A DNA stretch of 64,000 nt from a bacterium (GTDB lineage Bacteria; UBA10199; JADFYH01). Below, in pieces: positions 1-64,000 of the stretch. Both the position numbers and the translations under genes were made by a program. Position 1 is the stretch's first letter. Every line of letters begins with the position of its first letter. Below the pieces are notes generated by a model, which searched no databases, had not been told where the DNA came from, and saw only the letters and a list, made by a program, of their open reading frames with translations. The DNA lies in assembly GCA_046346885.1 (NCBI GenBank), contig JAXMHI010000001.1:291390-355389 (forward strand). Reading direction: 5' to 3'.

Positions 1-932
1 ATACTCCCCTCGAACAGCGGTTGTTGGTCCAAAAAATGCTTGAGGCGGTTTTGCAAGTGGATCCCGAATTCAAGAAAGAATTGGAAGACCCGTATCCCTT
101 GGAGGCCACCCCCGAGTTTCAAATTTTCACGGCAGAAACGAAGGGGAAGGGATCTAAAAAATTCATCGAGGAATTCGACGCCTCACTCGAGGGACATGTT
201 TCAAAGCTGACCGATTACAAGATTCACGCGGAGGAGACGGTGGCAAATGCCGTTCGGGAGGTCTTCGGCCTTGCGAAAGACCAAATGAGCGATGAGGAAG
301 CCTTGGATCGGCTGATGAATCCTGCGAAAAATCCCTACCTCGCCGACACGCTCAACGTGAACACCCTTTCGAAGCTCTCCCGCTGCATGTTCCACGCCCA
401 TTACACCTTCCGCAAAAAGATTTCCCACACGGCGGACAGTCAAGACCAACGCCACCGTATGACGCCCGCCTCGAGACCCATCTTGGAGGCGCACTATACC
501 GGAGAGCCCGATTACATCGTGCCGAAACTCGTGAAGGAGCATCCCCAAATCGAGGAGCGTTATCGACAATCGATGGAAAATTCCTTCCGCGCCATCAAAG
601 AGTTGATCGATCGAGGTGCCTCCCTCGAACACGCATTGTATTTGTTGCCCAACGCCTTTCCCATCCGCTTCGAGGAATCGGGGGACCTGCTCAACCAACA
701 CCACAAGTGGCACACCCGCGCGTGTTACACGGCCCAAGAGGAGATTTTTGCCGCGACGATCGACGAGATTGCGCAGGTGTCGCAGGTTCACCCTCGCTTA
801 GGCTCGAAAGTGCTCGCCCCCTGCTATATCCGCAAGTCGGCCGGCGTGAAACCGATCTGCCCGGAGGGGGAGCGTTTTTGCGGGGTGAAGGTGTGGGAGA
901 AAAAAATCGAAGAATACGACCGAGTACTCTAG
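1..932 (+). CDS. thyX: FAD-dependent thymidylate synthase (ThyX/Thy1 family), 5'-truncated by window edge
   Basis: Frame is open from the window start. SHTADSQDQRHRMTPAS contains the ThyX RHR motif; YLLPNA, R-x-C-x-x-AQEEI and C-terminal PC...CPEG..CG are typical of long Thy1 proteins. Confidence 0.8.
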   Translation, partial: TPLEQRLLVQKMLEAVLQVDPEFKKELEDPYPLEATPEFQIFTAETKGKGSKKFIEEFDASLEGHVSKLTDYKIHAEETVANAVREVFGLAKDQMSDEEALDRLMNPAKNPYLADTLNVNTLSKLSRCMFHAHYTFRKKISHTADSQDQRHRMTPASRPILEAHYTGEPDYIVPKLVKEHPQIEERYRQSMENSFRAIKELIDRGASLEHALYLLPNAFPIRFEESGDLLNQHHKWHTRACYTAQEEIFAATIDEIAQVSQVHPRLGSKVLAPCYIRKSAGVKPICPEGERFCGVKVWEKKIEEYDRVL

Positions 933-949
933 AATTTTAAAAAACGGCC

Positions 950-989
950 AATAAAAAAGCCATCCTTCATGAAGGATGGCTTTTTTATT
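950..989. terminator. Bidirectional intrinsic terminator
   Basis: Perfect 40-bp palindrome AATAAAAAAGCCATCCTTCATGAAGGATGGCTTTTTTATT between convergent genes. Confidence 0.9.
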
Positions 990-1010
990 TTCAAGCTTTC
1001 GTGGGGCGGC

Positions 1011-1721
1011 TTATTGCCCGAACAACTTTTGCGAGCACTCTTTCGCTTTCTGAGAAAGGTTGCTGTCTTTGCTCTTCGTTAAGCTGGCAAGAGAAGTTTT
1101 CACCGTGTCGCTCTTGTCGATGCCGCCCTTATACATGAGGACCCCTCGAATGGCGTTGACGTATTGTTCGGGTTCCATGTCGGGCTTCGAAAGATAGGCG
1201 ATGGGAGAGGTGTCATAGGGTTTGAATTCTTGGTGGATTTCCGCCTTCACGAGTTTCGCGTGGCCCTTATCCTCCGTCGGCAATTCCTTTTCATATTGGT
1301 TGAATTCGACGATGCCGCCTTGCTTCAGGCCCTTCAGTTCGGAGGGGGAGAGTTCCAGCTTGATGGCGATGCCGTTCTTGTAGGTCTCTTCGGTGATGTG
1401 GTGCATCGGGTTGTTCATGACTTCGATGGGGAGGATGGTGATTTCCCATTCGCGGGTCTTGCCCAATTGTTTGAAATCCGCGACGGTGCCCCGAATGAAG
1501 TAGTCGGCGGTCATGTAGGTATAGGCCGTGGGATAAACGGAAGTCCAGCCGAGCAGTTTCTTCTGCCGTTCGGAAGGTTCGCCTTCGGGGGTTTTTGCTT
1601 TTTTAGATTTTGCGGCCACCTTCTTCTTTGCGGCATACACGTTCGGGGTGGCGACGAAACCGTTCAAGGTAAGGGACAGGGCGGCGGCCAATAAGGCGCC
1701 AAGAGTTAAACGACGAAACAT
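1011..1721 (-). CDS. Exported hypothetical protein, 236 aa
   Basis: Signal peptide MFRRLTLGALLAAALSL...VYA, Lys-rich mature start, AGGAGG RBS. Confidence 0.75.
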   Translation of the reverse strand: MFRRLTLGALLAAALSLTLNGFVATPNVYAAKKKVAAKSKKAKTPEGEPSERQKKLLGWTSVYPTAYTYMTADYFIRGTVADFKQLGKTREWEITILPIEVMNNPMHHITEETYKNGIAIKLELSPSELKGLKQGGIVEFNQYEKELPTEDKGHAKLVKAEIHQEFKPYDTSPIAYLSKPDMEPEQYVNAIRGVLMYKGGIDKSDTVKTSLASLTKSKDSNLSQKAKECSQKLFGQ

Positions 1722-1895
1722 GCTGTGTTACCTCCTAAAAAATACGGTTCATGGAACCTGTTGAAAAAATTTTTATTAATGAAAGGGACATCGATCTACC
1801 ACAGGAAAAAAGGGCTGACAAGAGGAGCTTCCTTTCGTCTCTCTTCCCGTCGCGGCCGAGGATACTATCGAGTTTTCGAAAGGAAGGTTGTGCCT

Positions 1896-2225
1896 TTATT
1901 CCCTTTTCTTTCCCTCAAAGAGAAGCAACCGGTCGACCACCTTGCCCCGCTCAAGATGTTCGTCGAGGATCTGCCGGGCGTCTTCCACCGTGGGCACATG
2001 ATACCAGGTTCCTTCGGGATAAATCACGAGGGTCGGGCCTTTGGCGCATTGGTCGAGACAGCCGGCCGCATTGGCCCGCATACGGCCTTTCAATCCACGC
2101 TTTTTAAGCTCGCTCTTGAAGAATTCCCGAATTTCCTCCGAGCCTTTCGAGGCGCAACAACCGCGGGGGTCGGAGGCGTCCCGGCGGTTCGTGCAGATGA
2201 AAAGATGTTTTTCGAAGGGGGACAT
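1896..2225 (-). CDS. Thioredoxin-like [2Fe-2S] ferredoxin
   Basis: HLFICTNRR...GCC...RANAAGCLDQCAKGPTLVIYPEGTWY pattern. Start moved to ATG 2225 (MSPFEKH). Confidence 0.9.
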   Translation of the reverse strand: MSPFEKHLFICTNRRDASDPRGCCASKGSEEIREFFKSELKKRGLKGRMRANAAGCLDQCAKGPTLVIYPEGTWYHVPTVEDARQILDEHLERGKVVDRLLLFEGKKRE

Positions 2226-2318
2226 CGGAGTCTCTTTCATTTTGTTTATCATAATCCCTTTCCGCGAAACAAGTAAGGGGGTGGATAAGGTTTTCCATTT
2301 ACGGTAAGACGAGAAGTC

Positions 2319-3053
2319 ATGAAACTCAAAGATTCCGTCATCTTGGTCACCGGGGCCGCCCGACGCGTCGGGCGGGCGACGGCGCTCGCCTTGGCCCGCG
2401 GGGGGGCTTGTTTGATTCTTCATTATCACCGCTCAAAGCGGGAGGTCCTTTCCCTGCAAAAGGAAATCGCCGCGATCGGCGGTAAATCCCATTGTGTTTC
2501 CGCGGATCTATCCCGCCTTGCCGAGGTGGAGAAGTTGGTGCGTCGCGCTTACCGCTTCGAGAACCGAATCGACGTGCTCGTGAACAACGCCTCCCTTTTC
2601 TACCCGACTCCCCTCGGCAAGGCCAGCTCCGAAGAATGGGACGAGCTTTTTGACGTCAACGCCAAGGCCCCGTTTTTCTTAAGCCAAGCGATCGGCGAGA
2701 AAATGAAGCTTCGAAAACGCGGCAAAATTATTCATTTGGGCGATGTGGCGGCGCTTAAGCCTTATCCCGGTTATCTTCCCTACTCGGCTTCGAAAGCCGC
2801 CTTGGTTTCCTTGACGCAAGGGCTGGCGAAGGCCTTGGCGCCGCACGTGACGGTGAACGCGATTTTGCCGGGGGCGGTGATGTTGCCGGAGAGTTACGGG
2901 GTGCGGGAGAAAAAAAGAATTTTACGGAAGATTCCGCTTCGAAAAATCGGCTCTCCCGAAGATGTCGCGCAAGCAGTGAGATTTCTCATCGAAGGGGGAG
3001 ATTACATCACCGGAGCGCTCCTTCCCGTGGACGGGGGGTATTCTCTCCTCTAA
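2319..3053 (+). CDS. Pteridine reductase / FolM-like short-chain dehydrogenase
   Basis: TGAARRVG cofactor motif, NNAS, YSASK catalytic motif; adjacent to folB. Confidence 0.85.
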   Translation: MKLKDSVILVTGAARRVGRATALALARGGACLILHYHRSKREVLSLQKEIAAIGGKSHCVSADLSRLAEVEKLVRRAYRFENRIDVLVNNASLFYPTPLGKASSEEWDELFDVNAKAPFFLSQAIGEKMKLRKRGKIIHLGDVAALKPYPGYLPYSASKAALVSLTQGLAKALAPHVTVNAILPGAVMLPESYGVREKKRILRKIPLRKIGSPEDVAQAVRFLIEGGDYITGALLPVDGGYSLL

Positions 3054-3421
3054 ACTTTTCTTTCACGGTAGAGTTCCACGCCAACCCCCTCCGTTTTTTC
3101 CACCACTTTTCCTTTGAAGACGCGCACGAGAACGGCTTCCACTTCGAATTCCCTCAAAATCAGGGCGGCGGTCGATTCGGCGAGGGCTTCCAAGAGTAAA
3201 AATCGGCTTTCTTCCGCGAAAAGTTGAATTCTCTCCGCGACTTGTTGGTAGTCGACCGTTTGCGAGAGGTCGTCCGCCTCGGCAGCCTTCGAGAGGTCTT
3301 TGAAAAGTTCCACGTCGAAGGTGATCGTTTGCAGAGTAATCCGTTCTTGTGGATGAACGCCGACGATGCAGTTCGCCCGCAAAGACCGTATGTAAATTTT
3401 ATCGCGAAGAGAAGAATTCAC
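3050..3421 (-). CDS. folB: Dihydroneopterin aldolase
   Basis: IVGVHPQER...Q.I.FDVEL...DDLSQTVDY..V and LLEALAE motifs. Confidence 0.92.
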   Translation of the reverse strand: MNSSLRDKIYIRSLRANCIVGVHPQERITLQTITFDVELFKDLSKAAEADDLSQTVDYQQVAERIQLFAEESRFLLLEALAESTAALILREFEVEAVLVRVFKGKVVEKTEGVGVELYRERKV

Positions 3422-3464
3422 GGGAGACGAGGCTTTCCGAAACGAGGGAGGCTGTCAATCGGAT

Positions 3465-5045
3465 TTATGGGTGTTGGTCCTGATTCTCCTGGCCTTGCTC
3501 TTCTTGGGAAGAGTGCTGCTGGTGGGAGGAAGAGTTCTGGTTTTGAGAGTTTCCGGAAGAGTTCCCATTGGAATGGGAGTCATTGGGGTTGTCCGAATGG
3601 CTCTCGGCGGCGCTCGTAATGGCGGAAGTGGCCGTATGCTGGGCCAACTGCGAGAGGGAAGCCGTTGCAAAAGCGCCGCCCATCGTACCGAAGCTTAAGG
3701 CCGCGGTACCGACGCCCGCTTGCAAGGAGGCCGCCGCGAGGAGGAAAGGCGAAACGCTCAAGATTGCGTCCCCATAAACAGCGGGAATCCCTAAGGCCGT
3801 CATGGCCCGCGAAAAGGCGTGTTGCAAGGGAGCGGGAAGGGGAATCCCGCCCTGCAAAGGAAGAACGGTCAGCGTTTCACGGAAAAAACCTTCAGGAAAC
3901 GATTCGATGAAACTGCGGATCGTTTCTCCCCGCTCCGAGCTCAAGGAGGCTCCGTCATGGGCATTCGACGGGCCGTCCGCCGTCGGCTCCGCCCCGGAAG
4001 ACGAATTGGAAGAGGTCACCCCGTTTTGGTTCGGAGGGTTCATTTGGAAAATCGGAAGTAGGTAAGGGGGATATCCCGAAGACGAAGAAGCGGACGGCGG
4101 TAAAAACAGAAGCGATTCTTGAATCGGAAGCAAACCCGGAAGGGACGCCATCTGAGGGGAAATCAAGCGGGCCGCTTCGTAAGGGATCGCCGCTAGGGGG
4201 TTTAAAAGTTCCGCACCTTGAATGGCCGACCGAAGAGCCACTTGGGCGAGGGCCGATGCCGTCACCGGGGAATTCGTCGTTAAATTATTTCCCGAAGCTG
4301 GGGACGGTGCGCCTCCCGAAGGGATCGGTGCGGATGCTGCGCCTCCTGCCGCGGCGCCGGAAGCCATGGCCCGGACAATTTGGGCTTGCACGTCTGCGTT
4401 CGCATTTTGTCCCGCTTGGGTGAGTAAGTCGCGGTTTTGAGAATCGCTCGCGAGCGCGACGATCAAACCCTGACGGATCGCTTGATCCGAGGAGTTTTGA
4501 TCGGGTTGCGAAAGGTAATAATTCAAGCTTAAGGCCAAGGCTTGGCGGTGGATCTCTTGGCGCGGGGCCACTCGCACGGCTACTGCGTGAATTACCGCAT
4601 CGAGGCGGGTGTTAAGAAAGCTTTGGTTGAAGAACGGATTGTTTTCGACTTCCTCGCGCGAAGGTAGATTCCCTTGGCTTAATTCCTGGGCTAACTCACG
4701 GGCTTGGGAGGGGACGATTTCGCCGTTTCGCTCCATTTCCTCCACTACCGATTGTAAGGTGGAGCCCAAGGTGACCGCGGCCCGGCGGTCGCTTAAGTTT
4801 GTCGCGGGACGTGCCGAAAATACATGAGTCGGGCTGCGGGTTAAGGAAATCGGGCGGGCGTATGAACGCTGAGCGACCGGGTCTTCGACGTATTCGACGT
4901 CGGCCGTACGCGAAATGACGACAACTTGGGATTCATCGGTAGAAGATAAAGCGGGCGGGTTTTCGGAGGAGCAAACGGGGGCTTCCAGGTAATCTTCCGC
5001 CCGTGAGACGAGATCTTGATTTTCAAGCTTTTGCGGACCCGACAT
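3465..5045 (-). CDS. Hypothetical protein, 526 aa, Ser/Pro/Ala-rich with S/N/Q/E-rich tail
   Basis: Long ORF with GAGGGG RBS; no signal peptide; low-complexity linkers and tail. Confidence 0.75.
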   Translation of the reverse strand: MSGPQKLENQDLVSRAEDYLEAPVCSSENPPALSSTDESQVVVISRTADVEYVEDPVAQRSYARPISLTRSPTHVFSARPATNLSDRRAAVTLGSTLQSVVEEMERNGEIVPSQARELAQELSQGNLPSREEVENNPFFNQSFLNTRLDAVIHAVAVRVAPRQEIHRQALALSLNYYLSQPDQNSSDQAIRQGLIVALASDSQNRDLLTQAGQNANADVQAQIVRAMASGAAAGGAASAPIPSGGAPSPASGNNLTTNSPVTASALAQVALRSAIQGAELLNPLAAIPYEAARLISPQMASLPGLLPIQESLLFLPPSASSSSGYPPYLLPIFQMNPPNQNGVTSSNSSSGAEPTADGPSNAHDGASLSSERGETIRSFIESFPEGFFRETLTVLPLQGGIPLPAPLQHAFSRAMTALGIPAVYGDAILSVSPFLLAAASLQAGVGTAALSFGTMGGAFATASLSQLAQHTATSAITSAAESHSDNPNDSHSNGNSSGNSQNQNSSSHQQHSSQEEQGQENQDQHP

Positions 5046-5144
5046 TGCAACCCCTCAAGATAATTCACAAAATCAGGTGGATTGCCCCCAATCCGAACCT
5101 ACATTAGGGATTATCGTAACAAAAAGGGGAGTTGTTGTGGATTT

Positions 5145-8100
5145 TTATCGGGGTGGCTCCTCCGAAGAACCATTTTCCGCTGTCGTCGCATTTTGGGAGG
5201 GGGCTTCGGCCCTTGCGATCTGCTCTAACATGTCCACAATTCCTCGAAATTGCGAGATATTTTGTAAGATCTGGTTTCTGGCGGCGGTGTGCTCGTTCAG
5301 CAAGGTTCGCAGACCTTGCGACAAGGAGGAAAGCGCCTCTTGCGGGTTTTGAAGCATCTGGATGGCGGCGGTGCGAAGGAGGTTCGTCAGGGCCACTTCC
5401 GATTCTACCCTCGAGCGGATGCGAACGTAGGCCCGGGTGAGCGCCTGGAGATTGGCCATCGACCCTTGTTCCACCGCCCTTCGCGCCTCGACGACGCGGG
5501 GATCTTCGTTTACCTGTCGGCATTCGAAGGCAACGAGACGTTGAATTTCTGCCACTTCCCGTTGGTCCGTTTCCGAAGTTTCATCGGTCGACCAAGTAAG
5601 GCGGCTTCGCGCCGCCACTACCCTGGGGTCTTGATCGGGGTTTTCTAGGGTCTGAACGATTTGCAGGTAGAAAGCGCGGGTGGCGATTTCCCTTTCCCGG
5701 ATCACCGTACCGAAAAGTTGGTCGGCGGGAACCACCGCCCGGATCGACCCGACCCGCTGGGCCCGGTCGGTGCTGTGGGTTTTGTTGAAGGTGACCGCGC
5801 GCCTTCCGACGACGGTCGAATAGATGCCGGGGCGATCTCCTATTAATTCGTTCTGGACGTTCCCGATTGCGATCGTCAGCTGTTTTTCCAAGGCCTCACG
5901 GTTTTGGTCGTTCGCTCCTTCCAAGGCCCGGCGGGCTTGTTGGACACGGGGATCGTTCTCAATATTGGCTTGAATGGCTTCCACTTCGTCCCGCACGTCG
6001 CTGCGCTCGACGATGTTGGCGTTTAGGTCACCGCCGACCACTTGCACCTTCGTGCCCGTCACGGCGACGATGCGGTGCTGCTCGATGGCTTCCACCTGGC
6101 GGATTTGTTGGCTGACCACCACCATGGAGCCGCCCACCAGGTTCCCCAAGTTGACGAGCACGATGGGGCCACGGTGCAAGGTCATGGACCGGGCGATCTG
6201 GGCGCCGCCGTCGGAGAGTTGTCGCATGAGCATCGAAAGGGGGTCCGCGTTGAATCCGGAGAAACTGCCCAAAACAAGGACGGGCATTCGGCCGTCCGCC
6301 TTCCGCAGGGCTTGTGCGAAAATTCGCGAATCCGTGGGGGTCAAGGGTCCGATCGGCGGGGCGATAACCAAAGTGGGTACGCCGTTGATTTGTTCTTCCA
6401 CGACTCGGATGCTGGGTTGCTGGCTGGCGACTCCGCTGGCCCGCTTTTCATCCCCGTTCACCGTGGGCCATCTGTCTCGAGTGATGCCCTTGAAGAGATC
6501 GGTCAGATGTCTCCAGAAAGGCAGCGCAGGCGGCGATTCGGGATCGCGAAACGCCTCGATAATCGCGTCGATGTCACCTTTTCCGCCGTTCACGATCGTT
6601 CGAATTTCGTCGCCGACGGTGCGGCCTTTCTGGGTCTCTATCGATAAAATGTCTCGCTCCGAGGTGTTCTCCGCTCCGATGGGGCGGGGCGTGACGAATT
6701 GCCCCCGGGAGGTGTAGCTGTAATAATGGTGCAAATTCAACATATCCAAGGCTTCTTGGAGGTTCTTAGCGCGCAAGATTCCTTCCCCATTCAACCCATG
6801 GATCTCGTCGTAACCGGCGAGAGAAAGAGGGCCGTTGGGGTACCATTGCCGGGACCGGAGGGGGATATCGAGGAAGTGCAACTTGCTTAAGATGGCGACG
6901 GTTTGGGCGTCAGGACCCGTGAGCGGGGTAGAGCCCCGATCGGTGTAGATGTTGATGCCGCCCGTATCCATGATCATATTGGCGAGCGCGATCCAGTAGG
7001 CCATGCCGCCGATGTTGACGTTGTCGATGATTGTGTTGATGCGGACGCCGTGCGTATGGGCGTTGAGGATGATCTCGCGGGCCGTCGAGGCGATGGCGTC
7101 CAGGTTTTCGGAGCCCGTTTCCAGCGCGATCTTTGCGCCGTAAGAGGAAGCGACCCAGTCGATGTCGATGCCTTCCCGTCGCGCGAGTTTGATCGCCGCG
7201 TTGACGCGGCCGCATTCCTCGGCTGATAAAGAGCCCCGGTTGGCGCCTAAATCTCCCACGATCACCACTCGTCGTGCTTTTTCCCCGTTGAAAAGGTTCG
7301 ACTCGCCGATTCCGATCATCACCGCCGCCCGGTTGCCTCCGGCGGGGCGCGAGACGGGTTTTAACCGGGCCTGGTTGTAATCCAATTGTCCGGATTGATC
7401 TTTCCTCATCGAGGCGGGATCCAAGTCGTATTCCACGAAGGTCGTCGGGTCGTAAGAATCGATCGGCGGAGGGATCGTGGAAACGGAAGGCCTTTCCCCA
7501 TTTACTTCCTTCGGACTGGAAGAGGAGGAGGGAGGAGCGATATTAAAACGTTCCCTAAACCGAGTCGCCACGTCCCTCAATATTTCGGGGATCCGGTAAG
7601 CCCAGGTGCCGAAGCGGCTGAGGGCCTTGAGCTCCTTGCGCTCGACCGGCGTGGCGGTGCGGATCGGGATATCCGCGGGAGACCATTGGTTCGGCTCGAA
7701 GACCGTTTCGTTGTTCTCCACCCATCGGTCGTATTGACCATTTTTCAAAAGCACGTCGCGTTCCGCCACGGGCCCGTTCGCCGCTTCGCGGACTTGGGCG
7801 CGCACCACGTTGTCCAGAGTCGCCACGTAACGGTAGGTGGTCGGATTGGTGATGCGGACCAGCACGGTTCGATAGCCTTCATCGCGGCTTAGGTCCCGCA
7901 ATCGGGCCTTCACCACCACTTTTTCAAGGCCCAGTCCCAAGAGACGGTCGTGGTGCCGGACGGCCAGTTGTTCCGCATAATGGACGGCTTCCGCGTCGGT
8001 GACGTCGAGGATCGGTTGGATATTGAGGAACATCCGGTTCCAGCTGGGACGGTCTTTCTTGTCCCGCGCTTTCAATGAGCGCCCCATCGATTCGGCCAGG

Positions 8101-11100
8101 TTTAAAAATCCTTGCTCTACTTCCGGGATCTCGAGGGTCCCGTTGCGGTCCACTTGGGCCAATGGAACGAGCGCGTTTCCGAAAAGGCGGAAATCTCGAA
8201 GCTCTCTTTCCACCTTGCTTCTCGTGTCGTCTAAAGTCCTTTGGGCCTTCGACCGTTGCGCGTCGTTGGAAGTTTCGACCGCTTCCCGCGCCTTCACGAC
8301 GGACGGGTGCTTTTCGACTTGCGCCCGCAAGGCGGGAGTGACTCTTTCACGACCGTAATAAAGGTGGGAGAAACGGTTTGAGTTTTCCAGGTCGTGTTCG
8401 ATGTCGAAATTGTTCATCCTCCGCATTTCGATCAGATGGGCGAGCATGGGATGCAAGTCGCGGAAGCGGGTATCTTCGACGAAAGGCCCGGTGCGCTGGT
8501 TTTCGGCGTCGGGGGCCCGACGGAAGGTGAAATAATGGGGATAGTCACCCGGTTGGTCCACGATAAAGGTGACCCGCTTCAAATTGATCCCGTGATCGTT
8601 CCCCCTCAGGGCGATTTCGAGTGAAAGCCGCATGAATTCCGAATAGGCCGAGTCGGTGCTGAAATCTTCTTCTTCGACTGCCCCCCGGCTTTTTACGAGC
8701 TCGGCCATCAAGCGGGCGATGCGGTTTACGGTGGATCGCTCTCCTTCCTCCGTTTCCCGTTGCATCCGGCGCAATTGAGCCATCGCTTGGGCGAGATCTT
8801 CCGAGGAAGGGCGCCGGACGATTAATTGAATGACGTTATCCCGCGTTTCGGGCCCGCCTTCCTGCAAGCGGCGCAATTGGGCCACCGCTTCGCATAAGGT
8901 CCCCAAATAATCCGTGGGGGAAGAAGCGTTGGAACGGATCATGCGCCGGTCGAAACTCTCCCCGTTCTCCCGAGTCTCCGTGAAATGAGCCGCCGAAGGG
9001 GGAGGGTCTTGCGCATCCGTGGCTTGGCGAAGTTTGGCGGTTTGGGAAGGGATCGGATCTAAAACGGCGTATTGCCCCAATTCATGCCGACGGCTGAAGC
9101 CTTCGATTTCTCGTGTCGCCATCATCTCGCCCAACAAGGCTCTCTCACCGGGGTGGGGGTTGTCGCGAATCAAATCCAACAAGCGGGCCACCATCGACAC
9201 CGGCGTCGAGCCGATTTCTTCTACCGCCCGTTGCCGGATGGGGTTGTCGAGCGGCAGCCCGCTCAAATTGCGAAAGATGCGAAGAATCTGCTCCCGCGAG
9301 CGTTTCTGGATATGCTCGGGCGATTGTCGTCCCGTCAGTTCATAGAGCGCCAAAATTTGTTGGGCCGGGCTTTCCATTGCCTGGTCGGGCGAGACGGAAA
9401 GGAGGATGTCTCCCTGCCGGTCACGGATCTCCACGGCCGTTTGGGATCGGGTAGGGGTCAGTTTCACATTGAGGAAGGTCACGAGCCGGGAGGCGCCGAC
9501 CGGCGGTTTCTCTCCTTCCCCGGAAGTTCTGGGAGAACTGAAAAGGTCCATTTCGTTGCCGTCTTTTGAACGCTGAAAGTAAGGGTCTCCCGACTTGAGC
9601 GACGTTAAGCCTTCCAAACTGCCGTTTCGAAGGGCGAATACGCGAGTTTTTTCGATGACGTCCCCTGACGCGGAAAACGCCATGTCATAGGCTAAGGGAG
9701 TTTCACGGGCACTCTGTTTCTCGATGGGAGATCCCGTCTCGCGGGTGGAAATGAGCGCCTGATGTTGGAGGAAAATCCTCCGGGGGCGATTGTTTTCGAA
9801 AAGCACCACTTGCCGGAGATCGCCGTTGGCGTCGGACTGGGCCCAAACGCTTCGATTATTGGCGGAAGGGGCCTGTTGCTTCGCTTCTTCCCCTTGCTCT
9901 TCGCCGTAACCCAACGAACTTCGTGCGTCGGGGTTTTGTCTGAAAAATTCCGCGAGAGGGCCTTGCAGGCGTAGGCCCTCCTCCGACTCTTGCCCTTGAA
10001 GCAAGCGGCTTAAGGCGTCTTGAATCGCTTGGGCCCTTTCCCGTTCGAAGGCCTCGCGTCCTCCCACTTCGAGATAAATGGGCACGCCTTCGGGGCCGGA
10101 AAAAACCGTCGGAGCCCGGTAGGGGAAACGGCTTAAGTCTTCCCCTCCCAACTGGTTCCATTGTTTCACGGTATTGTTGTCGTAGTTAGCGTGGAGAGCC
10201 GCCTGCGTTTTCACCAAGCGGCGATTTTGTTCCAAGTCGGTCTTGAGCCCCACTCCGCCTTCGATTCGAGTCCGGTCGAGCACTTCCCCCATGCGCTGCA
10301 TGGCTTCCCTGCGGGTGGCTCCGGTGACGAGGATCTTCGCGAATAAGGCGTTCGTATTGGGGTTGGGCGTGTCGCCTTCGATATAGGTCGGTTCGATGAA
10401 GATCCCCTGCGACGCGAGGCTTTCGAAGTCGGTGGTCCCCATCACGGTGAATTTGGTGATGAGCGCCGCGCCGGGGACGGTGATGCGCACTTCCACCGCC
10501 GCCCCTTGAAGGGTGACGTCGCTTTGGTGGATCGAGAGAGGGAGACCTCGGGAGATGCGCACTTGCTCATGGATAATGTCCACGCCCGAAACGAGCTCGG
10601 TTACCCGGTGTTCCACTTGGATGCGCGCATTGACTTCCAGTGCGTAGAAGGTGCCCGTATCCGGGTTCACCATAAATTCCACCGTACCGTGGCCGGTGTA
10701 GTTCACCGATTGGGCGGCCTTGATTGCCGCGTCCTGCATTTTTTCGCGCAATCCGGGGATCCGATTGAAGACCTCGGCGGGATGGATCTCGACGAGCTTC
10801 GCCCCTTCCCGTTGGAGGGTGCATTCGCGCTCGCCTAAGTGGATTACGTTTCCGAAACGGTCGGCTAAGATTTGGAATTCCACATGGTGAAATCTTGGAA
10901 CGTATTCCTCGGCCAGGATGGCGGGATTCCCGAATGCTTTCAAGGCCTGCTGGGAAAGCGTCCCGAATCGGGCGCGGGCTTCGGCCGCGTTCTGTACGGT
11001 CGCCTGCCCCATACCGCTGCCGCCTTCTTCCGCTTTCAGGCGGATCGGGTAGCGTAGCCCTTGCTCTTCGATGGCGTCCATCAAGCGGTCGACGTCGGTG

Positions 11101-18968: not shown

Positions 18969-20549
18969 TCAGACGAACTTTTCGTCGATGAATTTGCGAA
19001 GCGCTTGAAGCTCCAACGGCACGCCGTATTTTTCCAGTTTATCATAGAGATTTCTCCGCGAGATGCCTAAGGCCCGGGCGGTATTTCCCTTGTGGTAACC
19101 CTGATCTCGCAGGGTGAGCAGGAGGCGTTCCATGTCGGGGTCCATTGTCTCGCGGGCGAGGGTTTTGCTAGTAGCCGTTTTGATCCCCTTCTTTTTTCCG
19201 AAGAGCACGGGCTTGAATTGCAGCGATTTGGTGTTGAGGGTGTCGTTCTCCACAAAAAGAACGGCCGTCTCCAAGGTGTTTTGCAGTTCGCGGATGTTTC
19301 CCGGCCAGGGATAATCCATGAAGACTCGAAGCACGTCGCTGTGCACGCGGATCATTTCCCTCTTTTCCCTCTCTGAAATCTTTTTCAAGAAATACTCGGT
19401 AAGTAAGGGAATATCTTCTTTTCTTTCCCTCAACGGGGGCAGCGGAACGGTGATGCCGTTCAAGCGAAAAAAGAGGTCTTCCCTGAATTTTTCTTCCTCC
19501 ACCCAGGCCTGCAGATCCTTGTTGGAGGCCGAGACGACGCGGACGTCCACCTTGATCACTTCGTTGGAGCCGATGGGACGGATTTCCCCTTCCTGAAGAA
19601 ACCGCAGCAGCTTGGCTTGCAGGTTGAGGCTCATGTCGGCGATCTCGTCTAAAAAGATCGTCCCCTTGTGGGCGTATTCCAAGATCCCCTTCTTGTCCCG
19701 GTCCGCGTGGGTGAAAGCTCCCTTCTTATGGCCGAAAAGCTCCGACTCTAGGAGCGTTTCTGGCAGCGCCGAACAATTTTCCGTCACGAAGGGGAATTTG
19801 GCGCGGGAGCTGTTGAAATGGAGGGCGCGGGCGATGGATTCCTTGCCCGTGCCCGATTCTCCGTAGATCCAAACGGGCACTTTCGATTCGGTGATCTTGT
19901 CGACGAGCGAGAGCACCTGAAGCATTCGGGGCGATCGCCCGACGATCTCGCTGTATTCGTGCTTGAGTTTCAAACGGTTTTCCGCCACTTCCCGTTCCAT
20001 TTGCTTGAGTTGGCCGGTTTGAGCTTCCACTTCCCGCGAGAGAGCTTCGATCATCTTCGCTTTCTGGAGGGCCAGTGCCGCCAGGTCGGAGAATGTTTTC
20101 AAGGCGGTCAAGGTTTCCGGGTCGATCAAGCCGCTCTCCAGAGGCTGGTCTAAGTAAAAGACGCCCATCACTTCATCTTTTCCAATCACCGGTAGAGCCA
20201 GTATCGATTTGAGTTGGTGGAGCTGCACGCTCTTCGCGTCGCGAAAGCGTGGATCGGCGAGGGCATTGTCGGTTAAGACCGCCTCTCCTTTCTCCATTGC
20301 CTCGCGGATGGCGGATAGGCTGATCTTGAATTCTTCCGATTCGAGGGCTTCTTTCGAGAAGTTTCGGGCGACGGACACGCTGAAACCGGGAAGCGCGCCG
20401 CCCTCTTCCGCGCTTTTTAAGACGAGGAAACCGTTTTGGGCATGGGCGAGTTCCAAGGCCGTGTCCATCAACCGATTCAAGACGCGTTCCATATCTTCTT
20501 CGTAAAGAAGTTCGCGGTTGAGCGATGAGAGGCGCTCGAGGATGTTCAT
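18969..20549 (-). CDS. GAF-sigma54 AAA+ transcriptional activator with Fis HTH
   Basis: GAF domain, GESGTGKE, GAFTHA, WPGNIRELQN, LGISRRNLYDKL. Confidence 0.92.
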   Translation of the reverse strand: MNILERLSSLNRELLYEEDMERVLNRLMDTALELAHAQNGFLVLKSAEEGGALPGFSVSVARNFSKEALESEEFKISLSAIREAMEKGEAVLTDNALADPRFRDAKSVQLHQLKSILALPVIGKDEVMGVFYLDQPLESGLIDPETLTALKTFSDLAALALQKAKMIEALSREVEAQTGQLKQMEREVAENRLKLKHEYSEIVGRSPRMLQVLSLVDKITESKVPVWIYGESGTGKESIARALHFNSSRAKFPFVTENCSALPETLLESELFGHKKGAFTHADRDKKGILEYAHKGTIFLDEIADMSLNLQAKLLRFLQEGEIRPIGSNEVIKVDVRVVSASNKDLQAWVEEEKFREDLFFRLNGITVPLPPLRERKEDIPLLTEYFLKKISEREKREMIRVHSDVLRVFMDYPWPGNIRELQNTLETAVLFVENDTLNTKSLQFKPVLFGKKKGIKTATSKTLARETMDPDMERLLLTLRDQGYHKGNTARALGISRRNLYDKLEKYGVPLELQALRKFIDEKFV

Positions 20550-20562
20550 GTTCCCTCCGTAT

Positions 20563-23500
20563 TTATTTTTTTAAAAACCATTTGCGGTAATCCGCCCGAT
20601 CTTCGAAGGAGACCTTCAAGGAGACGGGCAATTTTTCGTAAAAGCGTTTCAAGATTTCCGTAATCGCCTTCTCGTCTTTCGCTTCGCGCGCCAAGAATCG
20701 GAGAGCCAATTCTTGGTTCCAGAAACCGAAAAGGGGATCCGGGGGACGCGCGTCTTGCAGGGGGGCGTATTTTCCTTCTTTGAGTTCTAAAAGAAAATTT
20801 TCCGCTTCCCGTGCGGAAGGGGAAGGAGATTCCCCTTCCGCTTCGGCCAATTTTTGGAGATGTTCGCGGGCCGTCGAAAATTGGCCGACGGCCGTTTGGG
20901 CCATCGCCAGTTGGGCGAGGTTTTGAGCGAGATCCCCGGGGCTGCCCAAGGCGCGGAAGATTTCGTAGGCGCGGCTTAAATTTTGGAGGGCTTGCTCGAG
21001 ATTTCCGCGGCGCCGGTAAAGGACTCCGAGATTGTTCCAGACGGTAGCGAGATTGAGTTCGTCATCGTTCGTTTGGGCCAGCCGCACGGCTTCGCGGTAA
21101 GCGCATTCAGCGCCGTCCGCGTCCCCCTTTTCCATGCGGAGGTTTCCCTCTTGAAGGAGGGTGGCGAATTCTCCGGAGTAAGAACCGGACTTACGGTAAA
21201 GGTCTTTCGCCTCATTAAGTGAGCTTTCTACTTCTTCCCATTTTCCTTCCTCCGCCCAAACGGCGCTTAAGTTCCGGAGAAGCTCCGCTCGGCGGGGATC
21301 GTCGTCGCCCGCGAGCTTTAGCCCCGCCGATATATGCTCCTTCGACTTCTCCAGCCGACCGGCGCGGAGCTCGTGCATGCCCAAGAGAGAATGCGTATGA
21401 ATGAAATACGGAAGCGCTTCTGTTTCGGAAAGTTTTTTCCCAAGCTCCATTCCCTTCAAGAAACGTTTCGCGGCCTCTTCGTGCCGCCCCATGTTCTGGA
21501 GAATTCTCCCCGTAACGATCCAGTATTTAAGTTGCTTGATCTCGACGCTTTCGTCGGGTGCTCCTAAAGCAATGATTTCGTCACAGGCCCTTAAGGCTTC
21601 TTCGAAGCGCCCCAGCTCGTTTAAGAGATTGGCTTTTACCCTCAGCAGGCGGGAATTCTCGGAGGGGTCGTAAATCAGCTCGAGACTTTTTTGGATAAGG
21701 TCTAACGCTTCCAGCGTTTCCCCCTTTTCCCGTAATGTCTCCGTGACGCGTCTCGCCCAGAGGGCGACCGAATTTGCGTCCCGCAGGCTCAAGGCGTGAT
21801 GAAGTTTTTGCTCTTCGTGCCCTTCCCGGTTTTCGAGCGCGAGTTTCCATCGGTTGTGAAGTTCCATTTGTTCTTCCAGGGGGACGCCCTGTAGGAGCGT
21901 TGTTTCCAGGCCTGAAGTCGCCAAGCGGAATTCGCCGGTTTCCTTTTCGAAGAGAAGAAGTCTGCGGTTCGTCAACGCATCGAGGGAAGATTTTAAGGAT
22001 TCGCCGGAAGCGGAGGCCTTGCCCGCCGCTTCCTCCAATAGATTGAACCCCGCCGGAAAATGGGCAACCGCGAGGAGAAGGAGGAGGCGTTTTTCCTCCG
22101 GTGAGATCGATTGGAGACGCTCGAGCAACAGATCCTCGAAAGAATGCAGATGGCTAATGCGTTGAATCCATTCCTTTGAGAGGTGTTTTTTTCGGGTAAG
22201 CTGCATTTCTTGAAAGGCGTGGACCATTTCCAAGAGCATGCGGGGGTTACCTTGAGTTTGTCGCCAAAGCTCTTCTTTGCCGACGGAGGCCGCTTCTGTT
22301 CCGAGTGCCGCTTCCAAGAAGGAGAAGGTTTGTTCCCGGTTTAAATTTTGAAGGCGGATTTCTTCATCGCCCGGTTTTTGGGAGAGGTTTTGTAATAGTC
22401 GTCTTTTATCCTCGTTCAAACCGTCGTCGTTCCATTCGAAAACGGCAAGAAGATTGCGGGGGGATAGGTCGGGACGGAGGAGGAGGGCCAGCTCGGAAAG
22501 AGGCAATCGGTCCAAGTCATGAAAAAAGAAGGCATGAGGTTCGGAGAAAATTTCCGAACGAAGAGATTGCCACACGGACTTGAACCATCGGGGCGAGATC
22601 TCGTGGGTTTTGATCCCCGAAAGGGCGCATTGAAAGGCGATCTCCCGGATGAAGCGCTTTTTGCCCACTCCCGTAATGCCGTGAAGAAACAGAAAGAGGG
22701 AGTGGGCGGGAAGATTTTTCAATTTTTCCCCGACCCTTTGGAAAGCTTCTTCCGCACCCCACATTCGCGCCGGGTAATATTCGGAGGGTGCCGCCTTTTT
22801 TTCGAAAGATCCTCCGGATAAGGCATCGAGGGCTTCTCTTGCTTGGCCAAAGCGGTCTTTTAAATCGGTTTCGATCATCCGGTCGATCACGCGGGAAGGA
22901 AGGTTGAAATGGGAGACAAGCGCGGGGGCTGCTTCCAAAAGCGGTTTGGCCTTCGTGCGAATCATCTCTTGCAGGCTCCGGCAATGGGCCCGCGGGTGGG
23001 AGCCGCTCAATGCTTCGTAAAAAAGGGTGCCGAGCGAAAAGAGGTCGCTTGCCGGCAAGTTCTTGCCGTACACCCGCTCCGGGGCAAGATAGGGTAGGGT
23101 GCCCGCATTGAATTTCGCGGAACCTAAAAATGAAGTGGCGAGGCCGAAGTCGAGGAGCTTGAGCCGACCTTTTCGGTCGATCAAAATATTTCGTGGGGAA
23201 AGGTCGCCATGGAGGATCGATTGGGAATGAAGAAATTGAAGCGCCTCCAGGGCTTGGCGGAACCACTCGAGGATTTCTTCCGGCGGCGATTGAACGGCGG
23301 CGGTTAAAAGGTCTTCTCCGTCCACGTATTCCATCCAAAAACAGGGACCTTTTTCTTCGCCGAAAATCATTTCGCTTTGGGTGGAATAGCCCAACACGGA
23401 GGCTATGGCGGGGTGTCGGAGTTGAGTCAGTAGTTTCGCTTCTTGCTCAAAGAGGGGAAGCTGGCTTTTTTGGGATTCGTTTAAGATTTTAACGGCGACG

Positions 23501-23595
23501 GGTTTACCATCGGGAGAAAGGGCCTTATAAACTTCCCCCATGCCTCCCTCTCCCAGGCGGCAGATCACTTTCCAAGATGGGTGATTCGGATCCAT
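20563..23595 (-). CDS. Ser/Thr kinase-P-loop ATPase-TPR protein
   Basis: LGEGGMGEVY, VAVK, HGDLSPRN, DFG, APE; GITGVGK Walker A; TPR array. Confidence 0.9.
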   Translation of the reverse strand: MDPNHPSWKVICRLGEGGMGEVYKALSPDGKPVAVKILNESQKSQLPLFEQEAKLLTQLRHPAIASVLGYSTQSEMIFGEEKGPCFWMEYVDGEDLLTAAVQSPPEEILEWFRQALEALQFLHSQSILHGDLSPRNILIDRKGRLKLLDFGLATSFLGSAKFNAGTLPYLAPERVYGKNLPASDLFSLGTLFYEALSGSHPRAHCRSLQEMIRTKAKPLLEAAPALVSHFNLPSRVIDRMIETDLKDRFGQAREALDALSGGSFEKKAAPSEYYPARMWGAEEAFQRVGEKLKNLPAHSLFLFLHGITGVGKKRFIREIAFQCALSGIKTHEISPRWFKSVWQSLRSEIFSEPHAFFFHDLDRLPLSELALLLRPDLSPRNLLAVFEWNDDGLNEDKRRLLQNLSQKPGDEEIRLQNLNREQTFSFLEAALGTEAASVGKEELWRQTQGNPRMLLEMVHAFQEMQLTRKKHLSKEWIQRISHLHSFEDLLLERLQSISPEEKRLLLLLAVAHFPAGFNLLEEAAGKASASGESLKSSLDALTNRRLLLFEKETGEFRLATSGLETTLLQGVPLEEQMELHNRWKLALENREGHEEQKLHHALSLRDANSVALWARRVTETLREKGETLEALDLIQKSLELIYDPSENSRLLRVKANLLNELGRFEEALRACDEIIALGAPDESVEIKQLKYWIVTGRILQNMGRHEEAAKRFLKGMELGKKLSETEALPYFIHTHSLLGMHELRAGRLEKSKEHISAGLKLAGDDDPRRAELLRNLSAVWAEEGKWEEVESSLNEAKDLYRKSGSYSGEFATLLQEGNLRMEKGDADGAECAYREAVRLAQTNDDELNLATVWNNLGVLYRRRGNLEQALQNLSRAYEIFRALGSPGDLAQNLAQLAMAQTAVGQFSTAREHLQKLAEAEGESPSPSAREAENFLLELKEGKYAPLQDARPPDPLFGFWNQELALRFLAREAKDEKAITEILKRFYEKLPVSLKVSFEDRADYRKWFLKK

Positions 23596-23716
23596 ACCCC
23601 CCCTTCACAATAAAAGATAGCACAATATGTAATATTTAAAAACTCAATTTGTGCCAATGGTGTGTGTGTTTCGTGCCGATTTTTTAAAAAAATTAATAAT
23701 TTCAAATAGATTTAAT

Positions 23717-23733
23717 ATGGCACCCGCTTTGCT
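23717..23733 (+). promoter_or_regulatory. Sigma-54 promoter (-24/-12)
   Basis: ATGGCACCCGCTTTGCT, a near-consensus TGGCAC-N5-TTGC, about 30 nt upstream of the lipoprotein start. Confidence 0.8.
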
Positions 23734-23762
23734 TTTAGTACGAGCGTTTGAAAGGGAGGTGC

Positions 23763-24674
23763 ATGAGCATGTTTGAAAAATCATTTTTTGTTTTTTTTAT
23801 TATCGTTCTTTTAACGGGATGCACGGGGGGAGTTTTCCCAACTAATAAAACGACAGATGAGAAATCATCCTCCGTTCAGGGTTTGGCTCTCCATCCGCCG
23901 AACCAGCTTACGTCCGCCTCGAGCGACGTTTCCGGTCTTCCGAAGGAAAAAGAGACGAAAGACGGGGACGAAAAAGTGAAAGATGTTTCGTGGGAATTGG
24001 AAAAAGCCCATGCGGAATACGCAAAAGTGTTGGACGAGCCCAAGATCGACGCGGCTTTCGTGCGGGAGAAATGGAACAAAAATTTAGATTCTCTCTCGGC
24101 GAGAGAGGTGACTTCGAATGTGGAAAATTTCAATCGTTTCTTGGCGTTCGTCCAGCAAGCCGATCCGCTCCTTTCGGCGGATCTTTATTATGCGAGGCAA
24201 TGGCGTTCGCATGCGGCAGAAGAATTAAAGACCGGCCAAGCGGAGCCATTTCTTAACTCGGTCGAATGGCTTCAAAAGACCAACCAAATGGCTCGGGAAA
24301 AAATATTGAGGGCCGCGCGGATCTACGGGATCAAGATACAGGCGGTGGAAGTCACCGCCATGGCTGGGGAAGCGGACGTCTTTGCCCAACCGGTAATTGA
24401 AAAAGTGAAAACTTTTTCCGGCTACTTCAAAGACGGCACTTATTGGATTGAATATTTAAAGCGAGTCCGGACTGACTTTCAGCAGCTATTTACTTCGGTG
24501 ACTTTGACACTCGAAAAAGAGAATGGAGAATCTGCCAAAATCTCTTTCGAGAATTTCAAAGTCTATATTTTTCCCGTGGACGAAAAGGGCGGCTACTCTC
24601 TCTTTTCCTTCGAGTCAGGCCAAGGCGCTTATGGAGCGGTCGCGACCGATCTCGTCGGTTGGAATGTGGAATAA
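23763..24674 (+). CDS. Lipoprotein of unknown function
   Basis: GGGAGG RBS then ATG 23763; lipobox LLTGC. Confidence 0.8.
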   Translation: MSMFEKSFFVFFIIVLLTGCTGGVFPTNKTTDEKSSSVQGLALHPPNQLTSASSDVSGLPKEKETKDGDEKVKDVSWELEKAHAEYAKVLDEPKIDAAFVREKWNKNLDSLSAREVTSNVENFNRFLAFVQQADPLLSADLYYARQWRSHAAEELKTGQAEPFLNSVEWLQKTNQMAREKILRAARIYGIKIQAVEVTAMAGEADVFAQPVIEKVKTFSGYFKDGTYWIEYLKRVRTDFQQLFTSVTLTLEKENGESAKISFENFKVYIFPVDEKGGYSLFSFESGQGAYGAVATDLVGWNVE

Positions 24675-24700
24675 AAAACATGTTTAAATAGAGGTAAACC

Positions 24701-24913
24701 ATGCCAATCATCAACCGGTCTCATTGCAGTGCATATCCTTCTCCCTTCGATCCTCCCTCCCACGTGATTTCGAGGGCTCCCCATTCGGGAAATCACCCTT
24801 CCTCGCCTTCTTCTTCCGCGGGAACGACGCCGTCTCCGGCTTCGACGCTTCCGCCTCCCAGTCCTTCCGCATGGCTCCCTCGGCCGGGAATCAATCAACG
24901 AAAAATCGGTTGA
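24701..24913 (+). CDS. Small Pro/Ser-rich protein, 70 aa
   Basis: GAGGT RBS 5 nt before ATG; fills the gap between the lipoprotein gene and the terminator. Confidence 0.45.
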   Translation: MPIINRSHCSAYPSPFDPPSHVISRAPHSGNHPSSPSSSAGTTPSPASTLPPPSPSAWLPRPGINQRKIG

Positions 24914-24923
24914 GAGAAAAACA

Positions 24924-24958
24924 AAAACCCCGTCCTATCGATACAAGGGCGGGGTTTT
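24924..24958. terminator. Bidirectional intrinsic terminator
   Basis: AAAACCCCGTCCT-N9-AGGGCGGGGTTTT between convergent genes. Confidence 0.8.
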
Positions 24959-24987
24959 AAAAGCGGTGGATTTTTGATCCAGTTTAA

Positions 24988-25503
24988 TTATGGAACAAAG
25001 AGAGTGCCACCGTTGTTGTAAGGAGGATAGTAGCCGGGTCCATATCCCGGACCGTAGCCATAACCGCCATAAGCACCGGGAGGGGGAACTTGACCCGGAA
25101 TCGCCGTGTTAAAAAACATTCCTCCCCGAGGGGATCTGCCGGGCGCCATGTTGTAAAAAGAAGCGCCTACTTGGGAGGGAGCCGCATAACCACCGGGAGA
25201 ACCATAACCTCCCCCATACCCGCCGCCGTACCCATAATTTGCCACGGGGGGATAGTAGTAATAGTAATAATTGGGAACCCCCACCGAAACCGAATTGGGG
25301 TAATTTTGTGGAGGAGGGGTTTGTACTAAAGGAAGAGTGGGAGATTTTTCCGTCGCGTTATATTCTACGTCTCCCGAAGGAGCCGCTTGAGAGGGACCGT
25401 AATAGGTCCTCTTCTTGGTTTTCGCCTCGGCACTTGCGGCCGAGATCAACAATGAAACCCCCATCGCCACTGCCAGTGTCACCGTCCAACCTCTGGTTCT
25501 CAT
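24988..25503 (-). CDS. Exported Gly/Tyr/Pro-rich protein
   Basis: Signal peptide ending ASAEA; GYGGGYG and PGYGPGYY low complexity; AGGAG RBS. Confidence 0.7.
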   Translation of the reverse strand: MRTRGWTVTLAVAMGVSLLISAASAEAKTKKRTYYGPSQAAPSGDVEYNATEKSPTLPLVQTPPPQNYPNSVSVGVPNYYYYYYPPVANYGYGGGYGGGYGSPGGYAAPSQVGASFYNMAPGRSPRGGMFFNTAIPGQVPPPGAYGGYGYGPGYGPGYYPPYNNGGTLFVP

Positions 25504-25697
25504 TTCACGACTCCTTTCGTAAGAAACGTACCCCTTACATTCCCATTTTAAAATACGCCTTGTCTTCTACAAAGCCTTTTAAAGGAAACGGCCTGAAATT
25601 CAATAAAGTTTTGGCCCATTTCCCTAACTCCCACCATTGAAAATACCCCTTTGACATTGTATGACAAGTTTTTTAGCCACCTATTGAAGGAGATCCC

Positions 25698-26057
25698 ATG
25701 CCCTCGCAAGCTTCCAAGAATTTAGAGACCTTTCTCAACCCTTACCCTGGACGGGATTACGAAATTACCATGGAATGTCCAGAGTTTACCTGTTTATGCC
25801 CTAAAACCGGCCAGCCCGATTTTGCTACCCTTCACCTCCGTTATTTCCCGAAAAATCTCTGCATTGAACTCAAATCCCTGAAACTCTATTTATGGTCTTA
25901 CCGCAACGAAGGGGCCTTCCATGAAGCCGTTACCAATCAAATTTTAGATGATTTGGTAGATGCCTGTAAGCCTCAATTCATGGAGGTGGTGGCCGACTTT
26001 TACGTTCGTGGGGGTATTTATACGACCGTCCGAGCGATCCACGGTTCCGAACCTTAA
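25698..26057 (+). CDS. queF: NADPH-dependent preQ0 reductase
   Basis: [26 protein letters not shown] and RGGI motifs. Confidence 0.95.
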
Positions 26058-26110
26058 AAACGAGCCCTTTCGCTGTACAAGTATCGGAAGACCCGCTACT
26101 TTGGCGGCCC

Positions 26111-27364
26111 ATGTCTTCTCCCTTAAAAATTGCGGTGATCGGTGGCGGTACCGCAGGCCCGGCGGCCGCTTTATTTTTGAATCGCTTAGGCCATCAAGTC
26201 ACCCTTTACGAACGCGTTGCCGAGGCCTCTCCCGTGGGGGCCGGTGTGCTTTTGCAACCGACCGGGCTCCAAGTGCTTTCCGAATTGGGCCTTCTGGAAC
26301 CGATTCTCGACCATGGCGCCCCCGTTCAACAGTTGCTCAGCCAAACGCCGTCGAAAATTTCCCTCCTCGATCTTCATTATTCCGAATTGAAACCCGGTCT
26401 GCACGGCATCGGTATCCATCGGGGGGTGCTTTGCCATTATCTCTTCAACGCCCTTTACCAAGACAATATCGAAGTGGTTTGGGGCTGCCCGATTGTGGAA
26501 ATTAAAACGGTGAAAGAGGGAGTGATTTTGAAGAATGGAAAGGGAAATTCCTTGGGCCCTTTCCATTTCGCCGTCATCGCCGACGGGGCCCGCTCCGCCT
26601 TGAGAGATTCGTTGGGTATCGTCAAAAAATCCGAAGAATATCCGTGGGGAGCCTTATGGTGGATCGGGATTGACCGAGACCGACGATTTAAAGATTGCTT
26701 GTTTCAAGTCGTGGAGGGCACCGAGAAAATGGTGGGTTTCCTTCCCACCGGTTTAAGCCTCGCCGATCGCAAGCCCTTGGTGAGTTTTTTCTGGAGCGTG
26801 CACCAGCGCGAGAGGAATTTTTTGGAAAACTACGACCTAAGGAAATGGAAGAAAGAGGTCTTGCGTTTGGTGCCTAAGGCCCAAGAGTTGATGGATCAAA
26901 TCAACCATCCCGGCCAGCTGACCTATGCCCCCTATTTTGACGTGGTGATGAAACCCTGGCATACGCCAAACGTGATCGTCATCGGCGACGCCGCTCACGC
27001 GATGAGTCCTCAATTGGGGCAAGGGGTGAATCTGGGCCTCTATGATGCCATGGTTTTGGGTGAGTGCTTCCGCGAGAAAAAAGATATTAAAGAAGCGTTC
27101 GCCATTTATTCTCGCCTGCGGCGCCATCACCTAAGATTCTACCAATTCATTACGCGCTGGCTCACCCCGTTTTTCCAATCGTCCCATACGAGCCTCGGTT
27201 GGCTACGTAATTCTTCCTTCCAAGTCTTCAACGGCATTGCTCCCATCCGTAAACAGATGATCCGTTCGATGGCCGGCTTAAAGCGGGGTTTCTTGAGAAA
27301 GAGCCTTCCTTGCTTCGAGATGCCTTCCTCTATTTCCTCCGATAAACGATCTTTCGGATCTTGA
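26111..27364 (+). CDS. FAD-dependent monooxygenase
   Basis: GGGTAG, ADGARS and IGDAAHAMSPQLGQGVN fingerprints. Confidence 0.9.
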   Translation: MSSPLKIAVIGGGTAGPAAALFLNRLGHQVTLYERVAEASPVGAGVLLQPTGLQVLSELGLLEPILDHGAPVQQLLSQTPSKISLLDLHYSELKPGLHGIGIHRGVLCHYLFNALYQDNIEVVWGCPIVEIKTVKEGVILKNGKGNSLGPFHFAVIADGARSALRDSLGIVKKSEEYPWGALWWIGIDRDRRFKDCLFQVVEGTEKMVGFLPTGLSLADRKPLVSFFWSVHQRERNFLENYDLRKWKKEVLRLVPKAQELMDQINHPGQLTYAPYFDVVMKPWHTPNVIVIGDAAHAMSPQLGQGVNLGLYDAMVLGECFREKKDIKEAFAIYSRLRRHHLRFYQFITRWLTPFFQSSHTSLGWLRNSSFQVFNGIAPIRKQMIRSMAGLKRGFLRKSLPCFEMPSSISSDKRSFGS

Positions 27365-28184
27365 TTCCCTCTTCCGGCGCATGGAGCGTATTTTCCTCCA
27401 AGCGGTAAAGGGAAAGTGGGAAAGGTTCTATCTCTTGCGTGAAGGAAAGCAATTGAATGCGTCGTGGAAGCGTCTTTTCCAGGAGAGAATTGAGAGGTGG
27501 GATGATTTCCTCGGCGGTTAAGTTTCCTTCAAAACTTGCATAAGAAGACGGTGCTTCGGGAGTGACGTGGAGCGCCGCATAGCGCTCGTCCTTCAGTAAG
27601 TTCAGGGAATAACCCATCGGATCGAACGCATGCTCGTTTTCGAGAGCGCCGGAAATCGCCGAGTCCCATCCCAATTTTCGGAAGATGGATGTCTTCGCCT
27701 TTGAAGTTTCCGGTGCGAAAAAAGATTGCGAGGATTCGTCCAGCCCCTCCAGGGTCCATTTCCATCGTGGAGAATTCAGGTTTCCGTTCGACGCCCAGAA
27801 AAAAGGAGCGCCTTCATTTCCTAAAAGGATCGAGCGAGTTTTCGGGAGATTTTTGAAAAAACGCTCGTCTTCCGAATCGTGAAGCGGCGTCTCGAAGGAG
27901 AAAACCGCGGGAAGGCGAGAAAGGGACTCCGAAGTGATTTGTCGAAAGGCGCGATGCAACTCGCTCCGGCCGCAAGTGATCATCACGATCCGTCGGTCCC
28001 AAACGAATAAGCTCGATTCGGAGAGAAGATAGGCATCGCAAGAAATACCGGAAAAGCGCGATAAAACCCTCGCGCGGCTTTTCGCCACTACTTCTTCCCA
28101 AAAGGTTCGAGAAAGTCCCCGCAAGGCGAGGGACGAATCCTCCCAGTAAGCTTCCAAACGTTTTTCGAGAGCTTGAAAGCTCAT
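27330..28184 (-). CDS. speD: S-adenosylmethionine decarboxylase proenzyme, eukaryote-like class
   Basis: EKRLE, AYLLSESSLFV (E-S self-cleavage site), ITCG, FDPMGYSLN, LHVTPE..SYASFE. Confidence 0.85.
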   Translation of the reverse strand: MSFQALEKRLEAYWEDSSLALRGLSRTFWEEVVAKSRARVLSRFSGISCDAYLLSESSLFVWDRRIVMITCGRSELHRAFRQITSESLSRLPAVFSFETPLHDSEDERFFKNLPKTRSILLGNEGAPFFWASNGNLNSPRWKWTLEGLDESSQSFFAPETSKAKTSIFRKLGWDSAISGALENEHAFDPMGYSLNLLKDERYAALHVTPEAPSSYASFEGNLTAEEIIPPLNSLLEKTLPRRIQLLSFTQEIEPFPLSLYRLEENTLHAPEEGIKIRKIVYRRK

Positions 28185-29305
28185 CGCGCCCCCTCCGTCC
28201 TCGGCTCATGAAGAGCCGGGAAAACGATTTGATTGAGTTCCGATTCCTTCGGTCGAATGCGCCAGAGAAATCCGTCGAGAACGTAATGGGTCGATTGAGG
28301 GAGGGCGAGCAAGGGGACGAGCCAGGTGAGCCAGGTTTTCTCCGTCACTTGGGGAAGGAGGGCGAAGAAAGAGAAGAGTGCCGTGCGGTCGCGCCATATG
28401 AGGCCGTCCCAAAGACCTTCTTCCAGATAGGCGAATAAAATCAGTAAACCGAGAAAGAGCGGAATCATCGCGGGCGAGAAGAAGGAGAAAGGCCGGGAGC
28501 GTAGCGGGTCCTTTTCCTCTTTTTTGCGGCCATAAAGCCAGACGAGCGCCATGTAGGGAACGCCGTGCGCCACTACGTTGGTCAGGGTGAAGATCATGTC
28601 GCCGTTGAACAGCACGATTCCCACATACCAGGAAACGGCGGTGCCGAGCAGTAGCAGGTTGCGCGGCAGGTTGAAGATTTTTTTCTCCCTCCAAATCCAT
28701 AATTCTTTGGTGAGGTATGCGATGAGGAGCGCCGCATACGCGAGTAAACCGATGCGGTTCAAGAGCGGATAAGGAAGGGCGATGAAGTCCCCGTCGATGA
28801 ACCAATGAAAATTTCGCGGTAGGTGCGTGTGCCAATAGAGGAGGGGATAGAGGGTCGCTGCATAAATCGCCGCCGCGTCGAGCTTTGAGGCCCAGGGGGA
28901 AGGATTCGCTTCGTGGCGCCCGTAAATTTTAAAGAAACCATATTGCTGACGAATGAAATGGAAGACGGCGAGATAGGCAAGTGCCGACCAGAAGAAACGG
29001 CCGTTTAAGGCGTAGAGGAGAACTCCCGCCCCCCAACAGGCAATCGGAACGATTTCCAGAAGACGCGGGTATTTTTCTAAGGCCGAACGGTCGAAGTAGG
29101 TCCGGTAGAAAGTGCTGTAAACATGGGCCACGTCGATTCCCAAAATGAAAACGGCCCAGGCCCAGAGCGGTACTTCGGTGGTTTGGTTCCATTGGCGATG
29201 GAAGAGGAGAGCGATGCCGGTGGCGAGCCAGGCGGGGGATAAAATCCACAGCCCGTCGAAGGCCGGGGAACGGATCCAGGGGGAAGAAGCGGCGCGTGCG
29301 CTCAT
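28181..29305 (-). CDS. Polytopic membrane protein of the polyamine operon
   Basis: Multiple TM helices; HVYST, HFIRQQYGF and HYVLDGFLWR His motifs. Confidence 0.8.
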   Translation of the reverse strand: MSARAASSPWIRSPAFDGLWILSPAWLATGIALLFHRQWNQTTEVPLWAWAVFILGIDVAHVYSTFYRTYFDRSALEKYPRLLEIVPIACWGAGVLLYALNGRFFWSALAYLAVFHFIRQQYGFFKIYGRHEANPSPWASKLDAAAIYAATLYPLLYWHTHLPRNFHWFIDGDFIALPYPLLNRIGLLAYAALLIAYLTKELWIWREKKIFNLPRNLLLLGTAVSWYVGIVLFNGDMIFTLTNVVAHGVPYMALVWLYGRKKEEKDPLRSRPFSFFSPAMIPLFLGLLILFAYLEEGLWDGLIWRDRTALFSFFALLPQVTEKTWLTWLVPLLALPQSTHYVLDGFLWRIRPKESELNQIVFPALHEPRTEGAR

Positions 29306-30972
29306 CCGTGCGCCTCCTTCCCAAAATCGGTGGGATCGATCGAAGGTTTAAAATCGATCTTTAAATGTCGCATCAAATCTTCCGCCGCAGAAACGCCCCG
29401 AAATTGGGCCTCCTCGAAAAGAGAGAGCCCGCTCATATCCGAATGGGCGAAGAATACCGGCGGCAGGGGCTTGAGCGCCGCTTGCCGCTCCGGCCCCCAA
29501 ACAAAACCGGGGATAGGCCGGATCATTCCGTGCCCCCAAAGCCACGCGTCGACGTTCTTCACTTTTCCTTTCAACTCCGGATGAACGGCATGGAGCTCTT
29601 TTAAAACTCGCGCCTTCCATTCTTCCACCGAGGTAGCGTAGGCCTTTTTCCGTTCACTCACAGGATCCGATTCGCTTAACGGATAATAATAGGTAATCAC
29701 CGTTTCTTTGGGATGGCTCTTCAAGTTTTGATGGGTGGCGACCACGTAGCCGAGGGAATCGCTCCCGTAAATTACGTTATCCCAGGCGAGCGGGGCGCCT
29801 TTTCCACCCGGTATTTCCGATAAGGTAACGTTGGCGACCATCCATGGCGCATAGGTGAAGCGATTTAGGTAAGAAGGAGGTTCTTTTTGAAACTCCGGAA
29901 AAGTATGAGGGACTGTGAAACGGGGGGCCGCATAGACGAGTGCCCGACATGTAACCCGCGTTGATTTTTGGGAATGAGGATCGAAAAAATCCACCTCCGC
30001 GCCCTTCTCTTTGCGGGCGACGCGGAACACCAAAGACCGGGGCCGAATTTTCTCCGCGACCTTCTCCCTCAATTTTTTCACGAGCCAACCGTTACCTTCC
30101 GGCCACGTGACGAGCGTCGCTCCGGCGGCGTTCGCCGAGGGAGAGACCCGGGAAGCGAAGTAATGGATGCCCGCCCAGGCGGAGACTTGGTCGTAGGAAG
30201 TCCCGTAATCATCCCGGCAGCAATAGTTGACGTACCACCGCAGCGTTGGAGTATCCCACCCGTTTTCCTTCATCCATTGGGCCATCGTCTTGGCGTCCAG
30301 TTCCAAAAAACGCGGGTCGCGAGAGCTGTATTCCATCGGAATGGCGAAAGCTCTTTTCCCGTCGTTGCCGTGCGCGCTTTTAAAGCCTTCCACCGTGCGT
30401 AAGAACGCCTCGAACTGGCGTTTTTCCTCCGAGCCGTTCCCGCTGAAAGGAATGAGGCCTTCTTGCCATTCGCCATATCGGTAGAGCCGCTCCTCGGGAT
30501 CTGCGCACAAGAAATATTCGTTGTAACGGGGGCGCTGCTGCTCGTCGTAACCTTCGATGACTCCCAACTCTTCGAATAATTCGCGCACTAAATGGCTTTC
30601 GGGCGAAGGAAGCGGCACATAATGGGCTCCCCAGGGATAGGGGGAGACGGCGTTTTCCCCTGACTGCGAATTGCCGCCGACGGAGTCTTCCAATTCAAGG
30701 AGGGTAAAACGGTCGAATGCGCTTCGTTTGAATTTCCAAGCCGCGGAAAGACCCGCCATGCCGCCTCCCGCAATCACGACCTCCGAATCTAAAAATTCGG
30801 AGGGAGGGGGAAAGTTTCCTTCCCGAAGACGGTGGCCAAGGTGAAAATTGGCGCCTTGAAGCGAACCGGAAATTTTTTCGGGAGACGCTTTCTTTTTCAG
30901 CGAGAATCCCGCCCAGGCGAGCAGACCCGCCGAAGCGCTTCCCAGAAGAAAACTGCGTCTCGAAAATTTCAT
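29302..30972 (-). CDS. Tat-exported FAD-dependent oxidoreductase (amine oxidase-like)
   Basis: MKFSRRSFLL twin-arginine leader, GGGMAG dinucleotide motif, WGAHY; TGATG overlap with the speE stop. Confidence 0.85.
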   Translation of the reverse strand: MKFSRRSFLLGSASAGLLAWAGFSLKKKASPEKISGSLQGANFHLGHRLREGNFPPPSEFLDSEVVIAGGGMAGLSAAWKFKRSAFDRFTLLELEDSVGGNSQSGENAVSPYPWGAHYVPLPSPESHLVRELFEELGVIEGYDEQQRPRYNEYFLCADPEERLYRYGEWQEGLIPFSGNGSEEKRQFEAFLRTVEGFKSAHGNDGKRAFAIPMEYSSRDPRFLELDAKTMAQWMKENGWDTPTLRWYVNYCCRDDYGTSYDQVSAWAGIHYFASRVSPSANAAGATLVTWPEGNGWLVKKLREKVAEKIRPRSLVFRVARKEKGAEVDFFDPHSQKSTRVTCRALVYAAPRFTVPHTFPEFQKEPPSYLNRFTYAPWMVANVTLSEIPGGKGAPLAWDNVIYGSDSLGYVVATHQNLKSHPKETVITYYYPLSESDPVSERKKAYATSVEEWKARVLKELHAVHPELKGKVKNVDAWLWGHGMIRPIPGFVWGPERQAALKPLPPVFFAHSDMSGLSLFEEAQFRGVSAAEDLMRHLKIDFKPSIDPTDFGKEAHG

Positions 30973-32483
30973 CACTCCACCCGGTTCGCATAGCGGGCCC
31001 ATTCCTCTTCGTAATAACGGACGAGCGCCTGGTTGTTCAACTGGTTCACTTGGGTTTCGACCCGATTCATATCCGGCGGAAAATCGAAGAGGCTGAAGAG
31101 CGTGGTTGGGCGGATGAAACGGAGTCCGTCCGGCAGCTGCAGGGACGCCTCGGGGGAAAGAGGTTTATGCGCCGCCAAAAGAAATCCCCATTCGCCGAAC
31201 GAGGGCACGTAAACGTGATAAGGTAAGGTTTGAAAGCCCACGGCTTCCAGCGTTTTATTCACACACCAGTAGGATTTGCGGGCGGAGAGGGGGGAAGTGC
31301 TTTGGATCACCGCCACGCCGTCTTGAGACAAGGCTTGGTAAAGCAGGCGGTAGAAGGAAGTCGTATAAAGCTTGCCGAGGGAATAGTTGGTAGGATCCGG
31401 GAAATCGACGACGATGAAATCGAAAGTCTTCGAATTTTCCTTCAGCCACAAGAACGCGTCGTGGTTGATGACGTGAACCTTCGGCGAGACGAGCGAGCCT
31501 TGGTTGAGTTTCCTAAAAAAATCGTCGCCGCTGAACAGACGGGTCATTTCAGGATCCAAATCGACGAGTGTGACCGATTCCACCGTGGGGTATTTCAAGA
31601 TTTCCCGCACCGCCATCCCATCTCCTCCACCCAATACCAAAACGTTTTTTGGGTTTTCCAGTCGCGCGAGGCCCACGTGCACGAGGCCTTCGTGATAGCG
31701 GTATTCGTCCCGCGAATTAAATTGGAGGTGGCTGTTGAGATAAAGGCGGAATTCATCTCCCGAATGGGTGAGCACGATGCGTTGATAGGGGGTCGTCTTC
31801 GCGTAGAGCACGGGCTCCGCGTAAATCGACGCCTCCGCCCAGTGCACCCACTCGTTGGAATAGACGAAGCCCACCAGGAGCGCGAGAAAAATGAAAAGGC
31901 CTGAAAATTTTAGGAAGCGATTCCATACGAGGTTCGCCCGAAAGAGATAGAGCGCCCAAAGAGCGACGGCCACGTTGAGCAGACCGAAGAGAAAAGAGGT
32001 GCGTACCAGGCCCAAATGCGGCACGAGCAAGAGGGGAAAGAGGAGCGAGGCAACCAAGGCCCCAATGTAGTCGAAAGTGAAGACCTTCGAGACCAAGTCT
32101 TTAAACTCCAACTGGTCTTTGAGGATGCGCATGAGCAGCGGGATTTCGAAGCCCACCAAGGTGCCGATGAGGATTACCCATGTATAGAGAAGGATGCGGA
32201 AGGAAGAAACCTGTTCGAAGAGGAGGAAGAGCAGGGCGGCCGAGAATCCTCCAATCAATCCGATGAGAAGTTCCACCTGAATGAATAAAGTCGTCAAATG
32301 ACGGTGGACGAACTTCGAAAGATAGGCCCCCATCCCCATCGAAAACAGGTAAACGCCGATGATAGTGGAGAACTGCGTGACAGAATCACCGAGCAAGTAG
32401 CTGGCGAGGGTGCCGGCCAGAAGCTCATAAACGAGCCCGCAGATGGAAATGATGAAGATGGAAAAAAGAAGAACGATCGCCAT
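30972..32483 (-). CDS. speE: Polyamine aminopropyltransferase with N-terminal membrane domain
   Basis: About 7 N-terminal TM helices; YRYHEGLVH, VLVLGGGDG, VDLDP, DFPDP, PSFGEWGF. Confidence 0.92.
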   Translation of the reverse strand: MAIVLLFSIFIISICGLVYELLAGTLASYLLGDSVTQFSTIIGVYLFSMGMGAYLSKFVHRHLTTLFIQVELLIGLIGGFSAALLFLLFEQVSSFRILLYTWVILIGTLVGFEIPLLMRILKDQLEFKDLVSKVFTFDYIGALVASLLFPLLLVPHLGLVRTSFLFGLLNVAVALWALYLFRANLVWNRFLKFSGLFIFLALLVGFVYSNEWVHWAEASIYAEPVLYAKTTPYQRIVLTHSGDEFRLYLNSHLQFNSRDEYRYHEGLVHVGLARLENPKNVLVLGGGDGMAVREILKYPTVESVTLVDLDPEMTRLFSGDDFFRKLNQGSLVSPKVHVINHDAFLWLKENSKTFDFIVVDFPDPTNYSLGKLYTTSFYRLLYQALSQDGVAVIQSTSPLSARKSYWCVNKTLEAVGFQTLPYHVYVPSFGEWGFLLAAHKPLSPEASLQLPDGLRFIRPTTLFSLFDFPPDMNRVETQVNQLNNQALVRYYEEEWARYANRVE

Positions 32484-32495
32484 CCGTTGATTCCC

Positions 32496-32711
32496 TTAGT
32501 GGATGGCTGCTGCGATGATGAAGCAGATGCCGATCGACACACCGCCCACCACGATCGCGAGCGCCGTATTTTTCTCCTCGATCAATTCCTTCCATAGCGA
32601 ATAGGGGGTCATGCGATCGAAAACCCAGAAGCCGATGCCGAAAATGATAAGCCCTAAGAGGGCGAATACCGTCCCTCCGACTAAACTCGAGGCTAATGAA
32701 GACAGGTGCAT
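32496..32711 (-). CDS. DUF350-type small membrane protein
   Basis: Two TM helices, D..TPY.LWKELIEEKN.ALAIV pattern; GGAGG RBS. Confidence 0.85.
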   Translation of the reverse strand: MHLSSLASSLVGGTVFALLGLIIFGIGFWVFDRMTPYSLWKELIEEKNTALAIVVGGVSIGICFIIAAAIH

Positions 32712-32738
32712 ACTTCCTCCTTTGTTGGTTTCGAAGAA

Positions 32739-32879
32739 TTACTTATGGCCGAAGCCGTAGCGCGAACCGGAACCGAAACTCATTCCCTTGAAAAAGCTCG
32801 TCAAAAGGTATCCGCGGGTATTCATGTAGAAGAGGCTCATCGAGAGAAAGATTCCGTAGAAGATGAATTTTTTGCTCAT
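32739..32879 (-). CDS. 46-aa membrane peptide not in the ORF track
   Basis: MSKKFIFYGIFLSMSLFYMNTRGYLLTSFFKGMSFGSGSRYGFGHK*; GAGGA RBS; fills the operon gap. Confidence 0.75.
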   Translation of the reverse strand: MSKKFIFYGIFLSMSLFYMNTRGYLLTSFFKGMSFGSGSRYGFGHK

Positions 32880-32895
32880 ACGTTGTTTCCTCTCC

Positions 32896-34254
32896 TCATT
32901 CGGGTAAGTCGCTGTCTTGCCACCGTTGGTACTCGAAATACCGCCTCTTGAAAAAAAACCAAGCGGGATAGAATAAAAGGAAAATCATGAAGAAAAAATA
33001 GTTCGATACATTCGAAACGTCGCGGAGGACGGTGAGCGTGATGCTCTTGGATTTTTGTGGTTCGGGGCTCTCCACCTCGACGGTTAAATGGTAGGTGCCG
33101 TCGGGAATGGAAGAGAGCACTTCTTCGGCTTTCGAGCTTCCTTCGGTCCAATATCCGTCCGAATCGTAGCCGCTATAAAAGGAAATCGTTTCGTCCAAGG
33201 GGTAAGTCTTTCCGTTCGTCTCGTTGACGAGTTTCATGTGCAAATCGAGCCAGGTGTCTTTCAGATACGAGTAGGATTTGATCTCCGCATTGGAAAGGCC
33301 GCCCGCCAATTCGAAGGAAGGCGTGACGATGGTTTTGGAAACAGGGAGGATCGGCTTCGTCAAATCCAACGGCGGGGGGGCGGGGGGGAGCGTTTCCGTC
33401 ACCGGGGGAGGCGGAGGGGGATAGAGGTAGGTTTCCTCGAAGATCTTGTCGTTTCGCGCGCGGATGCAAGTCGTGATTTGGGTACAAGTGAGCAGGAGAA
33501 AAAGGAGCAAAGTAGCCCACTTGAGACCGGAGGAACCTTCTTCATCCAGAGGTTGGTTGGCGGCAACTCCGGTACGAACCGGCATGGGTTTCTTCACGTC
33601 AAAGGCTTTTTGGATAACCTCCGGCTCCACATATTCGCCGATGGACCAAATCTCTTCTTGCGCGTCTCCTTCGAAAGAGAGGATTTCGGGGGGGCGAATA
33701 TAGTCTTCCACCCGCACCGTATCGTTCACCCGCACTTGCCAGTAGAATTCTCCCAACACATAAGTGACCCGCGCCGTCCCGACTAGAAATAGCTTGTAGA
33801 ATTGCCCCAGGTAGAGGGCGGATTGAGCTTGTCGGTTACGTTTAGGCTTTTCCTTCGTCATCACCACGTAATTCCAATGGCCGTTGAATTCAGTCAGCCA
33901 ACGAAAACCCTTGTAGGGGTTGAAGAGAAGGTATTCGCACCATGTATACATGCCGGTCTTGTCGCAGCGCTGCATGAAACCGATCACTTCGTAGGGATCC
34001 CCCTTTAATTTTCCGCGCTGGCCCAAGGGAATCACCGGCAACACCTTCATTTTCGACTGGGCTTGAATGATGAACTGGGCTTCCGGGTTGCTTACGTCTT
34101 GAATCGTGCCGCAAGAAGGGCAGGCGATTACCTGCGTTTGGCCGATGGCTCTCAAGTTCATCGGGGCGTTGCATTGCACGCAGGCGAGAACCTTCACAGA
34201 AGGCGACGGCCGTGAGGGGAAGGGAGAGGGCGATTGTGGAATTTCACCATCCAT
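32896..34254 (-). CDS. DUF4178-type protein with zinc ribbon and TM helices
   Basis: CVQC...CPSC; W.EYLLFNPYKGFRWL; VLGEFYW; two TM segments. Confidence 0.8.
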   Translation of the reverse strand: MDGEIPQSPSPFPSRPSPSVKVLACVQCNAPMNLRAIGQTQVIACPSCGTIQDVSNPEAQFIIQAQSKMKVLPVIPLGQRGKLKGDPYEVIGFMQRCDKTGMYTWCEYLLFNPYKGFRWLTEFNGHWNYVVMTKEKPKRNRQAQSALYLGQFYKLFLVGTARVTYVLGEFYWQVRVNDTVRVEDYIRPPEILSFEGDAQEEIWSIGEYVEPEVIQKAFDVKKPMPVRTGVAANQPLDEEGSSGLKWATLLLFLLLTCTQITTCIRARNDKIFEETYLYPPPPPPVTETLPPAPPPLDLTKPILPVSKTIVTPSFELAGGLSNAEIKSYSYLKDTWLDLHMKLVNETNGKTYPLDETISFYSGYDSDGYWTEGSSKAEEVLSSIPDGTYHLTVEVESPEPQKSKSITLTVLRDVSNVSNYFFFMIFLLFYPAWFFFKRRYFEYQRWQDSDLPE

Positions 34255-34873
34255 TCAAGGGCCTCAATTGGGTGAAGCGGAGTTCTTCGAATTCGACGTA
34301 GCGGCCTACGTAAAGCTCGCATCCCTCATCGGTGAAACTTAAGGAAGCGAATTTTTCGCCGGGACCGGTTAAATCCACGTTGAACATTTCCTTCCCTTGC
34401 GGGGCTTTGAAGGGCAATTCCCCTTCGCTGCCCTCGCACCAACACTTCCTGCGATCATCCACCTCGTAGGGTTGGCGGTCGAGGACGAGCGTCGATCCGG
34501 TCGTGAGTTCGGAGGCGGGAGGAAGGTCTTTCGGGATCTCATGGGCGAAGCTCACCATGTAAAACCCTTGAGCCTCGGCGAGCCAGCCGGTACGGGCGTC
34601 GTCCATCAGCAGGCACCATTCGTTCCAATATCCGTCGTCCCAGCGGATCTTGAGCCGGCCGATCACCGAGAACGACACTTTCTCGAACCGCCCTTGGGTG
34701 CCGATTTGCAATGGGCTCATGTCTTCTTGAAGGATGGCCATCTTCCCCAACGATTCGAGGGAGAGGTCTTTGCGGACGAGCATCGACCGGCAATAGGGGC
34801 AGACGGAAAAGATGGAGGCGGCCGATTGAAACTTCACCTCGGCTCCGCACGCGGGACAAGGGAGAAGAAGCAT
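34244..34873 (-). CDS. DUF4178-type protein with zinc ribbon
   Basis: CPAC...CPYC; GRL...WDDGYWNEW; EGELPF. Confidence 0.8.
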   Translation of the reverse strand: MLLLPCPACGAEVKFQSAASIFSVCPYCRSMLVRKDLSLESLGKMAILQEDMSPLQIGTQGRFEKVSFSVIGRLKIRWDDGYWNEWCLLMDDARTGWLAEAQGFYMVSFAHEIPKDLPPASELTTGSTLVLDRQPYEVDDRRKCWCEGSEGELPFKAPQGKEMFNVDLTGPGEKFASLSFTDEGCELYVGRYVEFEELRFTQLRPLNGW

Positions 34874-34923
34874 AAGAGAGGATCGATGGGTTTTTGTTTC
34901 GGTTTAGGGCCGAAATTATTTTC

Positions 34924-35922
34924 TTAGGTGATTTTCTTCAAAAGCTCCGCTTTTTTCGTCTCGAATTCGACGGAGGAAAGAATTCCTTTTTTCATGAGGT
35001 CATGAAGCTTCTCGATCGTGGCCAAGGGGTTTTCTTCCGTCGCGGCGGCCGCGCCGGAAGGGGATCCCTGAGAGAGGGCTGCGGCCATCGTTTGCCCGAT
35101 TGCGACTCCCGCCCCCATGCCGGCGCCTATGCCCGCGACGCCTCCCGGGTTGGAAGCGGCTAGGGGAATGCTTGCCGCCGACTGGAATTGGGCGTAGCTT
35201 TTTAAGTCCCCCAAAATATTCATCGACGCCTTCTCGTCGAAGCGCGTCTGCAGCTCTTGGGGCAGCGAAATGCTTTGCACCATGAGGCTATCGAGAGTGA
35301 GCCCGAATTTCGCGAATTCGGGGGCGAGCGCGAGGGCGATCTTTTGCGAGAACTTCAGCTGCTGGGCGGCCATGTCGATGAAGTTGACGTCGTTTTCCCC
35401 GAAGAGACTCGCAAAGACGGTGAGCAGGGTGGAACGCAATTGCCCTTCCAAATCTTCCGTCGTGTAAATTTCGCGGGTGCCGCTCAGTTGTGTGTAGAAA
35501 AGCCTCGGGTCGGCGATGCGGTAAGAATAAATGCCGTAAGCGCGGACGCGGATGGGCCCCAATTCTTTATCGCGGATCGTGATCGGCGTGGGCGTTCCCC
35601 ATTTTTGGTCGGTTTGGAGACGCGTGCTGAAGAAGTAAACATCCGATTTAAAGGGTGAGGCGAAGAGCTTGTCCCAGTTTTGGAGGCTCGTCATCACCGG
35701 CAAGGTTTGTGTGGTGAGGGTGTAGAGGCCCGGTTTAAAAAGGTCCGCGATTTGCCCTTCATTGACGAAGAGTGCCAATTGAGAATCGCGTACGGTGAGT
35801 TTGCCGCCGTTTTGAATCTCGTTGTCCCGCATGGGAAAGCGGTAGGCTAAGATCCCTTGCTCCGGCTCGGTCCATTCGATGACGTCGATAAACTGCTTTT
35901 TGATGAAATCGATGAGTCCCAT
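34924..35922 (-). CDS. SPFH/band-7 domain protein with C-terminal SHOCT-like motif
   Basis: FIDVIEW, GGKLTVR.SQ.A.FV.EG, KWGTPTPI, LHDLMKKGILSSVEFETKK. Confidence 0.85.
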   Translation of the reverse strand: MGLIDFIKKQFIDVIEWTEPEQGILAYRFPMRDNEIQNGGKLTVRDSQLALFVNEGQIADLFKPGLYTLTTQTLPVMTSLQNWDKLFASPFKSDVYFFSTRLQTDQKWGTPTPITIRDKELGPIRVRAYGIYSYRIADPRLFYTQLSGTREIYTTEDLEGQLRSTLLTVFASLFGENDVNFIDMAAQQLKFSQKIALALAPEFAKFGLTLDSLMVQSISLPQELQTRFDEKASMNILGDLKSYAQFQSAASIPLAASNPGGVAGIGAGMGAGVAIGQTMAAALSQGSPSGAAAATEENPLATIEKLHDLMKKGILSSVEFETKKAELLKKIT

Positions 35923-35983
35923 GGCGTCCTCCTAAGCTTTCCCGACAGAATAGCACCCCGTTCGAGGGGATGTCACTTTCAAA

Positions 35984-36883
35984 TTAGGGGGTCGCTTCAT
36001 GGATCTTGCCGTCCGGAAAAGCCCAAAGGATAAGGATGCCGGAAAATTGGGGGAGGTATTTGCGGCTTTCCTCTTCCCCCATCACGTAGAAGGCCGTTGA
36101 GACGGCGTTGGCCAACACGTGTCGGTCGGCGATGACGGTGACGCTTAAGTTTCGCGTTATTTTTTCGCCTGTCCTCGGGTCGGAAATGTGCCCCGGTTGT
36201 TCGTAGTTCCCCGAAGTCGCGATGGCCCGGTCGCGAATTTCGAAAACCTTCGAAAAAGTCCCGGGGGGAGCTCCCGGCTTTTGGATGGCGACCTTCCAAG
36301 GCCCCCCCAAAGCGCGTAAATCGCCTCCCGCGTCCACGAGAGCCGCGGTGAACCCGCGTGATTTCAAAAATTCAATCATTGCGTCTAGGATCATCCCCTT
36401 GCCGATCGACCCAACGCCGAGGCGCGTATCGGGGTGAGCGAGGCGACCTTGATGTCCTTCCAATAGGATTTCCCCTTTCCTGCCCGCCGCGGAAAGGGAG
36501 GCGAAACGAAGATCGAAGGCGTGACCGGTCAGATCGGAAAGCGATTTTCCTTCCTTAAGGAACGAGAGGGTTTCGTCGGAGAGGCGACACGAACCTTTTC
36601 CCGCCATTCGGTTGAGGCAACTGATTTCGGAATCCGGCTGGTACTCGCTGATCTTTTTTTCGATCGATTGGGCAAGAGAGTAAGCTTCTTCACTGGCTTC
36701 TAAGGCTTCTTTTTTGCGCTCGCTCGAGGTTTGAATCGTCACGTTCACCGGCACATGCCCCATCAGCAGGCGGGAGCGCGTGAGGGAGATGCTTTTGGCG
36801 CCGCAAGAGGGAAGAGTCGCTAAGACGACTCCTAAACTGAGCCCAATGAAGAGTCGGTAAAGCACCGAATTTTTTGCCTGCAT
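35984..36883 (-). CDS. apbE: FAD:protein FMN transferase lipoprotein
   Basis: Lipobox LPSC; IGKG..D, DAGGDL, IATSGNYE, HI.DPRTG, ANAVST. Confidence 0.9.
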   Translation of the reverse strand: MQAKNSVLYRLFIGLSLGVVLATLPSCGAKSISLTRSRLLMGHVPVNVTIQTSSERKKEALEASEEAYSLAQSIEKKISEYQPDSEISCLNRMAGKGSCRLSDETLSFLKEGKSLSDLTGHAFDLRFASLSAAGRKGEILLEGHQGRLAHPDTRLGVGSIGKGMILDAMIEFLKSRGFTAALVDAGGDLRALGGPWKVAIQKPGAPPGTFSKVFEIRDRAIATSGNYEQPGHISDPRTGEKITRNLSVTVIADRHVLANAVSTAFYVMGEEESRKYLPQFSGILILWAFPDGKIHEATP

Positions 36884-36905
36884 TTCATTTTTATCGGTGA
36901 GGCAA

Positions 36906-37568
36906 TCAAGGAAAACAAGACCAAATGTTGCCCGGATCCCGGAAAGGGGTGCTCATGGCGTCGATATAACGAATGGCCGATTCCACCTGGCTGCTTGCGT
37001 TCCAAACGTCCGAATACGAGATATCCGAATCGTTACCGCCCGCTTCCATGTTGAGGGCGAGGGACATGAAGACAGCGTCCACCGCGTTCATTCCGGGTCT
37101 CGAATCGAGTTGGGTGGCTTGGGCGTTGCGGTAGGCGCCCCGAATCTCCGAGCGGGTGAAGGCCGGGCGGATTCTTCTCCATCCCACGGCGCGGCTTTGG
37201 CTTTGGGAGACGAGCCAGTCGGCGTAATTTTGTCCGTGGAGCGGCGCGTCCGTCATGACTTGCAGGGTGGCTTGAAGTTGTTCATGGGCGTCTCGGGCCT
37301 CATCGGCGGCGATCAGATACTCTCCGTCGGCCGCGCGGTGCAGGGCAGCGGCCGCCAGGCGAGCTTCGGCTAAGTCGAGGACGCGGTCGGACCCCACTGG
37401 AGTTCCGTCGGCGAGTTCGTTGACGCAAGCCGCTTGGAAGAATGTTTCCCGCATCAAGCGTTCCGTTTCCGCTTGGGAAGACCATTCGAAAATGAAGGAC
37501 CGGGCGCAAGCGCGGGCTAAGGTTTGGTCGTATAAGTTTTGGGCTTCGGGGGAAATGATGAGGGACAT
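36906..37568 (-). CDS. Hypothetical alpha-helical protein, 220 aa
   Basis: AAGGAG RBS; operonic spacing to neighbours. Confidence 0.65.
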   Translation of the reverse strand: MSLIISPEAQNLYDQTLARACARSFIFEWSSQAETERLMRETFFQAACVNELADGTPVGSDRVLDLAEARLAAAALHRAADGEYLIAADEARDAHEQLQATLQVMTDAPLHGQNYADWLVSQSQSRAVGWRRIRPAFTRSEIRGAYRNAQATQLDSRPGMNAVDAVFMSLALNMEAGGNDSDISYSDVWNASSQVESAIRYIDAMSTPFRDPGNIWSCFP

Positions 37569-37578
37569 AATGGCTCCT

Positions 37579-38277
37579 TTAGGGGTGCGGTTGGGATGTC
37601 AGGGCGAAACAGGCCGAAACGAGTAAAGGGGAAGACAAGTCAGGATGATTCTCAAAAGTCGCCGCGGTGAGGATTTCCTCTCCGGCAGCATCGGGAGAAT
37701 GTGGAGAGGAAACTTCTCCCTTTCGCAATAGGCAACGCACGCGTCCTTCCTCGAAAGCCCTCCTCTCCTCCGGGTTCTCGCTCCGGTACCAAGCCGCATA
37801 GAGAGAATAACTTTTCCAAAGGTTGCGCACGTCGTTCGAACTGTCGATTTCGCAGGGGACGCCCGAGTGAAGGTAAAAGGACAGGCCTTGAAGTTGGGAA
37901 AGTTCGCTCTGTAGGAAAGTCTCTCGCGTATAAGTAGAGAAATTGTGGGGAACTCCCCTGTCTTCCATCATCATTTGGACGATGGAGGGAAGGGTTTCCC
38001 TGGCGCCGATGGAAATGGTTTTTTCGTTTACCACGCAGCTTTCTCCCATCAGAATTTGATGGAGATGGCAGAACTCTTCGCGCGTTTTCTTGATTCGCGC
38101 CTCTTGGCCTATGTGGGCCTGGGGATCGCAAGTGGAGGTGGGAAAAGGCGATGAGGTGGCGGGTGACGGGGAGTCGGGCGGAGGAGGATGGAGGTGTCCC
38201 GTTTTCTCCGAATCGTCCGAAGAGCATCCGGCCACAAGTCCGATGGAGGCGATGCCGATGAGAATGGGGATAAACAT
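37579..38277 (-). CDS. Lipoprotein-like hypothetical protein, 232 aa
   Basis: Hydrophobic N-terminus ending VAGC, Pro-rich linker. Confidence 0.65.
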   Translation of the reverse strand: MFIPILIGIASIGLVAGCSSDDSEKTGHLHPPPPDSPSPATSSPFPTSTCDPQAHIGQEARIKKTREEFCHLHQILMGESCVVNEKTISIGARETLPSIVQMMMEDRGVPHNFSTYTRETFLQSELSQLQGLSFYLHSGVPCEIDSSNDVRNLWKSYSLYAAWYRSENPEERRAFEEGRVRCLLRKGEVSSPHSPDAAGEEILTAATFENHPDLSSPLLVSACFALTSQPHP

Positions 38278-38299
38278 ATATTTTCTCCGTTCTAAAAAA

Positions 38300-39940
38300 T
38301 TAAAAGAAAACTCCGGCTCCCAGGGAAATGGTGTTTTGACTTTGCGCGGGTCCCGATGCCGACTGGAAGAAAGGGGTGCTCGATTGATCGCGGCGATATT
38401 CCGCCCGGAGCCGCATCCAACGCCAAGGCTGGACGTGCAAATCGGTTGAAAATTCCCACATCGTTTGCGGGATCCCCGTCCTCACCCCGCCCGGATCGGC
38501 GAACACCTCTCCCCGGGCCGAAATTCCGACGTATTCATTGAAGTTCAAGCGGCCGAAGAGGGCGAAAGAGTGGTAATCGAAATCCCCTTGATGCCCGAAG
38601 ATGTAATCCGCGCCCAAGTTGACTCGGCTTTGGATGTTGTTGAGCGAACAGTTGGACTGATAGGGAATGCACGCCAAGGCCTGTAGGTTGAGGGCGGAGA
38701 AGTCCTTCCCGCCTTCGTTGCCCACAAATCCGGTGACGGAGGTGGAAAAGAGACGTGGGAAATTGAGGGCGAAAGTGGCGAATCCCCCGTGTCCCGATTG
38801 TGGCCCCATTAAATGTTCCCAATCGTGGAGGCTTCCGGCACTGAGCATCACGTGATCGGTGAATGGGATTTGCAGCCGCACCCCTCCGAAACTGAGCGGA
38901 TAGCCGAAGTGAAATTGTTGGGAATGAGTGATTTCATTATTATTGGGCGACTCATGCTCTTCCAAGCCGATCGTGGTGAAATAAATGCCATCGGCGGTGG
39001 CCAACGCCTGGTTGGCCATAAATACTTTCCCGCCCTGCACTAGCACGCCGCGTCCGATCGGGAGACGGAGATGGAAAAAGGCTTCTTCGAATTCAAAATA
39101 GGGCCCGTTCATCACCTCTTGCGAGGCGGGGTCCGATCCCGTGCCGACGCCAACGGCCATATTGATCCCGAAGCCGAAAGAGGTTTGCGAATCGGAGGGG
39201 CGCTGCAAGTTCAAGCGGCCTTCCAACATACGCATGCTCCGGTCTTGCGAGGCGGCGGGGTTTAAGTTGAATCCGAAGTCGCTGAAGATCAGGCCGTGAG
39301 GATATTGGATGCCATGGATAAAGGATTCTAACGGCGGAGAATTGGGGAACCGGGCGCCCACCCAGTCGACGAAGCGCGCTAGGTCGAGGGATACACCGAG
39401 ATGGTAACCGACGGGACTATACCCGATGGGGGCGTCGGCGGGGGAATTTCCCGTCACTTGGACTCCCCATCCTGGTTCGATGCCCCCGGTTAACACCAAT
39501 ATTCCCCGTCCCAATGTGAATCCGCCGCCGAAGATAAAGGTGGGAGCGATTTGGTTGTCTAGATTTCGGGTAGGGCCGCGCGCTAAGTCTAAATCGGAGG
39601 AGTGGTAGAAGTTGACTCCCATTCCGATATAAAGGAGCGTGCTTAGAAAGTTCGGGACGAGATGAAACTCATAACCGGCTTCAAGGCCGAATTGGGTGAC
39701 GTCTAAGTGGCTGGGAGACCAAGTGGAGCTCGTTAAATGCGAAAGCCGAAAAAGGCCGTTCAGGGATAAACTGTGACGATCCGCTACGCGAAAAGATTGT
39801 CCCAGCCGTGCTTCCATATGGGGCCCCGCATAAGCGGGCGCTCCTTGTCCCCAATTAAGGGAAGTGTAACCTCCGCCCGCTTGTAACTGGTAGTTGGGAT
39901 AGGAAGGAGGGGGAGAAGATTGGGAAACCGGCGGCGTCAT
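38300..39940 (-). CDS. Tandem outer-membrane beta-barrel protein (small barrel + BBP2/DUF1597-like porin), no evident signal peptide
   Basis: Alternating amphipathic strands; C-terminal R.E.F.D.GG.RTG...RAEYR.D.S motif and terminal Phe. Start ATG 39940 with AAGGAA RBS. Confidence 0.7.
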   Translation of the reverse strand: MTPPVSQSSPPPSYPNYQLQAGGGYTSLNWGQGAPAYAGPHMEARLGQSFRVADRHSLSLNGLFRLSHLTSSTWSPSHLDVTQFGLEAGYEFHLVPNFLSTLLYIGMGVNFYHSSDLDLARGPTRNLDNQIAPTFIFGGGFTLGRGILVLTGGIEPGWGVQVTGNSPADAPIGYSPVGYHLGVSLDLARFVDWVGARFPNSPPLESFIHGIQYPHGLIFSDFGFNLNPAASQDRSMRMLEGRLNLQRPSDSQTSFGFGINMAVGVGTGSDPASQEVMNGPYFEFEEAFFHLRLPIGRGVLVQGGKVFMANQALATADGIYFTTIGLEEHESPNNNEITHSQQFHFGYPLSFGGVRLQIPFTDHVMLSAGSLHDWEHLMGPQSGHGGFATFALNFPRLFSTSVTGFVGNEGGKDFSALNLQALACIPYQSNCSLNNIQSRVNLGADYIFGHQGDFDYHSFALFGRLNFNEYVGISARGEVFADPGGVRTGIPQTMWEFSTDLHVQPWRWMRLRAEYRRDQSSTPFFQSASGPAQSQNTISLGAGVFF

Positions 39941-39954
39941 TAAAAAAGTTCCTT

Positions 39955-40167
39955 TTAGTGGGCCCATTCCGCACGGAATTCTTCCTCGTGCGGCAAAACA
40001 CCTTCGAACTCGGAGAGTGCTTCCATCCCCGCCTGAAGAAAGATGCGAAATTGATCGAGATTCAAAATTACGGTGGTTTGCCCGAAACGCAGGTGCACGT
40101 GACCGTTGGCGCAAATGGCGACCGATCCGGTTTTTTGGGAAACCTCTTGGGGTAATGCCTCTTTCAT
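39955..40167 (-). CDS. Small protein, 70 aa, with C-x-x-G-H-V-H motif
   Basis: AAGGAG RBS; first gene after the Fur-like boxes. Confidence 0.7.
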   Translation of the reverse strand: MKEALPQEVSQKTGSVAICANGHVHLRFGQTTVILNLDQFRIFLQAGMEALSEFEGVLPHEEEFRAEWAH

Positions 40168-40201
40168 GAATGACTCCTTCGATAGCCGTTAAAGCTCAGC
40201 A

Positions 40202-40234
40202 TTAATTAAATGAAAGTCACTTTCATTTAATTAA
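40202..40234. promoter_or_regulatory. Perfect 33-bp palindrome, Fur-like operator over the -10 region
   Basis: TTAATTAAATGAAAGT-C-ACTTTCATTTAATTAA; minus-strand TTGACA at 40251-40256. Confidence 0.75.
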
Positions 40235-40259
40235 AGAAGAATATCTTGTTTGTCAAATG

Positions 40260-40282
40260 AAAATGAAAGTCGTTTTCATTTT
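40260..40282. promoter_or_regulatory. Fur-like operator
   Basis: AAAATGAAA-GTCGT-TTTCATTTT. Confidence 0.7.
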
Positions 40283-40368
40283 GAATGGAATTCTCGTCGT
40301 TGTTGGATTACAAGGGGAAAAGAGGGGGCGTTTTTAAAGCTGCCTTTAAAGAAAAGGGGTTTCGGAAG

Positions 40369-41010
40369 GTGACTCCACCCTTAAGACAACGGGAAGAAAC
40401 GGCGTTTTTCCTCAGTCAAACTACTCTAGAGTTAGAAGGTATTCCTCCACGATTACCCCCAGCTTCCTCTCGGGAGAGTGGGGGGCAATATGTGGGTATT
40501 CGCAATGGTGAATCGGTGTTCAGCCGCGTTGCCTCCTATTCTTCGCGCTCTATTTCCGTAACAGAATTTGCCATGGAAATGCTGTTGGGAGTCCCCCGGG
40601 GAGTCGGGCAAATGTGGAGTGAGGCTAAAGAGCATCCCGGGATTGTGGCGGGGGTTGTCGGATCGATATTGTTCGTTTCCCATATTCTCCCGACCTCGGA
40701 CTCCCGATGGTTTTCCACGGGTCTTCTGCTCGTCGGTTCGGGTATATCCGGAGTTTTCGTGGGAAAAGGCCTCGCTCAAGGCGTTGATGCTTGGTGCCGT
40801 AATGATCGCACATGCCTTCGAGCGGCTTCCGTGGATTTTGGGGTAGGGGTAGTGAGTTTCACCTTATCGGTCGCGGGGGTTAAGTTGGGGCAACGCTTTT
40901 CCGATACCGCCATGGCTCATCGCTTCGGATTAATGGGAAACCTCCTCCATAGCACCGATGAAATCGCGGCGGCCCTCTCTTTGAGTCGAGGTGCCAATAG
41001 TGTGAAATAA
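40369..41010 (+). CDS. Hypothetical membrane protein with Gly-rich hydrophobic helices
   Basis: ORF 40285-41010; GTG 40369 (MTPPLR) is the inferred start; three hydrophobic segments; ends at the terminator. Confidence 0.55.
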   Translation: MTPPLRQREETAFFLSQTTLELEGIPPRLPPASSRESGGQYVGIRNGESVFSRVASYSSRSISVTEFAMEMLLGVPRGVGQMWSEAKEHPGIVAGVVGSILFVSHILPTSDSRWFSTGLLLVGSGISGVFVGKGLAQGVDAWCRNDRTCLRAASVDFGVGVVSFTLSVAGVKLGQRFSDTAMAHRFGLMGNLLHSTDEIAAALSLSRGANSVK

Positions 41011-41040
41011 AAAAGCCCATCTCGCAAGATGGGCTTTTTT
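41009..41040. terminator. Bidirectional intrinsic terminator
   Basis: AAAAAAGCCCATCT-CGCA-AGATGGGCTTTTTT. Confidence 0.9.
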
Positions 41041-41064
41041 AAGAATCCTTAGATCTTCTTCGAT

Positions 41065-42756
41065 TTAATTATAGTCCTCATTAAGAGCCCTCAAAAAGGC
41101 CGTCACGGATTGAATGTCTTGTTCCGTCAGCGCCAATCCTTGGAGTTCTGCGGGAGGATTTACCATCTGACCCGCACGGCTTAAGTTAGAGAACTGGATG
41201 TAGTGACGGATCACGTCTTCCAAACCGTCTTTCTCACCATTGTGCATATAGGGCCCCGAGTGGCCTAAATCCCGAAGCCCCGGTGTTTTGAAAAGACCGA
41301 TGGTGAGCGGAAGTAGATTGTCAGGCGTACAATCCGCGACCAAGTTTCCGAACATTTGGCAAAGAAGCTGATTCAAGCTCGCTTGGGAGACGGGAGCGTC
41401 CGCGTTGGCGTAGCGGTTCCAAAGGCCTAAATCAGTATGCCCGGGTTTGTCGAAGGAAGGGACATCGACAAAGATACCGGAGGCATTGGGGTGTTGGGAG
41501 GAAGCGGGTAGGTAAGCATCCGGATTCGCTTGACGGTCTGCTAGCGTCGGAATCGAAAGAGCCGCGAATTTTCCGGTTCCATGGATGAAGTCGTATTCTT
41601 CCTGGGCGACGCCTGTATTGTGAAACTTAAAGTCGCTGAAGCTGGGAGGTGCGTGGCAGGCGATGCAGTTTCCGACTTTTCCCTGTGCAAGCGTGGCCGG
41701 GGGAAGCGGAGTTCCTGTGGGTTCCCGAAGGAAAGTTTTGAGCCCTTCCAATTCTTGGGGACCGAAAATAAATTCTTGGGTATGAAACTGGAAGGCACCG
41801 TCCGAAGCACTCACGAATTGAGGGTTGGAGAGGCTGTTTACGAGTTGCGACAAGCGCCGACCATATTGAAGATTCGATTCGCCGGGGTCGGGTTGCGCGG
41901 GTAGGTTATTTTTCTTGAGAAAGACGTCGTAGGGAGAACCGTTGAACTCCCCATTTTCTCCTTGCGAGAAAATAAGGGATTTCACGTAAGCGCCGACGAG
42001 CCTGGAGACGGCGGCGACGATTTCTTCATTGCTCGCTTGAGCGACGTCGATGCGAAACTCCGGTGGGATCAGGAATTCGTGGGGGATTCCTAAATCTTTC
42101 CCTAATAAAATGGTTTGATAGGAGAGCCCGCCGGTGGTCGCCGCGAGGGCTCCGGTCCCGTCGTCGAAGCGGACTACGTCCGCAATATGCTGAAGGGCCT
42201 GATTTTCTTCGTTCGGCAGCCAACCGTAATTTCTTCCGGTAAGCGTCGCATGGACCAAATCTTCAATGGTGCTGAATTCACCGTCGAAATGGAGGAAGAG
42301 ATCCCCGGAATGGGCCAACGTGGAGTTTACAAGCGGAGGGGAGTTGCGGGGAGTCATGATTTTTCCGTCTTCCCGCTCTGGGATCGGACTTCGGCGGGCA
42401 AAATCATCATAGGTTCGCATGCCTCCGCCCATGACGCTCAATTGCTCATCCACTAAATGGCAGGCACGGCAATTCATCGATTGGCCCTTAAAAGGTCCAG
42501 GAAGAATCCCGTTTATGGTTTGGGTGGTGTCCATCACGGGATCCCCTTGGGCAAGGGGAGCGTTGAAGTTACCGGAGGAATGGGTTTTGAAAAATTGAGC
42601 AAAACGCGTTTCGATGAAAAGGCGTTCTCCAATCACCACCTCAGGCGGGTCTCCCTCGCTTTCTTCGCCTCCTCCCGTATTTTGAACGCTGCTAATGCAG
42701 GCCGAAAGTAGCAGACAACAGATCAAGACGAAAAAGAGACGGGGGATAAGCTTCAT
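41065..42756 (-). CDS. Di-heme cytochrome c peroxidase/MauG-family lipoprotein
   Basis: Lipobox LSAC; CRACH and CIACH; RNSPPL; FKTPGLRDL..SGPYMHNG. Confidence 0.88.
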   Translation of the reverse strand: MKLIPRLFFVLICCLLLSACISSVQNTGGGEESEGDPPEVVIGERLFIETRFAQFFKTHSSGNFNAPLAQGDPVMDTTQTINGILPGPFKGQSMNCRACHLVDEQLSVMGGGMRTYDDFARRSPIPEREDGKIMTPRNSPPLVNSTLAHSGDLFLHFDGEFSTIEDLVHATLTGRNYGWLPNEENQALQHIADVVRFDDGTGALAATTGGLSYQTILLGKDLGIPHEFLIPPEFRIDVAQASNEEIVAAVSRLVGAYVKSLIFSQGENGEFNGSPYDVFLKKNNLPAQPDPGESNLQYGRRLSQLVNSLSNPQFVSASDGAFQFHTQEFIFGPQELEGLKTFLREPTGTPLPPATLAQGKVGNCIACHAPPSFSDFKFHNTGVAQEEYDFIHGTGKFAALSIPTLADRQANPDAYLPASSQHPNASGIFVDVPSFDKPGHTDLGLWNRYANADAPVSQASLNQLLCQMFGNLVADCTPDNLLPLTIGLFKTPGLRDLGHSGPYMHNGEKDGLEDVIRHYIQFSNLSRAGQMVNPPAELQGLALTEQDIQSVTAFLRALNEDYN

Positions 42757-42832
42757 AGTTTTTCCTTAAAAAGTGGATAGGTTTTTTTGAAACAAAGGTT
42801 CGTTATCGGGAAATTGTCTTCTTTGTCAACTG

Positions 42833-42855
42833 AAAATGAAAGTCGTTTTCATTTT
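42833..42855. promoter_or_regulatory. Fur-like operator between divergent promoters
   Basis: AAAATGAAA-GTCGT-TTTCATTTT, flanked by TTGACA (minus, 42824-42829) and TTGACT (plus, 42859-42864). Confidence 0.7.
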
Positions 42856-42945
42856 TTTCTTGACTCATCCCGCTTTGTTCGGCTAGCAGCGATCTTTCTT
42901 CAAGGATTGTGATTTGTGAAATTTAAGGATGAAACGGAGGATTTT

Positions 42946-44466
42946 ATGCGTAAAGCAATGTGGGGAATGTGTTTGATGCTCTTGGTTTCAACGCCCTGTG
43001 TAGGGGCTATCTGCAAGGAAAAGGGCCCAGAACTTAAGTTCGATACGAAGGAAACCGAAGCCGCGGAAAGCCAGCCTGCACAGGTTAAAAAGGATTTCGT
43101 GTACGGAGAAAAACCCGTCGCAAAATTCGGGAATGATCAAAACTATTTCAAATTGGGCGGTTACGGCTCGATTGTCTATGAACATGATTCAGGCAAGGAT
43201 TTGAATGATACCTTTACTTTCCGTCGTTTCGTTCTCACCACTGATGCGAAGATTGCTTCCCGTTTCCGCATTTATTCGGAGCTCGAATTCGAACGCTTCA
43301 GGAAAATCGAGCTCGAAAAGAAGTTGGTGGCTGCTCCCGGAGGAGGTTTGACGGTTGCGCAAGCCATTGAAGGTACCAATAATTCTGAAATTTCGTTGGA
43401 ACAAGCGTGGTTTGAGATCGATTTTAAAAATTGGCTTAGGTTTAGAGGCGGTGCGGTGCTCGTTCCCTTAGGTCGTTTTAACATCAACCACGACGATAAC
43501 CAATGGAACATCGCGCGACGTCCCTTAGTCGATTGGGGTGTTCCCGTCATGCCTACCACGGCTGCGTGGGATGAGTTGGGATTAGGATTTAACGGGGACG
43601 TTGAAATCGGTGAGAAGTCGAAATTCGCTTATCAGTTTTACGTCGTGAACGGAGCCGTTTTTGATCCGCAATTGGAGCATTCGATTCAGACGCGTGTGGG
43701 AGATACCACAAAATCGGAAACGGAGGCGGAGTTCAAGGTTTCCACTGGGACCTTCTCACGAGACGTGAAGAATGCAAAAACGATTACCGGAAGAATCATG
43801 TATAGCCCCTCTTTAGGCCATGAGTTCGGCCTTTCCGGATATTGGGGGCGTTATACACCCGACTTTTTGGTTGGCAAGAACATCACCTCCTTTGCTTTCG
43901 ACACCCTTCAAACCTTTGGAAATTTTGACATCGAGGCAGAATATATGTTCACCCGATTGGGGGGGCTTCGAGGTGTGATTGATAGTTTTGCGAAAACCGT
44001 CATTACACAAGAATCTGAAGTGGAGGGGGACGCGGTTCCTCCCGGAGTGGAACATGAAATAGGGTTTAAACCCACTAACCTTGCTGCCACCCGTCACGGT
44101 TATTGGGTGGAACTGCGCTACCACTGGCGCCCGAAATGGATGACAGAATCTTGGCTCGGAAAACATTTCTCCGATCCCCAACTGATCCCTGTCCTCCGTT
44201 GGGAACAAGTTTTCTTGCGAGATCGCCTGGTGGACGTGCAGATCCAAAACAGCGCGGTTACTAAATACCAGACCGAAAACAACCGGATCGACCGTTTAAC
44301 CGCGGGTCTTGCGTTCCGCTTAAATCCCTTGGCCGTGTTTCAGTTGGCCTATGAATTTACCCAAACGAACGGGGGGAGGGCCTTGGCCGACGTGATGACC
44401 AACGACATTCCGACCTCCAGCAGCCGGAACCACGCGGTTCTTTTTGGGGCGGCGTTCGGGTTCTAA
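42946..44466 (+). CDS. Outer-membrane porin-like protein (OprO/P-like)
   Basis: GGAGG RBS, signal peptide, LEQAW..I....L.FRGG.VLVP.G..N, amphipathic strands, terminal F. Confidence 0.8.
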   Translation: MRKAMWGMCLMLLVSTPCVGAICKEKGPELKFDTKETEAAESQPAQVKKDFVYGEKPVAKFGNDQNYFKLGGYGSIVYEHDSGKDLNDTFTFRRFVLTTDAKIASRFRIYSELEFERFRKIELEKKLVAAPGGGLTVAQAIEGTNNSEISLEQAWFEIDFKNWLRFRGGAVLVPLGRFNINHDDNQWNIARRPLVDWGVPVMPTTAAWDELGLGFNGDVEIGEKSKFAYQFYVVNGAVFDPQLEHSIQTRVGDTTKSETEAEFKVSTGTFSRDVKNAKTITGRIMYSPSLGHEFGLSGYWGRYTPDFLVGKNITSFAFDTLQTFGNFDIEAEYMFTRLGGLRGVIDSFAKTVITQESEVEGDAVPPGVEHEIGFKPTNLAATRHGYWVELRYHWRPKWMTESWLGKHFSDPQLIPVLRWEQVFLRDRLVDVQIQNSAVTKYQTENNRIDRLTAGLAFRLNPLAVFQLAYEFTQTNGGRALADVMTNDIPTSSSRNHAVLFGAAFGF

Positions 44467-44612
44467 AACTTTCTTCTGAAAGTAAGCGTTGAGGAAATAA
44501 CGTTTCCCCTCCTTCAACAACGCGTACTTTCTCCTCAGATGCGACCCTCCGCTTTTTCTTGAATTTGGTCGGGCAAAAGTGAGAGGGTCGCTTTATTTTT
44601 ATGGGTTTGAAA

Positions 44613-45164
44613 ATGATGAAAAAGCTTTCCATTCCTTTTTTCCTTCTTTTCGCTTTGTTTTTCAGCCAACTGGCGCATGCCCAGACGACCGTGTTTCTGA
44701 AGCCGGACGAGGCACTGAAGATGCTCTTCAAGGATTCTCAAGAGGTAATTAAGGAAGACCACGCCGTTACCCCGGCCATTGCTGAAAAGGCGAAGAAATT
44801 ATTGGGCTACGATCTTCCCAAAGAGGCGTACTCGTTTTACTTGGGCAGGACCAGCGGTAAAGTTGACGGCTATGCAGTGATCGACGATGAGGTGGGGAAG
44901 GTGCTTCCCATTACTTTTGTCAGCCGGATCAATCCCGATGGCAAGGTGGCCCAGGTCGAGATCATGGTTTATCGCGAAAGTCACGGAGGAGAAGTGGCGA
45001 CGAAACGCTTCCTCAACCAATTCCGCGAGAAGTCTTTTAACGACGAAATCCGGTTGCACGGCAACATCGTCAACGTGACGGGGGCCACGCTTTCCTCGCA
45101 GGCCTTGGTCAAAGGAGTGCGCCGGGTCCTCGTTTTGTGGCAGCTTTTTTATGGGAAAAATTAG
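44613..45164 (+). CDS. Exported FMN-binding domain protein (flavinylation substrate)
   Basis: Signal peptide ending AHA; GK...ITF, MVYRESHGGEV; TGAT flavinylation motif at 45078-45089. Confidence 0.85.
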   Translation: MMKKLSIPFFLLFALFFSQLAHAQTTVFLKPDEALKMLFKDSQEVIKEDHAVTPAIAEKAKKLLGYDLPKEAYSFYLGRTSGKVDGYAVIDDEVGKVLPITFVSRINPDGKVAQVEIMVYRESHGGEVATKRFLNQFREKSFNDEIRLHGNIVNVTGATLSSQALVKGVRRVLVLWQLFYGKN

Positions 45165-45630
45165 GCTTAAAGATATAGATTCTCCCTTTAAGTGGGCCCT
45201 TACCGCCTTCTTCTTTTTGTTGTCTTTGGGTTTTGCGATGGCGGTATTTCAGAGCTACGAGCGCTACGGGTTAAGCCATGAGAAAACGATTCATTACTAC
45301 CTGGGAAACCCGGAAGAGGGGGATGCGATGCCCAAGCCCCTTTCTTATCTGGTTCCCACCACCCACGTTCATAGTTTCACCATGCCGCTTGTTTTCATGG
45401 CGGCCTGGATCGCACTACAGGGGGTGCCCCTCCGCTCTCGCACGAAAAAATGGATGATTTTGGGCGGTACCTTCTCGGTCCTCATCTATAACGCGGCGCC
45501 ATATTTAGTGCGTTATATGTGGCCAAAGGCGGTCCTTCTTTTCACGGTCGGGGGGACCGGCCTTTTCCTCTTCTTTTTTTGGCCCACTCTTCTCATTCTT
45601 TACGAAACTTGGATCGGTTTTAAAGATTAG
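45151..45630 (+). CDS. Small polytopic membrane protein with THVH motif
   Basis: Four hydrophobic segments; overlaps the upstream stop. Confidence 0.75.
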   Translation: MGKIRLKDIDSPFKWALTAFFFLLSLGFAMAVFQSYERYGLSHEKTIHYYLGNPEEGDAMPKPLSYLVPTTHVHSFTMPLVFMAAWIALQGVPLRSRTKKWMILGGTFSVLIYNAAPYLVRYMWPKAVLLFTVGGTGLFLFFFWPTLLILYETWIGFKD

Positions 45631-45720
45631 CTCTTCCTTTCCCATCTCCACGCATTCATTGCTTTATTCATCGTTCAATTTTTGCTACGAAGAAGGCGTT
45701 CATATTTTGAGGAGATCTTC

Positions 45721-46920
45721 ATGATGCGTCGCTTGATTCAGTCCTTTTTCACGTTTGTTTTCCTTTTACTTCCTGCGTCCGCGTTCACTCAGAACCTGCC
45801 CGCCTGGGGCTCGCAAGTGACGCAATGGATTCAGAACGGCGGGGTATACGCGGAAGGCGCCAATGGTAAGACTCTCTTCGATTATCAGGGGAATACTTCC
45901 TTCATGCCGGCCTCCACGTTGAAACTCGTGACGGGGCTCGCTTCTTTAGAGCTTCTAGGAAAAGATTATCGGTTCAAGACCGATTTTTATATGGATCATG
46001 CCGGCAATCTTTACGTGAAAGGGTATGGGGATCCCTATCTCGTTTCGGAAGAGCTCGATCAGATCTCCGGTTTGCTCAAGAGCAAGGGCGTCAAGAACGT
46101 GGCGGCGATTATCCTCGATCCCAGTTATTTCGAGGAGATCAAGGTGCCCGGCGTTTCGGCCTCCCTCAACCCTTACGATGCCCTGAATTCCGCCCTGTCC
46201 GCCAATTTCAACACGATCTTCGTGAATAAAAAAGGGGCCCAAGTGGAATCGGCCGAGGCCCAAACTCCCATGACCGACCTTACCCGAACCTTGGCGGAGA
46301 AGGCGCCCCAAGGGAAAAGCCGCATTAATTTGGCGGCCCATCCCGATGAGTCCCTCCTTTATGTGGGACATCTCCTCAAAGCTTTCTTGGAAGTTCAAGG
46401 GATTAAGGTGAGCGGCCCCGTCCAAAAGGGATTGGTGAAGGGAGATGCTCGTCTCATCTATCAGCACGTTTCTTCCAAATCTTTGGAGCAAGTGGTGCAG
46501 GCGATGATGAAGTATTCCACCAATTTCATCGCCAACCAGCTTTTCCTTACGATCGGGGCCGAAAAAATGGGTCCTCCGGCGAGCCTTGCAAAAGGCAAGA
46601 AAGTGGTAACCGAATTTTTGAAGACAAAACTTAATTTGACGGATTTCAATATCGAAGAGGGCTCGGGCATTTCCCGACAAAATAAGATCACGCCTTACCA
46701 ATTGGTGAAAGTGCTTCGGGCCTTCGAGAAGTATAAGAACCTGCTTCCCGAGAAATTGGACAACATTCTGGCGAAGACGGGAACCTTGAACGGAGTCTCT
46801 TGTTTGGCGGGTTTTTTCAACTCGGGCCCCCATCAAGAAGTGCGATTTTCCATTTTATTGAATCAAAACCAAGGAAACCGTGAGAAGGTTGCAAGGGCCC
46901 TTTATGACAACCTTCATTGA
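45721..46920 (+). CDS. dacB: D-alanyl-D-alanine carboxypeptidase/endopeptidase (PBP4, S13)
   Basis: PASTLK (SxxK), STN (SxN), KTG; GYGDP; signal peptide; GAGGAG RBS. Confidence 0.9.
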   Translation: MMRRLIQSFFTFVFLLLPASAFTQNLPAWGSQVTQWIQNGGVYAEGANGKTLFDYQGNTSFMPASTLKLVTGLASLELLGKDYRFKTDFYMDHAGNLYVKGYGDPYLVSEELDQISGLLKSKGVKNVAAIILDPSYFEEIKVPGVSASLNPYDALNSALSANFNTIFVNKKGAQVESAEAQTPMTDLTRTLAEKAPQGKSRINLAAHPDESLLYVGHLLKAFLEVQGIKVSGPVQKGLVKGDARLIYQHVSSKSLEQVVQAMMKYSTNFIANQLFLTIGAEKMGPPASLAKGKKVVTEFLKTKLNLTDFNIEEGSGISRQNKITPYQLVKVLRAFEKYKNLLPEKLDNILAKTGTLNGVSCLAGFFNSGPHQEVRFSILLNQNQGNREKVARALYDNLH

Positions 46921-47186
46921 CAAAGGTTTTGGCCCCCTTGAAGGGGTTGTTGGTCCAGGAAGGCCTTCACTTCTTTTGATAAGATGCCCTCTTTGAAGAA
47001 AACGGGACAAAAACTTTTGGCGAATGCAATACATTCACCGGGGCCGTTTGCCAGTTGGGTGCGAGTTTCCGAGTTTCGGCAGGGCATTTGGGGTTGGCAA
47101 GTACGTTGGATGAGGGCTGTGCAAAGACCGGCCCAACTATTGCCAGCGTAAAAGGTGAAAGCCAAAATCAGAAGAATTCGTTTCAT
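46914..47186 (-). CDS. Small secreted Cys-rich protein
   Basis: Signal peptide ending SWA; six Cys in about 70 mature residues. Confidence 0.7.
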   Translation of the reverse strand: MKRILLILAFTFYAGNSWAGLCTALIQRTCQPQMPCRNSETRTQLANGPGECIAFAKSFCPVFFKEGILSKEVKAFLDQQPLQGGQNLCQ

Positions 47187-47264
47187 AAGAGTTGAGAGTT
47201 TACAACGAGCTAAACGCTTTACGAAGTGATAAGTTTTGTCAATCGACTTTTTAGGGAGGATTTC

Positions 47265-48263
47265 ATGAAAAAGCTTTCCAGGCTATTTATTTTTTGGGCC
47301 CTTGTCGCCGTCTGCCTGCCTTTCTCCGGTATTTTGAGTTGCGGAGTTCCGAAAAACATCATCGGTAACCAAGGCGCCATCCTCTTCGTGCTCGATGAGG
47401 CCAATGATGCGGTCTATATCTACGACAATGCAACGACTTTGAACGGAACCCTGGTGCCCAACAGGACCCTTTCCGGGGCGACCAATACGGGCATCAGCAG
47501 CCCGACGACAGTAGCGGTCGACTCGATCCGCGATATCCTTTATGTGAGCGATTCCACCAACCAAGACGTGCTCGCCTTCATTCCCGCCTCCACCGTGAAT
47601 GGGGACGTGGCCCCTACCCGGAAATATCCCGGCGTGAAAAAAGGGGGGGCGGCGTTCTACGACGAGACCAATGATCGTTTGTACATCACCGACGTTACGG
47701 ACAAGGCCGTCAAGGTCTGGGATAAGATCAGTACCCTCCAAGACGGCACCGCCAACAACCGTACCATCAAATTTAACTTCGAGCCGGCGGGCATGATGGT
47801 CGATACCCAACGGGATTTTCTGTATGTCGGAGACCCCTCCACCGCCTCGGTTCAAGTGTTCCCCAATGCCTCCACCTCCTCGGGAAATCCCACGGCGGTA
47901 CGCACGATCAAAGATTCGAGCCAGGCCTTCGTCAACTTGAGCGGCCTCGACATGAATATCTTAAACGACATTCTTTTCGTTTCCGACAGCGGCATTAAAT
48001 CGGTTGAAATGTTCGATCAAACCTCCACACTGAACGGCACTGTCGCCGCCACGCGAGAACTGGATGGCGCGAACACCCAGTTGGGGGTTAACCAAGGGGA
48101 ACTCCATTTCCTCAACAACAGTCTTTTTGTGAATATTAGCGATACGCAGATCGCCGTATGGGACAGTGCGAACCAACTCACCGGCGATGTGGTCGCCAAT
48201 CGGACGGTCACCGTTTCTCCCGCCAGCAACATCATTTCTTTCGCCCTCAAGCCGGGCGACTGA
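47265..48263 (+). CDS. Lipoprotein with six beta-propeller-like repeats
   Basis: Lipobox ILSC; six repeats of V.V(W/F/Y)D.AST.NG...(P/A).RT; GGAGGA RBS. Confidence 0.8.
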   Translation: MKKLSRLFIFWALVAVCLPFSGILSCGVPKNIIGNQGAILFVLDEANDAVYIYDNATTLNGTLVPNRTLSGATNTGISSPTTVAVDSIRDILYVSDSTNQDVLAFIPASTVNGDVAPTRKYPGVKKGGAAFYDETNDRLYITDVTDKAVKVWDKISTLQDGTANNRTIKFNFEPAGMMVDTQRDFLYVGDPSTASVQVFPNASTSSGNPTAVRTIKDSSQAFVNLSGLDMNILNDILFVSDSGIKSVEMFDQTSTLNGTVAATRELDGANTQLGVNQGELHFLNNSLFVNISDTQIAVWDSANQLTGDVVANRTVTVSPASNIISFALKPGD

Positions 48264-48269
48264 TTTCGC

Positions 48270-51200
48270 TTATCGTCCGTTTCCGAGGATGGAGTCGCGG
48301 TGTTCGTTGAGGAAGCGCACCGCGATTTGGGTGAGTATTCCTCCGAGCATGATCGGCGCCTCGCGTAGGCGCCTCTGATACTCGGATTGGAGCGAGGGCG
48401 GTACTCCGTCTTGATATACGAGGTGGGTGATTTTCAACAACAGCTCGTTTTCCTTTTTGCTTGCGGCGAGGGAGTGAGGGAGGTGAACGGCGCTGAGCAT
48501 CGCCTGGTCATGGTCAAGGCTCTCCAATTCCGGAAGCTGTGAGATTTCCCGGAAAACGGCCGGATCCGCTTCTTCGGGCCAAGTTCGTACGTAGGGTAGA
48601 ATTTCCGCTCGATGTTCCACGTAGAATTGGGCGATGCGGCGTTCGAGATTGTTTTCAATCCGTTTCCGGGGCGTCAAGAAATCACGTAAGAAAACGGCAC
48701 GAAGCGGCGGCGAAATTTGCGAATGAGAGAAGAGCACTTGAATTCGGCGGCTGACCCCGTCCTTGGGAAAATCAAATGTTTCCCGGGGGTAGTCGCGGGC
48801 AAATTTTTCCTGCACCGAACTGAGGACGGCTTCGACGGCATAAGTCGGAATGGATCCCACTTCCGGAAGGCTCGAAGCGTAAGGGTAGAAGTCCAGGTGA
48901 TTTAAAACGTCGTCCCGGTTTTTATCGTAATTGCGCATCATTCGGTTTCTCAACTCGGGAAGAACCCAGCCCGGATGAATTCCCATCAACAAAAAGGAGG
49001 CGGCCCGGTGGAAATCCCGTTCCATCGTCTGGTGAAGAGCGGGATGGGAACGAGAGAAAAAATATCCCATTTGAATGAAACGAAAGAGCGGAAAGGAGCT
49101 GAAAGCTTGAAGGAACATCCTCATTCGGACGTAGGAGGTTACCGGAAGGGAAGCCACGTGCAATTCCGGAGTGACGTCGAGATCGGGATTTTCCGAGAAA
49201 CGAACGCTGCGCCCTTGAGAGAAGGCCTCCAGAACCGATTCGGCCTGTTCCTGAGGAAGAATCGTTTCGTGCGAGTCCCCTTCCGGGCTTAGGTAGCGCA
49301 CCAGGAAGGTGGGATTGCCTTCGGCCGGTTGTCTGAGGAAGAGTCTAATTTTTTGCTGTCGTTCGCGAACGGAAGAAGCCGGGTAAATATCCGTTTCCCA
49401 ATACGGCGCCATCTCTTCTTCATCTTGAGTTCGAATTCTCTCGAGATTGGGAAGGTCGCTTGAGCGTGGAGCATTTCTCATGTCCCCTCGGTGATCGAGG
49501 TAGTAGCGAAGAATTTTATCCGCGAGAGCCCCTATCCTCTCTTCCACCTCCGGAGCCGACGCGTTTTCGGAAGGGGGTTCGAAGCTCCAAAGCATCTGCT
49601 CGATCGCTCGGCGGTGGCGGCTGTTCACCGTGCTTTGGAAAATGCGGTTCACCGTTTGCGCCGCGCGTTCGAGGCTTTCCAGCCGCGGGGCGACGATCGT
49701 GCCGTTGTTATCCTGGAACGCCAAGGGCCTGATCGGTTGGGAGGCGATTTCCGGAAAGGTTCCGACGATGGAGGGAAGTCCGTCGGTTTCAATCAGGCGC
49801 GAAAGAACGGCAGGGCGGTTTCTTTGGTATTCCTCCATCATGCGGTCGGTCCCCGTTTGCATCAAGTGGGGCAGGCTGACTCCCGTCATCGCGAGAGCGG
49901 TGAGTTGACGGTATTGCCTCAGCAAATCGGTGCCGAATTTGATTAAAGGCGAATCGGTCGGCAGAGGATGAAAACGCGTGGCGAGCAGGCAGCGTAATTT
50001 CAAGAGCAGGTAGCCGTTGTCTTGGGACCAAAAATCTCTAATCGTGCCTTCTTGAGAGCGTTGCGAAATTTCGAGGGCTTCCCTCAGATCCGCATCTCCG
50101 AAAAGATTGAGTTCCGGGGCTTCCAAATCGATTCGTTGGCGTTGAGACGGGGGAGATTGGGTCAAATCCAGCGCTTTCACTTCTTCCCCTTTCAAAGGGA
50201 GGGGAGGAGAATTCCGAACGTCGTCCCGGTGATTCAAATAAAATTGCCCGACCGCGTTGAAGAAGGGATCCAAATCTCCCCGCTGGATGTCATCGAAATT
50301 CTTTTCCGCTTGTTCCATCCAAAAGCGGTTCCATTCTCCCTTGAGGCGCCGACGGCTTAGGAAAGATTGGAGAGCCCTTCCCGCTTGTGCGCCTTGGAGG
50401 GCGAAATCTCCTTCCCTTACTTCCGGCAAGGCGCCGATGCGGTCCAATACGGGGAGACCCTCGAGAAATTGGGAGCGCCAGGCGTCGTAAGCCTCGAAGG
50501 CCCGGTCGGTGACCACTTCCATTTCTCCGGGCATGGTTTCCGTTTCCAACAGAAAGCCGGAGATTTTTTCGCGAAGTTCGGCGGAGAGCCCAGGCTCGTA
50601 TCGGTCCAAAAGGGCGAACAGTTGGAGAAGCGAACGCCCTTCGCTCTGCACAAACGCTCTTCTCTCCTCGGTAATTTGGGAAACCAGACCTTCTTCCGTC
50701 ACCAAGGAAAGTTCAGGATATCGTTCCAAACGGTCCGCGGGAACTGGGGCTTCCAATACGGAGGCGATGTCGAGCGGGGGGGGAGTCGTGATCGGTGCCG
50801 GGGGGCGCGAACTCAAATTTGCCGGTTTTACTGCGATCGAAATATCCGGCATGCAGTCCACTTCCGGAACGGGATCCGGAGGGGGAGGTTCCGCAGGGGA
50901 AGCGGCTTCGAGCGTATCCTCCCTTAAGGATTCGCGGGCCCTGTTTTCTTCCATCTCACGGAGCGTTTCCCGGACGTGGTTCGAGACGGGAGAGGAAAAG
51001 TCGCCGGAAAGAAGCGAAAAGAGCGTTTCAAGGTCTTCCGTCGATTGAATCAGGTCCTCGCGGGTTTTAAGGGAAGGATTCTCCTGGGAAGCGAGCGAAA
51101 GGAAATCCGCCCAGAAAGATTCGGCGTTACCCGATTCCAGGTTCAATTCGCGGCTCAGATTCAAAGCTTCTTGCAGAAGGGAGTATCGGTTTCGGAAGTG

Positions 51201-54200
51201 GGAGATGGTTTCACCGTAGAGTGCGCTCATTCCGCGGACCACGTCCTCTTGAATCGAGGCGTAGGCTTCGAACCGTTCTCTTACTTGGCCTAAAATCGTC
51301 TCTTTCAGGGCGGGCACGGCGGGTTGAAAAAGGGCCCTTCGAAATTGATTTCTAAAGATTTCGGTCATGTCCTGGGCCATCCGGAGGGGATGGTCGAGGC
51401 CGCTGCAAAAACGCTTCGCTTCGATGAAAGGAGCGACTTGCAGGCTTAATCGGTCGACCGCCGCCAGGGACAACCGCAGGGAAGGCAGGAACGACGCCAG
51501 AAAATCTCCATGCAGGCCTTCGTCCGTGGATTCGGTGATCCCCAATCTCGAAAATCGTTCCCGGGCGCGGTGAAGAGCGACGATGCTTGATTCTTCCGTG
51601 GGGATTTCGCCACGGCGGAGCGAGGGCTCCAGCTCTCTCAGTGCGGCGTAGATCCATCGGGGAGAAATGTTCGAGGAAGCGCCTCCTCGGCTTTCCACCC
51701 AACGAGAGAAAGCGGTTTCGAAAAGGGTTTCCAAGGGAGAATGGGAAAAAACTCCCGTTTCGCTTCCGGAAATCTCGTAGATCCGGAGGGGAGGTTCTCT
51801 GCGGTTGTATTCTTCGATCAGGCGGCCGAGTTCCGAACGGATGCGGTCTTTCTGCGGTGCGAGATGGGGAAAATCCGCCAGCCGGTCTTCGATGATCCGG
51901 TCCAACAGGGCTCCGTCCTCCGTAATGGCCCCTTGCCAGCGCAGGGGATGGTGCTCGCGATATCGCGTGAGATAATTGGCGAAGGTCGAATTGGAGAACC
52001 CTTCGAGGGTGAGAGGGGCGACGGAAGCGCCGTTCGTCTCCGTGGGCAACCCCATCGTCTTCATAAAAACTTTCAAACGTTCTCCCACTTCACGGGCTTG
52101 TTCGCGGCCGTGCGAGTTCTCCACATTGCGTATGACCGATTGGAAGTGGGCGTCGTCGAAACGTTGGTAAGGGTGCGGCACTTTCTCCAAGTAACCGTTC
52201 AAGGCCGCCTCCAAAGACGGGGCTAGGGCTCCGATCTGATGGGCGAGAGCGAAGTGTTGCAGGTCTTCCTGCCAGAAGAAGAGGCGTCTTTCCAATGCAG
52301 TTTGGGAAAGTTTCCCGCGGGTCACCCGGTGGAGCACCGCCTGTTCCCCGGGATGGATGAGGGGCTCCGCTTCCCCTTGCGATTCTTTCTCCAACCGTTC
52401 ATAGAGAGACATCAGCTCGCCCCATGAATGTTCAGGGTTTTCGCCCGTTCGAGGAATTTCCGAAAGGGCCCGGTCTAAGATGCGGCGATTGCTTTCCGCG
52501 TTGGCTTCTCCGGAAAGCAGGAGGTTCGACTCCCGAAGATGGGATTCAAGCAAGCGGATCGAAATCAGGTCGCGTACGACCGAGGGGGAAAGGGCTTGGG
52601 CGCGTCTCAAAAGATCGGCCGCCACCACGAAACCTTTTAGCCTGCCTGGGCTTTGGGGATCCGGCAGCCACCTCACGCCTCCGGACTGTTCCACCGTGGG
52701 CGGGACGATTTCGAAACGCAAGGGCGCGCCCTCGATGGAGAGCGTGCCTTCCGGTCGCGTATGCAGGTGAACCCTCTCGAAAATACGGAAGAGTTCGCGG
52801 TAGAATTCTTGAATTTCCCGGAGCTCTCCGGGTTTCACCACTCCGGGGCGCTGGGCCTGCTGGGAGAGGGTTTGGAAATAACGGGTGTGTTGAAACCGCA
52901 AGCGGCGCACGAAGTTCGAAAAATCGTTTAAGAGGATGGGCCCTTCGGCAAGCTCCACACAATCCCTCCCCATCACTTCAAATTCGGCGGCCTTTTGTTC
53001 CATGAGGGCCAAGCTTAAGTCTACGGTCCCGTCCAACGCCGAGGCGAAGGGCTCCCGCTCGAAACGGACGCGCCGTGTGAGATCCAAGGGGCGCAAGGTG
53101 TCCCCATGGGCTTCCAGCACGATGCGGGCGCGGGAGGGAAAGGGCGGTCGACGGTTGAGGAGATTCTCGTCGCGATCCTGCACGGTCATGGTGGCGTCGA
53201 AATAGGGTCGGTATCGGAGGAACATGAGCAGGTTCAACATTTCCTGACGTTTTTCCTCCCCGGCTTCCTCGGGCACCAGGCTCTGGCTCAATCGATCGAG
53301 CGTGTCCATCCGCATTTTGCGGATGACGCCCCGACGGTATTCGGAAACCGTCGATTCGGAGACCCCCCATTGGCGGGCGAGGTCGATGTCGTGGGCTTCC
53401 GGCGTACTCTGAAGGTAGGCGCGCAGGAGGGAGCCCAAATTGAAATGCGCATAATCGAGATCGGCCATGAGTTTGGGGAAACGGATGACGATTTCTCCGT
53501 CTTCGTTCGGCCGGAAGTGCTGCAGTTGCTCGGGTAAGGTGAGGCGGATCGCGTCGAAGGGATCCATGTAGCCCTCTCCCTGGGCATTGATGAAATGGAA
53601 GATGCCCAAGGCGTGAAGGATTTCCCCGGGCGGCGAGAGGCGTTGATGGCCGTCTTTTCGGCTGCCCCAGGTAAAGACGGTCGCTCCCGCGATGCCCAAT
53701 TCCGCCGCGTCGATGAGTCCGCGGGTGATTCCCACCCGCGTCAGGTATTGGCCCCAATTTTCGCCCGCGTTGGGAGGCGAAAAAAGACTCGCGCCTTGAA
53801 GGGGGAGGGCGTCCAGTTCGAGGGGAGCCGGGAGAAGGGAAGCCCGTTGGATCGCTTCCGGTCTCGCGTCCGCTTGCCCCAATTTTTCCCGGAAAAACCG
53901 CCCGAAGAGCGCGATGCTTTCCGTCGGATAGGGGTGCTGCGATGAGTCTTGCAAAGTGTGTTGCAGCAAAGAAAGGTCTAAAGCGGTTTCACCGAAAGGA
54001 CGGGAGAGAATTCCTTCCGTTCTCGCGTGGAGGTAGGCCGCGTAAAAGTGCATCAGGCTTAACCCCCGCTGGTACACCTGGGCCTCTTCCGACGGCGGGA
54101 GAGATAAGTTTCGGGATTCTTCTTTGAGGAAAGTTTCCCAAGCCTCGTGGGCGGGTCCTAAGAAAGCTTGAGCTTCTTCCATCGTGAGCCGCGACGGGAG

Positions 54201-55557
54201 GATTTCCGTGCGCGAGGCGGTTTCTTGGACGAATTCCCCGTTTCTTCTGCCCGGTTGATTACTTAAAAAACGAAGCAGCGCGTTGCGTTCCAAGCCGTTC
54301 GCTTTTCCACCGCCGGTGACGGATAGGGCGGCGGACGACATGTCGTAAACTTCTTGAAGAAACGGCAAGTGGGCGGGTGTGTCGCGGCCTAAGTGGGCCA
54401 GGGCCCAGCGGGCATAATGGGGGAGCAGCTGTTCAACTCGATCCCGAAGGGAGGGCGTATCGTCCAAGTGGTGTTTCCATTGCTCCCATTCGCGAGTCAG
54501 CTGCGCTTCCACCTCTGAGGTCGCTTTGGCGGAAATGGCGCCTAAGCGCTCCCTCAAAACGTCCTGATAGCTTCGGAAGGAGGAGGCCCTTGTGCGGTTT
54601 CCTGGAAGAGTTTCGCGCTGATTTCCGTTTCCGCTTTGGTTCCCTTCCATCATCAGGATGTTCGAGTTCTTCACCGTCTCCGAAACGGTTTCGGGAGTCC
54701 CCAAAAATTCCCCTCCCGCTGGCATGGCAAAGGCGAAAGAGTGAGAACCTAAATTTTCCAATCCCGATCCGCCACGCCTTCTTTCCACCGTCACCGGCAT
54801 TGCCTGAAGACTCAAGTCGAGGCCCCGCTCGAAAGCGGCCAGGCCCGGGGCGGCGGTATGGAGCAAGCTCATGCCCGCGCCCAGTTGGAGGTTGGTCACT
54901 TCCGCGTGGAGGAGCTGTTCCGCGAGAGTCCCTTCCGCATGCGGTGTCCACCCGAGGGCGCCGGTCACTTGATGGCCGCCCACCATGGCGAAATCCGAAA
55001 AGAGGTGCTGTAAAATGACGTTCTGTTCGCGCGCCGCGTAGCCCGCGCTCTTGAGCATTCCGAAAGTGACGAGGGAAGTGCTTAGTCCTTGGGCCCATCC
55101 GCCTTGCCCGCTCCATTGCCAAAGGTGCGGATTGTTCCGGTCTCCGGAGGCGGTGGCGAGCAGACGGCTCGTACCTTCGAAGGCCACGACTTCACTTCGA
55201 GACCGATGCCGTAGGAGGCGGCCTGAAGAATGGGCGCGGCCGCCCCGCGCAGGAGGCGAGCGCCAAGGTTCCCATTCTGCCGAAGCGATAGAAGAGTCCT
55301 CCGGTCGCCATGGCGGCTAGCGACCGCCAATCGGTCGACTGCGCGACGAAGCTGCTCACCATGCCGTCTACTTGGGCTTGGCTTGCGCTTAAGCTCGGCG
55401 CATTTAAACTTTGCTGGGAGAACGCGAAAGAACGCTCGCCCGGGGAGTTTCCCGAGCCGAAGCCGCCGTCGGAAGGTGTGCCCGCGGTTCCTAAATTTGT
55501 TCGCGTGGGTTCTGTCACGGAAAAACTTTCAACAAAGGGTTTCCAAGGGGGAACCAT
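48270..55557 (-). pseudogene. Frameshifted member of the N-terminal-domain family (~2429 aa if repaired), with internal XRE-like HTH and helical repeats
   Basis: Family homology runs across three frames, with 1-nt deletions near 55243 and 55196. The downstream 2305-codon frame (48270-55187) is intact. MVPP start with GGGAG RBS. Confidence 0.7.
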
Positions 55558-55623
55558 GCCGTGCTCTCCCTTGGGTTAAGCTCAGGGTTTGCCTGGGCGC
55601 GAAATCCAAAAGAATAAAGACTT

Positions 55624-55647
55624 TTGGAGCGTTGGATAAAAAGTTGC
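55624..55647 (-). promoter_or_regulatory. Family promoter-like motif (variant)
   Basis: GCAACTT-TTTATCCAACGC-TCCAA; same spacing, CAA in place of CGA. Confidence 0.5.
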
Positions 55648-55768
55648 GCTATGGAGGGGATTCTTCTTCGGTCTTCGCGTTTTGGGAAGCGAATCTTTAA
55701 TTAATTAGTAATTTCAAATAGATAGTTTAAATTTTAGCGAAAATTGGAATGGGCCTGGTTTCCGTCGG

Positions 55769-57301
55769 TCAGGAAGGATCCACGGGAGGGGAAGCTTCTT
55801 CCGGCGCGGGAGGCAGCAAGGAAGGATTGGGTTGAGAGCGGATGTTCAGGAAATTTATACCCCTTCGTAGGCGTAAAAAGAATGCGGGATCTCCCCACGG
55901 TGAAACGGCGTCGATGCGATAAGATCGTCCCCTTTTATTCCACGAACACGCTTCGACGGTGGTTTCTCCGGGAACGATCAAGTCGCTTCGCGAGAGGATG
56001 TGGAAGATCCGAGGGTTTTCGACGCGAATCACGTTGAAGGCTTTTTGCTGCAACGCCGCTTGCGTGGCCAACCATTCGAGAAAAAGGCTGCCCACGCCGG
56101 GAAGCATCTTGTCAGTGACGATCTTGTAAAGGTTGATGGCCTCCGGTTGCACGTAGACCTTGGCTTCGCCGATTCGGTTTCCCTCGCGAAGGCGGAAATG
56201 GAAGACGGGGGTTCCCTCGGGAAAATAATCGTCCCTCTTGCGCGATTTTTCCACGTGAGTGATCTGGAGGAAGACTTCCCTCCCTTCGCGCAGGGCCATT
56301 ACTCTCTCTTGGCGGTATTTTTGAAGACTCGACCAGTCTTCTAAAATTAATTCGTAAGGATAGGACTGTTCGTTTCCTTCCTCGCTTCTCGAGGTGAGAA
56401 CCCGTTGAACGCGGAGAGGAGGAGGAAGCTTCGGGGTTACTTCTGCTTCCTCGGCGGGAGGAGCGATTTCGAGAGAGAATTTCTCGTTCCGATTTCCTCT
56501 TTTCCCACGGACAACAGGGCCCGGTCGCGGGGCAGGAACCCCATTTTGCATGAGCATTTTCACTTCGGAGATTGGAGAGAAAAATGGTCGTGCAGGAAAA
56601 AAGGAGTCGTAACGAGAGCGGCGGATCGAAAAATCCAGGCTCCTTTCCAAAATCGAAAGTCCCGGAGCGGCCCGATGGAGAAGCCCCATGCCCAAACCCA
56701 TTTGCAAATTCGTAACCTCCGCGTGGAGGAATTGCTCCGCGAGATTTCCATCGGGGGCGCTCGTCCAACCGAGCCGCGCGGTGGCTTGATGGCCGGCCAC
56801 CATCGCCGTGTCTTGAAGGAGGTGTTGGAAGAGAGCGTTTTGTCCTTGGGTCGCAGCGCCGCCGATTTTAAGAAGGCCGAATTGAACGAACGAGGTGCGC
56901 CAGCGGTCCCAGTACGAGGCATGTAGGGGCGCGGTTGCCGCGCCCGGGTGGGGAAAACCCGTCTCTAGGGAGGATAAAATGTCGCTTGTTCCTTGAAAGG
57001 CGGTTACTTCAGAGGCCAGTCCGATTCCGTAAGACGCCACCCGCAGTAGGGGGGCCGCTTGCTGCGCCCTTGACGCCAAAACCAAAGTTCCCAAACGTCC
57101 AAAACGATAGAACAACGAGCCGGCCGCCATGGCGGTGAAGGTTCTCCAGTCCCCGGTCTGTTCGACGAAGGCACTGATCATGCCGTCGATGCTGCGTTGA
57201 AAGGTCGTGGGCTCGGAAGAAGCTGAAGAAAGACTCGTCTGGGAGAAACGGGAAAGAACGGTTTCCGGGGAGGGTGTCGAATTTTCAATGGAAGCGGCCA
57301 T
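55769..57301 (-). CDS. Family member, 510 aa, with possible GNAT-like C-terminus
   Basis: Start moved to ATG 57301 (MAASIENS) to match paralog N-termini; KMLPGVGSLFLEWL resembles the acetyl-CoA-binding motif A. Confidence 0.75.
   Translation of the reverse strand: MAASIENSTPSPETVLSRFSQTSLSSASSEPTTFQRSIDGMISAFVEQTGDWRTFTAMAAGSLFYRFGRLGTLVLASRAQQAAPLLRVASYGIGLASEVTAFQGTSDILSSLETGFPHPGAATAPLHASYWDRWRTSFVQFGLLKIGGAATQGQNALFQHLLQDTAMVAGHQATARLGWTSAPDGNLAEQFLHAEVTNLQMGLGMGLLHRAAPGLSILERSLDFSIRRSRYDSFFPARPFFSPISEVKMLMQNGVPAPRPGPVVRGKRGNRNEKFSLEIAPPAEEAEVTPKLPPPLRVQRVLTSRSEEGNEQSYPYELILEDWSSLQKYRQERVMALREGREVFLQITHVEKSRKRDDYFPEGTPVFHFRLREGNRIGEAKVYVQPEAINLYKIVTDKMLPGVGSLFLEWLATQAALQQKAFNVIRVENPRIFHILSRSDLIVPGETTVEACSWNKRGRSYRIDAVSPWGDPAFFLRLRRGINFLNIRSQPNPSLLPPAPEEASPPVDPS
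56923..56968. repeat. GTAG-type REP-like doublet inside a CDS
   Basis: GTAG-GGGCGCGG-TTG-CCGCGCCC followed by the degenerate partner GGGTGGGGAAAACCCGTCTCTAG. Confidence 0.65.
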
Positions 57302-57331
57302 GTTTTCAAAAAATGATCTTCTAAGGGGGCT

Positions 57332-57355
57332 TCGACAGGCCGCGTTAAAAGTTGT
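57332..57355 (-). promoter_or_regulatory. Family promoter-like motif
   Basis: ACAACTT-TTAACGCGGCCT-GTCGA; 15-nt spacing. Confidence 0.6.
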
Positions 57356-57375
57356 TTTGCTTCCAAGAAAAAGGC

Positions 57376-57402
57376 GCAACCTCGGGAGGGGGAGAGCGAT
57401 AA
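57376..57402 (+). promoter_or_regulatory. Family promoter-like motif upstream of the DAGK-like gene
   Basis: GCAACCT-CGGGAGGGGGAG-AGCGATAA; 15-nt spacing. Confidence 0.6.
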
Positions 57403-57502
57403 GCCCCGAGTCGGTAACCCTATCATTTTCATGAGTTAAAAATCTTCGGGCACACCCTTTCTCGTTTTCTTTTGAAAACGAAGAAACCACGAGGTCTTTT
57501 TC

Positions 57503-64000: not shown

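Follow-up and report, generated by a model that had tools for sequence, protein, structure and literature searches.

Can an acetyl-CoA carboxylase (ACC) that holds both of its catalytic halves in one chain, and no biotin carrier, be a working enzyme? The question is raised by a gene in the window (the whole stretch of bacterial DNA analysed, 64,000 nucleotides), which the initial annotation described as a eukaryote-like single-chain ACC without a biotin-carrier domain, used as cargo. To our knowledge, in biotin-dependent carboxylases with a fused biotin carboxylase (BC) and carboxyltransferase (CT) the carrier always resides in the same chain. The product of this gene consists of seven parts: a head, a linker, the BC, a beta-rich domain of 256 amino acids, the ACC central domain, the CT and a helical tail. 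The features are located as follows:

5145..12668, minus strand: carrier-less ACC-like gene, 2,507 amino acids from GTG 12668; stop codon at 5145-5147
12733..12759, minus strand: sigma-28 (FliA)-type promoter motif GCAACTTC-N11-ACCGAACA, ~100 nt upstream of the ATG
11994..12659, minus strand: N-terminal head (residues ~4-225), rich in Ala, Leu, Gly and Ser
11520..11993, minus strand: linker (residues ~226-383), its first part of low complexity
10155..11519, minus strand: biotin carboxylase domain (residues 384-838), tested catalytic residues all kept
9375..10142, minus strand: family-specific beta-rich slot domain (residues 843-1098), in the place of BT and BCCP
7563..9374, minus strand: ACC central domain, non-catalytic (residues 1099-1702), recognised by Pfam, colinear hits, profile-profile match and fold match
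5661..7451, minus strand: carboxyltransferase domain (residues ~1740-2336), divergent, with CT motifs retained
5148..5660, minus strand: C-terminal helical tail (residues 2337-2507), with three DPRV..AR repeats and the end ..EEPPR

Translation from the alternative start ATG 12659, which is preceded by GGAG, yields the 2,504 amino acids of the database copy P0003, and this ATG probably is the true start. The last ~70 residues of the linker form a conserved segment in front of the BC (ALIGRxD...LTNPN). The order BC, central region, CT is borne out by Pfam as well as by a profile-profile alignment of the whole protein with 21 bacterial multidomain ACCs, which is colinear from residue 383 to residue 2336 and thus through the CT (probability 100, E 5e-167). 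The Pfam search suggested in the initial annotation gave matches (E<=1) to Biotin_carb_N (384-496), CPSase_L_D2 (502-712), Biotin_carb_C (748-835) and ACC_central (1362-1613), and none to Biotin_lipoyl or Carboxyl_trans at the same threshold. The motifs WNRMFLNI, GTWAYRIPE, SSYGAKI and GGSMVVV, read there as signs of a eukaryotic type of ACC, are all found in the translation.

The BC is recognised without difficulty (Pfam E-values of 2e-31 for Biotin_carb_N, 2e-49 for ATP-grasp and 2e-8 for Biotin_carb_C), and accC-type NCBIfam models score it with 350-377 bits, under their equivalog cut-offs. Its catalytic residues are present as claimed: 14 of the 14 core active-site positions tabulated (in E. 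coli numbering K116, K159, E201, H209, Q233, K238, E276, E288, N290, R292, Q294, V295, E296 and R338) are kept in P0001 and in five relatives. The substitution of QRRHQK by QREGAK is real too, and places a Gly at position 236, outside the tabulated set; this change is of little meaning, because most of the functional-type SACE-like ACCs sampled also replace this His, by Asn. The domain is 36-37% identical to AccC-type BCs, which are its best PDB matches, and ~40-54% identical among members of the family. All domains evolve under purifying selection (dN/dS 0.09-0.40), the BC showing the lowest values overall (omega 0.12-0.16, versus 0.16-0.25 for the CT).

The central domain matches PF08326 (E 5e-18), and the fold of residues 824-1702, taken from an AF2 model and searched with Foldseek, matches yeast, human and Chaetomium ACC only (E 2e-18). 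Although Pfam Carboxyl_trans was missed at E<=1, a six-frame search with PF01039 gives a weak match; SSxGAxI, NIG(A/G)xxYW, LTG, GxLxPxxS, GFNxDP and GGxxVVVS are retained, the glycine-rich oxyanion motifs included, and 97 of the 192 columns invariant among SACE-type ACCs are kept. Judged by its sequence, the CT domain is genuine despite the Pfam miss, and it belongs with the single-chain ACCs rather than with the AccA/AccD or PccB type. Both catalytic halves look intact.

The absence of the biotin carrier was also correctly read: the protein has neither a biotinyl domain nor an MKM motif nor a conserved lysine, and the pattern [AVSEC]MK[MLVI] does not occur anywhere in it. Among SACE-type ACCs, 7 columns of BT and 9 of BCCP are invariant; none of the former and 1 of the latter is retained here. 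The stretch ~10160-9300, said to hold unrelated sequence in the place of BT and BCCP, does so and is about rightly placed; most of it is the slot domain, while from ~9374 onward it belongs to the start of the central domain. A hidden BCCP in the slot is ruled out by profile comparison (local hhalign of residues 836-1109 gives no similarity to BT or BCCP), by the confident AF2 model (pLDDT 84), which has no significant fold match in the PDB and none to BCCP or BT in particular, and by the lysines, none of which is invariant across the family. A weak resemblance in global alignment (LLQGQESEEGLRLQGPLAEFF against LESMKIEVALRAPVAGRV), at one time a BCCP candidate, was lost in local profile comparison. 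A carrier gene hidden nearby was likewise rejected: no reading frame of the window or of seven related loci (L013-L019) encodes a BCCP homologue at E<=1, and PF00364 has no match in the window. The open reading frame of 526 amino acids downstream of the ACC-like gene is of low complexity and without Pfam match.

Regarding ancestry, 'eukaryote-like' turned out to be misleading. In the tree of central domain and CT, the bacterial SACE_4237-type multidomain ACCs are the sister group of the family, and the CT is 30% identical to these versus 24-26% (36-38 bits) to eukaryote-type enzymes; central domain and CT give weak colinear matches to yeast and human ACC. The BC is of different origin: the BCs of SACE-type ACCs, eukaryote-type ACCs and the sister lineage G025 form one clade (100/96), outside of which the BC of the carrier-less family is placed, beside free-standing BCs. 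Grouping the BCs of the family with those of the SACE type is rejected by an AU test (p 0.0125), for which the clade was named after the first tree was seen. Since its BC stands with free-standing AccC-type BCs outside the clade of single-chain ACCs, the protein is a mosaic, and the non-SACE-type BC speaks against a simple loss of BT and BCCP from a SACE-type ancestor. In neither of the BC and CT phylogenies, both proposed at the outset, is the family nested in the eukaryote-type clade; trees and BLAST scores rule out that the gene arose in, or was transferred horizontally from, eukaryotes. To call the nearest relatives 'LCC' would also be wrong, as LCC has the CT first and lacks the central domain (PMC6491548).

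SACE_4237 of Saccharopolyspora erythraea and its orthologues, described as 'actinobacterial homodimeric multidomain ACC' (Livieri et al. 2019, PMC6491548), share the single-chain order BC, central domain, CT with our protein; the two are colinear in profile-profile alignment and their CT clades are sisters. In contrast to SACE_4237, the ACC-like protein is lacking BT and BCCP and contains the new beta-rich domain instead, its AccC-like BC is of different origin, and head and linker (~380 amino acids) as well as a tail of ~170 amino acids are added. SACE_4237 is a biotinylated, essential housekeeping ACC, whereas the ACC-like protein is an accessory paralogue that is not biotinylatable in the usual way. 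Complementation of an E. coli accC(ts) or accB(ts) strain has been tested with SACE_4237. Eukaryotic ACCs (yeast 5CSL, human ACC1 filaments) have the same domain order and an alike central fold, but possess BT and BCCP and are much less similar in sequence than the bacterial enzymes. A single-chain ACC without carrier domain, which still folds, is known from Chaetomium thermophilum (deltaBCCP ACC, PDB 5I6I; PMC4833862); however, this is a laboratory construct for which activity is not claimed, whereas the carrier-less state described here occurs in nature, is conserved and evolves under purifying selection. A literature phrase search for carrier-less ACCs found nothing.

Where might a carrier come from? 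Free-standing BCs, as in ACC of the E. coli type, natively use a separate BCCP. The genome encodes two ordinary carboxylase operons and a third CT-beta, and two free-standing BCCPs with the motif EAMKM (C19:98130-98642, 170 amino acids; C21:24837-25223, 128 amino acids), so the ACC-like protein is not the sole carboxylase of the organism and carriers in trans exist. As two BCCPs face three BC and four CT modules, sharing of carriers is already needed. In mycobacterial two-subunit acyl-CoA carboxylases, too, alpha subunits are shared and carriers serve several CTs (PMC4347857). Among the options raised in the initial annotation, a carrier in trans is best supported, both by the free EAMKM-containing BCCPs and by the kinship of the BC with free-standing AccC. 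The assembly (82% complete) yielded no BirA, although 21 of 26 relatives have it.

The carrier-less family is rare and was seen only in UBA10199-type MAGs. In the genera g31 and g32, the ACC-like gene is adjoined by a gene for a head-tagged protein with two FabF-like ketosynthase (KS) domains; in g32 the pair occupies L016:5675-12949 (ACC-like) and 14040-19394 (double-KS). Within the phylum, 10 of the 13 genomes with a carrier-less ACC-like gene also encode this double-KS protein and none of the 80 others does, a pattern that represents only two or three independent lineages. It was not found in the source genome (82% complete). Genomes of this bacterial family apparently contain no stand-alone FabF or FabB. 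The variant P0008 lacks the BC, yet retains slot, central domain and CT, and therefore must depend on components in trans, if it is active; P0033 ends at the border of central domain and CT, its completeness being uncertain. These variants suggest that slot and central domain, rather than the catalytic pair, are the conserved core. In G025, BC, BCCP, central domain and CT are fused to an own biotin ligase.

'Cargo' proved a fair description insofar as the head is common to ~80 open reading frames of the genome: phmmer with residues 1-380 matched 89 (80 at E<1e-20), whose bodies are unrelated and which amount to 8.3% of the genome. The head can be aligned with the heads of P0004-P0009, and has no Pfam match, no signal-peptide-like feature and no classical transmembrane segment; as a transmembrane anchor it was rejected (maximum Kyte-Doolittle 19-mer 1.1, under the usual 1.6). 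A C-terminal ...PP ending was dismissed as a signal of the whole head family, being confined to the ACC-like subfamily and absent from other head proteins. The head-domain family of UBA10199-type genomes is undescribed in the literature. About a quarter of its ~80 genes, the ACC-like gene included, stand behind the sigma-28-type motif: genome-wide, 19 of the 34 promoter-positioned matches of this 8-N11-8 motif precede head-family genes (~1 expected), and it recurs upstream of the ACC-like genes in four other genomes (L013, L016, L019 and G025). A FliA/WhiG-like sigma gene (C12:247092-247727) is located 10 kb from the sole FlhA/SctV gene of the genome. A sigma-54 promoter, with the divergent kinase/sigma-54-activator gene as driver, found no match in the 175-nt intergenic region.

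For this protein, with its single-chain architecture, missing carrier and two conserved catalytic centres, we favour, with about even confidence, the explanation that it is an active ATP-dependent carboxylase served by a carrier in trans, a lineage-specific mosaic of a SACE_4237-type single-chain ACC. As no biotin carrier is built in, the carrier would most likely be borrowed. An AccC-type BC and a new beta-rich domain may have replaced the original front end of BC, BT and BCCP, the single-chain enzyme retaining its central domain and CT and the ~220-amino-acid head, common to the ~80 paralogues, being added in front. A separately encoded holo-BCCP would have its biotin carboxylated by the BC and would then dock on the CT, which would pass the CO2 on to an acyl-CoA (acetyl- or propionyl-CoA being the probable acceptors); the product may feed a condensing enzyme, the head-tagged double-KS protein that co-occurs in relatives. 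The head would place the enzyme at a site common to other head-family proteins, and the gene would be turned on together with theirs from sigma-28-type promoters. In keeping the carrier on a polypeptide separate from BC and CT, the proposed mechanism resembles E. coli AccC, AccB and AccA/AccD, unlike which BC and CT are joined in one 270-kDa chain via a eukaryote-type central domain. Known holoenzymes use BT to bridge BC and CT, and its loss counts against an active carboxylase, as do the divergence of the CT (the Pfam miss), the variants P0008 and P0033, and the failure to see the double-KS protein and BirA in the assembly.

The head and its promoter invite another reading, which we consider unlikely: an exported or injected effector, the head of which would be a secretion or targeting module of the single type III apparatus, while the body would act outside the producer cytoplasm by using the AccB of a bacterial target or by perturbing malonyl-CoA pools as half-enzyme or decoy. 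The spread of the head over unrelated bodies, the conserved sigma-28-type motif and the neighbourhood of sigma and FlhA/SctV genes speak for it, and the small genomes (1.9-2.6 Mb in nine relatives; 2.76 Mb for the source assembly at 82% completeness) without stand-alone FabF/FabB fit a host-dependent lifestyle. Yet the head resembles neither a Pfam family nor a signal peptide, a multidomain enzyme of 270 kDa would be an awkward type III substrate, eukaryotic targets are devoid of free BCCP, and the strong purifying selection on the BC and the KS linkage fit an ordinary biosynthetic role equally well. Delivery to a target is suggested solely by promoter co-regulation with the type III secretion cluster, which is not equivalent to export, and the decoy or half-active enzyme altering the lipids of a target cell, put forward in the initial annotation, is not directly supported. 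Quite unlikely, in our estimation, is a broader variant: that the head marks a sigma-28-controlled set of ~80 proteins exported by, or assembled at, the flagellum-like type III apparatus, ACC-like enzyme and double-KS protein constituting a relocated lipid- or polyketide-building unit away from ordinary metabolism (for example in or on a host or prey cell, or at a dedicated envelope site), with a diffusible or target-supplied biotin carrier. If this were true, G025 would be the self-sufficient version.

A non-catalytic scaffold or sensor, a pseudo-carboxylase after carrier loss whose slot and central domain would organise head proteins or sense nucleotide or acyl-CoA, has a similarly low probability to the effector. 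Pseudoenzymes usually lose their catalytic residues, whereas the BC residues are all kept at ~40-54% identity, BC dN/dS is the lowest overall, and the CT oxyanion motifs persist. A scaffold would, on the other hand, account for the loss of BT and BCCP, for variants that keep slot and central domain but lack the BC (P0008) or perhaps the CT (P0033), and for a CT under the Pfam threshold in the source copy, and the central domain of eukaryotic ACC is indeed a regulatory, non-catalytic hub (PMC4833862). Carrier-free chemistry is very unlikely; here BC and CT would act on free biotin or a small acceptor, or the CT alone would be a biotin-independent acyl-CoA decarboxylase or transcarboxylase priming the double-KS partner. 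The lack of a carrier in cis or nearby and the resemblance of the partner to KS/CLF pairs, users of decarboxylative priming, agree with this. E. coli BC does carboxylate free biotin, albeit poorly. However, known BC and CT enzymes use free biotin very poorly, the residues that handle biotin and bicarbonate (R338, E296 and K238) show the usual conservation, and free-standing BCCPs are available.

A natural, conserved enzyme with BC, central domain and CT, but no carrier, breaks the rule of the same-chain carrier and poses the question whether a free BCCP can serve a eukaryote-type ACC scaffold. The assembly of eukaryote-type ACCs is a matter of debate (PMC6491548), to which the AccC-like BC, grafted on a single-chain ACC body, contributes a further data point. 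For the organisms themselves, the enzyme is connected through its conserved sigma-28-type promoter with a very large and so far undescribed family of proteins that occupies ~8% of the genome, and the link to a double-ketosynthase protein together with the apparent absence of stand-alone FabF/FabB suggests unusual lipid or polyketide synthesis in this uncultured phylum.

The gene for the carrier-less acetyl-CoA carboxylase (ACC)-like protein probably starts at the ATG at 12659, eight bases behind a GGAG, and then encodes 2,504 aa, the same as the public-collection copy; all sequence motifs cited in the initial annotation were found in it.

5145-12668, minus strand: ACC-like gene, one uninterrupted frame of 2,507 codons
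Residues 384-835: three biotin-carboxylase (BC) modules (Pfam)
Residues 1362-1613: ACC central region (Pfam)

Pfam (E<=1) detected no Biotin_lipoyl domain and, in the studied copy, no Carboxyl_trans domain. The carboxyltransferase (CT) is present despite this miss: yeast and human ACC give colinear, if weak, matches that take in both CT subdomains as well as the central region, the profile of the family and 21 bacterial multidomain ACCs align throughout (residues 383-2336 on 1-1839, probability 100, E 5e-167), and relatives of the protein pass PF01039. In the C-terminal tail of the studied protein (5148-5660, minus strand) the helix motif DPRV..AR..(L/V)E occurs three times, as against one copy in SACE-type enzymes (bacterial single-chain multidomain ACCs like SACE_4237), and most full-length subfamily members with a known C-terminus end in a Gly/Ser-rich stretch and ..PP.

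The biotin carrier is really absent. A biotinylation motif, reported missing by the initial annotation, occurs nowhere in the protein when searched as [AVSEC]MK[MLVI], and the view that the slot (residues 843-1098, where BT and BCCP stand in single-chain ACCs) holds something else is borne out. Columns invariant in SACE-type enzymes are kept at 0/7 positions in BT and 1/9 in BCCP, compared with 39/60 in BC, 18/34 in the central domain and 97/192 in CT. Local profile-profile alignment of residues 836-1360 with SACE-type BT-BCCP-central placed only 1110-1306, which is central domain (48% probability). The predicted structure of residues 824-1702 (pLDDT 75) matched only yeast, human and Chaetomium ACC (best E 2e-18). 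Modelled alone (pLDDT 84, pTM 0.84), the slot forms an extended antiparallel beta-meander plus a few helices; it matched nothing significantly in the PDB, neither a biotinyl/lipoyl domain nor a BT barrel was seen, and an alignment of eight sequences contained no invariant lysine there. All reading frames of the window and of seven related loci were searched for a BCCP homologue and none was found, a six-frame PF00364 search gave no match within the window, and the downstream neighbour (ORF 3465-5045) is a low-complexity protein for which no family match was found. An invariant Lys does occur in the N-terminal head (residues 132-143, window ~12240-12275) within G(G/A)(L/M)K(L/M)xG(W/Y)AA, reading MLKM in the studied protein and AMKM in the related protein P0009; this resemblance to a biotinylation motif is probably coincidence, since the head is common to about 80 unrelated proteins.

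Judging from residue conservation, the BC and CT halves both seem functional. Fourteen core BC positions are kept in the studied protein and five relatives, including the bicarbonate- and biotin-handling K238, R292, E296 and R338; the QREGAK change falls on H236, where most SACE-type enzymes likewise depart from H, having N. In CT the motifs SSxGAxI, NIG(A/G)xxYW, LTG, GxLxPxxS, GFNxDP and GGxxVVVS are kept. Overall, constraint is strongest on BC, as the dN/dS values between relatives show:

BC: 0.12-0.16
CT: 0.16-0.25
Central: 0.09-0.36
Slot: 0.27-0.40

The family is rare. Residues 840-1700, searched against 1.84 billion representative proteins, returned 14 clusters at E<1e-30, and over the first 450 residues of this query family members were the only matches; a biotinyl domain was found in none of the members examined. 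Seven loci occur among 185,579 species genomes, all from MAGs entitled UBA10199, 'Deltaproteobacteria bacterium' or 'bacterium', and the central-domain profile matched 22 of 93 genomes sampled from the phylum, 13 strongly (the carrier-less type). Next-nearest are bacterial BC-BT-BCCP-central-CT enzymes of roughly 1,840 aa, a class whose characterised member is SACE_4237 from Saccharopolyspora erythraea, a homodimeric ACC/PCC that is essential and biotinylated (PMC6491548). This class carries BT and BCCP, and in the CT tree it is the sister of the family (support 99), eukaryote-type ACCs standing apart from both; CT BLAST identity is about 30% to SACE-type versus 24-26% to eukaryote-type enzymes. 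In the mixture-model BC tree, SACE-type and eukaryote-type BCs and that of a BCCP-containing ACC of the same phylum (genome G025) form one clade (100/96), and the family BC lies outside it, next to free-standing BCs. An AU test rejected a family-plus-SACE BC clade (p 0.0125, for a clade named only after the first tree had been seen), and free-standing AccC types are likewise what the BC matches best in the PDB and NCBIfam. On these placements the protein is a mosaic of an AccC-like BC, a new domain and the central/CT body of a single-chain ACC.

The G025 enzyme (contig C16; locus L021:6122-13888, minus strand) comes from a genome of the same bacterial class but another family; the 2,588 aa of this single-chain ACC comprise BC, BCCP (VMKI), central, CT and a C-terminal biotin protein ligase fusion (BPL_LplA_LipB and BPL_C), and it is unusual for a carboxylase to carry its biotin ligase in the same chain.

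The studied genome (2.76 Mb, 25 contigs, 82% complete) also encodes two ordinary operons, and the ACC-like protein is therefore not its sole carboxylase:

C19: operon of CT-beta, BC and a BCCP of 170 aa
C21: operon of CT-beta, a 261-aa ORF, BC and a BCCP of 128 aa
C13: third CT-beta

Both BCCPs contain EAMKM; free carriers are thus available, and catalytic modules outnumber them. No BirA (TIGR00121) turned up in the assembly (82% complete) in spite of the two EAMKM BCCPs; of 26 relatives, 21 have the gene.

A possible partner is seen in genus g32 (loci L013 and L016), where a conserved ORF of ~270 aa comes after the ACC-like gene and is itself followed by the gene of a double-ketosynthase (KS) protein of 1,745-1,784 aa with the same head and two FabF-like domains; the two genes adjoin in genus g31 as well. 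The double-KS protein occurs in 10 of the 93 phylum genomes, all among the 13 with the carrier-less gene, counts that represent two or three independent lineages only; it was not found in the studied genome (82% complete). Ten genomes of the bacterial family, this one included, have no stand-alone FabF/FabB-size ketosynthase, their KS domains being confined to ORFs of 1,000-6,000 aa, and two genomes (90-98% complete) have none; the lineage may be without type II fatty-acid synthesis. The only KS of the studied genome lies in a type I PKS whose domains apparently run FAAL-ACP-KS-AT-DH-ER-KR-ACP:

C12:297343-306012, plus strand: type I PKS, 2,889 aa

The head (residues ~4-225), for which neither a Pfam match nor a classical transmembrane segment was found, matches 89 ORFs of the genome, 80 at E<1e-20; these 80, of 600-2,600 aa each, sum to 76.7 kaa (8.3% of the genome). 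About 100 nt upstream of the ACC-like ATG stands GCAACTTC-N11-ACCGAACA, spaced 8-N11-8 as in sigma-28 promoters (in E. coli the consensus is TAAAGTTT-N11-GCCGATAA). The exact word GCAACTT precedes 24 of the 80 head genes (about 1 expected), the strongly enriched sigma-28-type motif being GCAACTT(T/C)-N11-(A/G/C)CCGA(A/T); in promoter position the full motif occurs 34 times genome-wide, 19 times before head genes. It also lies upstream of the ACC-like genes of L013, L016 and L019 and of the G025 enzyme, which is without the head. The genome's single FlhA/SctV gene has a gene for a FliA/WhiG-like sigma factor 10 kb away. Together these findings support co-regulation with the type III cluster, as distinct from export. 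One head-family protein (C10:7234-10332, plus strand, 1,032 aa) itself has a body matching the FliA/WhiG sigma-factor model (E 3e-10). A second giant head-family gene in the window (48270-55557, minus strand; body 2,305 aa) has a head split by a frameshift, be it from pseudogenisation, assembly error or recoding: ORF 55192-55557 holds the first half, then leaves the frame and reaches a stop, and the main ORF begins mid-head ('VAFEGTSRLL'). A Ser/Thr-kinase-TPR-GAF-sigma-54-activator fusion of 1,244 aa (12844-16578, plus strand) is encoded divergently to the ACC-like gene, and beyond it come a second kinase-TPR protein and a GAF-sigma-54 activator (18969-23595, minus strand); a search ahead of the ACC-like gene gave no sigma-54 promoter, but a perfect TGGCAC-N5-TTGC is located at 23718.

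While the architecture and its conservation are established, the way such a protein works is inferred and may be read in several ways. We give about an even chance to its working with free holo-BCCP: the AccC-type BC would carboxylate biotin on the free carrier, which would then bring CO2 to the CT for carboxylation of an acyl-CoA, the product supplying a condensing enzyme. An exported effector would be compatible with such use of a trans carrier. A non-catalytic scaffold would fit two natural variants of the family among public metagenome proteins, P0008 (1,885 aa; head-slot-central-CT, BC cleanly absent) and P0033 (1,561 aa, possibly incomplete; head-BC-slot-central, stopping at the central/CT border), and is to be set beside the kept BC and CT residues; carrier-free chemistry is a further alternative. 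Our literature search found no paper on a natural single-chain ACC without a carrier. The present analysis adds the mosaic BC origin, the negative slot fold test, an inventory of trans carriers, the selection profile, the conserved sigma-28-type promoter and the finding that the gene co-occurs with that of the double-KS protein.
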